NCBI RefSeq assembly: GCF_000315625.1
Contig: NW_005434671.1
Span: 1,103,170 to 1,167,169, forward strand
Source of the DNA: Guillardia theta CCMP2712
Lineage: Eukaryota > Protista > Cryptophyta
Direction of reading: 5' to 3'
DNA length: 64,000 bases
A program made the translations under genes and the position numbers. This document shows, in pieces, positions 1 to 64,000 of the stretch (its first letter is position 1; each line of letters begins with the position of its first letter). Under the pieces are notes generated by a model. That model worked only from the letters and a program-made list of their open reading frames with translations. It searched no databases and had not been told where the DNA came from.

Positions 1-105
1 AGAGGCATCTGTGGATAAGAGAAAAATCCTATCCTCCTGAGGGGCCAGAGCGAATCGCAGTTCGGATTGATTCAAAGGTCTGAGCGAGAAAAGTGCACTC
101 CTAAA

Positions 106-1091
106 ATGTCTTTGGAAGAGAGTATTGCGAAGCAGATTGGTGATACAAAACCATTAGACGTTGAGAGGCTGTGTCTCGATCAAGCAAAATGTGGCGATAA
201 CCTCGCTGCATTGTCTCCCTACAAAAACTTGGTTTCATTATCCCTGCAAGACTGTGGAATCACTTCGTTGGAAACCTTGCCAGAACTTAGCCTTTTGACT
301 ACTCTGAAATTGGGCGATAATAGAATCAAAGGAGGTTTGGAGTTCATCACTAAATCTCCCGAACTAGAGAAGCTCTATCTTGCAGGAAACATGATACCTG
401 ATATTGAGGCGTTGAAGCCTTTGTCCAAGCTGACTAAACTGGAATGGCTTGACCTGGAAGGAAATCCTGCCAAGGAGGAAGATGGCTATTCAGCTAAGCT
501 GTTTGATTTGATTCCGTCGTTGGTGGTCCTAGATGGAAAGGACAAGGGTGGAGAAGAACTTGATGAAGCAGATGATGATGACGAGGTGGGGAACAAAAGT
601 CATTAAAGCTCTGTGTTGTAACCTTGTACTCACTGTTCGGATTCTTATCAGGAGGAGGAAGAGGAAGAAGAGGGAGAAGATGAGGTGAGCGACAATTGAT
701 GTAGATTCATTATTCTGATTCTTCTGACAGGACGAAGAAGTATTGAACATTTGGGATTTCCTGTAGATGTGCTAACAAATTTTTAGGGGGCGGAGGGCGA
801 AGAGGAGGAAGAGGAGGAAGAAGACGATGAAAATGATAACTATCGCGCAATTCTTTCAGGAGACCAGGTTTACGAAGAAGACGAGGAAGATGGTGAGATT
901 TCTTTTTTCGCTTTTAGCGGTATATGTTACCATGACGTTGTGGGTCAGACGATTTTCAACCTCCAGCTGAGGAACCTGAGGATCTTGAGATCGAAGAGGA
1001 AGAAGATGCGGATTTGGGTGAACAGACAGTGCTTGGAAAGCACGAGAGAGAAGATATCGATGATGGAGAGGACGAGCCCAACAAAAAGTGA
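106..1091 (+). CDS. ANP32: ANP32/LANP-family leucine-rich repeat protein with acidic tail (multi-exon)
   Basis: LRRs (LxxLxLxxNxI: 'LTTLKLGDNRIKGGLE', 'LEKLYLAGNMIPD', 'LEWLDLEGNP'), LRR cap 'YSAKLFDLIPSLVVLDGKD', then short D/E-rich exons separated by GT-AG introns and a basic NLS-like end. 3' end approximate. Confidence 0.85.
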
Positions 1092-1272
1092 ATGCTGACA
1101 ATTTTGAAGCGTTCACAATTTGGAAAATTGATCGTACATATTTAACGATGCCCACAAGACGGGAATGCTGACTTACGAGCGTTCGACTTCATGTAAATTC
1201 CGATATCGACAACAATGCTCTCTGCGGTTGAAGGCAAGGGTCTTCGACCTTTTATTGCAGGCGGCGCAGCCT

Positions 1273-2447
1273 CAACTGAGGGTGCCTTTCTTGAGAGCCT
1301 CGTATTGCTCCTCTATAGACAAAATTTTTCGTTTTCCAAGAGGTGCGCTGCTGCCTTGTGTCTGCAAAAGCAATTAAGTTATTGATTAATTAAAAATCGA
1401 AACAAGTTAATGATGAACCTTTGTGCCTGAATCTGATGATGCAGTGTTGAAGGTTGAAGATGGCGATCGTCCGACAAAGTTACTGCCGTATTCAACTTTA
1501 AGCGGAGGAGCATCAGGAGGAGACCATCTGCTCCTGGGAGGACCATGAAGAGTTCAGTTCAAGCATGAGATGAAATGGCAACTAAAACCTGTACACCCGA
1601 ATCTCATTTGGCTTCAAGGGCGATGTTGAAGTCAATGCAGGCCGGAGAGAAGCCATCTTGTAAGGGAAGAAAAATCCAAATAACATTGGGAGAATCTCAA
1701 GGTACTCCTTGTTTTTAGTGTAAGCGACAATGAGAACGAGAAGGAGCCCAAATCTTGCTGGTGTGCTGGGATCGAACATTGTGCTTCTGTTCCCCTACGC
1801 AAAGATATCAAGCCAACTCGCACAGAGACATTTTGAATTACAGACTCTCCCAGCCTGTCTGCCGTGCGCGTGAGGAGAAATGCATACGCAAGACTTGAGA
1901 CGGCGCCTGCATGGCATCATGTTGTATCGGGCAGTGATATCATCGTACCTATCACAAAGCTATTCACGGTGGACTCGGGCAAGAAAAGATTCATCATTGA
2001 AAAAATGACCGAGCTGATAAAAAATGTGTCTAGAAGAAGCTCTTCTTTTAACTCTTGGTAATTTTGCATGCTTTCTTTCTGCATGCTCTCCAGTACTTGT
2101 TGTTCTTCTGTAACGCGCTTCCCGAAACCCTCATCACCTTTCACAGGAATACCGCTTTGGCGGGCAAAGGAAGCAGCAGCAGAGTATTGCTCACTCAAAC
2201 TGGGAATATCAGGCATGCTTCCTGAAGTACGGAAATCATCAAAGGCGTCGTCATATTTCTTATCAAAGTCCTTCTTCTTCGCCATAGTCCAGCTCTGCCT
2301 TGGCCGAGCTGATCTGAGAACAGGGGCCTTCATCCCCTGAACTCTTGGCCTTGGCATGAAGATGCCATTGGAAGGGACGAACGACGTCCCCCAAGTTGCT
2401 GACACCGCCTCGGCCGCCATTGCGGCTGCTACCAGGTAGAGCGACAT
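1273..2447 (-). CDS. CGL160: Plastid-targeted ATP synthase assembly factor, Atp1/CGL160 family
   Basis: Spliced product: signal+transit peptide, then 'MQNYQELKEELLLDTFFISSVIF...SFVIG|AVSSLAYAFLLTRTADRLGES|GNRSTMFDPSTPARFGLLLVLIV...LEILPMLFGFFFPYKMA', matching the 4-TM cyanobacterial Atp1 pattern. In-frame GT-AG introns traced to a stop at 1273. Confidence 0.75.
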
Positions 2448-2720
2448 GGTAGAGGGAACAATGGAGAGAGCCCTTGCCCGGGTGGTTCACCATCATCGGT
2501 CATAGTTTGGCCGAGGCCCGCCGTTGTAACGGTTATTGATAGATCGTTCGCGGCCAGGTTGCCTCCACTAGTACCCCTCCCCCTCCCTCCCCCCGTACAT
2601 CTCCAGCCTAGCTGGAAAAGTGGAGGTAGTGGGGTGGGGATCAGGGGGTAGTAGGAGGGGGCAGTGGGGGGTGCAGGAGGGTTTCAGGCAGGGTTTCAGG
2701 AGGCTAATTGGAACCGCGGA

Positions 2721-5700
2721 ATGTCGGAGCAGGAGGGGTCAGGGGAGTTGGGGAGAAATGGAGAGAGAAAGAGGAGCAGAGAAGAGAAGGAGGAGGAGAA
2801 AAGACTGAGAGAGGCAGAGAAGAAGAGAAAGCAATTAGAAAAGGAGGAGGAACAAAAGAAAAAAGAGGAGGAAAAGAAGAAAAAGGATGATGAGAAGGAG
2901 GAAATTAAGAGGAAAAGAGAGGAAGAAAGGAAGAAGAAAGAGGAAGAAAATAAGAGGAAAAGAGAGGAGGCAAAGAAGAAGAAAGACGAAGAAAAGGAGG
3001 AAAAGAAGAAGAATGACGAAGAAAATAAGAGGAAACGAGAGGAGGAAAAGAAGAAGAAAGAGGAAGAAAATAAGAGGAAAAGAGAGGAGGAAAAGAAGAA
3101 GAAAGAGGTAGAACAGGAGGAGAAGAAGCGAAAGGAAAAAGAAAAGAAAGAGCAAGACAAGAAACAGAAAGAAGAAAAAGCCAAGACAAAGCCAGACCAG
3201 CAACGTGAAGCCAAAAAGCGAAAATCAGATAAAGATCCGATAAAATCTGAAATGGACTTCCAAAAAGTGTACGACCTTTCAATGTCACTCTCTTCCCGAT
3301 GCTCTATGACAAAAAAGAAGAACTGTGTTCTTTTCATAGGCAGAACCGGGGTGGGCAAGAGCACAATCCTCTCGGGAATGATCGGAGGGAAGTCCTCGCT
3401 GGAAATGAAGGAAGATGAAGATAGTGCAATCGTACAAGTCCACTGCAAGAAACCGATACGTAACAGTGAAGGAGAAGAAGTCTTCAGAATCGGCCACGAC
3501 AGGACCTTGTCTATGACCACTTTCCCTGAAATCTTTTACCACGAGACGACCAAGACGGCTGTTTGCGATTGTCCAGGTTTTGATGACACTCGTGGGAGCG
3601 AATATGATCTTGTCAATGCGATGAGCATTGGTTCTATCCTACAGAAGGCTGCTTCCATCAAGCTAGTTGCAGTTCTACGCCACAGCAGCATCACAAGTGT
3701 GGATGGACGAGGAGGAGCTGTGAAAGACAGTCTTGTCGATGGTTTGCGAACCATCTTCTCCATTGACAAGGACGCAAAGAACAAGCAGGCGCTGCAGTCT
3801 GTCATTCCTTTGATAGTGCTGGAAAGCTCAAGTCAAGGACAAACTCCGAGCTTGACATTGAATACCGTCAAGAAGCAGTTCAAGACGATCTTGCAACCAT
3901 TCTACAGAGAAGATCCAGACATTGTTGAGATGTTGACAGCAAACCTCATAGCCATCGATCTTCTAGGTGAGCCTAGCAAAGAGTCTGGGATCAGCAGGCT
4001 TGAGGATCTGAAAGAGGAGCTCTTGTCCTCTCAAAAGTCGAGGATAGATGATGCCGTCTCACTAGGAATGCCATTGACTGCAAGGCTAAAGGCACAGACA
4101 AGTAGTCTGATCGCTGTTATCAAACAAAAAGCGTTGTCTTCCTTGCGTGATTGTAAAAGTCTTGAAGCCCTTGAAGACGTTTGCAACCTTGAGCGGGAAG
4201 TGCTGAAGAAGTTGAAGAAGCTCAATGTTGGTGGAGCTTATACTGCCATGCAGACTATCTCGACGACAAAGTCTCGCTGCCGCAAGGCCATTGAAAGCAA
4301 GCTCAGACAGAAGGAAGAGGAGGCTGTGTGGAGCTTGTTTTCAAAGATCAGCGAAGAGCTTGTGCGATTGCATGACGAGCTCTCAGAAGGAACGAGCAAC
4401 TTCAGCGATGCAATCCTGCAAGATGTCAAACACCAGATCACGGAAAACCAAAACATCCACGAAACCCTCAAGAACGACCTGCACCAGCAGGCCAAGACAG
4501 CTCTGGAGGACTACACGTTCTGGATGCTCGCAAGAGAGGTAGAAGAGCTTACGAAAGCAGTCAGAGATGGTGACTTGCCGAGCAAGAGGTCTGAGCTTCA
4601 ATCAAAGATAGAGTCAAGCGAGATCGAGTCGCGTCTCAAGGACTTGCTCAGGAAGCATCTCGACCATGCGTGTGGCGAAGAGAAAGTGGTTTTCGATTCC
4701 ATGGAGGAGCAAAAAGCTGAGATGGAGAGTTTTCGACATCTTGTTCGTAAATCAGCAACCGAGAAAGTGAAGAACAAAGACTACGACTTCAGCGCAGAGG
4801 CGAAAAAGAATCTCATGGGCAAACAGGGAAAGTCGCTTCGTCGAAGCGTGAGCTCAGAATACGTACAAAGCGAGGTGAACTTCATCCTGGAGTCTGCGGG
4901 GGTTCGTCTCCAGCAGGCGAAGAGACTCAACGACATGAGCTTCAACAGAGACCAGCTGAAGGAGAGACATGCGCTGATAGTGAAGACACATGACGCCTTG
5001 AACCGGTTTGAAAGTCAAGTGGAACAATCTGTCTCCGAAGAAACTTTCTTGAGCCCCTCATGTGAAGAGCTGAGGAGACTTGAGGAGGAGATAAAAGGGT
5101 CAGATAAGACCATGGCACTGGACTTTCTCGTTGAGGAAATCGCAAAGAAGATAGATGACGCTGAAAAATATATCAAGAGCGCAAAGCTTGACAACGACGA
5201 GAGAAGCTTGCGGGACGATCTCGATCAATGGGGTGAAAAGGTTGAAAGTGAAGCCTACTCGAACCCTGAGAAAGAAATGTCTCAGGAGCGGTCGGCAGAG
5301 AGAGAGGAGCTTGAGAGCAGGATGAAGGACTTGCGAGACAAATCGGGCAGAAAAATGCCTTTATTGGAGCTGAAGCTGAAGGCTTTCGTTGATAATTTTG
5401 CAAAGATCAGGACTTTGAAGAAGAAAGAGGAGGCAGGCAAGGAAAAGGCTTTGCTTCAAGAGAGATTGGACTCTTTCAGAGATCAAATCAAAAAGGCCAA
5501 AAAAGAATTCATCGCTCAGCGCAAGAAGAATGTGAAGGAGGAGAAGTTTGAGCTCCCAAGCACCTCGTTTCTTGACAGTCTCAGTGAGAAGATAGAGGAA
5601 TGCTCAGTGTTATCGAATTCGAGAAGAAAGCAGACTGAATTGCTGGAGAAGATTCAAGAGTTTCTAGACAGTGAGGCAAAAGAGATTGAGCGCCTAAAAG

Positions 5701-5774
5701 ACGAATCCACACCGCAACCGTCAGGTGGCATGTTTGATTGGTTCAAACAACTCTTTAGCCCAAAGAAGAAGTAG
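2721..5774 (+). CDS. Intronless P-loop GTPase (TRAFAC, AIG1/MMR_HSR1-like) with K/E-rich N-terminus and long C-terminal coiled coil
   Basis: G1 'FIGRTGVGKST', G2-like 'SMTTFP', G3 'CDCPGFDDTRG'; about 3 kb uninterrupted ORF; first ATG at 2721. Confidence 0.8.
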   Translation: MSEQEGSGELGRNGERKRSREEKEEEKRLREAEKKRKQLEKEEEQKKKEEEKKKKDDEKEEIKRKREEERKKKEEENKRKREEAKKKKDEEKEEKKKNDEENKRKREEEKKKKEEENKRKREEEKKKKEVEQEEKKRKEKEKKEQDKKQKEEKAKTKPDQQREAKKRKSDKDPIKSEMDFQKVYDLSMSLSSRCSMTKKKNCVLFIGRTGVGKSTILSGMIGGKSSLEMKEDEDSAIVQVHCKKPIRNSEGEEVFRIGHDRTLSMTTFPEIFYHETTKTAVCDCPGFDDTRGSEYDLVNAMSIGSILQKAASIKLVAVLRHSSITSVDGRGGAVKDSLVDGLRTIFSIDKDAKNKQALQSVIPLIVLESSSQGQTPSLTLNTVKKQFKTILQPFYREDPDIVEMLTANLIAIDLLGEPSKESGISRLEDLKEELLSSQKSRIDDAVSLGMPLTARLKAQTSSLIAVIKQKALSSLRDCKSLEALEDVCNLEREVLKKLKKLNVGGAYTAMQTISTTKSRCRKAIESKLRQKEEEAVWSLFSKISEELVRLHDELSEGTSNFSDAILQDVKHQITENQNIHETLKNDLHQQAKTALEDYTFWMLAREVEELTKAVRDGDLPSKRSELQSKIESSEIESRLKDLLRKHLDHACGEEKVVFDSMEEQKAEMESFRHLVRKSATEKVKNKDYDFSAEAKKNLMGKQGKSLRRSVSSEYVQSEVNFILESAGVRLQQAKRLNDMSFNRDQLKERHALIVKTHDALNRFESQVEQSVSEETFLSPSCEELRRLEEEIKGSDKTMALDFLVEEIAKKIDDAEKYIKSAKLDNDERSLRDDLDQWGEKVESEAYSNPEKEMSQERSAEREELESRMKDLRDKSGRKMPLLELKLKAFVDNFAKIRTLKKKEEAGKEKALLQERLDSFRDQIKKAKKEFIAQRKKNVKEEKFELPSTSFLDSLSEKIEECSVLSNSRRKQTELLEKIQEFLDSEAKEIERLKDESTPQPSGGMFDWFKQLFSPKKK
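2890..3110 (+). repeat. Coding tandem repeat of about 42 bp (EENKRKREEEKKKK)
   Basis: Unit GAGGAAGAAAATAAGAGGAAAAGAGAGGAGG..AAGAAGAAGAAA recurs several times with variation. Confidence 0.85.
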
Positions 5775-6258
5775 CGACGCTTTGAATCAAGTCTCAGGTA
5801 TGCAATACTAGTACTTTTCTTTGAGGCTGACCCAGTAATACACCTTAACTCATCTCACATGTGAGAATAAACGTTGCAGTAGCAAGTACGAGCTCCTTCT
5901 TCTCTCTACTTGTGCTCCATTCTAAATACCCTGCGCTGCGCGTTCTGAAAGAAGTGAAATGTAGATCCAACGATCGAGCATGATAAACAAGGAAGTGACA
6001 TTGCATGTGATGTCTGCAAGTCCATCAGAGCAAGGAATTAAAACTGAGCTGACAAAGGAGCCGCATACCACGCTGAGAGCACAGAACACTGGGTAGGGAT
6101 CGTTTGAAGAAGTGAAGGGAGAAGTAATGAACAGACGTGGGTCATACAAACAGCTGGCGCAAATTTCTCTAGCTTGACCTCATCTTTTCCCATTGACATT
6201 CTGCACCTTGCAGGAGATAACACTGCTGATACGACAGAGTAACAAAGACTTCTCCCAC

Positions 6259-7669
6259 TCAAAAGAGATCATCATTGCTCGTCGAGTACACAACCCCTCC
6301 CGCAAACGCTCCGTACACCTGTAACCGCAGCGTCATTCCCTCCCTCCCTCCTCCCTCCTCCTCTCCTCTCTGCCACAAGTCGATGACCTTGGAAGTCTGA
6401 CTCAGATGGATCGGCTCATCCAGCGGCAGCTCTGCGTAGTCCTCCAGCTCCCCTTCAACCCAACACCCGTTACCTCCTCCTCCTCCTCTCGCCTCCTCTC
6501 CGCTCACCCGCCTCGCAGTCCGCTGGCGGCATGCGGAAGCTCTCGCTGCTCCCCACCAGCGTCCACATATGCGACGCTTCTTCCTTCCCCCGGTATGTTC
6601 CCCCGCACGTGTAGATCCACACCTGCCTCCCTCCTTCACTCCTCGCCCTCCTCCTCCTGCCTCCCCTCACCTTCACCTCGCACGCCTCCTCCAGCCCGCA
6701 CCCGCTGTACAGTCCTCGCACCATCATCTGCCGCAGCTCTCTCAGCAAGCAGACGCAGCCTCCTGCAGCTCGCTGCTACGTTGCGTCGAGCTCGGAGGTC
6801 GAACATGATCCCGTACGCTCCTCCTCCCAGGGATCGAGGCCGCGTGATCAGCGTCACGAGGACCTCGTCGCTCTCCTTCCTGAAGCTGCATGGAGATGTC
6901 AGGACAAGACAGGGAAGGCAGGGAGGAGGACCGAAGGCCCTTGTTGTATCCTCTCATGTTTCCTTCACCGCCCAGGACGGAGACATGGTTGGTCAGGATG
7001 ATATCCCTGCTTGAAAGTGACTGCCTCTTCCTCGCATCCTCTTCACCTTACTTCCTTTTGCTCCTCTTCTCAAGGGATGCAGGAGCTCGCATTGAAAGAG
7101 CTTCCGAACGATCGAAAGGAGATTGCGGATCCCAGCGCATGGACCTGGATGATACGGCTGCGCGAGCAGGGCGAGAATCATCGCCGTCACTTGTCCTACC
7201 ATAACAACTCACCCCTCCACCTATCCCAGTCACCCTTACAGGGATACCTCTCGTCCCGGTGTATCCCTGAGAAGACGTCATCGCTGCTGCCATGACGGTG
7301 CAGCACAACCTTCTCCGCCCACAGGAGGGCCTTGTTGCGAGAACGCGGGAGGGAGGAGGCGGGAGGGCGGCGATCCCCACGAGCAGAGAGCATGGCGTCG
7401 TTGAGATACTTGGAGAGAGGATAGACGATGTGGTCTTGGGAGGCGCTTGCAACTCTGTTGACGTGCTGGTCTTGTTGCTCCCCAGCTGCTGACACCCTAC
7501 AAATTCCTCTTCCTCCCTCTTCGATTCGATGTTGGGCATCGTTGGCGCAGGCAGACCCATGGGTGAGAGGAGCGCTCCTTCCTCCCTTGCATCTCTGCAC
7601 AAGCTCCTCCTTGATTCTCTTTCTCTCCTCCTCCAGCAGTTCTAGCAATGAACCCGTCGATATTGCCAT
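6259..7669 (-). CDS. Hypothetical protein, shorter paralog of the C-terminal part of the 16145-22890 gene
   Basis: Spliced product: 'SLLELLEEERKRIKEE...SRNKALLWAEKVV...SMRWDPQSPFDR...DIILTNHV...GGAYGIMFDLRARRN|MMVRGLYSGCGLEEACE|VWIYTCGGTYRGKEEASHMWTLVGS...YAELPLDEPIHL...QVYGAFAGGVVYSTSNDDLF*'. The 5' end is unresolved and may extend to about 8190. Confidence 0.65.
6402..7005. repeat. 604-bp direct repeat, copy 1 (copy 2 at 16751-17354)
   Basis: Gap-free alignment at offset 10349 with only 3 substitutions seen (6598/16947, 6701/17050, 6882/17231). Confidence 0.95.
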
Positions 7670-8391
7670 CTCCCTGAACTTACTTCATGTCTCACCGTGG
7701 CACCAACACTAGTCTAGCTTCCAAGTTTCACGCTCTGAGCAGGCAGGGCACAACCATCATGTTCTAGAGTGACTTGTCCCATGCTCGCTCGCTCATCGGC
7801 CGATGTCCCCGCCTGACTCCCCGGCATTCCTTCGTTCAGTGGTCAAACTCACCTGGTTTACTTACTCATCCGTCCGCCTCCGCCTCAGCCAGTGGCTTGT
7901 CACTTTCCATCAACCACCCCCATGGTTCCTCTTCAGTACCCCTGATTTTTATAGCTAAACGATGGGTAAGAAGTACCCCCCACTTGTCCCCTGATCCCCG
8001 ATATCGCAATGGCATCGGGTGAGGAACTTCCCTCCTTCGGTCCATGCTTGCTGCCTTCGCTTCCATGGCACATCATCATGATCTTTTCCCTCATGGTCAT
8101 CCTCTCCTGCACCCAACACCTTCATCTCTTCTTCGCTGCTTCCACCTCTCAGAGCATCCTCGCTGACATGGTCTTGTTAGCTGGGAAGACGTTCACGCAT
8201 GTTTGAAGCAGCCTGTCTTCCTTTTGACGAGAGATTTGTTTACAGCAGGAATCACGGCTCAAGAACTCAGTGTTGAGGAGCACATGATGACAAGGAAACT
8301 ACAAGAGCATTGAACGACTGGATTCATGGCCTCCCGAGATATCAGTGACACAACGGACTGTTCGCAAGTACCATGAACAACTGAACTCAAT

Positions 8392-10578
8392 ATGAACGGA
8401 AAGAAACATCCCGACACCATTCATAGTCCCAACAAGCGCGCAAGACGAGGATACCAGTCAGATGCCAGCTTTAGACCTGCAATCGCCTGCGTCGGGATCG
8501 ATTTTGGAACTTCAAGAACTGGGTTTGCTTACGCTTTCATGGACAGACAAGGTATATGACAAGAAACAAGTTGTTCCTGCACATCTGTGAGTTATTGTCT
8601 CTCCTGCAGACGAGATCTTCTGTCGAGAACCGGGAGGTCAGGAGCCTGGCAAGACTCTGACCAACCTTCTCTTGACCAGAGATGAAGAGTTCATAGCCTT
8701 CGGATCACGAGCGAGGGAGGAATACTACGAAGGAGACCCTTCCGCTCTCTTCTTTGAGAACTTCAAGATGCTGCTCAACGAGGTCGATGGAGGATCCTAC
8801 CCTGTAGTCTCCGCTCTCAACGGCAGGGAGGCGTCGCTACGGACCGTCCTCGCTCACTCGTTGAAGTATGTCAAGGACGAGGCCATGGCTACCTTGAACC
8901 GTTGCAGCGCGGTCGAGATCAAGGCCGACCAAGTCAAGTGGGTAGTGACAGTTCCTGCCATCTGGTCCGACTGCGCCAAGGTGACCTTAGGTGGCTCTCA
9001 TGTGCTGTGGGCTGATGCTGCTGATTCAGGCGATGATGCGGAAAGCTGCTCTAGATGCAGCGCTGATCAAGGAGGAGACGTCGCAACTGCTGCAGCTGGC
9101 GCTGGAGCCGGAGGCTGCCTGTATGGTGTGCGAGAGAGAGAATGTCTGCCTGAGAGCCGGGGATCAGTTCATGGTGGTGGACTGTGGAGGGGGAACGATC
9201 GATATAACCATGTCGTGCGTTCATTCATGCAACCCTCTCAGTCTTGACGAGCTGGCGGCTCCGTCCGGCGGGCCCTGGGGCTCTACATACGTGGACAGGG
9301 AGTTTGAGAAGTTTATCTTGGAGCTGTTGGGAGAGCAAGCGTTCAACTGCTCCAAGGAGTCTGTTGTTTGGATCGAAGTCTTGCGTACGTGGGAGGCAGT
9401 GAAGAACTCCTTCGATCCCAAGGGGCTGGCTAAAGTTGCTTTCTCCAACCTCAACGGAGGTGTTCAGGGCGGGATGAGCATGGGGACTGGCGAGGGAGCG
9501 AGTGGGAGGAGCGGGGGAAGGGTGATCAACCTGGCCCCCCTCCTTGTGCTCAATAACCTTCAGCTAGAACCTCTAGTTCAGGCCTTCAATCAGAAGCATC
9601 CTGACAAGCCTCTGCAGATCCGGATGATGACTGCCGTCATGTTGCCAAACGAGCTCATCATGAGCTTCTTTGCCCCCGTGCTCAGAAACATCACACGCCA
9701 CATATCCAGGCTCATCTCCTCCCATCGCATCGACTACATCTTCGTCGTCGGCGGGTTCGCGGAGTCGAAAGTGCTGCAGGAAAACTTGAAGTTCAACTTC
9801 GAGGCTTGCGATAGGAGAATCGTCGTGCCAACTCGACCAAGTCTGGCGGGTAAAGCCCGGCCTGTCTGCTAGCGCGCCGCTCACTCAATCGCATCTTGTC
9901 TTCTCGATGTTGTTTGCCGACAGTGTCTGCCGATGATGTTTGGTCATGGTTGTCGATCATGTTGCCACGTATGTTGTATCGAACAAGGCTTGCTCATGGT
10001 GTGTGATGATTTTGTCCAACCATGTCAAATACAGATGTAGTGTCGCACACTGACCTTCTCGGACACATGGCTGACTGACGTTGTTCTCCTCAGTTGTGAG
10101 AGGAGCTGTGATGTTCCAACTCTCACAGGGAGAGCGCTTCCGCAGCAGGATCGCTCGCTTCACCTACGGGTGTGACATCCTGGAGCCCTTCGACCCCTTC
10201 GACAGGCGTCACCGGGACCGCAAGCTTCACTTCAAGACGGAGGAGGGCAAGATGGTGCCGTATGTTCGCATCTTCAACCCGCTCGTCCTCAAGGGAACGA
10301 GGATGAGTCCATCCTTTGAGGTGACTCAGGCACAGTTTGAGTCGGTCGAGGACAGTCAGGACATGTGCGACTTCGACATCCTGGCAAGCGTGGAGGAGGA
10401 GGTGCAGAACATCGAGGATGCAAAGACGATCGGGTCTGTGGGGGTGAAGCTCAAGGCAGGACAGGAGGCGGCGCTGTCGCTGTCCTTCGGCAAGACGGAG
10501 ATACAGGCGACGGCGATGAACCTGACGACAGGAGAGAAGTCTCGAGCTGTCATCGACTGGGGTTTCGACTCTGTCTGA
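8392..10578 (+). CDS. HSPA12-like atypical Hsp70 family protein (multi-exon)
   Basis: 'VGIDFGTSRTGFAYAF', 'WVVTVPAIW', 'LALEPEAA', 'VVDCGGGTID', 'GGPWGSTYVDREF', 'VVGGFAES', 'VVRGAVMF...SRIARFTYG', 'FGKTEIQATA'. Confidence 0.88.
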
Positions 10579-10686
10579 AGATGTGGAGAGCGGGAGGAGC
10601 AGACGGAGGAGAGGCGGGACAGGAGAAGGAGGAGGAGGAGGCAGGAGGAAAGATTTGGTATAGAGCATGCACCTTGCGATAAAATC

Positions 10687-11411
10687 TCAACAAGTGGATC
10701 CAAACTGCTGGTCAATTATCTCCAAGATCTGCCTCCTCCTCGGCCCGTTGCTAATCCCCATCCTCCTCAGACGTTCCTCGCTCATCTCCTGCTCACAGCC
10801 TCAGCGGAAAGATGGGAAGGAGGAGGGAGGGACCAAGAGCGAGCTCCCCGTCATCGAGCTCCTCTCGAACAGCAGCGCTTCCTCCGCGTGCCCGTGGCTC
10901 CTTAGCCAGTCACCTACCTGAGACACTGTCCACGCCCTGCAAGGTGTCAGTTGGAAGAGGGTGGCACTTGCTGGTAAACCAGGTACAGGTGGATGGGTAC
11001 AGGTGAAGGAAGATCAGGAGGTCAATGTTGAGGAAGAGGATATGGGACGAGGACAAGGATGCGAAGGAGGAGGAGGGCAAAAGGAGAAGAAGGAGGAGGA
11101 GCAAGAGGAGAAGGAGGAGCAGGAGCAGGAGCAGGAGGAGGAGGAGGAGGAGGAGGAGGAGGAGCAAGAGTAGAAGGAGGAGCAGGAGCAGGAGCAGGAG
11201 CCGGGATGGCACCTGGGGTTCACAGAACGAGAGGGTCTGATGGCTCGGATGACATTCTGAGGAGAGACGCTTATTTCTCGTTTCATGCCGTGAAGTCGGA
11301 CAAGCAGCCTGCCCGTCACCTGATAGAACGACTATGTGAGCAACAGCAGGAGGAAGCAAAGGATGCAGCAGGAAGTGAGTTGAAGGAGGAGGCGGTGTTG
11401 GTGGTGGTACC

Positions 11412-11450
<39 letters not shown>

Positions 11451-13058
11451 ACAGAAATTGAAGCATGCACCTCATCAATAGCTACAACGGTTCCATCCAG
11501 ACCGTTCAGCTCCTGTTCTCGCCGAAGCCCCACCAGCTTCACTCTCCCTCCTGTCGCGTCCCACAAGTCTGGAATTCCTCTCCTCTCTCCTCCCACGTCT
11601 TTCTCTGGAGCTCTCCTCCTCCTCACGTACGTTCTCCAAAGATCTTTCACCGCCTCCCCCCACTCCGTCACCGAGTCTCTTCGCGCCGCCTCCAGAGCTC
11701 GACGACCCAGGGCGAGCAGCAGGAGCTGAGCTGGAAGGAGTTTGAGGAAAATTCCCAGCTCCCTCCTTGTGTGCCGCAGGGACAAGAAGTTCCATGGAGT
11801 CTGGACGACACTCGCGGCAATGGCGCCGGCGAGGTGACCGCAGAGGGAGACTCGAAGAGGGTCAGCAAGCTGAGAGATGATGACCTGAAGTGGTGCGAGT
11901 TAGGACCAGGTAGGTGCTGAGGAAGAAACGAGGGGGAGCAAACAAGATCATGATCGACAAACTTTGTAAGGAGAGGGAAGAAGGGAGGGAGGGAGGGAGG
12001 GAGGGAGAGGATATGGGGAAGGGAGGGAGGGAGGGAGGGAGGGAGGGAGAGGATATGGCGGAGGGTTGACCTGGAGGTACGGGGCCCAGTACGACGGGAT
12101 GCAGAGTCTTGGCGAACCCCATCGCTTCTCGATGTATCTCCGCAAGTACTTGACAACCTGCAAGGGAAGGAACTAAGGAAGAGAACAAGAGGGAGGGGGG
12201 AGGGAGTACGTAGAGCCGAATCTCAGGGGGGAGGTCGCTGAGAGGGAAGCAGAACAAGGAGCCTCCTGCAAACATCTCCGTCCCGATGGCGTTCAGTGCA
12301 AAGAGGATCCCGCTGAAGCCGATGGAGACTGTTGTCAAAGAGATCTGATGCATCACCAGCCTTCTGACGACCTGATGGACGCTTGCTCGCGGCAAGAAGC
12401 CTCCGAGTTGGACCTGTCTTGTATCCTTGAAGCCCAACAGGCTCCCCACCGCATTCAAGAGGACGGTCGTCGAGACGTGCGCCAGCCCGACGCTTGGGAT
12501 TAGAAGGGAGACGAGGAGAGCAAACTTGAAGGATCCTATCCTATCCTCGACCTTGTTCCCAAGAGCTGCAAGTGCGAGCATGTTAGAGACTAGATGCGCA
12601 TGGTTGAGATGGAGGAAGATGCCGGTCAGAAGCCGATGTCCCTCCCTCATGGGGTACAAGAGGATCCTGTCGGGGCTGATGCCCAAACTCGCTGCGGGGT
12701 CCTTGCCGAGCAAGCCAACCTTGGCAAAGAGATAGCAAAGCACGTTGATGATGAGCAGAGCACGTGTGGTTGGCCGCAGCCTCTGCATCGCCTCCATGAT
12801 AAGGTCCTGAAGCGACGGGCCGGAGCCTTCCCGTCTTGACAGCAGGTCCCTCAGCATTTGGAGGACGTCCCTTTCGTCGTTGCCGCCGCGTAGCGACATG
12901 GCGCGGGGGCTCTCGTGCACTGGAGGGGAGCGCACAGAGGTCAATTGTAGTTGGGCATGCACGTCATGAATCCGCAAGCTGGATCCTCTCACTTTCACGA
13001 GCCCCTGCACAGCAGCAGCGAGACTGAGCGCGAGGACGAGAGCAAGGGTCTTCATCAT
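10687..13058 (-). CDS. Rhomboid intramembrane serine protease (RHBDL4/RHBDD1-like) with C-terminal SH3-like and SAM domains
   Basis: Signal peptide; 'RLLTGIFLHLNHAHLVSNM', catalytic 'GFSG' and 'GHLAG'. Six exons joined in frame by GT-AG introns end in 'AWTVSQVGDWLRSHG...FERSSMTGSSLL|EMSEERLRRMGISNGPRRRQILEII' (SAM). Confidence 0.85.
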
Positions 13059-13475
13059 GAGAGTTGCGTGCTGTTCGGTCAGTTGCCGCTACGTGCGACG
13101 ATGGGAGGCAGCGCTTGCTCTTGGCCATTCGATCATCAGCTACTTCCTATCCTCTGACGCTGCTCCATGACGAATCAGCCTTCAACCCGTTCGAGCAAGT
13201 TTCATCCTGTTCGATCCCAACTCAGACACGAGCTTTACCCATGACTCCTCTTCCTCTTGCTTCCCGTCTTCCTCCTCCCATCCTCCCTCCTCCCTCCCTC
13301 CCTCTCGCCTCTCTGTCCCTGCTCCCTGCTCCCTGCTCCCTGCTCCCTGCTCCCCCGGCCTCTTGCTCCTGACCTTCGCCATGGAACTTCGACATCGCAT
13401 TTCGCCAGGTTTGTGCGGCAGCTCCCTACCTGTAAGTGTCCAATTAGAGCTGTAATAAGGCAGCAATCCCCAGCC

Positions 13476-14285
13476 ATGGCGGCCTGCAGGAGGAAACATG
13501 TTCTGCTCGCTGCCGCGCTCTCCAGCCTCGTCATGCTCACTGCAGGCTTCATCCCTCCGTCATGCCTGCCGACAAAGTCGCTGAGAGCGTCTGCTCGCAT
13601 GCTCGTGCCGCGGAAGCGCCGAGGGCGCGGGCAGGTCATGATGGCTAGAGGGGGGCTGGGTGGCTTCTTCGAGAAGTTTCTAGGGGGTGCAGGAGAGGAC
13701 GAGAGCAGGAGGGAGTACGATGAGGTTCTCCGGACCCTGTCCTGTGCCGAAGGATGGGACATCAGCATGGAGATCGGATCTACCCCAGCACGGAACGCCG
13801 GGGGCACAGGATCGCTGGCGAAGAAAGACACCATGACGGTGCAGATCGGAGCATCGGTGAGGTTGGATGTGGACGAAGGGTACGATCCTCCTCAGGGTTC
13901 GGTTATCCTCACATCCGAGTCGAAGATCTTTGACGGTATAGGCTTCTGGAGCGTCCAGGAGGACACGGACGACGGGGTTCCGACAGCCATCCAGGCAAGT
14001 CTGAACAGCCCCATCGGGATCACCGTGAGCGGGGAGACCATCGTGAGCCCGGGTCAGGTGTTCCTCAACTTCAAGGTGAAGAGGGAGGAGAGGAGGGAGG
14101 GAGAGGTCTTCTACGACATGCCTAGGGGCCTGGTGACTGTCAAGGAGGACCTGAAAAGCTCCTTTCTCTTCGCCTCCTACGATGGGCTGCTAGCCGAGTT
14201 CAAGCTGATAGGAACTTGCACAGCGAGGAGGAGGACGAAGGAGGGAGTTAAGGAGGAAGAGACGAAGGAAGAAACTGAAGGATGA
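13476..14285 (+). CDS. Intronless hypothetical protein with bipartite plastid-targeting presequence
   Basis: 'MAACRRKHVLLAAALSSLVMLTAG-FIPPS' signal peptide with Phe at +1, an R/S-rich transit peptide, then a ~190 aa beta-rich globular region. Confidence 0.7.
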   Translation: MAACRRKHVLLAAALSSLVMLTAGFIPPSCLPTKSLRASARMLVPRKRRGRGQVMMARGGLGGFFEKFLGGAGEDESRREYDEVLRTLSCAEGWDISMEIGSTPARNAGGTGSLAKKDTMTVQIGASVRLDVDEGYDPPQGSVILTSESKIFDGIGFWSVQEDTDDGVPTAIQASLNSPIGITVSGETIVSPGQVFLNFKVKREERREGEVFYDMPRGLVTVKEDLKSSFLFASYDGLLAEFKLIGTCTARRRTKEGVKEEETKEETEG

Positions 14286-14319
14286 TGTGTATCGAAGTGT
14301 TCATAGTGTTCATAATGTT

Positions 14320-15570
14320 ATCACGGAATTCTGCTCCAGATCCCCCAGTTCAGGATTCAGAGGTTGCGGAGGGCGAGTAAAAGTCAATAGCCCTTCCCTC
14401 TCTCCATCTGCATTTCCTGCTTCCAAGAAGAAAACCTTCTCCTGGGAAGGCCATCCGGTCAGCCAGCTTGACCACCAGGAAGCTCAAAGTGTTCTCACCT
14501 CCAGGAGCATCTTTTCGACAGTCAAGGCCTCGGCCTCCTTCTTCGTATGCTCGAGCCTTGACTCAAGCTCACTGACCTGCCAGAGATCATTCTCAGTCAT
14601 GCCAACATCCACTGCGATCTTACTCTTGCTAACAGCTGATGCTGTGGAAGAACAGCGCATTTCCCAAGGAGAGGTCAACGCATTACAACATCACACGCAA
14701 GATGCGATATGTTTACATTCTCGAACTCAAGTTTGGAGATTTGATTGATGCAACTGTGCAAAGAATCCTTGGTATCATGGAGCTCTTGCTCCATCGAGTA
14801 TGGCACCCTTGACCGACCTCAGCCCAACGATGCGCAAGGAGTTGAAGAGACTCACTGACTGCCGGTACGGGGAGTAGAAGGGTTGCTAGACGACAGTACC
14901 CGTGCTGCGACTCCACGCAGGCTGATGAGGGAAATAGTTGTCATGCACGAGGAGGAGGAGGAGGATTAGGAGATGCAGGAGGAAGAGGAGGAGAAAGAGC
15001 AGTAGCAAGAGCAGGAAAGAGGGAGGACTCACTCTTGGATCTGCTGGAGGTATCGGATCTCTCGAAGTTTCATCCTATTGATCTCCATCTGCATCGCATC
15101 GATCCTTGAACCTTGTGAGCAGGTCAGTGAACGTGCAACGACAAAGGTTTCGATCGGCGCACTCTGTGCATGCACGATGCTGTTGTCTGCCATGACATGT
15201 CAGAGAAGAGGATGAAAGAGAAAGTTCTCTCCACCCTCCACGCGCACCTCCATGAAGCGCTTGTTCGTCGCGAGATGGTGTTTGAGCTTGATGCGGTTGG
15301 CCCAATCCCTTGTAGGCGAGGGAATGCTGATCTCTGCTGATGGGTAGAACCCCGTTGACAACCTGCCGTCCTGTATGTCTCCTGTGAGAACAAAGTTTGC
15401 AAGGAAAGACGCGAACTGTGATTTGTGAGACTTGTAGATACAAGACTTGTATTCGATCCCCAACAGTCCAGCCCTTGACAGTTTCCAACTGCTGCGAGTC
15501 AGCCACGGTCTCTTGCAGCTCGACACTGACCGTCGAGCGATAGTGCCTCCTCTCGATTCATTTTCTCCAT
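14320..15570 (-). CDS. Hypothetical multi-exon coiled-coil protein
   Basis: ATG at 15570 followed by a short GT-AG intron; later exons 'MEQELHDTKDSLHSCINQISKLEFEN' and 'QVSELESRLEHTKKEAEALTVEKMLLE'. 3' end approximate. Confidence 0.45.
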
Positions 15571-15908
15571 CCAGTTCTGACCAAGAGCTGACATTCCCAA
15601 GACTTGGATATAGTTAAAGAGAACAAATGACATGTAGTCTAGTCATACCTTTCCTCACTCGGACAACATCTCACCTCAACAGTGCCAAGATCTTCTCTCC
15701 GCCATCTTCCGCTTCACCCTGGTCGATGGTTCTCTTGCTTCTCTCATCTTTCTCCTGCCTTGTTGTCCTCCGCGTTCCCCTGCTCGTTCACCATTTGCTT
15801 TGAGGATTTGACAACAGCACCCCTTCCTACTGGGTTATTACTACCCCACCCCTTGATCTCTCTTTTTTTCATAGTTGAGCTACGAGTTTCGGCTGCGACG
15901 TACTTTGT

Positions 15909-15998
15909 GAGGAGAGGAGAGGAGAGGAGAGGAGAGGAGAGGAGAGGAGAGGAGAGGAGAGGAGAGGAGAGGAGAGGAGAGGAGAGGAGAGGAGAGGA
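15909..15998. repeat. (GAGAG)n pentanucleotide microsatellite
   Basis: Direct reading of the sequence. Confidence 0.95.
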
Positions 15999-16144
15999 GG
16001 GAAGGAGAGGGGAGGGAACTAGTACTTAGATGGGACGAAAGATACGGAGCGAAAAAGCAATGTAAAACTACTGTACATATTTGTTTACATAACTGAAGCA
16101 AACTTCACAGTCCACGAAAAAACCAAGAATGTCACATGCTGAAA

Positions 16145-18823
16145 TCAGAAAAGGCCTTCATTGCTTGTCGAGTACACAATCCCTCCCGCAAACGCCCCGA
16201 ACACCTGATATTAACCATGTCAACAACAGCCATCTCCTTCCTCTTCTGGTTCCCTTTACCCCACCCATGCCCCCACTCCCCCTCCAGCTCGCTCCTCGTT
16301 GTTCTAGTCTCCCTTCCCCACCCCAACCCCTTCATCATTGCCCCTGCCATCTGAGCCTTCACCTTTGGGGTCTGACTGAAGAGGAACGGGCTCGTCACCA
16401 ACGACCCCCCCAGCAGCTCCAGCCCCTCCTTCACTCGCCGTGTCTCTCCCGCCCCCTCCTTCTCCTCAGCAGTGCACGTCTCTCTTGACCCCACGCACAC
16501 TCTCCCCGGCAAGACTTTCTGTCCCTCTCGCACTGCCACCCCTCGCGGCCGAGACGTCATGATGCACACGCCCTTCGTCTGCCCCTCTCCGTCAGTACAG
16601 GTATACCGGAAAGCTCTTCCTCCTCCGCCAACCCCCCCCTCTCCCTCCCCCTTTTCCCTGATCCTTCGTCCTAGTCCTCGTCCTCCCTATCGTAAGCCTC
16701 CCTCCTCGTCCTCCTCCTCGTCCTCTACTTGCTGCTCACCTCTGATGGGATCAGATGGATCGGCTCATCCAGCGGCAGCTCTGCGTAGTCCTCCAGCTCC
16801 CCTTCAACCCAACACCCGTTACCTCCTCCTCCTCCTCTCGCCTCCTCTCCGCTCACCCGCCTCGCAGTCCGCTGGCGGCATGCGGAAGCTCTCGCTGCTC
16901 CCCACCAGCGTCCACATATGCGACGCTTCTTCCTTCCCCCGGTATGATCCCCCGCACGTGTAGATCCACACCTGCCTCCCTCCTTCACTCCTCGCCCTCC
17001 TCCTCCTGCCTCCCCTCACCTTCACCTCGCACGCCTCCTCCAGCCCGCATCCGCTGTACAGTCCTCGCACCATCATCTGCCGCAGCTCTCTCAGCAAGCA
17101 GACGCAGCCTCCTGCAGCTCGCTGCTACGTTGCGTCGAGCTCGGAGGTCGAACATGATCCCGTACGCTCCTCCTCCCAGGGATCGAGGCCGCGTGATCAG
17201 CGTCACGAGGACCTCGTCGCTCTCCTTCCTCAAGCTGCATGGAGATGTCAGGACAAGACAGGGAAGGCAGGGAGGAGGACCGAAGGCCCTTGTTGTATCC
17301 TCTCATGTTTCCTTCACCGCCCAGGACGGAGACATGGTTGGTCAGGATGATATCTCTGTACGTTAAGGGTGAGGAGGGAGGAGAGAGGAGAAGCACTCTT
17401 CTACTCTTTCTTCTTTCTCTTCTCAAGGGATGCAGGAGCATTGGCGGACAACTCCATCTGACGATCGAAAGGAGATTGCGGATCCCAGCGCATGGACTTG
17501 GAGGCTACTCCTGCTGACTTTACTGCGTCCTCGACGAGTTTGATTGGAAGGGTTTTGTTGTTCCTTTTGCACAGAACGAAGAATCAGGTCATAAGGAAAC
17601 AGCAATCAAGGATACCTTGCTGAATCATCCTCCAGATCAGATTGCGTTGGGTTGATCACAATCTTTTCAGCCCATAAGAATGCTTGATTGCGAGAGGTTG
17701 GAACGACAGATGTCATCCCTTTCTGACTCCTCACGGATCGAGTAGCTGCAATCATTAGCTGGCTGAGAGATTGAAATTTTGTCTCGGCATCTGCCTCCGT
17801 GTCTTTGCAGCCCCTGTTGTTGTTCTGCTCAATTATCATCTCAGAGTCGTTGAAAGAGATCTTGACTGATTTTTCTTCCAGCTCCTGATCTCTCTGTTGA
17901 GAAGTGTTCTTCTCGATTCTCTGACTCATGACTTGCTCTCTGATATTCTCTCGTCGCATCTTCAACAATTCTCGTAGCGTGTGTTGTTCAAGTGGCGGAA
18001 CTTCTGATCTGTCATGTTTCCTGGATGTCATATCATCGGATACATCCATTCTGTGCGTAAAGATTTGCAGAGATTGAGGAGCGATCAAACTTGATTTGAG
18101 CTGCTGCTCATCAGTGTGAATGTCAAACTTTTCTTGTCCACTTGTCAAATCTCGTGATGAATTCTGTTGCGGCGATGCTGTAACGAGGTCGACTGAGATT
18201 GACTTAAAGGTGTTTGCAATTGGAGGAACTTTCACCCCTGTGGAACCACTAAGTGAACTTAGCAACCCTGCCGAGGACATGTCAAAAAATGTCGCTAACA
18301 TCACCATGATATTCATATCATATCATATCATATCATAACATAACATATCATATCATATCATATCATATCATATCATATCATATCATATCACATCCATGTT
18401 CATATTCATTTCATTTTCATATCAACACCTTCTTCGTGTGATGTCCATCCGTCTTTCCCCTTGTCCTCTTTGTCAAGGTACATCACTTTGAACATGTCGT
18501 CAATCTCCGGCGTGTCTGGTCTGCCCCCCAACTCGTCTCTATGATCATCTGAAACTTCAGAAAGCTTTTGAGGAGCTTCAGGAATTGCCGGACAAGCGCT
18601 CTGGTGGACATCTGCCCAGGTACCGTCCGGCAGAACATACTTGTTTGTTTTCGACTTCTTTCGACCGTCATCGTTGGTTGACATTGAAATGGATTCGCGA
18701 TTGATATGAACTTTCTCCACTTCCATGTCGGAATGGATGTTTCCTCCTTTGCTCTCCAGATTCTGTATCTTGTAACCAAGCTTCCACTGCAAACAAAATG
18801 TCAAATTCCTCCTCCTCCTCCTC

Positions 18824-18891
<68 letters not shown>

Positions 18892-18894
18892 TCG

Positions 18895-18927
<33 letters not shown>

Positions 18928-20387
18928 ACAACAACAACAACAACAACAATTACAAATCCCGATTTTCAACTTCATCACGTCCGGAGCAGACGAGAGAGAG
19001 AAAACAAGACTAGGTACGAACTCAGCGTTCAGGCACTGACCGTGGGCTCATCGTAGATTTGCAACCTCTCTTCATCTTGTATCCTGATGATCAAAGAATC
19101 CTTCTGACCAAAGTTCATCTTCTCCGCCGGCTTGTTTCCTGCGATCCTAAAATAATCCTCCTGTACAAGAAACTTGCAGGGCACCTGCTGGAAGTGTTAC
19201 AAGGCTTCCCATCTTCCTTCTTGGAGTCTCCCCTGCCAGCCCCTGTCGTCTCCTCCTCCCTCCTCCTCCTCCTCGCTTCCTCCTTCCTCCTTCCTGATCC
19301 CACTGCTCCCTGCTGCATGCTTGACCTGCTCCCTGCTCCCTGCTCCGTCCAACTCCCTGATTCATCCCTTCGGTCTGCTGCTGTCTATCCCACCTTCCTC
19401 ATTCCCCCTTCCCACATCCCCTTGCCCTTCGCTTCTTCCTCCTACTCCCTCTCTGCTCTGTGCTCTTCTCCTCACCTTGGGCAAGGGATCAGGACGCGGC
19501 TCCTTGCATTCTCTGCACTGCGCGTCCTCAAGGAATTCTCCCTTCCAGCTCCACACTCTCTTTCCATGCTGATGCCAAGTACCGCACTTGCCGCAGATCC
19601 ACTGATCCGCACACGTACATCCCTCCCACCATGCTGGGTGAGTCTTGCCCGTGTGAAAGGCCTCGCAATTCGCCTCCTGTAACTTGTGGAGCTGCCCCGT
19701 TCCCAGCCTGACGTGCTCCTTCATGGCCTGTACAAGTCCGCCTGTCTCATCAGCTCAGTTCACTCCCTCTCCTGCCTCCCCTCTCTAGCTCTACCATTCC
19801 ACCTCTTCATGACCTCTCCCTCCCTCTACCCTCTGCCTCTCCTTCTCTGCTCTTCCGTGCTCCTAGTCTTCTACCTGATGTGGAGACGCCGATGCTATCA
19901 CAGAACTTTGCGGTCGGGATGTTTCCAAATTCATCCAGCATTCGTTGTTTGCTGTACATCAGGAAGATGTTCTTAATCTTTTCCATTGAGATCTCGAATC
20001 CTATCCCATAATTTTGTCGTTAGGGTAGAACTGAGCGCCAGGGGGGGGAGCGATGTAGACAATGATAAGGAGGAGGAGAGGAGGAGGAGAGGAGGAGAGG
20101 AGGAGAGGAGGAGAGGAGGAGAGGAGGAGAGGAGGAGAGGAGGAAGTGGAGGAAGTGGAGGAAGTGGAGGAGCAGTACAAATTTCTTAAGAGTTGTCCAC
20201 ATGCTTCACCTATTCGGTTCAAGCCAACAAGAAGTTCCTCCTTATCCAAGGAGCCGCTGCCGTCTTCATCCATCTTAGCTGCCAGCATGTCCACGTTGAG
20301 ATTGTTTTTTCCGCAGTAACGTTGCAGACTGATCAACACTTGTCTGCAAAAAAGCAAAATCAGGAACAAAGAAAGTTGAAGATTGGC

Positions 20388-20467
<80 letters not shown>

Positions 20468-22890
20468 ATGACCTGGCTTCAATCACGTGATCTTGTTCCT
20501 TCTTTTTTTGTTCCTGCGTTGACATGTAAGAAATGAGATTCAATCAGAAACGATCGCAGAGCCTCCTTAATTTTACAGTGATCTCCTCTTGCTGAGTCAT
20601 CCTTCTTCTTACTACCTTTGTTCTTCTCCTTCTCTTCCCCTTTATCTCGCTCCTCCTCTCATCTCTTTGTCTCGCATTCCCCTCCCTCCTCCTCTCACCG
20701 CCTTATAGTTCATCAGGCCCTCTACGATGGCGACAGGGTCGTGGGTCTTGTCAATCCTGAACTTGAGGTGCAACTGCAGACTCTCAACATGCTTGTCAAA
20801 CTGCAGCCCAGCTGACCTCTGCTGCTCGTTTTGACTCGACGTTGCGAACCGGCCTACCCTTCCTGCTCCAACACATTCATTTCTGCAGAGAGCAGGCGAC
20901 GAACCGATCGGATTGCTGGATTCGTTACTCTCTTCACCTGTCTACGAGGGCAAACCAGGCATCCTCTTCATACGCATTTTGTTGTCCTCCGCTTCCTGAT
21001 CGCCCTTCCGCTGGGCCCCATTGCCACCTGTCAGTCCAATGAGGGAACAAGGACTGCAAGCGTAAGCATGCTCTGAGACAAGATGACACGTGACGCGAAG
21101 AGTTGTGTCAAGGTTGAAGTGATCATTGAACAAACACATGTCGCATATTGAACAGAAAACATGTTGTTGGCTGTTGTGGCTCACCCGGAGATCATGTAAT
21201 TCCCAGTCAACCTGACGACTCCCAGCCAGTCGTCGTTCTTTCCGGCGTCCCAATCCCACACATCCATCACGACCTGATCTTCCTCTTCATCAAACTGAAG
21301 GGAGATCTCCTTGTTCCAGTATGGACACAGCGTGCTAGAGAGAAGGAGCAAGTCTCAAACAGCTCAAGAGATTGATTCTTCGCACCTCTTGCAGATCTCT
21401 GTCCGGTACGTCTTCTTGTCTTTTCGGCCGTCTCCGTCTATCTTCACTGTCACATACGGATCGGCCTGGCTGCAAGTCAGGACAAGAAACGCCATTCTTC
21501 TTTGCTCTTACCAACCCGCACATCTGACTGTCACGAAAGAAAACATCAGCCTTGGGCAAGTTGCGAGCCTCGATGATAGTCAATCTCAAGTTCCAATTCA
21601 TTAGTCGACTCTTGATCCTCTTCGCCTCTTCAAGTCTGTTCTCGGACTTCATCCTCTCTTTCTCTTTCTGAAACCACATTTCACTTGACATACCATGACA
21701 CATCTTTCCGTTCACCAGCTCCTTCCGTTCCTTGAAGGTGAGCCGCTTCGAGCTGAACTCGTCCTCGTCCTTCACCTCGAGGCCAGCAGACGCATACTTC
21801 CTCAGGCACTTGTGGTAAGCCTGAGGATAGCGTTTCCACAAGATGAGAGCAAGAATTAGCATCCCAAACGTGACGACCATCGGGACTGAGAGCAGGTCAA
21901 GCACTTCGATGCAGCACAGGTTTGATATGTTCAGTTCACATGTCACGTCACTTCACCATGAGACTTCACACAAACATCCTCAAACCATTGAGCATCTTCA
22001 TTGCGTTGCGCATCGTCATATCATCCAGCAACTTCATAACATTTGTTCTTGCAATCTACCTCCTAGCCGAGTGAAGACCGCCATTTCGTTTACTTTGGTT
22101 GAGTTGGGATAGGAGTCCGGGGGAGTGCAGACGGCAAGAGAAGAAGTGTTGCTTGCCGGATGGCAAGTCCATCCCGGCTCTATGTTGCAAGAAGAGTCGC
22201 AACCGTCGTTGGGGCGAGTATTCCCTATCAACGATGAATGCACAGGACAGACAAAGAAAATCTCCTCTCACCGTCATCACACTGCTCTTGGTTGATTGTT
22301 GCAGCCTTGTCGTACTTGATGTTGACCGTTATCCCATCTCCACACCTCACCTGAGAGACCAAGTCCAGGGAGTTGACATACTTGATCGTGCTCTGGGGGC
22401 TGACGAGCTTGTAGGCCAAGTTGTACAACCTCCCGCGTATGAAGCTCGATGTCGAGAAGGCTATGAGAGAATGGCTCTTCTTTGAGATGTCAACACAGTC
22501 ATTCTGCGGATTCCCACAAGGAGCCCCCCCACAGTCGATGGGCAGCGCAGGAAGATCAGGTGCCTGAATGCCAGTCTGTAGTACGTACTGAGAGCTGAAA
22601 CACAGCAGCGAGCATTGCGATCCTGCGGGCATGGAGAATATCACAGTGACAGTCTGCTGGAAGATAGAGACAGGAATGCCATTGGCGCTAGGGTCTGCGT
22701 TAGCTGCTGGGGTCATAGTTGGGGCCGGACAAATCATGCAGCCATTGGGAAGATCAGTGCAAGGGGTCCCGTCAGGTCCCTTCGGCACGGTTGAAGTCTG
22801 GCTAGAAGCCCTACCAGTAAGGAGCAAGAGAGACAGCAGACCATAACCGATATGGACTCTTATGTAATAAAGTCTCTGCGCGTGGAACAT
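16145..22890 (-). CDS. Large single-pass membrane protein: signal peptide, Myxococcus-type Cys-rich repeat, TM, C2, EF-hand, RanBP2-like Zn finger, uncharacterised C-terminal domain
   Basis: 'VRCGDG...EQCDDG|NTRPNDGCDSSCNIEPGWTC'; TM 'VPMVVTFGMLILALILWKR'; C2 'LRLTIIEARNLPKAD...ADPYVTV...CPYWNKEI...VMDVWDWDAGKNDDWLG'; EF-hand 'DEDGSGSLDKEE'; 'WICGKCG...CRECKEPRP'. In-frame splicing was traced for most junctions from about 19700 to the 16145 stop. Junctions at 19700-21200 were not all resolved. Confidence 0.65.
16751..17354. repeat. 604-bp direct repeat, copy 2 (copy 1 at 6402-7005)
   Basis: See copy 1. Confidence 0.95.
18315..18390. repeat. (ATATC)n intronic microsatellite
   Basis: Direct reading; lies in a predicted phase-1 intron. 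Confidence 0.9.
18825..18948. repeat. Compound (AAC)n(ATC)n(AAC)n intronic microsatellite
   Basis: Direct reading. Confidence 0.95.
20390..20466. repeat. (GGAGCA)n intronic microsatellite
   Basis: Direct reading. Confidence 0.95.
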
Positions 22891-23995
22891 GTTCAAAGGT
22901 TCTATCAAAGTTGCTGGCAAACTTTGATGAGTGACAGGCGAACAATGTGTTAGTCGTCACCTCAGCGATGAACAGCAGCCATTGCAGCTTCCTTCTTCAC
23001 TGGCACCGTGGCCGAGGCTGCCATGGATGAGCCCGATGATGATCGGATGATCGTCGGTGCAGCAGGAGTCGTGGTAGTTCACTGTGGTTGTAGATTTTGA
23101 AAGCTGTAGTCAAAACACCGGAAGAACTTCGCCGAACCGTTGAAGAACCGACGGTTACCGTTCAACGTGACTAAAAGGGCCACCCGGCGACCGCCCCGGG
23201 CCCCCGCAAGTTCCGAAGCCAAGTTCAGTTCGGCGCAGTTTTCTTCTCAGGCTTACTGGCTGTGTGCGACCGTGAGTGGAAGCCGCTCCTCGACTCGGCG
23301 TGACTCAGGCTCGGACCGGCCCGGCCCGCCCAGGCCGCTGCAGGCTGCCGCTCAGTGGACTCCGGGCCGGACTCCTGGGCCGGCCGCCCGGCGGGTCCGA
23401 AAGTGAAACGTTTTTACTGAGTACTGAGTCGGCTGACCGGCCCGGTGCTCAGCAGGCCCGCCGGCTTACAAGTCCATTTTAAACCGCCCCCGGTGCGGTC
23501 GAGTTGAGATCCAATTGTTTTACTTAAACTGTATGAGTAAAAGGTAAAGTACGAGCACGAGCTACCCACCCTACCCCAATGTTCCAAAAGGATCCAATCA
23601 TTTGTTAACCCCTCCAATTTACTGTACTAAATGGGGTATTTGTAAGATTTTATTCACCCCTACCCTCTCATTAAGAACTTTCGACAAAGTACCCCTACTT
23701 TGTTGGACATTGAGCTGGTGGCAATTGTACCCCACCCCCCATTTTCCTGCAACTGACCACCACAGTAGCCCTCAATCCTCCTGTCTCCCAGGGGTAGAAT
23801 TAAGTACCCCCACCCCTACAATAAAACCTCAAATGGTGTAAAAACAACCGGTGACAATGGACACGAATCTACCCCTTCGGATCCATATGTAGAGACCACC
23901 GGTTCTTACCTACCCTACCCCTCTGGTAGACTACGGAATCCCCCCTACTTCAGCGGGGTAGCCCTGCACGTGCCCCCGCTGCGCTTGCGACGATC

Positions 23996-25474
23996 ATGGG
24001 ATTCGACGGTAAGGAAGACGCTCATGCCGGCGGTTGACGCTCGGCCCCTTGTTGTTCGATGCTCAATCTAATGAGGAATGTTGTGTTACTTCGTTCCCTC
24101 CCCCGAGATTCTTGCATCAGTCTTCTTGTGGTAGTTTGTCATGCGAATTTCGTGCTGCTTCAATGTAACTTGCAAAGGATTCTTGATTGATGATGCGGAA
24201 TTGAGAAGCTTCATCCTTGTTCTTGCCTTTGTGCCAAAAATCTTGATGCCAGTACCTTGTATTTTATCTCTATGAGATCCTGATGATTATCCTGTGCGTG
24301 TAAATCACCGTGTAAAGCAAATGGTCGTATCATGGTCATGATATGTGATGCTTTTGCTGATTTCATAAAAGGCGATGTTTGCCTCTCTTTATCTGTTCTT
24401 ATGCAAACGACATGATTTTCTGCAATGTTTCCTCTCTGCTTGTCGATATATTCTTTATCATTCCTGTTACACTTGTTGACGACTTTTCAGGTGGTGGAAG
24501 AGGAGGTTTTAGGGGAGGAAGAGGAGGTGGAGGAGGACGTGGAGGAGGACGTGGAGGAGGACGTGGAGGTACTACTTCATCCTACAGCTTTACAGGCTTG
24601 CTGACTCTGTCTTGAAGGTGGACCAGGAGGTCGTGGAGGAGGACGTGGGGGTGGCCGTGGGGGTGGCCGTGGTGGAGGAGGACGTGGGGGTGGCCGTGGA
24701 GGAGGACGTGGGGGTGGTCGTGGAGGACCAAAGGGCATGAAGGGAGGCTCCAAGGTGGTGATCGAGCCCCACAGACATGCTGGCATCTTTATCGCCAAGG
24801 GCAAGGAAGATGCTCTTGTGACCAGGAACATGGTCCCGGGAGAGTCTGTGTACGGCGAGAAGAGAATCTCTGTCGACGATCCTGCTGAGGAAGGAAAGAA
24901 GATCGAGTACCGTGTGTGGAACCCTTTCAGGTCCAAGATTGCCGCTGCTGTTCTTGGTGGTGTTGACAACATCTGGGTCAAACCTGGCGCCAAGGTCCTT
25001 TACCTCGGGGCTGCTTCTGGTACTTCCGTTTCCCATGTGTCGGACATTGTTGGGCCCACTGGAGTGGTGTACGCTGTTGAGTTCTCCCATCGCTCTGGTC
25101 GTGACTTGATCAACATGGCAAAGAAGAGGACCAACGTGGTTCCGATCATTGAGGATGCCCGTATGCCACTGAAGTACCGCATGCTCGTCGGAATGGTCGA
25201 CGTTGTGTTCGCCGATGTTGCTCAGCCCGATCAGGCCCGTATTGTGGCTCTCAACTCCTCCTACTTCCTCAAGACTGGTGGACATTTCATCATCTCCATC
25301 AAGGCTTCTTGCGTGGACTCCACTGCTGCCCCCGAGGCCGTGTTCGCCTCCGAGGTGAGCAAGCTCAAGAAGGACAACTTCAAGCCGCAGGAGCAGGTCA
25401 CTCTCGAGCCCTACGAGCGAGACCACGCCGTCGTGATTGGCTCCTACCGTGTGGCAAAGAAGAAGAAAGAATGA
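23996..25474 (+). CDS. FBL: Fibrillarin (rRNA 2'-O-methyltransferase)
   Basis: Micro-exon ATGGGATTCGACG, 482-nt intron, RGG/GAR exons, then '[10 protein letters not shown]', '[11 protein letters not shown]', '[10 protein letters not shown]', '[10 protein letters not shown]', 'LEPYERDHA'. Confidence 0.98.
24271..24367 (+). ncRNA. Candidate intronic box C/D snoRNA
   Basis: Box C TGATGA at 24281-24286, box D CTGA at 24357-24360, terminal stem TATGAGA/TTTCATA (one G-U), possible D' ATGA and C' GTGATGC; lies in fibrillarin intron 1. Confidence 0.5.
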
Positions 25475-25802
25475 GAGATGGAGCATGACTCGTCGAAGCT
25501 TTGCGGCTGATCCTGCGTTTTGAGGTCGTCCTGTGTGATACATTTTGAGAACCACGGCGCTTATGCTTGGTTGAGATAACTCCTTACACTATTCCCTCCC
25601 TAGCTAGCTTATTACCACAATCCCGTGCATGTTTCTGCTATGGTCGTTTTGGGCATTGGAAGAAAGACCCATGTTTGTACTAGCTCTTTACAAAGATCCG
25701 GAATCGTGTATCATTGAATAAAGTCTTAAATGAATACGCGGCTTCCTCGCATCAAGGGCTCAATGACAACCTTCCCCTCCTCTCTTAGAACCATTCGTAT
25801 CT

Positions 25803-28140
25803 TTATTTCAGGTCGAGATTTAAAATTTGCCCTGGCAAAAAGCAACGAGTAGTAGTAGTAGTAAAATTTGCCTGAGTTCTCGGCATGGCAAGAACGACAC
25901 TAAAATGGCAAGAAAGAATAAATCGAAGAAAACTTGTGTTGTACCTCACAACTTTCCTTCGTCCCCCTCCCTCATCCTCCTCCGCTTCTCTCACTTCGTC
26001 CAACAACCGCGGGTCCTCCTCTCCCCTCATCATCTGTTTGCAACTGTCTTGGAGACAGTGCCATGTACGCTCACGTCCCATTCGAACGACTCGGCGTCAG
26101 ACAAGCGGAAGAATCTCCTGCGAAGATACCAAGCGAAGATGAAGAAGAAGAGCGAGCCCCCCGAGAAAATGCTGAAAGTGATCATGAAGTGAGACCCCGC
26201 CTGTCACACGGTCAGCGCCACGTGTACAACAGCTGCCGTCTTGTCACCAAGGCATAGAGAGGAGCGTTCAAGAGCAGAACGAGAGCACTAATGCCGTTGG
26301 CTAGACCCGTGAGAAACCCAAAATTCTCGTAGCCGAACGTGCTGCCAACCCCGGCAAAGAAGAAAGAAAACAGAAACTGAAAGCGCAAGAAACCTTTCAG
26401 ACGCGCAACACTTACGTGACATATAAAAGTCACCTGCCGAGCAGAAGAAAACACCACGAGAGTGAAAAACTGCAACTCCAACGACGGGACGATAGCGGCT
26501 ACCTGCAGCAATCTGTGAGAAAACATTCCAAGATGTGGGAGTGCAGCTAACCTGCCACAGAAGGAAGCTTGCATTCACGAAGATCATCAAGAAGCTGAGC
26601 TGACACCTGACACGAGGGTCATGCCCACGAAAAGCTCGAGGTAAGAGTGGGAGAGGAGGGAGAGCTTGAAGAAACAAAGGAAGACTTGCTCACCGATCTT
26701 GCAGGTACCCACAGATGGGTGTCGTGATGAACCCGAGAGGATAGATGATTCCAAATAGCGTCAGCCAGTCCTTCCCTCGCGTCTTCGGCTCTCCGCTGCA
26801 CTGAGGAACACACTCCGCGCATTTCCCAGCACATCCACATGACCAGCACTCGAGCTGGTCCCCTACTGCCGTTAAATAATAGGTGCTTGTGAGAAGTTGA
26901 AAGATGAAGAAGAGGAGCAGCCCAATCCACTCCGGCGTCATCACTTGACGTGAGAGCGGCAGGTACGACAGGTCCAAACACAGCTGGTTTGCGTTCTCCA
27001 GCGGCGTCTCCGGGATGACACCCAGCTCGCCCATGAGCGGCTCCAGCTGTTCCGATCCCTCGAACGCCCAGCCGTGCCATGAGCTATCGTCCCCTATAGA
27101 GCTCCGCGGGGTCAGAGTTCCATCTGACCAGTCCGTGCCCGACGAATCACGACTGTGCTGGCTCGAGTCGACTCGACTTGAACGTGCTCGTCCTCTCCGA
27201 GTGTGGGTAGAGCTGTCCTCGTACTTGACGCTGCTCGGGCAAGTCAGCTCCGCCTCCTGCCCACAGTTCCCTCACCTTCCGGGATCGAGGTCGTCAGGCG
27301 AGCAGAAGGGTTTGACGGGCCACACCGAAGAAGTGAGCACCACCATCCCGCAGGCACCAGCGTAGGCCATGAATTGGGACTTGAGGTCAAGGTCGAGCTT
27401 CTCGTGAAGGAGCCTCATGAGAGTGAAGAGGAAGCTGCAAGGACGGCGAGTCAGCAAAGAGCTATGAATTGCAGAGTGTCACCTTGAAGCTGCGAACGAT
27501 CCTGTTATGGTGCTGACAACCAGCCTCTCGTTCCCAAGGAACAAGTTACTGATGTGGAAACTGGTAATCTGCAGCCCGTTCCCTCCGAAACCGATGCAGG
27601 CGAGGCCAGGAAACCACAGCATCGATTCAGGCTCAGCGTATGCGAGCATGAAAGATCCCGCGCACACAATGAATGCCGAGCTCATCCTTGCGAATTTCGT
27701 CCCCCACAGGTCCATGGCTACTCCTGCAAAAAGAGCGCCGACCGCGTTCGCCGCGCCTGCGATGCTGAAGACAAGAGCAAGCTTGCTCCTCATCGCAAGA
27801 CAAGGGTAGTTGGGGTCGTTCTTGCCGCCGTTGCAGGACTCTGCAAAGACTCCCAGCTCATACAGTACAGGAAGCAAGGCCTGCCAGCCGAAGATGACGC
27901 CTCCGCAAACGATCTGTGCCAATGTCAGACTCATCAGTCATGAGCAGGGGCAGCAGAGCATGTCGCGCACGAGCAGAAAAGTATGAAGTATGGTGTGAAC
28001 GTCAGACTCACTTGATGGACAAGCGTGATGATGAGGTACGATTGCTTCGACAATCGGAACTCTTGGGCGTAGTACAAACCGCCTTCGAGGGCAAAGCCTT
28101 CGGCCCCTCCTTTGTCTCTCCATGATTCATAGTCTTCCAT
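25803..28140 (-). CDS. MFS transporter, SLC43/LAT3/FMP42-like (multi-exon)
   Basis: 'GGVIFGWQALLPVL', 'AGVAMDLWGTKFAR', 'FHISNLF...VSTITGSFAAS', 'TPICGYLQDR', 'TFGYENFGFLTGLA'; many TM helices. 3' end approximate. Confidence 0.82.
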
Positions 28141-29496
28141 CGGATCCACAAGGATAGGAAGAGATCAAAGACGTGTCATGCAGCACCACAGACGATCTTT
28201 ACGCAGATATGCAAGGTTTGCGGCCCCGAAACGAATCCTTGGGCAGACTTGGAATATGAATAGTATATTTCCTCCTTACTCACCCTGTAGCAGGTCGGGC
28301 GACCATCACTGGAGTCGATTCCAAGTAACAATATGACAGGGCCGAATGCACCTGAGAGGCTCTTTGATCTGCAAAGCTTGTCTACGAGCAGAAATTCTGT
28401 CTGGGAGCAAGTGTGGTAGCTGACCTACAGCTGCCTGATTCTCCTGGCACAATCTGAAAGTTGCTGAGGAGAATGTCCAGTTCGAGGTCTATGCTTTCGT
28501 CCTCAGGTGTTCTGCTGGTTGCGATATTGCTCCTCCTCCCCCTCCTCCTCTGCCCCCCAGTCTCTCATTTCTTGCCGGGGTTGCCGGCCATCGATCCCTG
28601 TATCGCATTCTCGGTACGTGTCGATTCCAGCTATGTTTTGGGGAATTATTTCTAAATACTATAACAGATCATAGAAATTTTCAAATATATAAGCTTACGT
28701 TGAAACTAATTTTACCACTCAAGCATGTCATCCAATCCATCGAAAATCGTAGTCACCTTGAATCTTGTATAACCCCATAATTTTAAAGAAACCAGTTTGT
28801 ACCAATCATGATTTCTATTATAAAACCTGGTACAATACACAATTTCGGTACTAAGGGTTGGTTGAATAGTACCTGCTTAAACTCTACCATTTACATTTGA
28901 AAATAATAAATTTTGTACTGTTTATTGGTACGTAGCAGTACAAGACTGAGAAAATTACCAAGAGGTTTTAAAGTCGCTACAAATGCTTAAGTGGTATTTT
29001 GATTTTATAACTATTTTGTAATAATTTAAAACATTATCCATATATTATTACTTGTATAGGTACGTAGGGATGAAATAACGATGGTAACGGAAGTGATGCC
29101 TATTATTTTTTAACTTTTACACAAAGTTGCTTCCTTCTTTTTTTTCACTTTGTGGGATATGGCGCTGTTTGACCGCCTCCGAGAAGGGGTAAAGGGGTTG
29201 ACGGAGAGGAGGAGGAGAAGGAAGGGGAAGAGGAGGAAGAGAAGAACGAGCAAGGACAAGGACAAGGACAAGGACAAGGACAAGAACTACCAGACACTCC
29301 TAACGTAGACCTTGGTCGCTGATTAAAAATCATTCAAGACATTGCAGGTATTTTGTCAATGTAGTCCTTCCTTACAGAATCCAAAACATAGCAATCTAAA
29401 CCATTATCTGATTATCATCTACTCTTGCATCATGCCAAAATTTGTTCTCAATAACATTGTGATTCCTATGCATAAGTGAGCTCGCTGTCACAGGTC

Positions 29497-32206
29497 ATGC
29501 GATCGCAACCTGACACCGTCCTTCCGCCACTGCGTCGGAATTCATCGCGACCGCGGCGATGTAGTTGCATAGCGAGGTTTGAACCATCAAGACTTGATGT
29601 TCTAATGCTTACAGACAAACAAGGTGGTCGAGAACTGCATACCTTGACCAGCTTCTCCTCTCTCTTCGCACTCCTCCGAGTCATCGTGTAGGTGTGAGCG
29701 TGAGGATTCTGAGGAGAGTCTTGCAATGTTTCAACATGTTTGTTGTCTTCAGAGATAGACATAGAAAACCTCATGTATGCCGTGGGAGGATTCGAAGTAT
29801 TCAAGGCATGATAAAGCATGTCCATCATGTTTGTCATCTGATCATATCGTTCCAGGGTCTCCACAACTCCTTGCTTCGAGAGGTGTGCAAGAGGCTGGAG
29901 ATTTCAAGCAAATTGCCGGCAGAGAGCATCGTGAACGAAGGCGACGAGGAGAGAGGAGGACTTGTGAATGTTTCTTGTGAAGTGAATGTGGCCATGGTGC
30001 AGGCGGACACGTGGTATCTCATCATCTCCGGGGAGGCGCATATCAAGCTTCAACGAGAAGCTCTGTGAGGATGAAGCTGCTGTAAGAGAGCCCTGCTGAG
30101 ACGTGCTTGCAGTTCCTGCGTCGAGATGGCGACACTGAGCGAAGGGATGGGGTGATGTCGTATATCCATGCAGCACGCAAGTTTGATCTTCAACAAGGTT
30201 CGGAGAGTTTGGGCTGATCTACGAGCAACCAAGATCTGCAAGTGTTTATGCTGGCATGGAGGGTACCGTGATGGCTAAGGTAGTTGTGTTGGACGGTGGT
30301 ATGAGGTCCTTATTCTCGTGTTAGTTGTCGAGAGATGATTACTGCAAGCTGCTCAAGGTGATTTGACTCTGTCTCAAGTCTCAGAACTCACCTGCTCCAT
30401 CAAGGAGCACCACAGACGACTGCTGTTTGCGACGTTCCAACAGAAGCTTGACTTCCTCTCTCAGTCGAAAGTTTTCTCAATCCTTCCAGGTGTGTACACT
30501 GTCACGGTCATAATTGTGCACTTACCAGATGATGGAAGAAAATGCTCTGATCTCCCTGTCCTACCTCTTCTTCTTCAAGTCTGTTCCTAAGGGTGAGATT
30601 TGCTACAACTCATCGCCGAGTGATGTAAGAATCGCCTCTGCTGGGTTGTTTCATCTCACAACCGCTCAGGCAGCGCTGACCTTCGTCTTCGAGGGGCAAT
30701 GTTCATGTTGGTATCAGGTAGTTCTTTGTCCTCAGCAGCCTGGTCTCACTCAGGACAAGGTCGACGACATTGTTGTCAATCTCACAGTCGACAAAGGTTT
30801 CGTTTTCGGCCCCATGTGCTCGCCGGTAGCTCAACCCCCGACATGGTTTGGCTGACTGCTCGCAGAATCAGCTCCTCCGGATCAAAGCGTGCGAGGAGAG
30901 CAACGTCCAGCTGCTTGTTGCTGACTCGCTCGATGTGGCTCTGCTCAAGTATGGAGGAGACATGCTGCGCGAGCTATCGAAGCGAAGAGCAGGTGTGAGG
31001 ACAAGAGGCTAGCAAGGGAGCAGGAATGAAGGGAGGGGAAGGGTGGGGGTAGACCGTTTGGAAGCAGAGGGCAGAGAGGCTGGAGAAATCAAAGTAGACC
31101 AGATTCTGCGAGCAAACTGAAGAAAGATGGAAGGAGGAGCCACTGACTGAGATGATGTTTGGTTTCAAACAGAGGAGACCAACAACCTTTTGCAGCGAGC
31201 AAGTCAAGTTGGGTTTTTGTCGAGGAGACTGAAGTTGGACAATCTGAAGACGAAAGAGATGGAGATGATTGAAGAGATCCGATCATTGTCACCGATGCTG
31301 AAGCGGAAGAATAGGAGAACAAGATCTCCTACAAAGCTGCTGCCGATGACGAAGCCGGAGCACAAGAAGGAAGTTGTCGTTCTGTTCCTCAACAGAACTT
31401 TCTCGGTACTCAATGTCTGAACATTTCTGATGATTGGTTGACTTCAGCCCGATCAGACGCTCAACATCCAGGCAGGCGATCGAAGAACGATCCGCCTGAA
31501 GGACTACATGAGGATAGAGGTCGCAAGATGCCTCCTGTAACGCGCATGTTGACAAGGTGTTGCGATGTTGATCCGTTTCTTTCAGCATCCCGCAATCATG
31601 CATCAATGTTCTCGACATCTCGGTGTTCGGTGGACAAGTGAAGGAGGCAAACCACAACTTGACTGACCTGCAGGTTCCAAGATGTCACGCAGCAAGGTCT
31701 ACATCTCCATCGATTTGCAGAAAGATTCCCAGGACAGCGACGGGATTCCAAATCTCATCGCGTATCTGCTCGAGCAGATTTCAAATCTAGAGAGCCCGCT
31801 TCACAGGGCAAAGAGGTCTGTTCGAATCTCCTGCCCACCTTCCTAGCTTGACGCGAGTGTGAAGCATGCACGGGCTGTTTGCGGGGATTTACTGCCGAGA
31901 CAACAAGAGCTCAAACATCCTGACAACCATCGGAACATGTTTGATCGTTGAGAGAGTCTTCGACAACCCTTTCGAGTTCGTCGAGCCTGTTGATGAGTGG
32001 GTCGTCCGGATGAACAGCCTCTGCCCGATCTCCTCAACCATATGACAAGTGCGCACCTGCTCCTCTATAGAGCATGCGCGGAGAACGCAGAGAGTCAACT
32101 CAACAGATACATGCAAGTTCAACAGATCGCCTGTTTTGTCCTGCACGTTTTTCTTCCTCACTCTTCTCGTCTCTTACAAGTTCTTTCGTGGGATAGGATA
32201 GTCTGA
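29497..32206 (+). CDS. Cyclic nucleotide-binding domain protein (multi-exon)
   Basis: '[10 protein letters not shown]...IVNEGDE|[12 protein letters not shown]' and a spliced phosphate-binding cassette 'ATLSEGMG|[18 protein letters not shown]'; a second, degenerate CNB domain ('[15 protein letters not shown]'). Ends approximate. Confidence 0.7.
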
Positions 32207-35200
32207 GTCAGCGATAGGAAAATCGGAGCCTGCCATGACAGCTTCGATCTCCTTCACCTGCAACCAGCTCTCAGGGATACTGTTCGTCTTGCAAACAATC
32301 TCCCAAACCGTGCGAGGAACGTTGGTCATCAACTCAATCCCGTCTTTTGTGACAATCACGTTGTCTTCAATACGACATCCACCGAAGTTGAACCTGCGAC
32401 AACAAGCTCGTCATATCATGAACATCATACCATGTCATATCATATTCATCAGATAACGTCATGTCATGCCATGTCATGTCATGTCAATTCTTATCACGCA
32501 AGGAGCATCAAAACGATCATCTCCCAAATCGCATCAGTTGACACTTCTCAGCAACAACTTTCACATCAAATACACACATGCTCAGCAGCTTCTCTTCGCA
32601 CAAGAGCTTCTTCTTCGTTTCATCCTGCACATCTCTTATCATCCTCGAGCAAGTGCTCATTCGACTCACCTTGAGGGCTGGATCGAGTAGTGCAGGAATG
32701 AAATAACATCCAGGTTCGACGGTAAGCACCATCCCCTGTAGATAACCATTCACATAATTCTCCGCCCTGCTTCTCGTCACTCTCCAACCCCACCCTCCCT
32801 TGCTCGTTCCCTGCCATTGTCCTGCTCGTATCTTCCTCGTCCTCGTTCTCGTCCTCGTCCTCGTCCTCGTCCTCTCATACCTCAAGAAGCTGTCGATTCA
32901 TCCTGAGCGACTTGAATCGCTCGACACCCTTCGGGTAACCGCCGACGTCATGGGTGTCGATCCCCATGAGATGACCGAGGCCGTGAGGCATGAACAGTCC
33001 GGGGATCTGCCAGCGAGTGAGGCAGGGGAGGAAGGGACTGAATTTCCTCACCTTAGCAGCGATAATTTCTTCCATGGAACCTTTCAAGTATCCATGTTTG
33101 AGGAGCTGAAGACGGTCAGAGGAGCACACCGATACACGGCATCTCACATGTTCAGCGATCGTGTTCTCTGCCAGGTCGTGCATATCTCTCCACTCCACGC
33201 CCGGTTTCCTGCAAGCCATCAACATGCCGCGTGAACTCGACAGGCTCGTTACATGCTCTTCATCACACGCACAGTCGCATCCAACACGCCTTCGTAGATT
33301 CCCTTCTTGACTTCATCAAACTGTTGAGGTCATCGTAGCGTCATCATCAGGGCCCGTTGACATGTCAGTTGCTCACTTTTCCGCAGGCAGGGAAGGAGCA
33401 TGTGATGTCGGAGGCATAACCTGGTATCCCTGCTCAGATGCGAGATGCGAATCTGCCACTGGCAAAGAGAGCTCACAGTAGTATTCGTTCCCCATGTCAT
33501 TCAATATCATCTCATCTGCCATAAGCTTGCGATTGTTGGGCTGTTATGGCAGACAGGTCACAGATCAAAGGCGCACGGCTAGTTGAATGAAAAGTTGCTC
33601 ACTGCTCCCGCATGGCCGTAATGAAGGACAGCTGCGTTGGCGCCACATCCGCAGATCGCAGTGTAAGAAGCCTGGTAAAGCTTCGATGAGAAGGAGAAGG
33701 AGAAGGAGATACAATCACGTGTCTCATTCCTCCATTGAAATAACAGTAGTGCAAGAAATCAGCTTCCATCTGCTCTCAAGCATCAAAAATGGAACTGGAA
33801 GCAAGTTTTTCACCTGATATTCCATCATGTCTGGTTTCACCTGTGCAGCAACAACAGTCAGCGATCAAGACGGAGAGTCATGACGACAAATCACTTTCTG
33901 CATGACTGTGATGTGCGCTTTGCTGCTGACACGATTTGCAAACTTCAAGACTTCGAGCTCGGCGCTAGTCTTCGTCACGCTGGACATGGCGAGTAAGAGA
34001 GAAGATAAGATAAACTAAGGAGCAAGAGAGCATGAGGGAGGAGGATTGAGGAGGAGACACAGAGAAAGACGGGGAAGGGGAAGAAGAAAGGAGCAAGAGA
34101 GCATGAGGGAGGAGGATTGAGGAGGAGACACAGAGAAAGACGGGGAAGGGGGAGAAGAAAGGAGCAATACCGAGCTTCGAACAGTGCAGGATGCAGGATC
34201 TCAAGGTCACAAGGGAATGCCTCAATTCCGTCAAAGTGTGCGGGTTTCCCGACAGATCTGAAACAGGGAGATGGTCAGGTGCAGGCAGTCACAAACATGA
34301 GAAGATGCGGCACTTGCTGTCTGAGTTGACGCCGTTGTAGAGATAAATCTTCGTAGGAGAACAAGAAGTGAAGAAATCCTTGATCTGATCGGTATACATG
34401 ACCTGAGCTAGTTGAGAAGCCGAACTTTGTGAAAACACGTCAAAAACCTTGTCAACTTCGTACTTGACTTTGAAATCTTCTAGACTAGCAATGCTCCCCA
34501 TCCAAACAGCATATTCCTGTAGAGACATCACAAACAAGACATCATACAGGGGTCTCCATATCGTCGAGGTGTACCGAAGGCAAACGGGGAACAAACAGGA
34601 TACTCTCCCCCGAGTCGACCATCAATGCTCCAAAGCAGTCTGCAAACAATATCTGAGACAAGACAAAGGTCTCAAGAGGAGAAAACCGACCTGGTTCAGC
34701 GACACCGAACACGTAATGAAAGTTGGACTCCTGCAATGATACGAGTGAACGAAGAAAAATTGAAAATGAACCACTCGATGTCAAGTTAGCTTGATGCATA
34801 TCAAGTGCCCAACAATGGGGATTGAAAGCCCTCCCCCAACACATGCGCTTACTTGTCGGAAAAGCTCTTCATGATCGGTATCGTCCCTTTCGAAACCTCC
34901 ATCAGCACACAAACCTGACGAGATTTCGCTTTGAATACCTGCACCTCGAAACTCCTCCGGCGAGGAACGCGACGGATCCGAGAACAGCGCCAAGCTGCTT
35001 CATGTTCTTGGAGCAAAATGTCATCCTCTTCCTCTTCCTTGTCCTCTTTGTCCTCTTCGTCTTCTGCACTTCCCGTCCCCGCCTCACTCACCTTGATGAC
35101 TTTGTTTCGGGTCTCCTTGTGAAGAGAACGCGGGACTGCAAGAGTGTTGCCGCCCTGCCAGTAGTGCGAGGGTCCAGGTACTGACAAAACAACAAGGATC

Positions 35201-35330
35201 AGGACCATGAACACACCATGAGCGGGGGATGCGGGAGGAGCAAAATGTAGAAAAAGGAGTTTTGCATGCATCTGGACAAACTTGGACCTGAGGCGGTGGG
35301 CCAACCAGCAACCATCATGGGATTCTCCAT
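32174..35330 (-). CDS. PEPD: Xaa-Pro dipeptidase (prolidase, M24B)
   Basis: '[10 protein letters not shown]|[13 protein letters not shown]', '[20 protein letters not shown]', '[12 protein letters not shown]', '[26 protein letters not shown]'. Confidence 0.95.
34020..34166. repeat. Tandem duplication of about 71 bp inside a prolidase intron
   Basis: GAGCAAGAGAGCATGAGGGAGGAGGATTGAGGAGGAGACACAGAGAAAGACGGGGAAGGGG.. occurs twice head to tail. Confidence 0.9.
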
Positions 35331-36065
35331 ATGATACATCTTGCCGAAACTTGATCCTCAGCTCTGATGAGAATACGTCAGGACGCCATTCGTTCAAGGG
35401 GTTGGTTTCTCATATCGGGTAGTTGTTTCTTCTACAAACTCTTCCATTCAACTGATTCACCAATGCTCCACCTTCTACTCAACCGTGTGAAGGTCAGCAT
35501 CACATCTACTATCATCGACCATTGGATTGATATCAGCTGTTTCCTCCATGTCGTCTCCATCTTTGTCGCCATCTCGATCGCCTCCCTCCCTCCTAACAGG
35601 ACCAAACGCCCTGCAAGCGGCTGTATGGGATGGGGAGGGTAAGTTCTTCTAAATCGTAAATGCTGTCCCTCACAAAGTACTATCAACTATACTGAGGTTA
35701 GCTCGATTTAGTAATACATATAAAAGAAAGATCGAGCTGGGCATTGACCAACATGGTGACGTCAACTTGAAGGGGAAGGGGGGGAAGAGAAGGAGCAGAG
35801 GAACGGGCAGAGGCAGGGACGTATGCAGACGTACAGGTAGGAAGAAGGAGGAACAAGTGGAAGAAGTGAGAAGTGGGAGGGTGGGAGCGGGAAGAGTCAG
35901 GCCAGCAGATCAAAGGCAACGAATATCGAATGGCAGAACTGTGCAGTTGAGGAGGCAGGAAAGCAAGCACCGGGTCCTTGCAGAAGGTTGAGCAGGGAAA
36001 CAATGGCATGCGATCACAGGAAGTCGCATGACCATGTGCGATGCAGGACTGTCCCCCGCCTAGTC

Positions 36066-37915
36066 ATGGCGAGGGCGTTTCTCTTCGGCGTTGCTATTGG
36101 GTTCGCGACCTTGAGCGCATACCAGCTGTGGAACCATCGAAACTCCAGCAGCATGCGGATGAATAGACATCGATCGTCTCTTAGCAGGTGGTCCAAGATC
36201 CAAGGAAACAGGACCAAGGAAGGTCATCGTGGACACACCAGGGACTACATGGCTGTATGCGACATACAACGGCCTGAGAACTGGGTTGTGGATATGAAGT
36301 ACGAGGCCTCGAGCGAGGAGTCTGATAGCGTCAAGAAGAAGCGTTTCTTCGTCAGCGTTCATGATCCTTCGATCGACACGGTGATCAGCAAAGGGATACT
36401 GGATGGAATATGGGGTCCAAAGGAGAAGTACCCCAGTGTTACAGAGATGTTCTCTATCTGCAAGTTTGCAGGGAGTAAGAAGACTGGGAGACCCTACCGT
36501 CTTGATTGCGGGAACGGCAAAGTTTTCGTGGAAGGGGGAGCTGCCATCGGAATGGTTGTTTCTATCGAACCCACTCTCTGTAAACTATGTCACTGACAAG
36601 GTGTTCACTTAGGTTAGCTTGTACATGGCTGCACGCGGCATGCGAGTCTATTCCTATGACGTGATGACAGGTGTCTTGACTTGACTTTGAGACTGATGGA
36701 GCACAGGCTGTAAAAGACAACGTAGAGCGCATCACGGAAAGCGCATGCATGAATGGTGTCCGTCATTGTACCCACGTGAACAACTCCTTCCATGCGAATG
36801 GCTGAGTTGCTGAGATGGAGAAATATGTTTGCAGAGAAGATTGAAGCATGAGAAGTTGAACAAAGGAGGCAAGATCAGCCGCAAGAGTAAGTTTCATTCT
36901 GACCTGCACGGCTCTGATGCGATTTGGAAGAGCGAAAAGAGATTTCCTCTGAATGTCGAAACTCAAGCCTTTGGGGCCACTTTTCTCCATCAAGATTCAA
37001 AGTGAAAAAAACATGATTGATGTTCGCTTTTCATTTGTGTTGATTTGATTGTATAGATCCGACAAAATCTGATTGGAGAGAGGACGGCAAACACCACAGC
37101 TGGGAAGGTATCAAACAACATAGCAACTTGCACTGTTTGTAATTTGATCTTCTATCCAGATGCACAAGCTGCAGACGCAGCCTGGGAATCTTGCAGCCAT
37201 CGAACTGGGGGGTGGTGTAGTGACAACAGAGGTGTGTCCGTATGGCCTCGCAGTCCTGCGTAACGGATCTTTTCTCAGGCCTCGTTGATCACTGTCGATG
37301 AGGACGTTAAGAGCAGACAGGTGAGAGAGTGAGCTCTGAGGGTGAACCTGAGAGGCATGGCGAAGATCGAGATGCTTCACTTGTCCGGGGGATACAGCAC
37401 ACAAGGGTATATCTCTGTTCGTTTCTACAAGTTTCGTGAGAGAAATGTCAAAGACCATGGAGCGAGCTGAATGCCATGCGGGGGGCAAAATCCTTCTTTG
37501 AGAAGCGAAGGTGCTTTGAGGCATGGTTGGGGTTTCAATTTCTGATGTTTGTCTGGTAAGGATCAAGAATGTGCTCTTTCTCCGTTACTACGGAGAGAGC
37601 CAGGTCTGCTGCTCACTTGCTGGTTGAAACTGAGCTCACTAGATGCGCACAGGAGGGTAAAGACAAGATGGTGTGAATGAGCATTGGATGATCTTTGATG
37701 CTCGACAGGCAGATCTGACTCCATCTCATAGGCGAAGGAGATCGTCGAATTCCTGCAAGGCTACGGGTTTGAGTTCTACAACGTCGAGCAATCAAGTTGC
37801 ACGACTACCGCTCCTACCTCGTTTGCGCTGAATGGATTTGATGCAGGAGAGGGAGACGGCAATACCCCTCCTAAATGGATTCCACCCAGCGAGGTAAGTG
37901 GGGCTGTGTGATGCT
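36066..37915 (+). CDS. Type II membrane SAM-dependent methyltransferase, FkbM-like (multi-exon)
   Basis: N-terminal TM 'AFLFGVAIGFATLSAYQLW'; 'HDPSIDTVISKGILDGIW' and motif I-like 'VFVEGGAAIGM|VSLYMAARGMRV'. 3' end approximate. Confidence 0.55.
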
Positions 37916-38239
37916 GGAACAACAATTGAACCTTGAAACAGGTTATGAGCTACGTGATGCAACCCCGAGACTATGGTGCACACCCCCGTATTCTTGCGTC
38001 GTTGGGGAAGTCCCATGTAAACAAAACAAGACACAACTAACTGGTGCAGTCTCTATGAAAATGACTGGAGTCCTTAGCAATAATAAAAGTAAACGAGTCG
38101 TGTAGCAGAAGACAGGACAGCTTCGCAAGATATTGTTTATTCTTCTATGAAACAGGCGCACGGGAAAATTCCACTAAAGAAGTACAGCAAGCCGCACACA
38201 AAAAAAGGAGGATAATGCAATTTACAATGCTTGTAGCAC

Positions 38240-38563
38240 TCAATGGTCGGTGCGTCGACGAGTAGTACGCATTCTCATGCAGACGTAGTTGGCATAGTCG
38301 TGCCAGAGGGGATCTGTGCAGTACTCATCCGTGCGACTATCATTTGATCCCGTAGAGGGAACACGGCAGAGAGGAGCTTTGTCAAGATCCATGGAGGTCT
38401 TTGATTCTTCATCACACATCCTGGGGTCAGAAGCACAGGATTCATCCCCTCTGTTTCGCTTTCCATCATGCTCCTTGTCCGCAACAATGGGAGGAAGCGT
38501 GCAAAAGAACTGATCGAAGGCGTCCTTCTGGAGGGGCTTTATCGTAGTAGCGCTGCAGCTCAT
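38240..38563 (-). CDS. Small intronless hypothetical protein (107 aa)
   Basis: ATG-initiated ORF between two non-coding tracts with plausible composition; no family recognised. Confidence 0.5.
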   Translation of the reverse strand: MSCSATTIKPLQKDAFDQFFCTLPPIVADKEHDGKRNRGDESCASDPRMCDEESKTSMDLDKAPLCRVPSTGSNDSRTDEYCTDPLWHDYANYVCMRMRTTRRRTDH

Positions 38564-40411
38564 GGTTTCAATACGGGGAACTGAGGAAATTTTCGAAGGA
38601 AGGTTTCTCTGTGGAGGAGGAAGAAAACTTGTTCTGATCAGCGAAGAGAGCGAGTCGAGCAGGAGGTTGTGTGGGAGGGATTGATGTCAGGAACGACAGT
38701 TGTGTCCGGCTTTATTGGCACATTCCACCACCCCACCCACCCTCCGAGCTCAAAACCTCTTCAATTCCTAATCTGGGTGTTGGAGGTCAGTACCCGTTCA
38801 AGTAACACAATTTTGCACTAATCAAGTTTGGTGGGGTAGTGACCCCTACCACGACGAATGTAGCAAGCCCGCAATCTCGTGCTTCGTCATTAGCTCCTAA
38901 TGACCAAACCGGACCGTTTCTATTTTGGAGCGTTCCATTTAAATAGTTTTATTCTTTGCTCCAAAGCAAGTGATTGGAGCAAAAGGATAGGATGATCGGT
39001 TGCGGATGGTTTCCGTGTCCGTCAGTACCGGTACATGTCAAAGCCATGAATATGGTAGGGTATAGTAATCAGTATCCCGGAACTTATGTGAAAAGGAGTT
39101 ATTTCCATAAAACGAGATATTCGCTTACCTTTTGGATAGACTGGAGGGGTACAAGTCCATCCACCGGGTGGGTAGGGGTCCAGGTAGGGGTCCTTCCGGT
39201 CCAGTCGGACTGGTTTCTGTCAATGTCTCCCACCGAGGCTCTATAGTCAACTAGAAAAACATCACAAAAAGGCCTTATAATCAATACTTTTCAATTGTTC
39301 ACGAATTTCAATGCTCATAGTCATTATCATTCAGGTGTCATAGTCAAAATCTGGTAAATCCGATACAGTGTTGTAGTCAATTGAGTCACGATGGTTCGAC
39401 TGTCATGAAGGCTGGCCCCAAGAGGCTGGCCCCACCCCCTCCACCTGCCTCTTGTACCCCCCGTTTCCCATGCCTCCCTCCATGACCCCCTTTGGCCCGT
39501 TATAGATAGGGGTAACTGAGGCAAATCCAGTACAAACTTTGCAGCCCTTTAAACCCGGCGCTGGTCAGACTGTTCGGCCATGACAATCTGACATGATATG
39601 ACTGGGGCAAACCGGCGGGGCCGCGCTGGTGAGGCTGGGAGGTCAAGGGTGTAAGGGTGGTACTTTTCACATATATCTGCCAATTAAGTAGAAGGGGACC
39701 TCACTGGGACTCCCGGCCCTTGAGGCTCCGAGAGAACTCCGAAACTCGGACAAAGTCAAACGGAGGCCACAGCCAGTTCCCCTTATTAGTACTTGTATGA
39801 CCGTGATGCCTGTGACGTGACGCAACTTTGAGTAAAAGATGACGCCTGCAGCTGAGTCTGGCAGCACCGTTCGTCCGATCGGTCACGGCGCCGGGCCGCG
39901 CGGGCCGCGCCGAGTGCCAGACCGGGCCGGGCTGAACGTTTACTCAAAGGCTAAGTCGTCTGAACCGTTTCACCGCCGCCACGCCCGGGGCGTGACGCCC
40001 GGGGCGTGACGCTTGATCGACTGTTTTTTGCTCAAGTTAAGTTAAAAAAGACTCAGAGTACGAGCCTGACTGCGGCAATCAGGAGAGTCGAGGACCATTC
40101 AATGATTATCATGGCCCCCGCGCCATGATGCCAGCGGCTGCCGCAGTGCGGATGTCCGTCACGGCGCTGTGGCCGCCGCCGCCGGACGAAGGAATGACTC
40201 GGACGTATACGGCGGGCCGGACTCCATTACCGTACGTTTGCTAATAGCTTTACAGTCAATATCCGATTCTGTCCTTCCTGGTACTATCATTTTACCAGGC
40301 TACCGTACTGCTACTGTGGTGTGAGAGATGGGCCCGTGACAGCCTGCACCGTCAAAATTCCGACGGACTCCGCCGGGGATTCCGCACTTGCGAGGTGACA
40401 CGGTATGTGAC

Positions 40412-42607
40412 TCAAACTCTGTAGCCAGCTTGAATTTGCTTGGCGATGGTCACAAGCTGAATGTTGCTCGTTCCTTCGTAGATTGTTCCGATCTTAGAGT
40501 CGCGGTAGTACCTGGTAGAAATGATCATCGTCATTCAACTCTGGCCGACTCTCAAGCAAGGGAAGTACTTCTCAGCAGGCATGCCCTTCGTAAATCCAAT
40601 ACCACCTAACTGAGCGTGAGTGTCCCATGACTATGATGCTATACAACATCAGAATTACCTAGCCAATCTATGCATTGACTGGCAGTGCTTTGTGCAACTT
40701 CCGTAGCCTGCAATTAGTCAAACGATGAACACGGAAAGTAGGCACCAATCACAAATTGTACCTTCAATTTGGCCATGGCCGCTTCCATCACAAATGGAGC
40801 CTTGGCTTCTTTCAATCTTGCTGCGTTGTACACCAACACCCTACAAGTTCCAACAAGATCAATGCGTTTCCGCCTAATATATACACGAAATACTTCGCGG
40901 CTTCGATTTCCATGAGGGCCCGCGCATATTGAAATTGCATGCCCTTTAAAGATACAATTATTCATACATACTAGTCAAGAAGAATCTTGATAAAAATTGA
41001 ACATAAATCATGTGAGACAGACCTGGAAATCGGCAACGGAACGTCCGAATTGTTTCCTCTCGTGCAAGTCTGCAAACTGGTTATTGAAAAAAAAGATTCG
41101 TGTTGTGGATCACATGGCAGTGTGTTCTCAAAGGCTCCCAGTGCAAGCCCCACCATCTGTGGAAATGAGATAGTTAGGTGACCGTCGCAACTGTTGATGC
41201 CACACTCTAACACACCTGAGCCCCTATTCCGATTCGTCCTTCGTTGAGAAGTTCAATAGCCATCTTGTATCCTTGTCCGCGTTTTCCAAGCATCTGGGCT
41301 GAAAATCAATGGACTCTCGCGGAATTCCACCAGGGCTACCGCATCTTTGGATACTCTGCAATTCTCCAAGGTGACCTCTGCCCAAGACTATGTTAGTACA
41401 ACGAAGACAACAAAATATGGTTTCATGAGGATACCGCATGTCGATGATGCTCTGATTCCTAGTTTGTCTTCCTTCGCGCCAACTGCCTATACCACCAAGT
41501 ATCGAGTCAGCACCTGGAGCGAAAATCTGCAAACCAAAATCATACTATTCCAGGGTTTGACTTGTCAACAATGAACGCAGTGATTCCCTTATGTGCCTAA
41601 ATTCAAGAATCAAAATTTAAGATCAAAGTGATCAACAATGTGAATCGTGAGAACCTCTGAAAAATCAGTGTTGGCAAAAATAATGAAAATTTCGGCTTCT
41701 TTAGAATTCGATATCCAGCTTTTGGTCCCGTTCAAAACCCATTCCTGGTAGTGAATTTCAGATATGAGTGCCAGCAAAGAATGTACTTGACCTGAGATGC
41801 TTCATCCCATTCAGCTTTGGTTTTCAATGCAAATGCATCTGAGCCGCTTCCTGACTCTGACAAGCAGAAGCTGCTGAGAGCCGATTTGCATAATCTTGGG
41901 AAATATTTTTCTTTCTGTTCGGTGGTCGCATATCTGTTGAACGCTGTAATGTTGAGGGTGTTATGGATGTCCACCATGACCGCAACAGCAGGATCTACTT
42001 TGGCTATCTCTTCAATCACCACGCAAGCAGCAGTAAACCCCAGACCCACCCCTCCATACTCTACTGGAGCCTCGATCCCCATTATTCCCATCTCGAAGCA
42101 AGCAGCGATGATTTCGGGGTCCATCACTCCCTTGTCATCCATTTCTCGAACTTTAGGGCCAATAACCTCTTTTGCGAAGGCAGACACATGTTCTTTCAGA
42201 GCGAGCTCCTCCTCTGATAGTGCCGTGACTGCCGGTCGGCTTGTCGGCTCTGGGTCGTGTCTCCTGGCACAGAAAGTACGTCTAGTCTCAACTTTCAAAA
42301 GGCTTCTGTGACAAGGAAATATGCCAATCCGATGGGAAGAAGTGTGATCACAACATAGTTCAATCAAATTCAGGTTTCTCTGCGACCCAAGAAACCATGG
42401 ATGAGCAACGATTGAACGATTGGTGTCGGTTTGTTGTTGATCCGAGGGGCATTTGTCCATGATTTGAGACTCATGATTGGCAGCATTGGCGAGAGATGAA
42501 GACAGGCGAGCAGAAAAGAAACCAGCTGAAAGAGTTGAGACCTTGTGAGAGGATGGAGAAAGGACAAGTCGTCGAGGGAAGGGCATGAACAAGAAATTCC
42601 GCCGCAT
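40412..42607 (-). CDS. ACADSB: Short/branched-chain acyl-CoA dehydrogenase, probably mitochondrial
   Basis: '[13 protein letters not shown]', '[21 protein letters not shown]', '[18 protein letters not shown]', '[11 protein letters not shown]', '[18 protein letters not shown]'. Confidence 0.93.
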
Positions 42608-42989
42608 GCTGCTCCTGCACCAGCGCACTAACAGCCACAAACCCTATAAAAAAAATGTTTTAGTTGGATTCGTGGGGTTGTACCCAACGGGGGTGCCTTT
42701 GATCCCATGTGGGTCCTTGATGTTTCCATGTTCCAAAAATAATATATGGTTTATCTTGCATTGTGTGGTCGTGCTGGTACAAATCTGCAGATTAAGAGAA
42801 TAAAAAAATTGCTTATCTCATGATTATATGGTTACATTTATGGAATATTTATCGCTTGGGTTGTAAATTGTTTGGTTGGCCGGAAATAGAGGGTAAGGGT
42901 ACTCAACAATGCTGAATTGAGAGGGTGGGTGGGTACTCCTTGTTGCAGGGCAATTTCGCAAGTTGCACCGTAGCGGTACACGTTGCAAC

Positions 42990-43066
42990 TTTCAGAGTTT
43001 CAGAGTTTTAGAGTTTCAGAGTTTCAGAGTTTCAGAGTTTCAGAGTTTCAGAGTTTCAGAGTTTCA
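42990..43066. repeat. (TTTCAGAG)n 8-bp tandem repeat, about 9.5 copies
   Basis: Direct reading; one variant unit TTTTAGAG. Confidence 0.95.
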
Positions 43067-43295
43067 AGTGGTTGGCCCTTCGTCAGCCAAACAATGGTAA
43101 GCACCCGTTCGCAATGCAAGTGATGTGTGACATGGCTGTTTGACGGGGAACATGATCATGATTGAGAATCAAGCTCTCTTCCATGAAATTTCCGAATGTT
43201 GCTAGATTTCCTTTTGATGACTGAATCAGACCGCAAAGTCTTTGTGGAGATGGTAACTCACGAGGATTGTGATAAAGCACAATGAATAACACGGA

Positions 43296-43661
43296 ATGGA
43301 TGTCGTGATATTGTTCATGAAATGTTCAACATGTGTTCGAGTGGTGGGATTGATCTCTTCCACTCAGCTCTTTGTGGTTGCTCGCGCTCCTGCTCTCTAC
43401 TACCTTCACCCCGACGTCTCCTTCTTCAAGGGGAATGGCTTCAAGCAGCTTGGGCCTTACCTTGACATGCCGGACAACTCAGCGGCTGGAGATGTAAGTT
43501 CTTGCTCCAACGCTGAAGATATGTTTCTACATGACCAAACCCTTGGAAGTCTTCCAAACTGATTAATCCTTTTCTCTTTGGCCCTACAGGTGTGGAACCC
43601 CCCTGACACTGAGTCGACTTCTGGTATCAGCTATGACAACTGCGAATCCCTTGAGGACTAA
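43296..43661 (+). CDS. Small (~70 aa) spliced protein of unknown function
   Basis: 'LFVVARAPALYYLHPDVSFFKGNGFKQLGPYLDMPDNSAAGD|VWNPPDTESTSGISYDNCESLED*' with a strong GTAAGT...CTACAG intron and C/T-ending codon bias. Start uncertain. Confidence 0.65.
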
Positions 43662-43794
43662 TAGCTGGGACATTTTAACTTCATTCTTTACTGTACATGA
43701 CAAATGAAGATAGCAAACAAGACAGAATGCATCAGGTTGGCGTTTCGGATTGGTTGAAAAGCTTAAAGATTTCAGCTCAGAATCATGTTGAGTT

Positions 43795-44802
43795 TTAAAT
43801 TTGATCGTCGGCCTTGATTGCCTCTTCCTGCTGACATTGTGGATTTGAGCTCTGATAAGGGCAAGTCTGCCACCTGCAAATCACATGCTCAGCAGCAGCA
43901 CATGGAGTACGAACAACCAACCATTTCAAAGTACGAGCGAGCTGTTTGTTGGACGCCACGAGATGTGGCTGTCTGCCTTTGCAGTCTCTCGATTTGGTGC
44001 TTGCTCCTGCTGCGACGAGAAGTTTTGCTGCATGCGGGAGGTCGAGCTCTGCACACAGATGTAAAGGAGTCTTTCTGCAGAACTCCTTGGAGGCGTGCTT
44101 GTCAACGGGTACATGCCGTGACATGAGCTGTTCTAGTATCCACGTCTGGTTCGAAATGACTGCCATATGAGCGAGTGACCAGCCGTCGCTGTTGAGGGCC
44201 TGTAATGCTGAATCCGTTGAGACGGCGATCCCAAAGTGAAGGATGGAATTCCACCATGCCTCAGGCTTCTGGAGCATTTCTCTGTCGATGCGCATCGCTC
44301 CCCTAGCAAGCCATGTTTCCTTGACGCATTCTTGCAAAGCGAGAGTGACGTTGAAGGTCTGCGACAGCAGATTGCAGGCGGAGAGCGGGTCCAACATGCT
44401 CATTTGTCTTGCTAACCATCCTTTGCTCTCAATCAGTCTTGAAGCCCGTTGCATCTCGCTGCATTGACAATAATGAGACATGCCCCAAGGGTAATTGTAC
44501 TCGGGGACAATTTCTTCAGAGACTCCCGGTGATCCCGCTGACGGGGGAGAGGCGCTGGAGTCCATTCGCCACCACATGTGAGCTATGACGACCATCACAA
44601 GACAAGAAGCTGTCAGCACCTTGGAGATGAACCAACATGTGTCTCCTCGCCCATGGCGCTTCAAACCTTGGTTGGGTCCGTCCTCGTCCACTGATTTCTC
44701 ATTTTTTTCCGAGGACTTGTTTTCTGCTTGCTGCCCTGCATCCTCTGTCTTGTTGACTTCACCTTCACGTCTCTCTCCCTGTCTTCCTCTCAGTTTCGGC
44801 AT
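43795..44802 (-). CDS. Membrane-anchored ankyrin repeat protein
   Basis: TM 'VLTASCLVMVVIAHMWW'; ANK motifs 'DGWSLAHMAV', 'KTPLHLCAELDLPHAAKLLVAAGAS', 'DCKGRQPHLVA'. Confidence 0.8.
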   Translation of the reverse strand: MPKLRGRQGERREGEVNKTEDAGQQAENKSSEKNEKSVDEDGPNQGLKRHGRGDTCWFISKVLTASCLVMVVIAHMWWRMDSSASPPSAGSPGVSEEIVPEYNYPWGMSHYCQCSEMQRASRLIESKGWLARQMSMLDPLSACNLLSQTFNVTLALQECVKETWLARGAMRIDREMLQKPEAWWNSILHFGIAVSTDSALQALNSDGWSLAHMAVISNQTWILEQLMSRHVPVDKHASKEFCRKTPLHLCAELDLPHAAKLLVAAGASTKSRDCKGRQPHLVASNKQLARTLKWLVVRTPCAAAEHVICRWQTCPYQSSNPQCQQEEAIKADDQI

Positions 44803-45415
44803 TCTCCCATCTTCATCGCTTCTCGGAGTACATCACCTTGTCGACTCCTCTCTCTCTCTTAGGTTTTTTTTAAAATGATTTTGACGCAAGTCAAAAAAAC
44901 TAAAAAAAATCTTGACGTGCCGTTGATTGAGAGGCTGGCCGAGTCCGACGGTCACCGCCCGGCGGGTCACACGGTGGCGCTCAGTGCCGCGGGCGTGGGA
45001 CTCCCCGAGCCTGACTCAGTGAGGGCCGGCGGGGGGCCGAATCGGTCTGTTACTTTGAAGCTATGATCGGATCATCAGAGGGCTAGTCTTCTTTACTCAG
45101 CTAGTAGTACTCGTGGAGACATTCAATACCGCATAGTAAAAGAATCGTAATGAATAAATATTGACTCAGCTCGGCCCCCCACGCAGGCCGCGCCGCGGTC
45201 TCCGGGCCCGACCGTACCCACTCACGCGGCCGGCCGCGCGCTGCTTCGGAGTTCCATGCTATCAGAACAAGTTTGTCATGCTCATGATGGGACCGTCCCC
45301 TCGGGCCTGCGGGAGGCTCTTCGTGCAGCAGTGCCGCAGTGCAGTCTCAGGCTCGACTCGGGAGTCTCATCCCATCCCTCCTCTCCGGACTGCGCGGCAT
45401 CCACGAGTCTCCTCC

Positions 45416-48400
45416 CTACTCCTCCGGCTCCTCTAGCGGCTGAATCCTCGGGCTGGTCGCCATGAGCGCTCCCAGCGTCAGCTGCATACGAGTCAGTCAA
45501 GAGCGCGGCCATGAGCAAGGCTCGGGGACCACGTAGAAGCCTCCAAGGAGGGAGTACTGCCCGCGGAGAGAGTCGGCGACCTGCAAGGAAGAGACTGAGG
45601 CGAAGGAAGAAATAGTTCGCCTCCTGTCTCACTGTAACTTTGTCAAGTTTGAGCTGACGCAGGAGAAGCTTGTTCCTCTTCTGACCGAGCAAAGAGTCTT
45701 TCTCTGCCGCCTGCCGCACGTTCAGCCTCCTCCTCCTCCCACCATGCAAAAACACCATGGCCGAAAGCTCCGAGGCACAGAGGCCTTCACAGCCGTAGCG
45801 GATCATCGAGATCGACCGGAGAGGCTGGAGGAGGAGGTCAGAGGCGGGGCAAGGAGGAGAGTCCCAGACCTCGAGCAGAGGAGGAAGTGAAGGACTGCCT
45901 GAGGGCCCGACAGCTCCGACGATGGTGAGGACGAGAATGAGAGGAGGACCCATGGCAAGAGCCTGGCGCACGCGCTCAGAGACGGAAGGAGGAGACTTAT
46001 GGCAGGCAAGGGAGGAAGAGAAGGGAGGGGGGGGGTTACCGCTGCAGGTGAAGTTACACTAGCACCGATGAGCTGACCGAGAGCTGAAGACGACAAGGCC
46101 TGCCAGGGATGAGGAGGAGGAAGAGGCAGGAGGAGGACAGAGCCAGGAAGAGGAGGAGGGGGAGGAGGAGGAGGAGGAGGAGAAAGGCAGGACGATGATG
46201 GGAGCTCACCTGGAAGGTGACAAGCTGAACGAAGTCTTTGAGGCTTCCCTGCATGCCGCAGCTCTGGTGGACGGTGAAGCCTAGGAGGAAGAGAGGAGGA
46301 GGAGGAGGAGGAGGAGGTTCAGGAGCAGATGCAAAGAGAGGCAGAGGCAGAGGCACCGAAGAGAGCAGCGAAGAAAGCGTCGAGTGGGGCCTGAGTGAAG
46401 GTCAAGATGACGGAAGAGAAGAGGAGGGGAAACAGGAGGTAAGGGAGGGGAGATGAAGACGTAAAGGAAGCAGAGAGGTACAGAGCGAAGGGCAGGGCAG
46501 GGCAGGGCAGGGAAGGGAAGGGAAGGGAAGGGAAGGGAAGGGAAGGAAAGGGAAACAGGAGGTAAGGGCAGGGCAGGGCAGGGCAGGGCAGGGCAGGGCA
46601 GGGCAGGGCAGGGAAGGAAGAGGCAAACAAACCTCAGCTAAGGTCTTGCTGAGAAGGTAAGAGAAAGACCCGTAGTATCTCCTCTCCCTCGAGATAGTGA
46701 TCCGTTCCTGTCGAAGTGAAGTCCCTCGTCAAACAGGTGGACGGCAAGGCAGCAGCCGACCTCCACGAAGTTCATCAAGGACTTGACCATGGCGATCATG
46801 GAGCTGTTGATCGACGTCATCACGATGCTCCCGATCCTGTCCACAACCTGCTGCAAGTTCAATACCTCCTGCTCCTGCTTCTCCTGCTCCTGCTTCTCCT
46901 GCTCCTGGTGCTCCTGGTCCTCCTGGTGCTCCTCGACTCTCGTCGCTCCTCCCGTTTTCCTCTACCGTGCACACATCGCTCTCTTTACCACTATCGCTCC
47001 CTCTGACTTGCTATGTACAATCTCTCCCACTGGTCCTCCCGACCTCAAGCCTTGTTCCTGGTAAGAATCTGCTCTTCTCTCCTCCACGCGTTCAGTAGCA
47101 ACTCACCCCAGTCTGCTCTCCCCATACAACTCCAAACAGCCCGGCCAGGACGACTGTTGCTGCCAACCTTGGAGGTGTGAGGAGGAGCGAGGGGATTTGC
47201 CATTCCAGGAAGGAGAAAAGAAAAATGTGAGATGGGAAATCAAGATTGGAAGAAGAAGGGACAGGGCAGAACAGGGCAGTACGGGACAGGGCAGGGCAGG
47301 ACAGGTCAGGACAGGGCAGGGCAGGGCAGGGCAGGGCAGTGCAGGGCAGGGCAGTGCAGGGCAGGGCAGGGCAGGGCAGGGCAGGGCAGGGCAGGGCAGG
47401 GCAGGAGGGGACGGAGAAGAAAGGCAACGAGCAGGAAGGACATCAGCCTCACCTCACGCCATTGACAAAGACATCTCGAGTTGTTTGCTTCACGGCCCTG
47501 CAGAAGAGAGCTCCAAAGGCCGAGCCCAACCTTCCCATTCGTCTCTTTCCGTCCTCTCTCTTCTCCATCCCCCCTCTCTCCCCTATCAGCCGTCAGTTCC
47601 TTCCTCCCGCTGCAGCAGGACAACCTCTGTTGGGTTGGAGGAGAGGAGGAAACGGCAGGCAGAACGGCGAGCCCGAGGGCTTCTCCTCGAAGTAGGAGCA
47701 GCGGAGAGATCGCCACTTCTGTGTGAGGAGGCACAGACGATCACGCGTGTTCCTCTCAGAGTCGTCGGTGGTCTAGGAGAGGAGAGCAAAGACGTGAGAA
47801 AAGAAGATGAATGGAGGGAGACAAGTGACGGCAGAAGGGCGGATGACGAGGGCATGAAGAAGTGGTGAGGAAGGGAGAGCGAGGGAGAGCGCGAGAAGGA
47901 GAAGGAGGAGAAGGAGAAGGAGAAGGAGAAGGAGCAAGGGGGAAAACATTTTCAGTGGCTGCTGAGCACAAAAGAAATCATTACCAGGTCTATGCTAACC
48001 AGGTCCAGGAGGAACTCAGCAGGATTTGTTTCAGCTGGGCACCTGAACGATGTGAGGTGAATGAGGTTTGCCAGACAAAAAACGAGGAAGCAGGGAGGGG
48101 AAGAGGAGGAAGAGGAGGAAAAAGAACAGGAGGAGGAAGGAGAGAGATGCGCGGATAAGTGGAAGTGGCAATGTGAGTGGAAGGGGGGAAGGTTGGGGAT
48201 GGGGAAAGAATTGCCTGAAATTAAGTGAACTGATCCATTTGAGACAATCTTTTCTTGGGCCTGGACATAAATTATCATCTGAAAACGTGAGGAAAGGAGA
48301 AGGAGGGGAACGGGAGGGAACGAGATCAGGAGGGGAAAGGGAGGAGGGAGAGGGGGAGAAGGAAGAGGGAGATACCTGCGTAGATTGTCTCGCCTTCGTT

Positions 48401-48478
48401 GAGAAGAAAGATGTCATCCAATATACGCCAGACCTGCGGATCACGAGGTGGATAAAGATGAGTAAGAGAAGGAGGAGC

Positions 48479-48531
<53 letters not shown>

Positions 48532-48565
48532 CAGGAGCAGGAGCAGGAGCAGCAGGAGCAGGAGC

Positions 48566-48630
<65 letters not shown>

Positions 48631-48679
48631 CAGGAGGAGCAGGAGGAGCAGGAGCGGGAGGAGCAGGAGCAGGAGCAGG

Positions 48680-48711
<32 letters not shown>

Positions 48712-50342
48712 CTGCTATTTCAACGTCCCGTGTACTAGCATATCACCTTTGAAGAAGGCTGATGGATTGAGATGATCACTGCTAGAGGACTCAGTCTCGC
48801 TCCCTCGCTCCCTCGCTCCCTCGCTCCCTCGCTCCCTCCCTCGCTCCCTCCCCCCCCCCCCCCCCCAACCCCCTCCCTCGCTCCCTCGCTCCCTCGCTCC
48901 CTCGCTCCCTCGCTCCCTCGCTCCCTCGCTCCTCACCTGTGTGCCCTGAGTCTGCTAGCTTGCGGAGAACGAGGATCATCCTCTCCGCCTAATGTCGAGA
49001 AAGTTTCAAGAGGGAAGCGCATGCAGGGCGGGAAGAGAAATGAGCAGAAAGAAGCAGGAGGAGGAGCAGGAGGGAGCAGGAGGAGGAGCAAGAGGAGGAG
49101 CAAGAGGAGGAGCAGGAGGAGGAGCAGGAGGAGGAGCAGGAGGAAGGGAGGAGAATCACTTGGAAGGCATCGAGGCCTGACGTCGGCTCGTCTGCAAAGA
49201 TGATATCTGGACTTCCAACAAGCTCGCAACCTGTTCCACTTCAGAGAAAGAATGAAAATGGCGACGAGGATGCGGGCACGGTACTGGATCAGGAGAAACA
49301 GAAGCTGCAGGGGGAGCAGGAGGAGCAGAGGAAGCAAGAGGAGGAGGACGTGGGAGGCGAGAAGTATGGGGAGCAGGAGGAGCAAGAGGAGTAGAAAGAG
49401 CAGGAGGATGGAGTTGGATGAGGGAGTAGAGATCTTCAAACCGAGAGCAAGTCGACGTCGTTCTCCTCCTGATATTCCTCGCGTCCTCTCATTTCCAACC
49501 CTCGATTCACTACCTGCTCGTCAAGAATCGCAACAAGAACTCGCTGACGTTCTCACCGCACGTTCGATAGATGGAGTGTCCTCAACAACTTTTCAACAAT
49601 CTACAGTACAAGCTGTCAGCCTCTGCCATGCAGATTCTCCCCACTTTTCTTCTTCTCTCCACTTCCTCTTCTTCTCTCCTCTTCCTCTCCTTCTCCCCCG
49701 TTGATCTCCTTCCCCTTCTTCCTCGTCTTGTCCTCCCCTCCTGCCCTCCAATCTCCCCCACTCCTCCGTTGCCCAACCTCTTTGCGATGGGCTGTGGAGG
49801 TTCCAGGGAGTCGGAGTTTGGCTGCCATTTGCAACGTCTCTTGAACTGACAAGTGGGAAAAGAACTGATCTTCCTGTAGGTATGAAACAGATTGTCATCA
49901 TACAGTAGAGCAGACTCCTTTCACGTGTATGAATTATCACACGTATGAAGAGACTGTCATTGCACGCACTATCCCCTGCAATATTCTCTCCTACAAATTT
50001 CTAACCTGCCCGACAAATCCATACGTCCGATCAATACGACCATGATAAGCTGAACCTGACAATCTGAAGTGATGACAAACGTGTAAAGAGACTCATTCAC
50101 CAAACATCTGCTATGCTGCCATACCTTCCAGATAGCTTCTGCCTTGGTCGCTGCGACAAGGTCCCTCCAAGAACCTTGAGACAGCATCACATGGGGGTGA
50201 GCTCCTCTTCTCTACCTGTAGCAGAGATGTCTTGCCGGCTCCTGACGGCCCCATGATGGCCAGCAACCTGTTTCGAAGAGGAATCACAGAAGGTGCAGAG
50301 GCACTTGGAATGCAGAGATTGTAGTAGTAGTAGTAGTAGTAT

Positions 50343-50381
<39 letters not shown>

Positions 50382-51023
50382 GAGGAGGAGGAGGAGGAGG
50401 AGGAGGAGGAGGAGGAGGAGGAGGAGGAGGAGGAGGAGGAGGAGGAGGCAAAAGTGATGATCACAACCTGCCCGGATATGCGACACCATTCAGGTTCTTG
50501 AGAACTTTTCGTCCATCTACCGCGAGGGAGATGGCTTGCCATGAAATCGCGGGTGTATCGCTTTCGCCATGAGCCGCCGCGAACAACTACAGCAGATTGC
50601 ACATGAGAAACTGGCGATGGAAGAGGAAAGAGGGGAAACGGAGAAATGAGAGAAAGATCTCCTCTCACCACAAGGAAGAGCGCAAACACGGCGGATCCCC
50701 GAACCATCCTGTATATTGATCTCGGCAAACTCGACCCTTCCCAGGAGGTTTCGAACGGCCGCCTCTGCTCTGATCCTATCCTCTGCTTCAGCAAGGCCTC
50801 ATATCTTAGATTCGTCTCAAAGGACTTCACCAGCACCTTCTCCTCTTCCTTCTCTTAGTCGCGCTGGCTCTTCATCGCTCTCTCCCTCCTGCCATGGCCC
50901 CCAAACTGTTCCTTGAAACTCACATACAGAATCTTTTACACGGAGCCCTAGTGTCCCCTCGTCCCCGCTCAACCTGAAATCAAGTGAGGCGGGCTGGGTT
51001 CGATTCAAAAGTGTTTTTTACCA
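45416..51023 (-). CDS. ABCG half-transporter (white/ABCG7-like), many microsatellite-filled introns
   Basis: Walker A 'MGPSGAGKTSLL', 'SVQETLQMAAKLRL', signature 'RGISGGERRRLAL', Walker B 'DEPTSGLDAF', 'CPAETNPAEFLLDL', 'SMIRYGCEGLCASEL'; last exon 'TSPRIQPLEEPEE*'. Confidence 0.88.
46490..46620. repeat. (GGGCA)n/(GGGAA)n intronic microsatellite (similar tract at 47280-47405)
   Basis: Direct reading. Confidence 0.9.
48473..48932. repeat. (GGAGCA)n and (CTCGCTCC)n intronic microsatellites flanking a small exon
   Basis: Direct reading of 48473-48711 and 48797-48932. Confidence 0.9.
50321..50447. repeat. Compound (TAG)n(GAG)n intronic microsatellite
   Basis: Direct reading. Confidence 0.95.
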
Positions 51024-52074
51024 TGGCGGTTACGGCCGTTGCAGGGGAAGAGCGCGAGAGCATGGCGGCGGATCCCCTTCCGGAGGCCTCCTTTCCCGCC
51101 CTCATGCACGCGCACCGCCGAACTCCTGCTCGTCTTCCTTCAACTTCCAGCTGTTGTTTGTGCTCTCTTCATCTTCAACACTCTCCTTTCTCCTTGCTGC
51201 CTCCCTCTGTCCGCGATCCACCTCAGTCGCAACCAACCCTCTCCCGCTACATCCGTCTCCCTCCTACTCTGCACGTATTTTCTGCACGATCTTGGCTATC
51301 CAATGCTCTTCCGCCATACACGTGAAGTTTCTTTACGCGATCTATGTGCCAGAGCATTTGAGCCTACTTTCACTGCACCCTGGCGCTTCATCACTGAGTT
51401 TTTTCCATTCTGTCAAATAATAGAAAATCTTATCTGTTATTAATTTACATGGTCTTGATGGTTACATAGTGGTTTTCTTATCTGTACAGTCAGTCAGTCG
51501 AGAATGTGCGTGAATGAAGTAAATCTCATCTATGATGTCTTTCTAGAACCGATCAAGGGCAGTTGCGCCATCTGAAAGGTTTCGACTGCAGCATATCGGA
51601 GCTTCCCATTTGGGATGTTCCATTTGGGTTTTAAGTTGTTGGTGTGTCTATTACAGGAGAGTGTTTCAGGGATCTATGATTAAACTGATGGAAAATGACA
51701 TGACAATTATGATCGTTTGAACATGCACTTTTAGTCAAATGCGTTGTACAGAATATGTGTTTTCTGAATATGTGATTGGTTTCTGCAAATTTGATTGATT
51801 CTGTTCTCTGATTTGGATTTTGAACAAAGCAAAATTTGGGGGGGGGGTCGTTCAATTATTTGGGTGTAGAATTTGTAGGAAAAGATTTGGAATTCGATGT
51901 AGTGCTTATTGAACATAGATTTGACCGAAAGTGATCCTTGCTTGCAACGCAATGCATTCTTCTGGATTCTTGCTTTTAATATGTCTGAAAAACTCGCCAT
52001 TACTTTGCAGATTTCGTGCTGTTGTTGAAGACAAGGGGGTGTAGAGTCAGCAAAGGGAACGGGGTTTGGCAACG

Positions 52075-53372
52075 ATGAGTTCAGACGAGGAAATCAATGT
52101 TGAACTTGACCAGGTCCGGTTGTCCTCCCTTTCTCTTGAAACACAGGAAATGATTATGTCTCCAGTCTGAAGATGAAGAACAAACCATCGATAAACCATC
52201 TGAAACCGATCAAGTTGAGCAACGGGGGGAGGAGCCTTCAAACTTGGAAGAGAATAAAGAAGGATCAAACACTCCAACAGCTAAGCAAGATGAAAGTGAT
52301 GAAAAACAGGAACTTTCCAATGATAAAATAGTTTCTAGTGGTGTAGGAAGTGAGGACATTGTCACGGGAGACAACGTACAAGACAAGGACGACAAATCGC
52401 AGGTTCGGAGCCAAGATGATGACAAGAAGGAGGATCCTTCGGAGACTGCCGATGCACAGAAGGAGGATTCTAACGCTCAGGACGAAGTTGAGGAAAGTTT
52501 CGATTTATATGGGGACTTGGAGGAAGATAATGCTGAGGAGAAAGCTGGAAGAGATGATGAATCTGGTTTCTTGCCAGAAGACACCGATATGTCCAGCATT
52601 CCTGTCAACACAGATGTAAAAGATTCTAAATCGCCTGGGCAACATACTGGAAGTTCTGCGAAGAATCAACTAGATTCTGGTCCCAAAGGCCCCTGCTCTG
52701 TCACAGTGAACAAATTAAATTGGTGGACCAGCGATGCAGAACTCGAAACGTTTTTCGCGGAATGTGGCAAAATAAGGAAGATAAGGTTCGAGGAGGACAA
52801 GGCTTGTGGAAAATCCAAGGGCATAGCTCACATCGAGTTCGTCGACAGGTTTCGTCTTATTTGATTCAGGTCAATTGTCTCACACTCTTTTCAGCGTGTC
52901 TGCTTTGGATGCTGTCAAAAGGAGTGAGTCCACCCTGGATGGGGCTAGGATTCTAGTGAGCCTGGACCTGCATCCTGCGCTATCGCAGGGTCAAATGCGA
53001 CAGAATGTTCCTCTGCCCGGCGCTGGACAGTCGCTTGTTGGGAACGTGAGCCCAACACTGTCAGCTCAGGGAATGCCTCAGCCGATGATGCCCGGCAATG
53101 CGAGAGGATCGACGCAAGGACGAGACGCCATGAGTAGAAGTTCAAACCAAGGGAACGCATATGGAATGATGCGGGGAATGCCGATGCCAGGAATGATGAT
53201 GCCTCCGGGTATGTGGGGAATGCCTGGAATGATGCCTCAGATGTGGGGAATGCCTGGAATGATGGGCATGCCTGGGCAGCAGGTCTGACACTATACTCGG
53301 CGTGGTAGTATGATGCTGATAAGATTTGTACTTCAGATGCCAAGCGGAAGTGACAGAAGGAGGAGTAATGGT

Positions 53373-53449
<77 letters not shown>

Positions 53450-53756
53450 TAGGAACAGAGAAAGGGACAGAGACCGAGACAGGGACAGGGAAAAATCAAA
53501 GGAAAAGGATAAAGACAAGGACTCTGATAAGGGAAGCGAGAAAGAGAAGGAAAAATCTCGAGATCGTGGCAGCGGGAAAGAAAGGTCTCGCTCTAACTCG
53601 AGGAAGCGATCGTCATCCCGCGATCGCGACAGGGATTCTCGCAGGTTCGTCTAGAAAGAAAATTATTTACTTGGCCGCGATCCTTTCAATCTGACGATGG
53701 TATTTGGCAGGAGAGACCGGAAGGATGAAGAGAGAAATCTGAAGAGGAGACGCTAA
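52075..53756 (+). CDS. CPSF6: Cleavage factor Im large subunit (CPSF6/7-like): RRM, P/G/M-rich region, RD/RS tail
   Basis: 'FDLYGDL', RRM 'VNKLNWWTSDAELE...IRFEEDKACGKSKGIAHIEF', (GGGACA)n encoding RD dipeptides, RS-rich end. Confidence 0.8.
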
Positions 53757-54262
53757 TCCTCAGTCACGCGGGGTGACTCAATGATTGAAGCGCACCACTA
53801 TCGCAAAGTAGGACTGCGGCCAGTCACGTAGTACACCGGGCACCGGGCCATGAACTTCCGAGTTCGAAAAATGATACTACTCAGTGACTAGTAAACTTGG
53901 GTAGTGCGACTCGTCGCCGTAGAACTTAAACCCGCCACCGTCTTCTTGTTCCGCTTGTGCCGACCGTACAGTGCGCCGTCATCCCGGACGCCTTGCACCC
54001 GGTGGCCGCGGTGCCGCCCCGCGCACCGGGCCAACGGCATCCGAGTCGGAGGCCCGGCCTGGGGGGCCGGGGGCCGGGGGTGCTCAGACTCCGGCACGGC
54101 CGGAGCCCGGGGCCGGGCGGCCGGGCGGCGCAGTCCGACGCCGTGACGCCGACACCCGGTGCGCCGCCGGGTGGAACAAATAACGGTGGAGTAACGAGCA
54201 GCTATGATTTCAACGATTTGTAACGGAGGCAATCGACACCTGTCTCCAGTCTGCACTGAACC

Positions 54263-57200
54263 ATGGCGCAAGACAATGCTGGAGGAGGCGCAGAAGGCAA
54301 GGCCAAGGAGGAGAAGAAGAAGACCAAAGCAGAGATTAAGAAGGAAGAAGAGATGGTGACACATTTTGCAGTCTCATTGGAGGGCTTGCTCTGACTTTCT
54401 CCCCCTCCCTTCCCCTCCCTCCCTGCCCATCTTGTCCGTCTCTGTCTTTCTCTCCCTCTCTCTCTTGTGAAATGCAGAGCCCTGAGGACATCGAACTTCG
54501 CGATCGCCTTGCCCTTCTGGCTGAACGAGTGAAAGATGTCGATGCGGCTGTGGCCAAGGCTTCGCTAGACGCGATGAAGTGATTGTTCTTTGCTGCAGCA
54601 CATGTGTTTCTGACTTTGATACTCCTGTTGACAGGGAGGAGATTCGGGCAGCAACCAGCTCGATGACTTCAGTCCCCAAGCCATTGAAGTTTTTGAGACC
54701 CCACTACCAAGGGCTGAAGGATTTCTTCAGTAGTATGATGGACAGCGAAAACAAGACTCTTCTTGCTGACGTGCTATCGGTGCTGGGAATGACCATGGCT
54801 GGGTGAGTTACACTAGAAGGAGGCAAGAACCCATGTTTAACGCCATTCTTTGGAAGGTCCGGAACAAGAGAGAGCTTGAAGTACAAGTTGTCTGGCGCTA
54901 AGGGGGGACTGGACGTCTGGGGCTTCGAATACGTCAAGAACTTGGCAGGGGAGATTGGTCTTGAGTGGACACATAGGAAGACGACAGACCAGAGCACTGA
55001 TGACCTGAAAGAACTAGTTGAAGAGATCGTTCCATTCAATATCAAACATGGTAGTGAGCCAGAAGCGTGCGATCTTCTCATGGAGGTCGACCTTCTCCCT
55101 CGGGTAAGATCTTGGATTCCCCAGTCACGTTGCGTGATTCTTTCAACCAGGTCCTTGAACATGTTGCCGAGAACAACTACAGTAGAATTGCCTTGTATCT
55201 CACAAGTTGTGCTTCCTACGTGCCAGAGCCTGAAGATAGCATGATCTACAACGTTGTTTTTCAAATTTACAAGAAAGTGAACAGGTGAGTCTTGTTTAGC
55301 ATGTGTTTGAGGAACTCAAACTTCCATTGTCAAGGTTTCCGGAAGCACTTCGGATTGCCATCAGATTGAATGATGCTCAGCTTGCTGAAGAAGTTCTCAG
55401 CTCATGTGAAGATGAAGACATCAAGAAACAACTGGCTTTCATGGTTGCTCGACATGGAGCTCTGAATTTGACCAGCGAAGACGAGGCGCTCACTGAGATT
55501 CTTGGAAATACCCACCTTAGCGGCCATTTTTTGTCACTTGCTCGTGATCTTGACGTGTTTGAGGTTTGAATTTGTCAAAGATCTGGTTTCAATGGCTCAT
55601 CCGTTTTACAGGCCAAGACTCCAGAAGAGATCTACAAATCCCATTTGACGGAGACAAGGACTTCGATGGAAAATCTCCAGTCTGCGCGAGCCAACCTCGC
55701 GTCTTCTTTCGTGAATGCCTTCGTTAACGCAGGGTACACCTATCACTAGCTGGAACGTAGAATCTTTCCTGACAGCTTTACAGATTCGGAAATGACAAGC
55801 TTCTCACCGGCGACAGCAAGGCACTCTCTACCTGGATTTACAAATGCGGCTCACAAGACTCTGCACATGGGAAAATGAGTGCTGCTGCGTCCTTAGGAAT
55901 GATTTTGATGTGGGACGTTGACAGTGGTCTTAATCAAGTGGTCCGATTGACTGAGATCAATGAGGATTACATCCAGGCTGGTGCATCGCTTGCTTCAGGA
56001 ATTGTGAGCGCCAATGTTCGAAGCGAGTGCGACCCTGTGCATGCCTTGCTATCGGATAAAGTAGAAGACAAGAAGCTATCTACAATTCAAAGGGTTGGCG
56101 CAGTGTTAGGCTTGGGGCTTGCATATGCAGGAACACAGAAGGAAGACATCTTAGATCTGCTTACACCAATAATTGCTGATCCAGAGATTGATATTGATTT
56201 GTTCTCCATGGCTTCCCTGGCTTTAGGATTTGTGTTTGTTGGTAGCAAGAAAGCCGATATTGCCGAGAATATCATTCAGGGTCTTTTGGATCGATATTCA
56301 GATGATCAGAAGGTGAACTAATTCTTTCATGTTCTCACAAATAATTCCTTCCCCTGCTCAGGTCGTTAAAGATGCCGCCTCGCGTTTCGCATGCCTGGGA
56401 TTGGGCCTCATCTTCCTGGGACAGCAGGAAGCTGCAGATGTCACCATGGAAGCCTTGAAGGCTGTCCCTGGCCAGATTGGTCAATACTGCAGCCTTACCG
56501 TTGAGACTTGCGCCTATGCTGGAAGGTATTATCGTTTGATTAGATGCCACAACAGGTTGACAGATTGTGCAGTGGTAATGTGATGAAGGTACAGAAGATG
56601 CTTGGAATTTGTGCAGAACATCTCGAGGAAAACAATAGCCACCAAGCAGTAGCAGCTATCGGAATTGCTTTGGTAGCCATGGGGGAGGAAATGGGAGCAG
56701 AAATGACCTCAAGGAGCTTTGAGCACATGCTTCAGTATGGGGAAGTCAATCTAAGGAGGGTTGTTCCCTTGGCGGTTGGCTTTTTGCACATGTCGAATCC
56801 GAAACCGACAGTCATCGACATGCTTAGCAAGCTTTCTCATGATGGAGATTCGGAAGTAGCGCAGGGTGCGATCATTTCGCTTGGTTTTGTGGGTTCTGGC
56901 ACGAACAATTCTAGAATCGCCCTCCTGTTGAGGCAGCTTTCGACTTATTATGGCAAGGATTCAAATACGCTGTTTGTTGTCAGAATTGCTCAGGTCTGCC
57001 ATCTGTCCATCATCTATGTTGTGTTGACATTCAATTTGTTCAGGGTCTTTTGCACATGGGCAAGGGGTTGATGACAATTTCTCCTCAATATTCCGACAGA
57101 TTGTTGACCTCTCCCACTGCCTTGGCTGGAATTCTCGCCGTGATGCATTCCTGCATGGACTTCAAAAACGTCATTTTGGGGAAATACCATTATATGCTCT

Positions 57201-57689
57201 ACATGATCTCGATTGCAATGCAACCGCGTATGCTTGTCACGGTCGATGAACAGCTCAAGCCTCTCCCCGTTTCCGTCAGGGTTGGACAAGCAGTGGATGT
57301 TGTGGGACAAGCTGGAAAGCCCAAGTCCATCACTGGTTTTGCAACACATACAACCCCTGTGTTGCTTGCGTATGAACAGGTGAGTGGATGCAAGCCGTTT
57401 GAAGGCGTCTGACTTCCTTTTGTGACAGAGGGCTGAACTTGCAACCGACCAGTACCTGCCCCTGACCTCGGTGTTGGAGGGCTTCGTCATCTTGAAGGAG
57501 AATCCTGACTGGAAAGCGGATGCTGAGAAGAGCTCGCCGTCAAAGAAGGTACAAGAGGTGTCTGACATGTAGAGCTGGTGTGATTGTTGGTCGCAGGCCG
57601 AAGCCATGGAGATTCATGACGATCACCTCAAGAAGATGGCGCTGAAGATGGCCAATGTGAGACCGGATCAGAGAATGTACGGCAAATAA
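54263..57689 (+). CDS. RPN1: 26S proteasome regulatory subunit RPN1/PSMD2
   Basis: '[19 protein letters not shown]', '[13 protein letters not shown]', '[11 protein letters not shown]', '[16 protein letters not shown]', 'LSKLSHD', '[31 protein letters not shown]'. Confidence 0.98.
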
Positions 57690-57746
57690 ACGCCTGAACC
57701 TTGAATGCTCAATCACTGCATGCTTCGCGCTCATTCTTCTCCGCAC

Positions 57747-58948
57747 CTATGTTCTACGTTTAATGAAACTTTCGACCTCCTTCAGTGCTTTGTTGAGGGC
57801 TGAGGTGGAGGAAAGAAAATGATTCCCTTTGGGAACAAGAGCGAGTTCGACTAGATCTGCATTATTCTCATGAGCTCGCAGAACTTCGAACAATCGCTCG
57901 GCATGCTGTGGAGGTACATGCCTGTATCACCAGCAGTAAGCGGCGAGTTTGAACAGTCATGATTGTAAACCTGTCCTCTGAACCGTGGAGGATCAGGAGG
58001 GGAACTTGTAGATCCCTTGCCAGCTCTTGAGGCCCTGGAAAGGAGGAGTACGAGTCGATGTAATCCTTGGAAAGCTTCCACCTGTACGAGATTCACGAGG
58101 GAGGAGGAGCGCAGTGGTACTCTGCCTCTGAGGATTGTCGGGGCAGCCGAAAGGAAAGAATTCCTTGTAGCAGAACCCTTTCTCCTTGGCCTCCTTGACC
58201 TTGCAGCACGTGTCAGTGAAGGACAGGACGAGGGCCTCTACCGTGACTCACCTGGTCCTCCGAGAAGTCCAGGGCAACTGACCCCGGAATATCGTCCACA
58301 CATGCGAATGTGAAGCATCCAGCCACCGGGTCACCTGCGAGCTGTGAGCTCGGCTGCGCTGATTCTCGAGTCCCACCGGGAGGATGGAGTTCTTTGCTCG
58401 CAGCGTACGCTAGAGACAGAAAAGCTCCTGTGCTGAGGCCGCAGATGAAAAGTCTCGAGTTGGAGAACCGCTGGCAGCAGAAGCTGACCTGGTGCATCGG
58501 CAGCTCAGAGGGCATGAAGAAACAGTTATGGTCAACCACAGCCGCTATGTCCTGCATGTCCCCTGTCAAGGTCTTGGACACAAACTCCGGCGGTGCTTCA
58601 CTTGCTCGCTCTGCTACCAACGTCATGATCCGAGAGGGGAGCTGAAGGATTTCCTGCATCAAACTCTTGAGCAGAGGAGCCTGGGATTCCTCTTGTGTTG
58701 AAAGCCACGAAGACACTGCGGTCAAACTTCTTCAAAAGATGTTCGCAGAGCTTTCGAGGGAATCTGCTGGCAAAGAAGCAATGGTCTGGTGTAGGAACGC
58801 CTTGTTTGAACAACATCAAGGCATCTGGTGTTACTGATGCGTCGGGGAAACCATGATTGTACAGGAAAACGTTCTGACAAGCCTGATCGCTCTCTACATT
58901 CTTCTCCAGTCTTGTGAGGATCAAGTCTTGAACCTTCACGATCTCCAT
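57747..58948 (-). CDS. Alpha/beta hydrolase with complete Ser-Asp-His triad
   Basis: Oxyanion 'HGFP', 'FNTRGIPGS', nucleophile 'GLSTG', 'LILHGSEDR|HVPP', 'KGNHFL'. Confidence 0.8.
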
Positions 58949-59777
58949 CTTTGAGCTCAGGTGGCTGAGAGGCGAGCAACGAGCACACTTGCGGTATTCA
59001 CTCAAGAGTGCGGATCGAGCTCGCAACGGCGACGAAAGCGAAGAAACCAACACCAAGACAAGTCGGAGCGATGAAGGCAGGCAAGACGGTGCTGAGGAAA
59101 TGAAGGAGGAATGGAAGGAGGAGGAGGAGGAGGAGGAGGAATGGAAGGAGGAGGAGGAGGAGGAGGACTGGAAGGAGGAGGAGGAGGAGGAGGAGGAGGA
59201 GGAGGAGGACTGGAAGGAGGGTCGGGTTATTGAATGTCTTCCTCCTCCTACGGGACCCATACCGCACATCGCCAGCCACAAACCATTTCCCCTCACTCTG
59301 AGGCGGAGCAGCAGCTCTCCCCGACTCTTGTCTTGCTCCGATTGCTGCTGCTGCTGCTGTGCCTGCTAGAGTGAACGACTTCTGTCTGGGACTCAACATC
59401 CTGGCTGCATCACTGACCTTATCTGTATCTCGCTTCCTCCCTTTCGTCGCCTGTCTCACTATGGGTCTGTCACTTCATATCATGAAGTATTTACGTATCT
59501 CCCTGCCCAACTACCTCCGTATCAATCCTTGTGTTTATCTAGGTACAGCTCATTGCGTCAACCTGATTTCCTGCTTTCATCTTATAACAAACTGTCGTTT
59601 CTTGTTTTATTTCCTTCTCTTGCCGAAACTGGTTCACGAAATCTCACCCTTCATCATCACAATCACATCATCAATTCTCCATGCGGGCCTTGTGTTGCTC
59701 TTGCTCCAGAGATATTCAAAATTCACAGAGTAACCGTGAGGGTTGCCAGTTCTGAATGAGAGAGGTCAGGACAACCA

Positions 59778-60287
59778 ATGGAAAGGATGGTAATGTCACT
59801 TGTGCACGATCTCGAGCTTTCTTTGAGGTGATGTCACATTCGCAATGGCAGTATCGAGCTCCTCTCGAGATAGACTGTCTTGGACGTCTCTTCGAAAAAC
59901 TGTCGAGCTGCATCGTACGTGAGGAATGTTTGTGATGTGCTATCAAGACATGATATCAGGGGTATACCTCGTCCCCAAAACATCCGCAAATGTATCGCTC
60001 AAAATGATCTTTATGTCGAGATCGCGCCAGGAAGATGGTAGTTGAGAGGTCCACGGGCTTTTCACATCACTCCTAAGATTGAAGAAGATGAATTGCTTTG
60101 GCCTCCGAACTGCAAAGACTGGAGAAAGAGGAAAGAAAATTTCTGTCGCGCCTCCGATTATCTGTATGAACAGGAACATAACACATTCATGATAAAGTCA
60201 AACAAGATGCGGACAACAAATATGCACAACTCACTCTCAATCTCACAAGACATCGGTTGGATCGTGTATGGGGGACTTCGCGGCTGA
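59778..60287 (+). CDS. Possible small hypothetical multi-exon gene
   Basis: Open exon-like blocks ending 'LLWPPNCKDWRKRKE...SQDIGWIVYGGLRG*'; no family recognised. Confidence 0.3.
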
Positions 60288-62249
60288 GCCTGTGCTCCAT
60301 GGAACGCGGGCTGCTTTGCTCATCCCCTGTCCCTTCATCTTGTGTCTCTTCTTCCCTCTCCTCTAGAGGATTCAAGTCTCCGTCTCGAGGGCTCTGTGTA
60401 TCATCGTTCGAACTCTTTCTCTTGATCGGGATGCCCATCTCCTCCTCCTTCCCCTTCCCTCAGCCGCCTTCTCCTCCTCCCCGCTCGTTCGCCATTCCCT
60501 TCGAACCAGTAACGGCGAAGTTGACTAAACCGAGCAGAAAGTCTCGTACACATGAGGCTTCGGAGCCTCCTCTGCTCTCCTGATTGTCCTCGTACTGATT
60601 TTTAACTTACTTTGAGTAAACTTCGGAACTCGAGCCCTTTCAAGAGTCGGTACATGACTCAGTGATCGCACTCTACTAGCCTCCAACTGGGCCCGGCTGG
60701 TGCGCCGCCGTCCGGGTGTGTTAAAGCGTGAAGTTGACTTAACAGCGTTCCGGCGAAGCCGCCTCACTGAGGGGACTGGGCGGGGGGTAATGAGCCTGCC
60801 CAAGTCGAAGGGTCCTAGCCAAGCTATGGGCGACAGTATTTTAAATGTGGGGCTTCAGTTTACACCACAAAAATCGATTGATTCAAGTGACAAGCACTTC
60901 ATGCAGCACGAGTGCTTTTCCCTTCCGTTGTTCGTTCCCGGCTCCAATCGAAACGGCACAGCATAATCCTCGCCATCATCACCTGCAACAGACCCTCGGT
61001 ACATTCACAAAGGCTGATCATGACATACTTTTCTTCGAGGAAATCCCTTACACTCATTTTTGTACCTTCAAACTGTGAGGCTCCGTGAGCTCCTGTTTTG
61101 CAAAATCCACAAAAATCTCCCTTCTCACCTCAAACTCCCAAATGATCGCCTCCTTGTTCCCTTTCTCAGAGGAATAGCCAAGCTTTTCCAGGTACTGTTG
61201 CGGTTGTCAAAGACCAGTATGCCCACGATTTAAGATTTACTTGTTGATGCTTATCCTCTGCCTTCCAAAACTTTTTTGCAGGCAACAATTCCGTCACAAC
61301 GGTACCTGCCATTTGCATGATTGATATGCATTGTGAGAAATAATAAATACAGTTTTTCTGCTCTATAGGCACGTCTTGTTCCTGGTCAAAGATTTCAATT
61401 CCATTGTATGAGGAGGAGACCAACAATAAGGTTGCATGTCAAAATCATCGAAAGTCTAGGCTCACGTTGGATAGTTCAACGTCGAACAGAGGTTGCTCAT
61501 TCAGTTGCTCCTGCACGTACCGAAGTGCCTTTGCATTCTTAATCAGCCCATGGAGCATACCATCATGTAAGATACTGTTTCAGCTTGCTTTTTCTGGACA
61601 AGATCATGATAATAGATTCCGTTCCTGCAATCACAACCATCAATTGATATGCAAGGAAACCTGTGAAACAACCGGTATTGTGTTCCAAAGTCACTACCCT
61701 GCCTGTTCAGCTGAAAAACCATTGCTTTACAGGAACATCGACAGGCCGGGACAGAGCTGCCTACTTGCGTGACATCGACGTTCTCGAAGAATGTCTCCAA
61801 AAGTTGCAGGTAGCTGCAAGACCGTCACTCTTCCATGCCCTTCACCTCCGATCACCACCTAACTCGCTTGGGATCATACTTGACTCGAACTGCCTCTGCA
61901 TGTCCCTGAGTTTTCCACTCATCAAATTCTCTCTGTCTCGGATGTTGGTTTCACCGTCTTTTCAGAGCACACGTCTGCGTACTTAGGGTTTTCTGTTTTT
62001 CCTCCAGTGTATCCAGCCTGGACACACGAGTCATCAAGATCTTTGTGCGACCGACGTTTACCTGCGTCGATACAACGCCAACCACGCGCTGGAAAACTAA
62101 CTCGAGTGGCCTTGTGGAACGCAATAACTCCTCAAAACACCAGCTATTCGCTCACCAGAAAGAACCCCCCGCAAAAGTTGCAACTTTGCAATCATGCGAC
62201 TGAACACAGAACAGCATCAACACATTGTTGGAATGATGCTTGAAGTACC

Positions 62250-63000
62250 TTGATGATGTTTGTAACCTCGATCTCCATCATCAAATCCTTGGGTTGTTAT
62301 GTCATGCCATCAAAGTAGAACATTCATTATTCATCATTCACCTCTCCAGCCAGCGGAACATTGCCATCGATTTCTATCTTGTCCGAGTAAATGTTCGACA
62401 CCAATATACGTAGACCTTTCATCCCAAGTTGGTCTCCAACAGCCAGCTGACCGGTAAAAGATTTCGTCAGATTTTTCTCTCGCGACATCCGCCCAACAAA
62501 ATTACATCATCCGGGCACTCGGATTTCGAAACATTAACAATGAGATCCAGCCGGATTGGTCCAAACGCTTTTTCACACGGTATCTTTAAGCTCTTCAGTT
62601 CTCTTTCTTTCATTCCAATAACCTTCAGTAACGTCAGAGACCTGTATGCTGAAATTGCACCTTGACCGCTTCCTCAATTCCATCGATCACTCGACCGCTT
62701 CCAACCTCAAACTCAACAGGCTCTCTGTCTCTTGTGTTGTCAAACCCCTTGCCATCTACCAGGCGGCCGATGTAATGCACCGTGACGATATCCCCTAGCT
62801 CCACCTCCTTCTGCAGGGAACACTGTAAACCCAAAGTCCTCCGTCCCGTTGAGTCTGGCTGAAAGGAGGAACCGATTCTCCTCCTCCTTTGCATCAGCAC
62901 TGAGAATACGTTGCACTTGTTTCCTGTGCTCGTCGCTGTCCAGCCACAATCAATCCCTTGTGGTCCTATTTCAGCGAACTTACCTTTGAGAGGGAGTGAC
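62250..63000 (-). CDS. FKBP-type peptidyl-prolyl isomerase domain with insert-in-flap (SlyD/SlpA-like), part of a larger multi-exon gene
   Basis: '[47 protein letters not shown]', '[21 protein letters not shown]', '[11 protein letters not shown]', 'LMMEIEV'. Further exon-like blocks lie at about 60860-62100 and 63500-64000. Confidence 0.75.
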
Positions 63001-63387
63001 AGTGGTGAAACCGAAGATCGAGGAGGGAGGGAGAAGCAAATCTCACTTCTGGTCATCGTTATCATCATCATCAACAACAACATTGTCGTCATCATGATCA
63101 TAATCTTTCCCCTCCTCCTCGTCCTCCCCCTCCTGCTGCTCTCCATTTCACGTTCACCTAACATTGCGACCAGTCACCACCCCTACCCTTCTTTCCATAT
63201 TGTGTATGATCCCCTACCCACATTTTTGTCTGGTTGGTTGGATTACCCAGTCATTTGTAGCAATAATTGTGTATATCATAGGGGTACCAAGGACTACCCC
63301 CGGTCATGTACCCCATCTTCTTAGTGATCACCCCTTGAAAGGAATCAATGCCCGATCCAAAGCGTGTTACGACCTGCACGAAGCCTA

Positions 63388-63462
63388 CCTCCTCCTCCTC
63401 CTCCTCCTCCTCCTCCTCCTCCTCCTCCTCCTCCTCCTCCTCCTCCTCCTCCTCCTCCTCCT
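63388..63462. repeat. (CCT)n microsatellite
   Basis: Direct reading. Confidence 0.95.
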
Positions 63463-64000
63463 CTCCCACTCGTTTCCTTGACATCATCATCCTTGTCCCT
63501 GCTGTCCATCAGCATCCTCAGCCGTCGTACTTTTCCTCGTCTTCCTTATCTCAATTCTTCGTGAGCTCTGATCTGAACTTTGTCCTCGCCTCTTCCTCGC
63601 TTCTGTCCATTTCGCCTTCATCATAAGAACAGTTGACAAGCCTCATCGATTGTTTTCTCCTCCCCTACCTTGAGCTCTTCTCTCAACCCCAGCCATCTTC
63701 TATCAGCTATCGAACATGTTGATCTGTCCCCGATTTCTATCCTCACTGATTTTGGTTTCCAGGGACGATGAAGGAATTATGGGCGTTTGCTCTGATAACG
63801 CTGTCCTTGTGTCACTTTTCAGCTTCATGGCCAGTCAGTGAATGTTTTCTGAATCTCAAGTCGAGTCCACTTCTCCAGACCTCACATCCTACAAGAACTC
63901 AGGCGACTACTTCCTTGCAGTGTATGTTTTCCCATGCTCCTGGTAGTCAATGGCGCCCTTCGAGGCGTCAGGAAGCAAAACTTATGCCCCTTAAGCTGGC

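Follow-up and report, generated by a model that had tools for sequence, protein, structure and literature searches.

The 64-kb window, that is, the whole stretch of DNA that was analyzed, contains a single-copy nuclear gene of a cryptophyte whose product joins a rhomboid core to a C-terminal tail made of a small barrel and a SAM domain. The rhomboid-SAM gene lies on the minus strand (13058-10687) and consists of six exons and five GT-AG introns that together specify a product of 553 aa. Its features, in the direction of transcription, are as follows.

13059..13208, minus strand: 5' UTR; its limit is the reach of the assembled transcripts, and 4 upstream ATGs lie inside it
12210..13058, minus strand: exon 1, aa 1-283; leader, N-terminal helices and TM1-TM4 with H155/N159 and S249
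12158..12209, minus strand: intron 1, 52 nt, GT..AG; joint present in 3 RNA runs
12071..12157, minus strand: exon 2, aa 284-312; L4 insert specific to the family, and the start of TM5
11885..12070, minus strand: intron 2, 186 nt, GT..AG; low complexity, (CCCT)n-like
11471..11884, minus strand: exon 3, aa 313-450; end of TM5, TM6, helix 7, basic linker and first half of the barrel (from 11560)
11320..11470, minus strand: intron 3, 151 nt, GT..AG, (GCT)n-rich; placed from the contig blocks
11213..11319, minus strand: exon 4, aa 451-485 and 2 bases of codon 486; C-terminal half of the barrel, which ends at 11242, and linker
10937..11212, minus strand: intron 4, 276 nt, GT..AG, (CTC)n-rich; partly retained in one low-depth contig
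10834..10936, minus strand: exon 5, last base of codon 486 and aa 487-520; N-terminal half of the SAM domain (SAM_2 positions 4-36)
10789..10833, minus strand: intron 5, 45 nt, GT..AG; joint present in 3 RNA runs
10687..10788, minus strand: exon 6, aa 521-553 and stop; C-terminal half of the SAM domain (SAM_2 positions 38-63)
10654..10686, minus strand: 3' UTR; ends at the poly(A) junction (poly-T loose ends before 10654)

The last of the upstream ORFs in the 5' UTR (13128-12964) overlaps the main start codon. The 3' UTR overlaps the 3' end of a convergent plus-strand gene, whose read depth extends up to 10687.

Transcripts and the reality of the fusion

The genomic model was searched exon by exon, and analyses of the whole protein used an identical database protein, P0001, which is a 553-aa ORF derived from a transcript. 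All six exon translations are found in P0001, in frame, in order, and with 100% identity. Further evidence comes from the contigs of three RNA runs belonging to three studies, which align in exactly six exon blocks with 0 mismatches and with all introns removed. A preliminary description of this DNA had proposed that five GT-AG introns join the exons in frame, and both the identity to P0001 and the spliced contigs of the three studies bear this out. It had also placed a signal peptide, rhomboid motifs, an SH3/KOW-like barrel, and a SAM domain in one product; all of them are present in one mRNA. A correction concerns exon 4, which was thought to end at '...QNV'. The actual end lies 12 codons further, at '...SVNP' plus two bases of a codon that is split across exons 4 and 5 (AGG, R486). 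Where the preliminary description allowed for transcripts that stop before the SH3 and SAM exons, the contigs instead span all six exons, and raw RNA reads place a poly(A) junction after the SAM exon, at about 10654, about 33 nt past the stop codon.

Could the transcript be a chimera, a read-through product, or an assembly artifact that links two separate genes, one for a rhomboid and one for a SAM protein? The only point in favor of this explanation is that such artifacts are generally common in de novo transcriptomes. Against it, the same six-block transcript was recovered from three independent studies, the poly(A) site lies downstream of the SAM exon, and the domain order is shared by relatives. 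Two of these, P0007 and P0009, contain the rhomboid, the barrel, and a SAM domain at the Pfam level, and four more (P0008, P0050, P0092, and P0168) display the same domain order as P0001. P0007 is encoded by a single uninterrupted genomic ORF of 541 aa on a contig of 10.5 kb. As six or more diverged relatives share the layout, and one of these has an uninterrupted ORF, it is not an artifact of splicing or assembly. In other words, the three-study transcript and the P0007 ORF refute an artifactual origin of the fusion, and the chance that one was at work is vanishingly small.

Rhomboid core, barrel, and SAM domain

Judged from its sequence, the product is a catalytically intact rhomboid intramembrane serine protease (PF01694, MEROPS S54). 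P0001 scores 47 bits against the Pfam rhomboid cut-off of 22.6, and exon 1 alone scores 42.6 bits. The rhomboid motifs listed in the preliminary description are all in place. TM2 contains H155 and N159 and also H150, the catalytic serine S249 (codon 12314-12312) lies in GFSG of TM4, and the other residue of the catalytic dyad, H329 (codon 11836-11834), lies in GHLAG of TM6. S249 is invariant at every aligned position of the family. H329 is kept as well, except in P0002 and P0018, which are short predicted proteins in which the alignment breaks down. The archetype, E. coli GlpG, is the best solved match both by sequence profile (1.8e-7 for the family profile) and by fold. The AF2 model of the core has a GlpG-like six-helix fold with a pLDDT of about 90 (range about 85-95). 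The best Foldseek matches of the model are all GlpG, with a TM-by-target of 0.6-0.68 (0.66 for the core); their E-values are only about 1e-3 because the whole model comprises 553 aa. NCBIfam returned GlpG and rhombosortase matches at sub-threshold level only. The protein thus shares with GlpG-type rhomboids the six-helix core, the TM2 H/N pair, the TM4 GxSG serine, the TM6 GHxxG histidine, and an Arg in the L1 loop. It differs in large family-specific inserts between TM3 and TM4 and between TM4 and TM5, in an L1 loop that reads HR or YR where GlpG-type proteins have WR, and in three additions: a seventh helix, a signal-peptide leader, and the barrel and SAM tail.

Two features are absent from the preliminary description, namely the seventh hydrophobic helix (aa 353-373) and a conserved LRGG box near the N-terminus (aa 56-59). 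The helix (11764-11702, hydropathy 2.1) is part of a continuous AF2 helix spanning aa 348-382 and is conserved across the family as LLP.H...W.LGRRAV. If seven TM helices are present, as predicted, the tail and the LRGG-ended N-terminus would lie on opposite sides of the membrane.

The presence of a SAM domain, as proposed in the preliminary description, is well supported. It scores 45.6 bits against a cut-off of 20.5 for SAM_2 (PF07647) and 38.2 against 23 for SAM_1 (PF00536), and exons 5 and 6 match complementary parts of the SAM_2 profile. In the AF2 model its helices (490-499, 503-515, 524-529, and 536-549) form a compact bundle with a moderate pLDDT of 60-86. The closest solved SAM domains are of the heterodimer-forming Aveugle/CNK type (E 2e-5). 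Across Aveugle, CNK, and SAMD12, the best sequence matches cover about 60-80 residues at E-values from 2e-5 to 0.01 and agree with the predicted helical bundle; the difference is that the SAM domain here is joined to a polytopic protease.

The barrel, which the preliminary description called an SH3/KOW-like fold, is indeed of that class. It has five strands modeled at a pLDDT of about 96-97. Its structural alignment to SPT5 KOW6-7 has a VIA Z of 9.1 and an rmsd of 1.7 over 58 residues, and Foldseek gives a TM-by-target of 0.87 to KOW5. Spt5 KOW5-7, the NusG CTD, and the PHF19 Tudor domain all share the five strands and align with Z of 8-9 and an rmsd of 1.7-1.8 over 54-58 residues. As the Z to KOW is within 1 Z of Tudor and NusG, these values establish the fold class only. 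The sequence pattern G-x-x-V...G-L...L-N-G-x-x-G-x-V is reminiscent of the KOW motif. However, the barrel matches no Pfam family at cut-off and instead belongs to an algal repeat family of its own: a Pfam scan of P0001 did not find KOW (PF00467) and returned MSSS SH3 only below threshold (E 0.14). This unnamed module of about 57 aa occurs in up to 28 tandem copies in other algal proteins, where it accompanies TPR, MYND, ZZ, SET, CS, and Sel1 domains, contexts typical of protein interaction. Pfam searches with exons 2, 3, and 4 separately gave no match, the pieces being too short or absent from Pfam, and a word-index protein search with the tail (aa 425-553) returned the protein itself only.

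What does the tail bind? One possibility is that it binds nucleic acid, with a SAM domain of the Smaug/Vts1 type and a KOW domain as in NusG and Spt5, and tethers RNA to the membrane protease. RNA binding is known for some SAM domains, and the top structural neighbors of the barrel are Spt5 and NusG KOW domains. However, there is no Pfam KOW match, and the Z values tie with those of Tudor, PWWP, Mib, and NdhS barrels, so the likeness is one of fold only. The closest SAM sequences are of the protein-binding Aveugle/CNK/SAMD12 types, and the company kept by the barrel module is likewise typical of protein interaction. An RNA-binding tail is therefore very improbable. That SAM polymerization or RNA binding might control the protease, as suggested in the preliminary description, is purely conjectural.

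The preliminary description viewed the protein within an RHBDL4-type frame, and this frame is not supported. RHBDL4/RHBDD1 and the plant proteins RBL14/RBL15 are ERAD-type rhomboids with ubiquitin- or p97-binding tails. They resemble the present protein in being active-type rhomboids with a soluble C-terminal adaptor tail and in a possible link to an ERAD-derived machine. However, a Pfam scan of the tail at E-values up to 5 found SAM only and no UIM, VBM, UBA, or RanBP2 zinc finger. The plain six-TM form of RHBDL4/RHBDD1, with both termini cytosolic, is not seen here, as the protein has an N-terminal signal peptide and a seventh TM helix. Beyond its own small clade, the next matches are generic rhomboids at E-values of 1e-6 to 1e-9.

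Conservation and novelty of the domain combination

P0001 and P0007 are 43% identical in the barrel, 48% in the SAM domain, and 50-54% in the core; judging by these identities, the tail appears about as conserved as the core. In P0008 and its cluster, the barrel is 20% identical and the SAM domain falls below the Pfam threshold. The barrel and the SAM domain are thus decaying in the P0008 lineage, so that the tail does not seem to be essential in every lineage. With the family alignment as the query, one further relative, P0168, was recovered. The nearest relative with a species name belongs to Hanusia phi, and the taxonomic range of the clade rests on this one named Hanusia sequence.

The preliminary description regarded the architecture as a candidate for a new one. 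In the full-text literature searched, which included a 2025 review of the superfamily, a rhomboid-SAM fusion was not described, and in this sense the claim holds. The protein itself, however, is already in public collections with its Rhomboid and SAM Pfam matches precomputed, and the layout is common to a small clade rather than a one-off. The combination of rhomboid, barrel, and SAM domain is thus undescribed, yet it is a variant of a well-known protease family.

The leader and the probable site of action

The N-terminus begins with a signal peptide (13058-13002, hydropathy 2.34), whose cut site was called by eye and by hydropathy only. A variable spacer of 34 aa (13001-12900) follows and leads to an MSLRGG box (12899-12882) that resembles the tail of ubiquitin. 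Throughout the family, the signal peptide is followed by a spacer of low conservation and then by a conserved hydrophobic-x-L-R-G-G box. All relatives whose N-terminus is complete have a signal peptide followed by LRGG, and so does P0007 once it is extended upstream in frame. A start at M54, the Met that precedes (R/S)LRGG in all close relatives, was considered and rejected: a conserved signal peptide lies upstream of it, and the Met takes the place of the hydrophobic L in ubiquitin LRLRGG, where the starch synthase leaders have L, M, or I.

Those leaders provide the clearest parallel. In three of about five starch synthase genes of the same genome, a Met and a hydrophobic signal peptide are followed by a spacer of 30-70 aa and an LRGG that abuts the mature domain; a fourth gene contains LRLRGG within an exon. 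Starch metabolism in this alga is periplastidial (bioRxiv 10.64898/2026.09.25.754361). Within the 64-kb window, no LRGG follows a signal peptide apart from that of the rhomboid, and the four other rhomboid genes of the genome with readable N-termini lack a signal peptide. Pfam searches of the same genome identified NPL4 and UFD1 loci, and no leader with LRGG lies within 1.5 kb of these; probably the loci are host copies, or else their first exon lies beyond that range. The bipartite leader of the rhomboid-SAM protein appears, on the indirect evidence of the starch synthases, to be of the periplastid type, and it offers the best hint as to where the enzyme acts.

As three or four starch synthase genes carry the leader of signal peptide, spacer, and LRGG, and as starch is made in the periplastid compartment of cryptophytes, the best reading is that of a periplastid-membrane rhomboid with a barrel and SAM adaptor tail, possibly the cryptophyte counterpart of the SELMA-associated rhomboid of diatoms. 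The odds lean slightly toward this reading. In diatoms, a rhomboid is described as a SELMA partner (Lau et al. 2016, in the account given by PMC6155542), and periplastid rhomboids are said, in a passage of PMC5756292, to occur in cryptophytes. As described there, that symbiont-specific diatom protein resembles the present one in being a rhomboid protease that has a bipartite leader and comes from an alga whose complex plastid is of the red type. In the present protein, the leader is of the type seen on periplastidial enzymes.

How might the enzyme work? We infer its location, topology, and tail function as follows. The leader would direct the protein via the ER into the periplastid compartment, and its cleavage would take place at or close to the LRGG box. 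The enzyme would then reside in a membrane facing this compartment, most plausibly the periplastid membrane, where a rhomboid is reported to be a partner of the ERAD-derived SELMA machinery for import in diatoms, and may clip stuck or membrane-spanning client proteins there. The barrel and SAM tail could act as a platform for protein-protein docking or oligomerization. Its role would parallel that of the ubiquitin- and p97-binding tails of ERAD rhomboids, in that it would recruit partners or substrates or cluster the enzyme. One point speaks against this arrangement: an N-terminus on the periplastid side would put the SAM domain and the barrel in a lumen, which is unusual for such domains. A lumenal SAM domain is found in STIM1. 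In a more specific and rather unlikely version, the protein would be a cryptophyte SELMA rhomboid whose MSLRGG is cut by a periplastid protease of the deubiquitinase type. Helix 7 would put the barrel and the SAM domain on that side of the periplastid membrane where cargo arrives, and SAM oligomerization and barrel docking would couple cleavage to import.

Two other locations need to be weighed against the periplastid membrane. The first is the secretory pathway of the host, with an ERAD-like ER rhomboid whose signal peptide merely sets the topology, so that the N-terminus is lumenal and the tail cytosolic. The SAM domain and barrel would then recruit partners in the host cytosol, and the LRGG would be a structural or regulatory motif and not the end of a leader. 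A cleaved signal peptide and seven TM helices do yield a cytosolic tail, the usual place of SAM and KOW/Tudor-like domains, and one of the protein-language-model neighbors is a cluster with the name 'Rhomboid-like protein 15 family' (0.76), no more than a lead. However, the rhomboid core would be upside down relative to ER and Golgi rhomboids, and the Pfam search for UIM, VBM, UBA, and zinc fingers was negative. The design of the leader is that of periplastidial starch synthases, with an unconserved, transit-peptide-like spacer before LRGG and conservation of everything after it. A host ER location is thus unlikely.

The second is the plastid envelope or thylakoid, reached by import across all four membranes, with the Leu at +1 acting as a weak form of the aromatic-type stromal signal. 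Rhomboids of this kind have a precedent in the plastid rhomboids of plants, and Leu at +1 is also permissive for stromal import in diatoms. Leu is the predicted +1 residue in P0001, P0008, P0009, and the extended P0007. However, the cut sites come from inspection by eye, and the +1 Leu is missing in P0168 and P0021. A divergent neighbor gene in the window has Phe at +1 and no LRGG, which we take to be the usual stromal type under the aromatic +1 rule, and the LRGG leader goes with periplastidial enzymes. A plastid location is accordingly quite improbable.

Rhomboids are known chiefly by their catalytic core, and the selection of substrates or partners by accessory domains is known for few of them, RHBDL4 with its UIM and VBM being one example. 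With its conserved tail of a SAM domain and an unnamed algal barrel, the present protein provides a new case in which adaptor-guided intramembrane proteolysis can be tested. Should the protein reside in the periplastid membrane, it would bring a polytopic membrane protein into the group that carries LRGG-ended leaders, a case relevant to the site and mode of leader removal. Coupling to SELMA through the SAM domain and the barrel, if true, would be an undescribed way of regulating a rhomboid. The periplastid location would also offer a handle on the role of a protease within the import machine of complex red plastids, which is derived from ERAD and is essential in apicomplexan parasites.

Gene model and transcripts

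The rhomboid gene lies on the minus strand, where the interval 10600-13200 was read in three frames and the splice sites were then checked. The resulting model consists of six exons separated by five introns of 52, 186, 151, 276, and 45 nt, each of the GT..AG type, and its coding sequence of 1662 nt comprises 553 codons plus the stop. The spliced model was searched one exon at a time. Used as the query of a word search, the open frame of exon 1 retrieved P0001, a stored 553-aa protein that is a transcript-derived ORF flagged complete by its MMETSP source. The translations of all six exons are identical in P0001 and follow the genomic order, with the codon split between exons 4 and 5 (AGG) encoding R486. 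P0001 was therefore used for whole-protein analyses.

Exons of the rhomboid gene, each with a translation 100% identical in P0001
13058-12210, minus strand, exon 1
12157-12071, minus strand, exon 2
11884-11471, minus strand, exon 3
11319-11213, minus strand, exon 4
10936-10834, minus strand, exon 5
10788-10687, minus strand, exon 6

Further evidence comes from assembled transcript contigs of three runs from three studies, which lie on 10676-10787, 10833-10935, 11212-11316, 11468-11880, 12067-12155, and 12208-13208 with no mismatches and have the five introns spliced out inside single records. The in-frame joining of five GT-AG introns proposed in the preliminary description is thus borne out, both by these contigs and by the identity with P0001. 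Transcripts do not end before the SH3/SAM exons; contigs of all three studies place these tail exons inside the mRNA. A fourth run contributes raw RNA reads with poly(T) loose ends before 10654, which put polyadenylation of the minus-strand mRNA at ~10654, ~33 nt past the stop. Intron 4 is partly retained in one low-depth contig (5.2 versus 20.4). The assembly (87.1 Mb, 669 contigs) holds a single copy of the gene among at least nine rhomboid loci.

Several other features were observed in and around the gene. Within 13208-12941 on the minus strand, the assembled 5' UTR contains four upstream ATGs, at 13205, 13168, 13136, and 13128. The last of these opens a uORF of 54 codons in a different frame, which runs across the main start (13058) and ends at 12964. 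The in-frame Met following the main start is M54, the first residue of a conserved MSLRGG box. The arrangement may serve translational control or give rise to a form of the protein that lacks the signal peptide. At the 3' end, the ORF of a convergent plus-strand neighbor stops at 10578, and its reads extend to ~10687, so that the two genes overlap (10500-10700). Contig depth doubles within 11576-11640, and at 11576 the contigs of two runs switch to unrelated sequence. It therefore seems that a short stretch of exon 3, the Gly/Arg/Glu-rich linker, is common to another transcript or forms a low-complexity assembly junction. Elsewhere on the minus strand, two nearly identical stretches ~10 kb apart (~6518 and ~16867) share a 40-residue open frame running to ..ASGLRGG and a stop, as well as the sequence downstream. 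By their sequence, they indicate a dispersed repeat or a segmental duplication.

Domain layout and conservation of the fusion

Layout of P0001, with the basis of each assignment
aa 1-19, signal-peptide-like segment (hydropathy 2.34)
aa 20-53, variable, acid-poor spacer (sequence and family alignment)
aa 54-59, conserved MSLRGG box (family alignment)
aa 62-93, two short helices (AF2)
aa 96-342, six rhomboid helices (hydropathy and AF2)
aa 353-373, strongly hydrophobic seventh helix (2.1; in a continuous AF2 helix, 348-382)
aa 421-476, five-stranded beta barrel (AF2)
aa 486-548, SAM domain (Pfam)

Hydropathy, Pfam, and the contigs agree with the earlier claim that a signal peptide, intact rhomboid motifs, and a SAM domain are encoded in one mRNA. 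Pfam Rhomboid scores 47 bits on P0001, and the family profile matches GlpG at 1.8e-7. The full-length AF2 model (mean pLDDT 75, core about 85-95) matches GlpG structures. The catalytic and supporting residues are H150, H155, and N159 in TM2, R142 in L1, S249 in GFSG, and H329 in GHLAG, and all are kept in relatives whose alignment covers those columns. As judged from these residues, the rhomboid catalytic apparatus is shown to be intact. The comparison with RHBDL4-type rhomboids was not supported, as the protein has a seventh helix and carries no UIM, VBM, UBA, or ZnF.

The SAM domain is recognized by Pfam SAM_2 (45.6 bits) and SAM_1 (38.2 bits), and exons 5 and 6 alone match complementary halves of the SAM_2 profile. 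The solved SAMs nearest in sequence are those of Aveugle, CNK2, and SAMD12. The barrel has a predicted fold of pLDDT 96-97, and its top structural neighbors are Spt5/NusG KOW domains (Foldseek TM-by-target 0.87, rmsd 1.4; VIA Z 9.1), with Tudor, PWWP, Mib, and NdhS barrels less than 1 Z unit behind (VIA). The label SH3/KOW-like is therefore apt for the predicted fold class only; Pfam gives no KOW hit. Many proteins in an exhaustive search of representatives match aa 421-485 repeatedly. A local iterative search of the retrieved set found the ~57-aa module in 31 proteins, P0011, P0024, and P0035 among them, with a maximum of 28 copies in one 2380-aa protein. It follows the pattern G..V.v.GL....ELNG..G.v..wd...gRw.V, is arranged in tandem in large proteins, and matches no Pfam family at its cut-off. 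The barrel thus belongs to a repeat family that has no name. The module is also present at two further loci of the same genome (C34:313130-313279 and C41:331719-331874). Structure-based look-alikes in the ESM Atlas pair it with TPR/Metallophos, PDCD2_C, SET, Sel1, ZZ, CS, and zf-MYND, but these are leads rather than proof of the barrel, as TM-by-query is at most 0.50 throughout and several alignments also cover the SAM part. Where a phylum is recorded, the look-alikes are from Haptophyta, Bacillariophyta, or Chlorophyta; half of the rows carry no taxon.

Could the fusion have arisen by faulty splicing or assembly? On a metagenomic contig of 10.5 kb, the relative P0007 is encoded by a single ORF without interruption, which rules out such an artefact. 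Matches at E<1e-30 are few, about 10 among 1.84 billion representatives. P0007 (541 aa) and P0009 (551 aa) combine Rhomboid, barrel, and a Pfam-level SAM, and P0050, P0092, and P0168 show the same order in fragments or intron-containing calls. P0008 (578 aa) also keeps the order, with a decayed barrel and SAM. P0001 and P0007 are 43% identical in the barrel, 48% in the SAM, and 50-54% in the core, so that the tail domains are conserved to roughly the same degree as the core; the spacer and linkers are not. Among 168 retrieved proteins, Rhomboid+SAM and Rhomboid+barrel are confined to this clade; the named relative nearest to P0001 is from the cryptophyte Hanusia phi. In the lineage of P0008 and P0003-P0005, the barrel falls to 20% identity and the SAM below the Pfam threshold while the rhomboid core is intact, and the tail is apparently dispensable there.

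Full-text literature searches on rhomboids and SAM domains found no published fusion of the two, and SAM and SH3 are both absent from a superfamily-wide review of rhomboids published in 2025. The architecture is confirmed as real and uncharacterized. Its presumed novelty stands only in part, because public collections already contain this protein, unremarked, together with its Pfam domains.

The leader and the LRGG box

All relatives with a complete N-terminus have a signal peptide, an unconserved spacer, and then [ML]-[RS]-[LI]-R-G-G, directly after which sequence conservation starts. In P0007, the signal peptide sits in an in-frame upstream extension omitted by the gene caller. The box matches the last residues of ubiquitin. 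It also ends leaders of the same design in starch synthases of the same genome. In three of ~5 PF08323 genes, a single open frame runs from a Met through a hydrophobic signal peptide and a spacer of 30-70 aa, and LRGG immediately precedes the mature domain (TLNLRGG, RMSLRGG, and LSLRGG). A fourth has LRLRGG within an exon. Starch synthesis is periplastidial in this alga (bioRxiv 10.64898/2026.09.25.754361).

Starch synthases with an LRGG-type leader (contigs of the same genome)
C33:444799-448590, locus L015
C59:468536-472309, locus L016
C107:165455-168532, locus L022
C37:427491-430784, locus L021

By our estimate, LRGG or IRGG would occur by chance in a 100-residue leader with a probability of ~0.005 per gene. 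The six frames of the 64-kb window contain eight [LI]RGG, approximately the chance number, and only the rhomboid's comes after a signal peptide. The four other rhomboids of this genome with readable N-termini all lack a signal peptide. No LRGG leader was found within 1.5 kb of the NPL4/UFD1 loci, which are probably host copies or have a first exon out of range. The divergent plus-strand neighbor (13466-14285) begins with a signal peptide whose likely cut is followed by Phe (..LTAG/F..); the stretch after it is basic, rich in Ser and Arg, and contains no LRGG. In contrast to the rhomboid leader, this one is presumably of the stromal plastid type, by the aromatic +1 rule.

Likely location and mechanism

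In diatoms, a rhomboid is described as a central partner of membrane components of SELMA, the ERAD-derived importer of the periplastid membrane (Lau et al. 2016, as cited in PMC6155542), and a review states that periplastid rhomboids occur in cryptophytes too (PMC5756292). Because of its periplastid-type leader and these published rhomboids, the gene is read as this genome's best candidate for a SELMA-associated rhomboid. The leader would carry the protein into the periplastid compartment and be removed at LRGG. The enzyme would then reside in a membrane facing that compartment and cleave membrane-spanning or stalled clients, and the barrel and SAM tail would dock partners or oligomerize. That role would be analogous, though not homologous, to the one played in ERAD rhomboids by tails that bind ubiquitin and p97.

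On which side would the tail lie? Seven TM helices, as modeled, would place the N-terminus and the tail on opposite sides of the membrane. The tail may lie in a lumen; the SAM of STIM1 faces the lumen. Alternatively, helix 7 may not be membrane-spanning. In a third option, a lumenal N-terminus would be set by the signal peptide, with a PARL-like inverted core and the tail on the cytosol-equivalent side. The charges flanking helix 7 are balanced, and thus do not choose among these options.

Overall, the preliminary interpretation is partly supported. What the analysis establishes for this candidate SELMA rhomboid is its expression, its conservation, the design of its leader, its seventh helix, and the fold classes of its tail.
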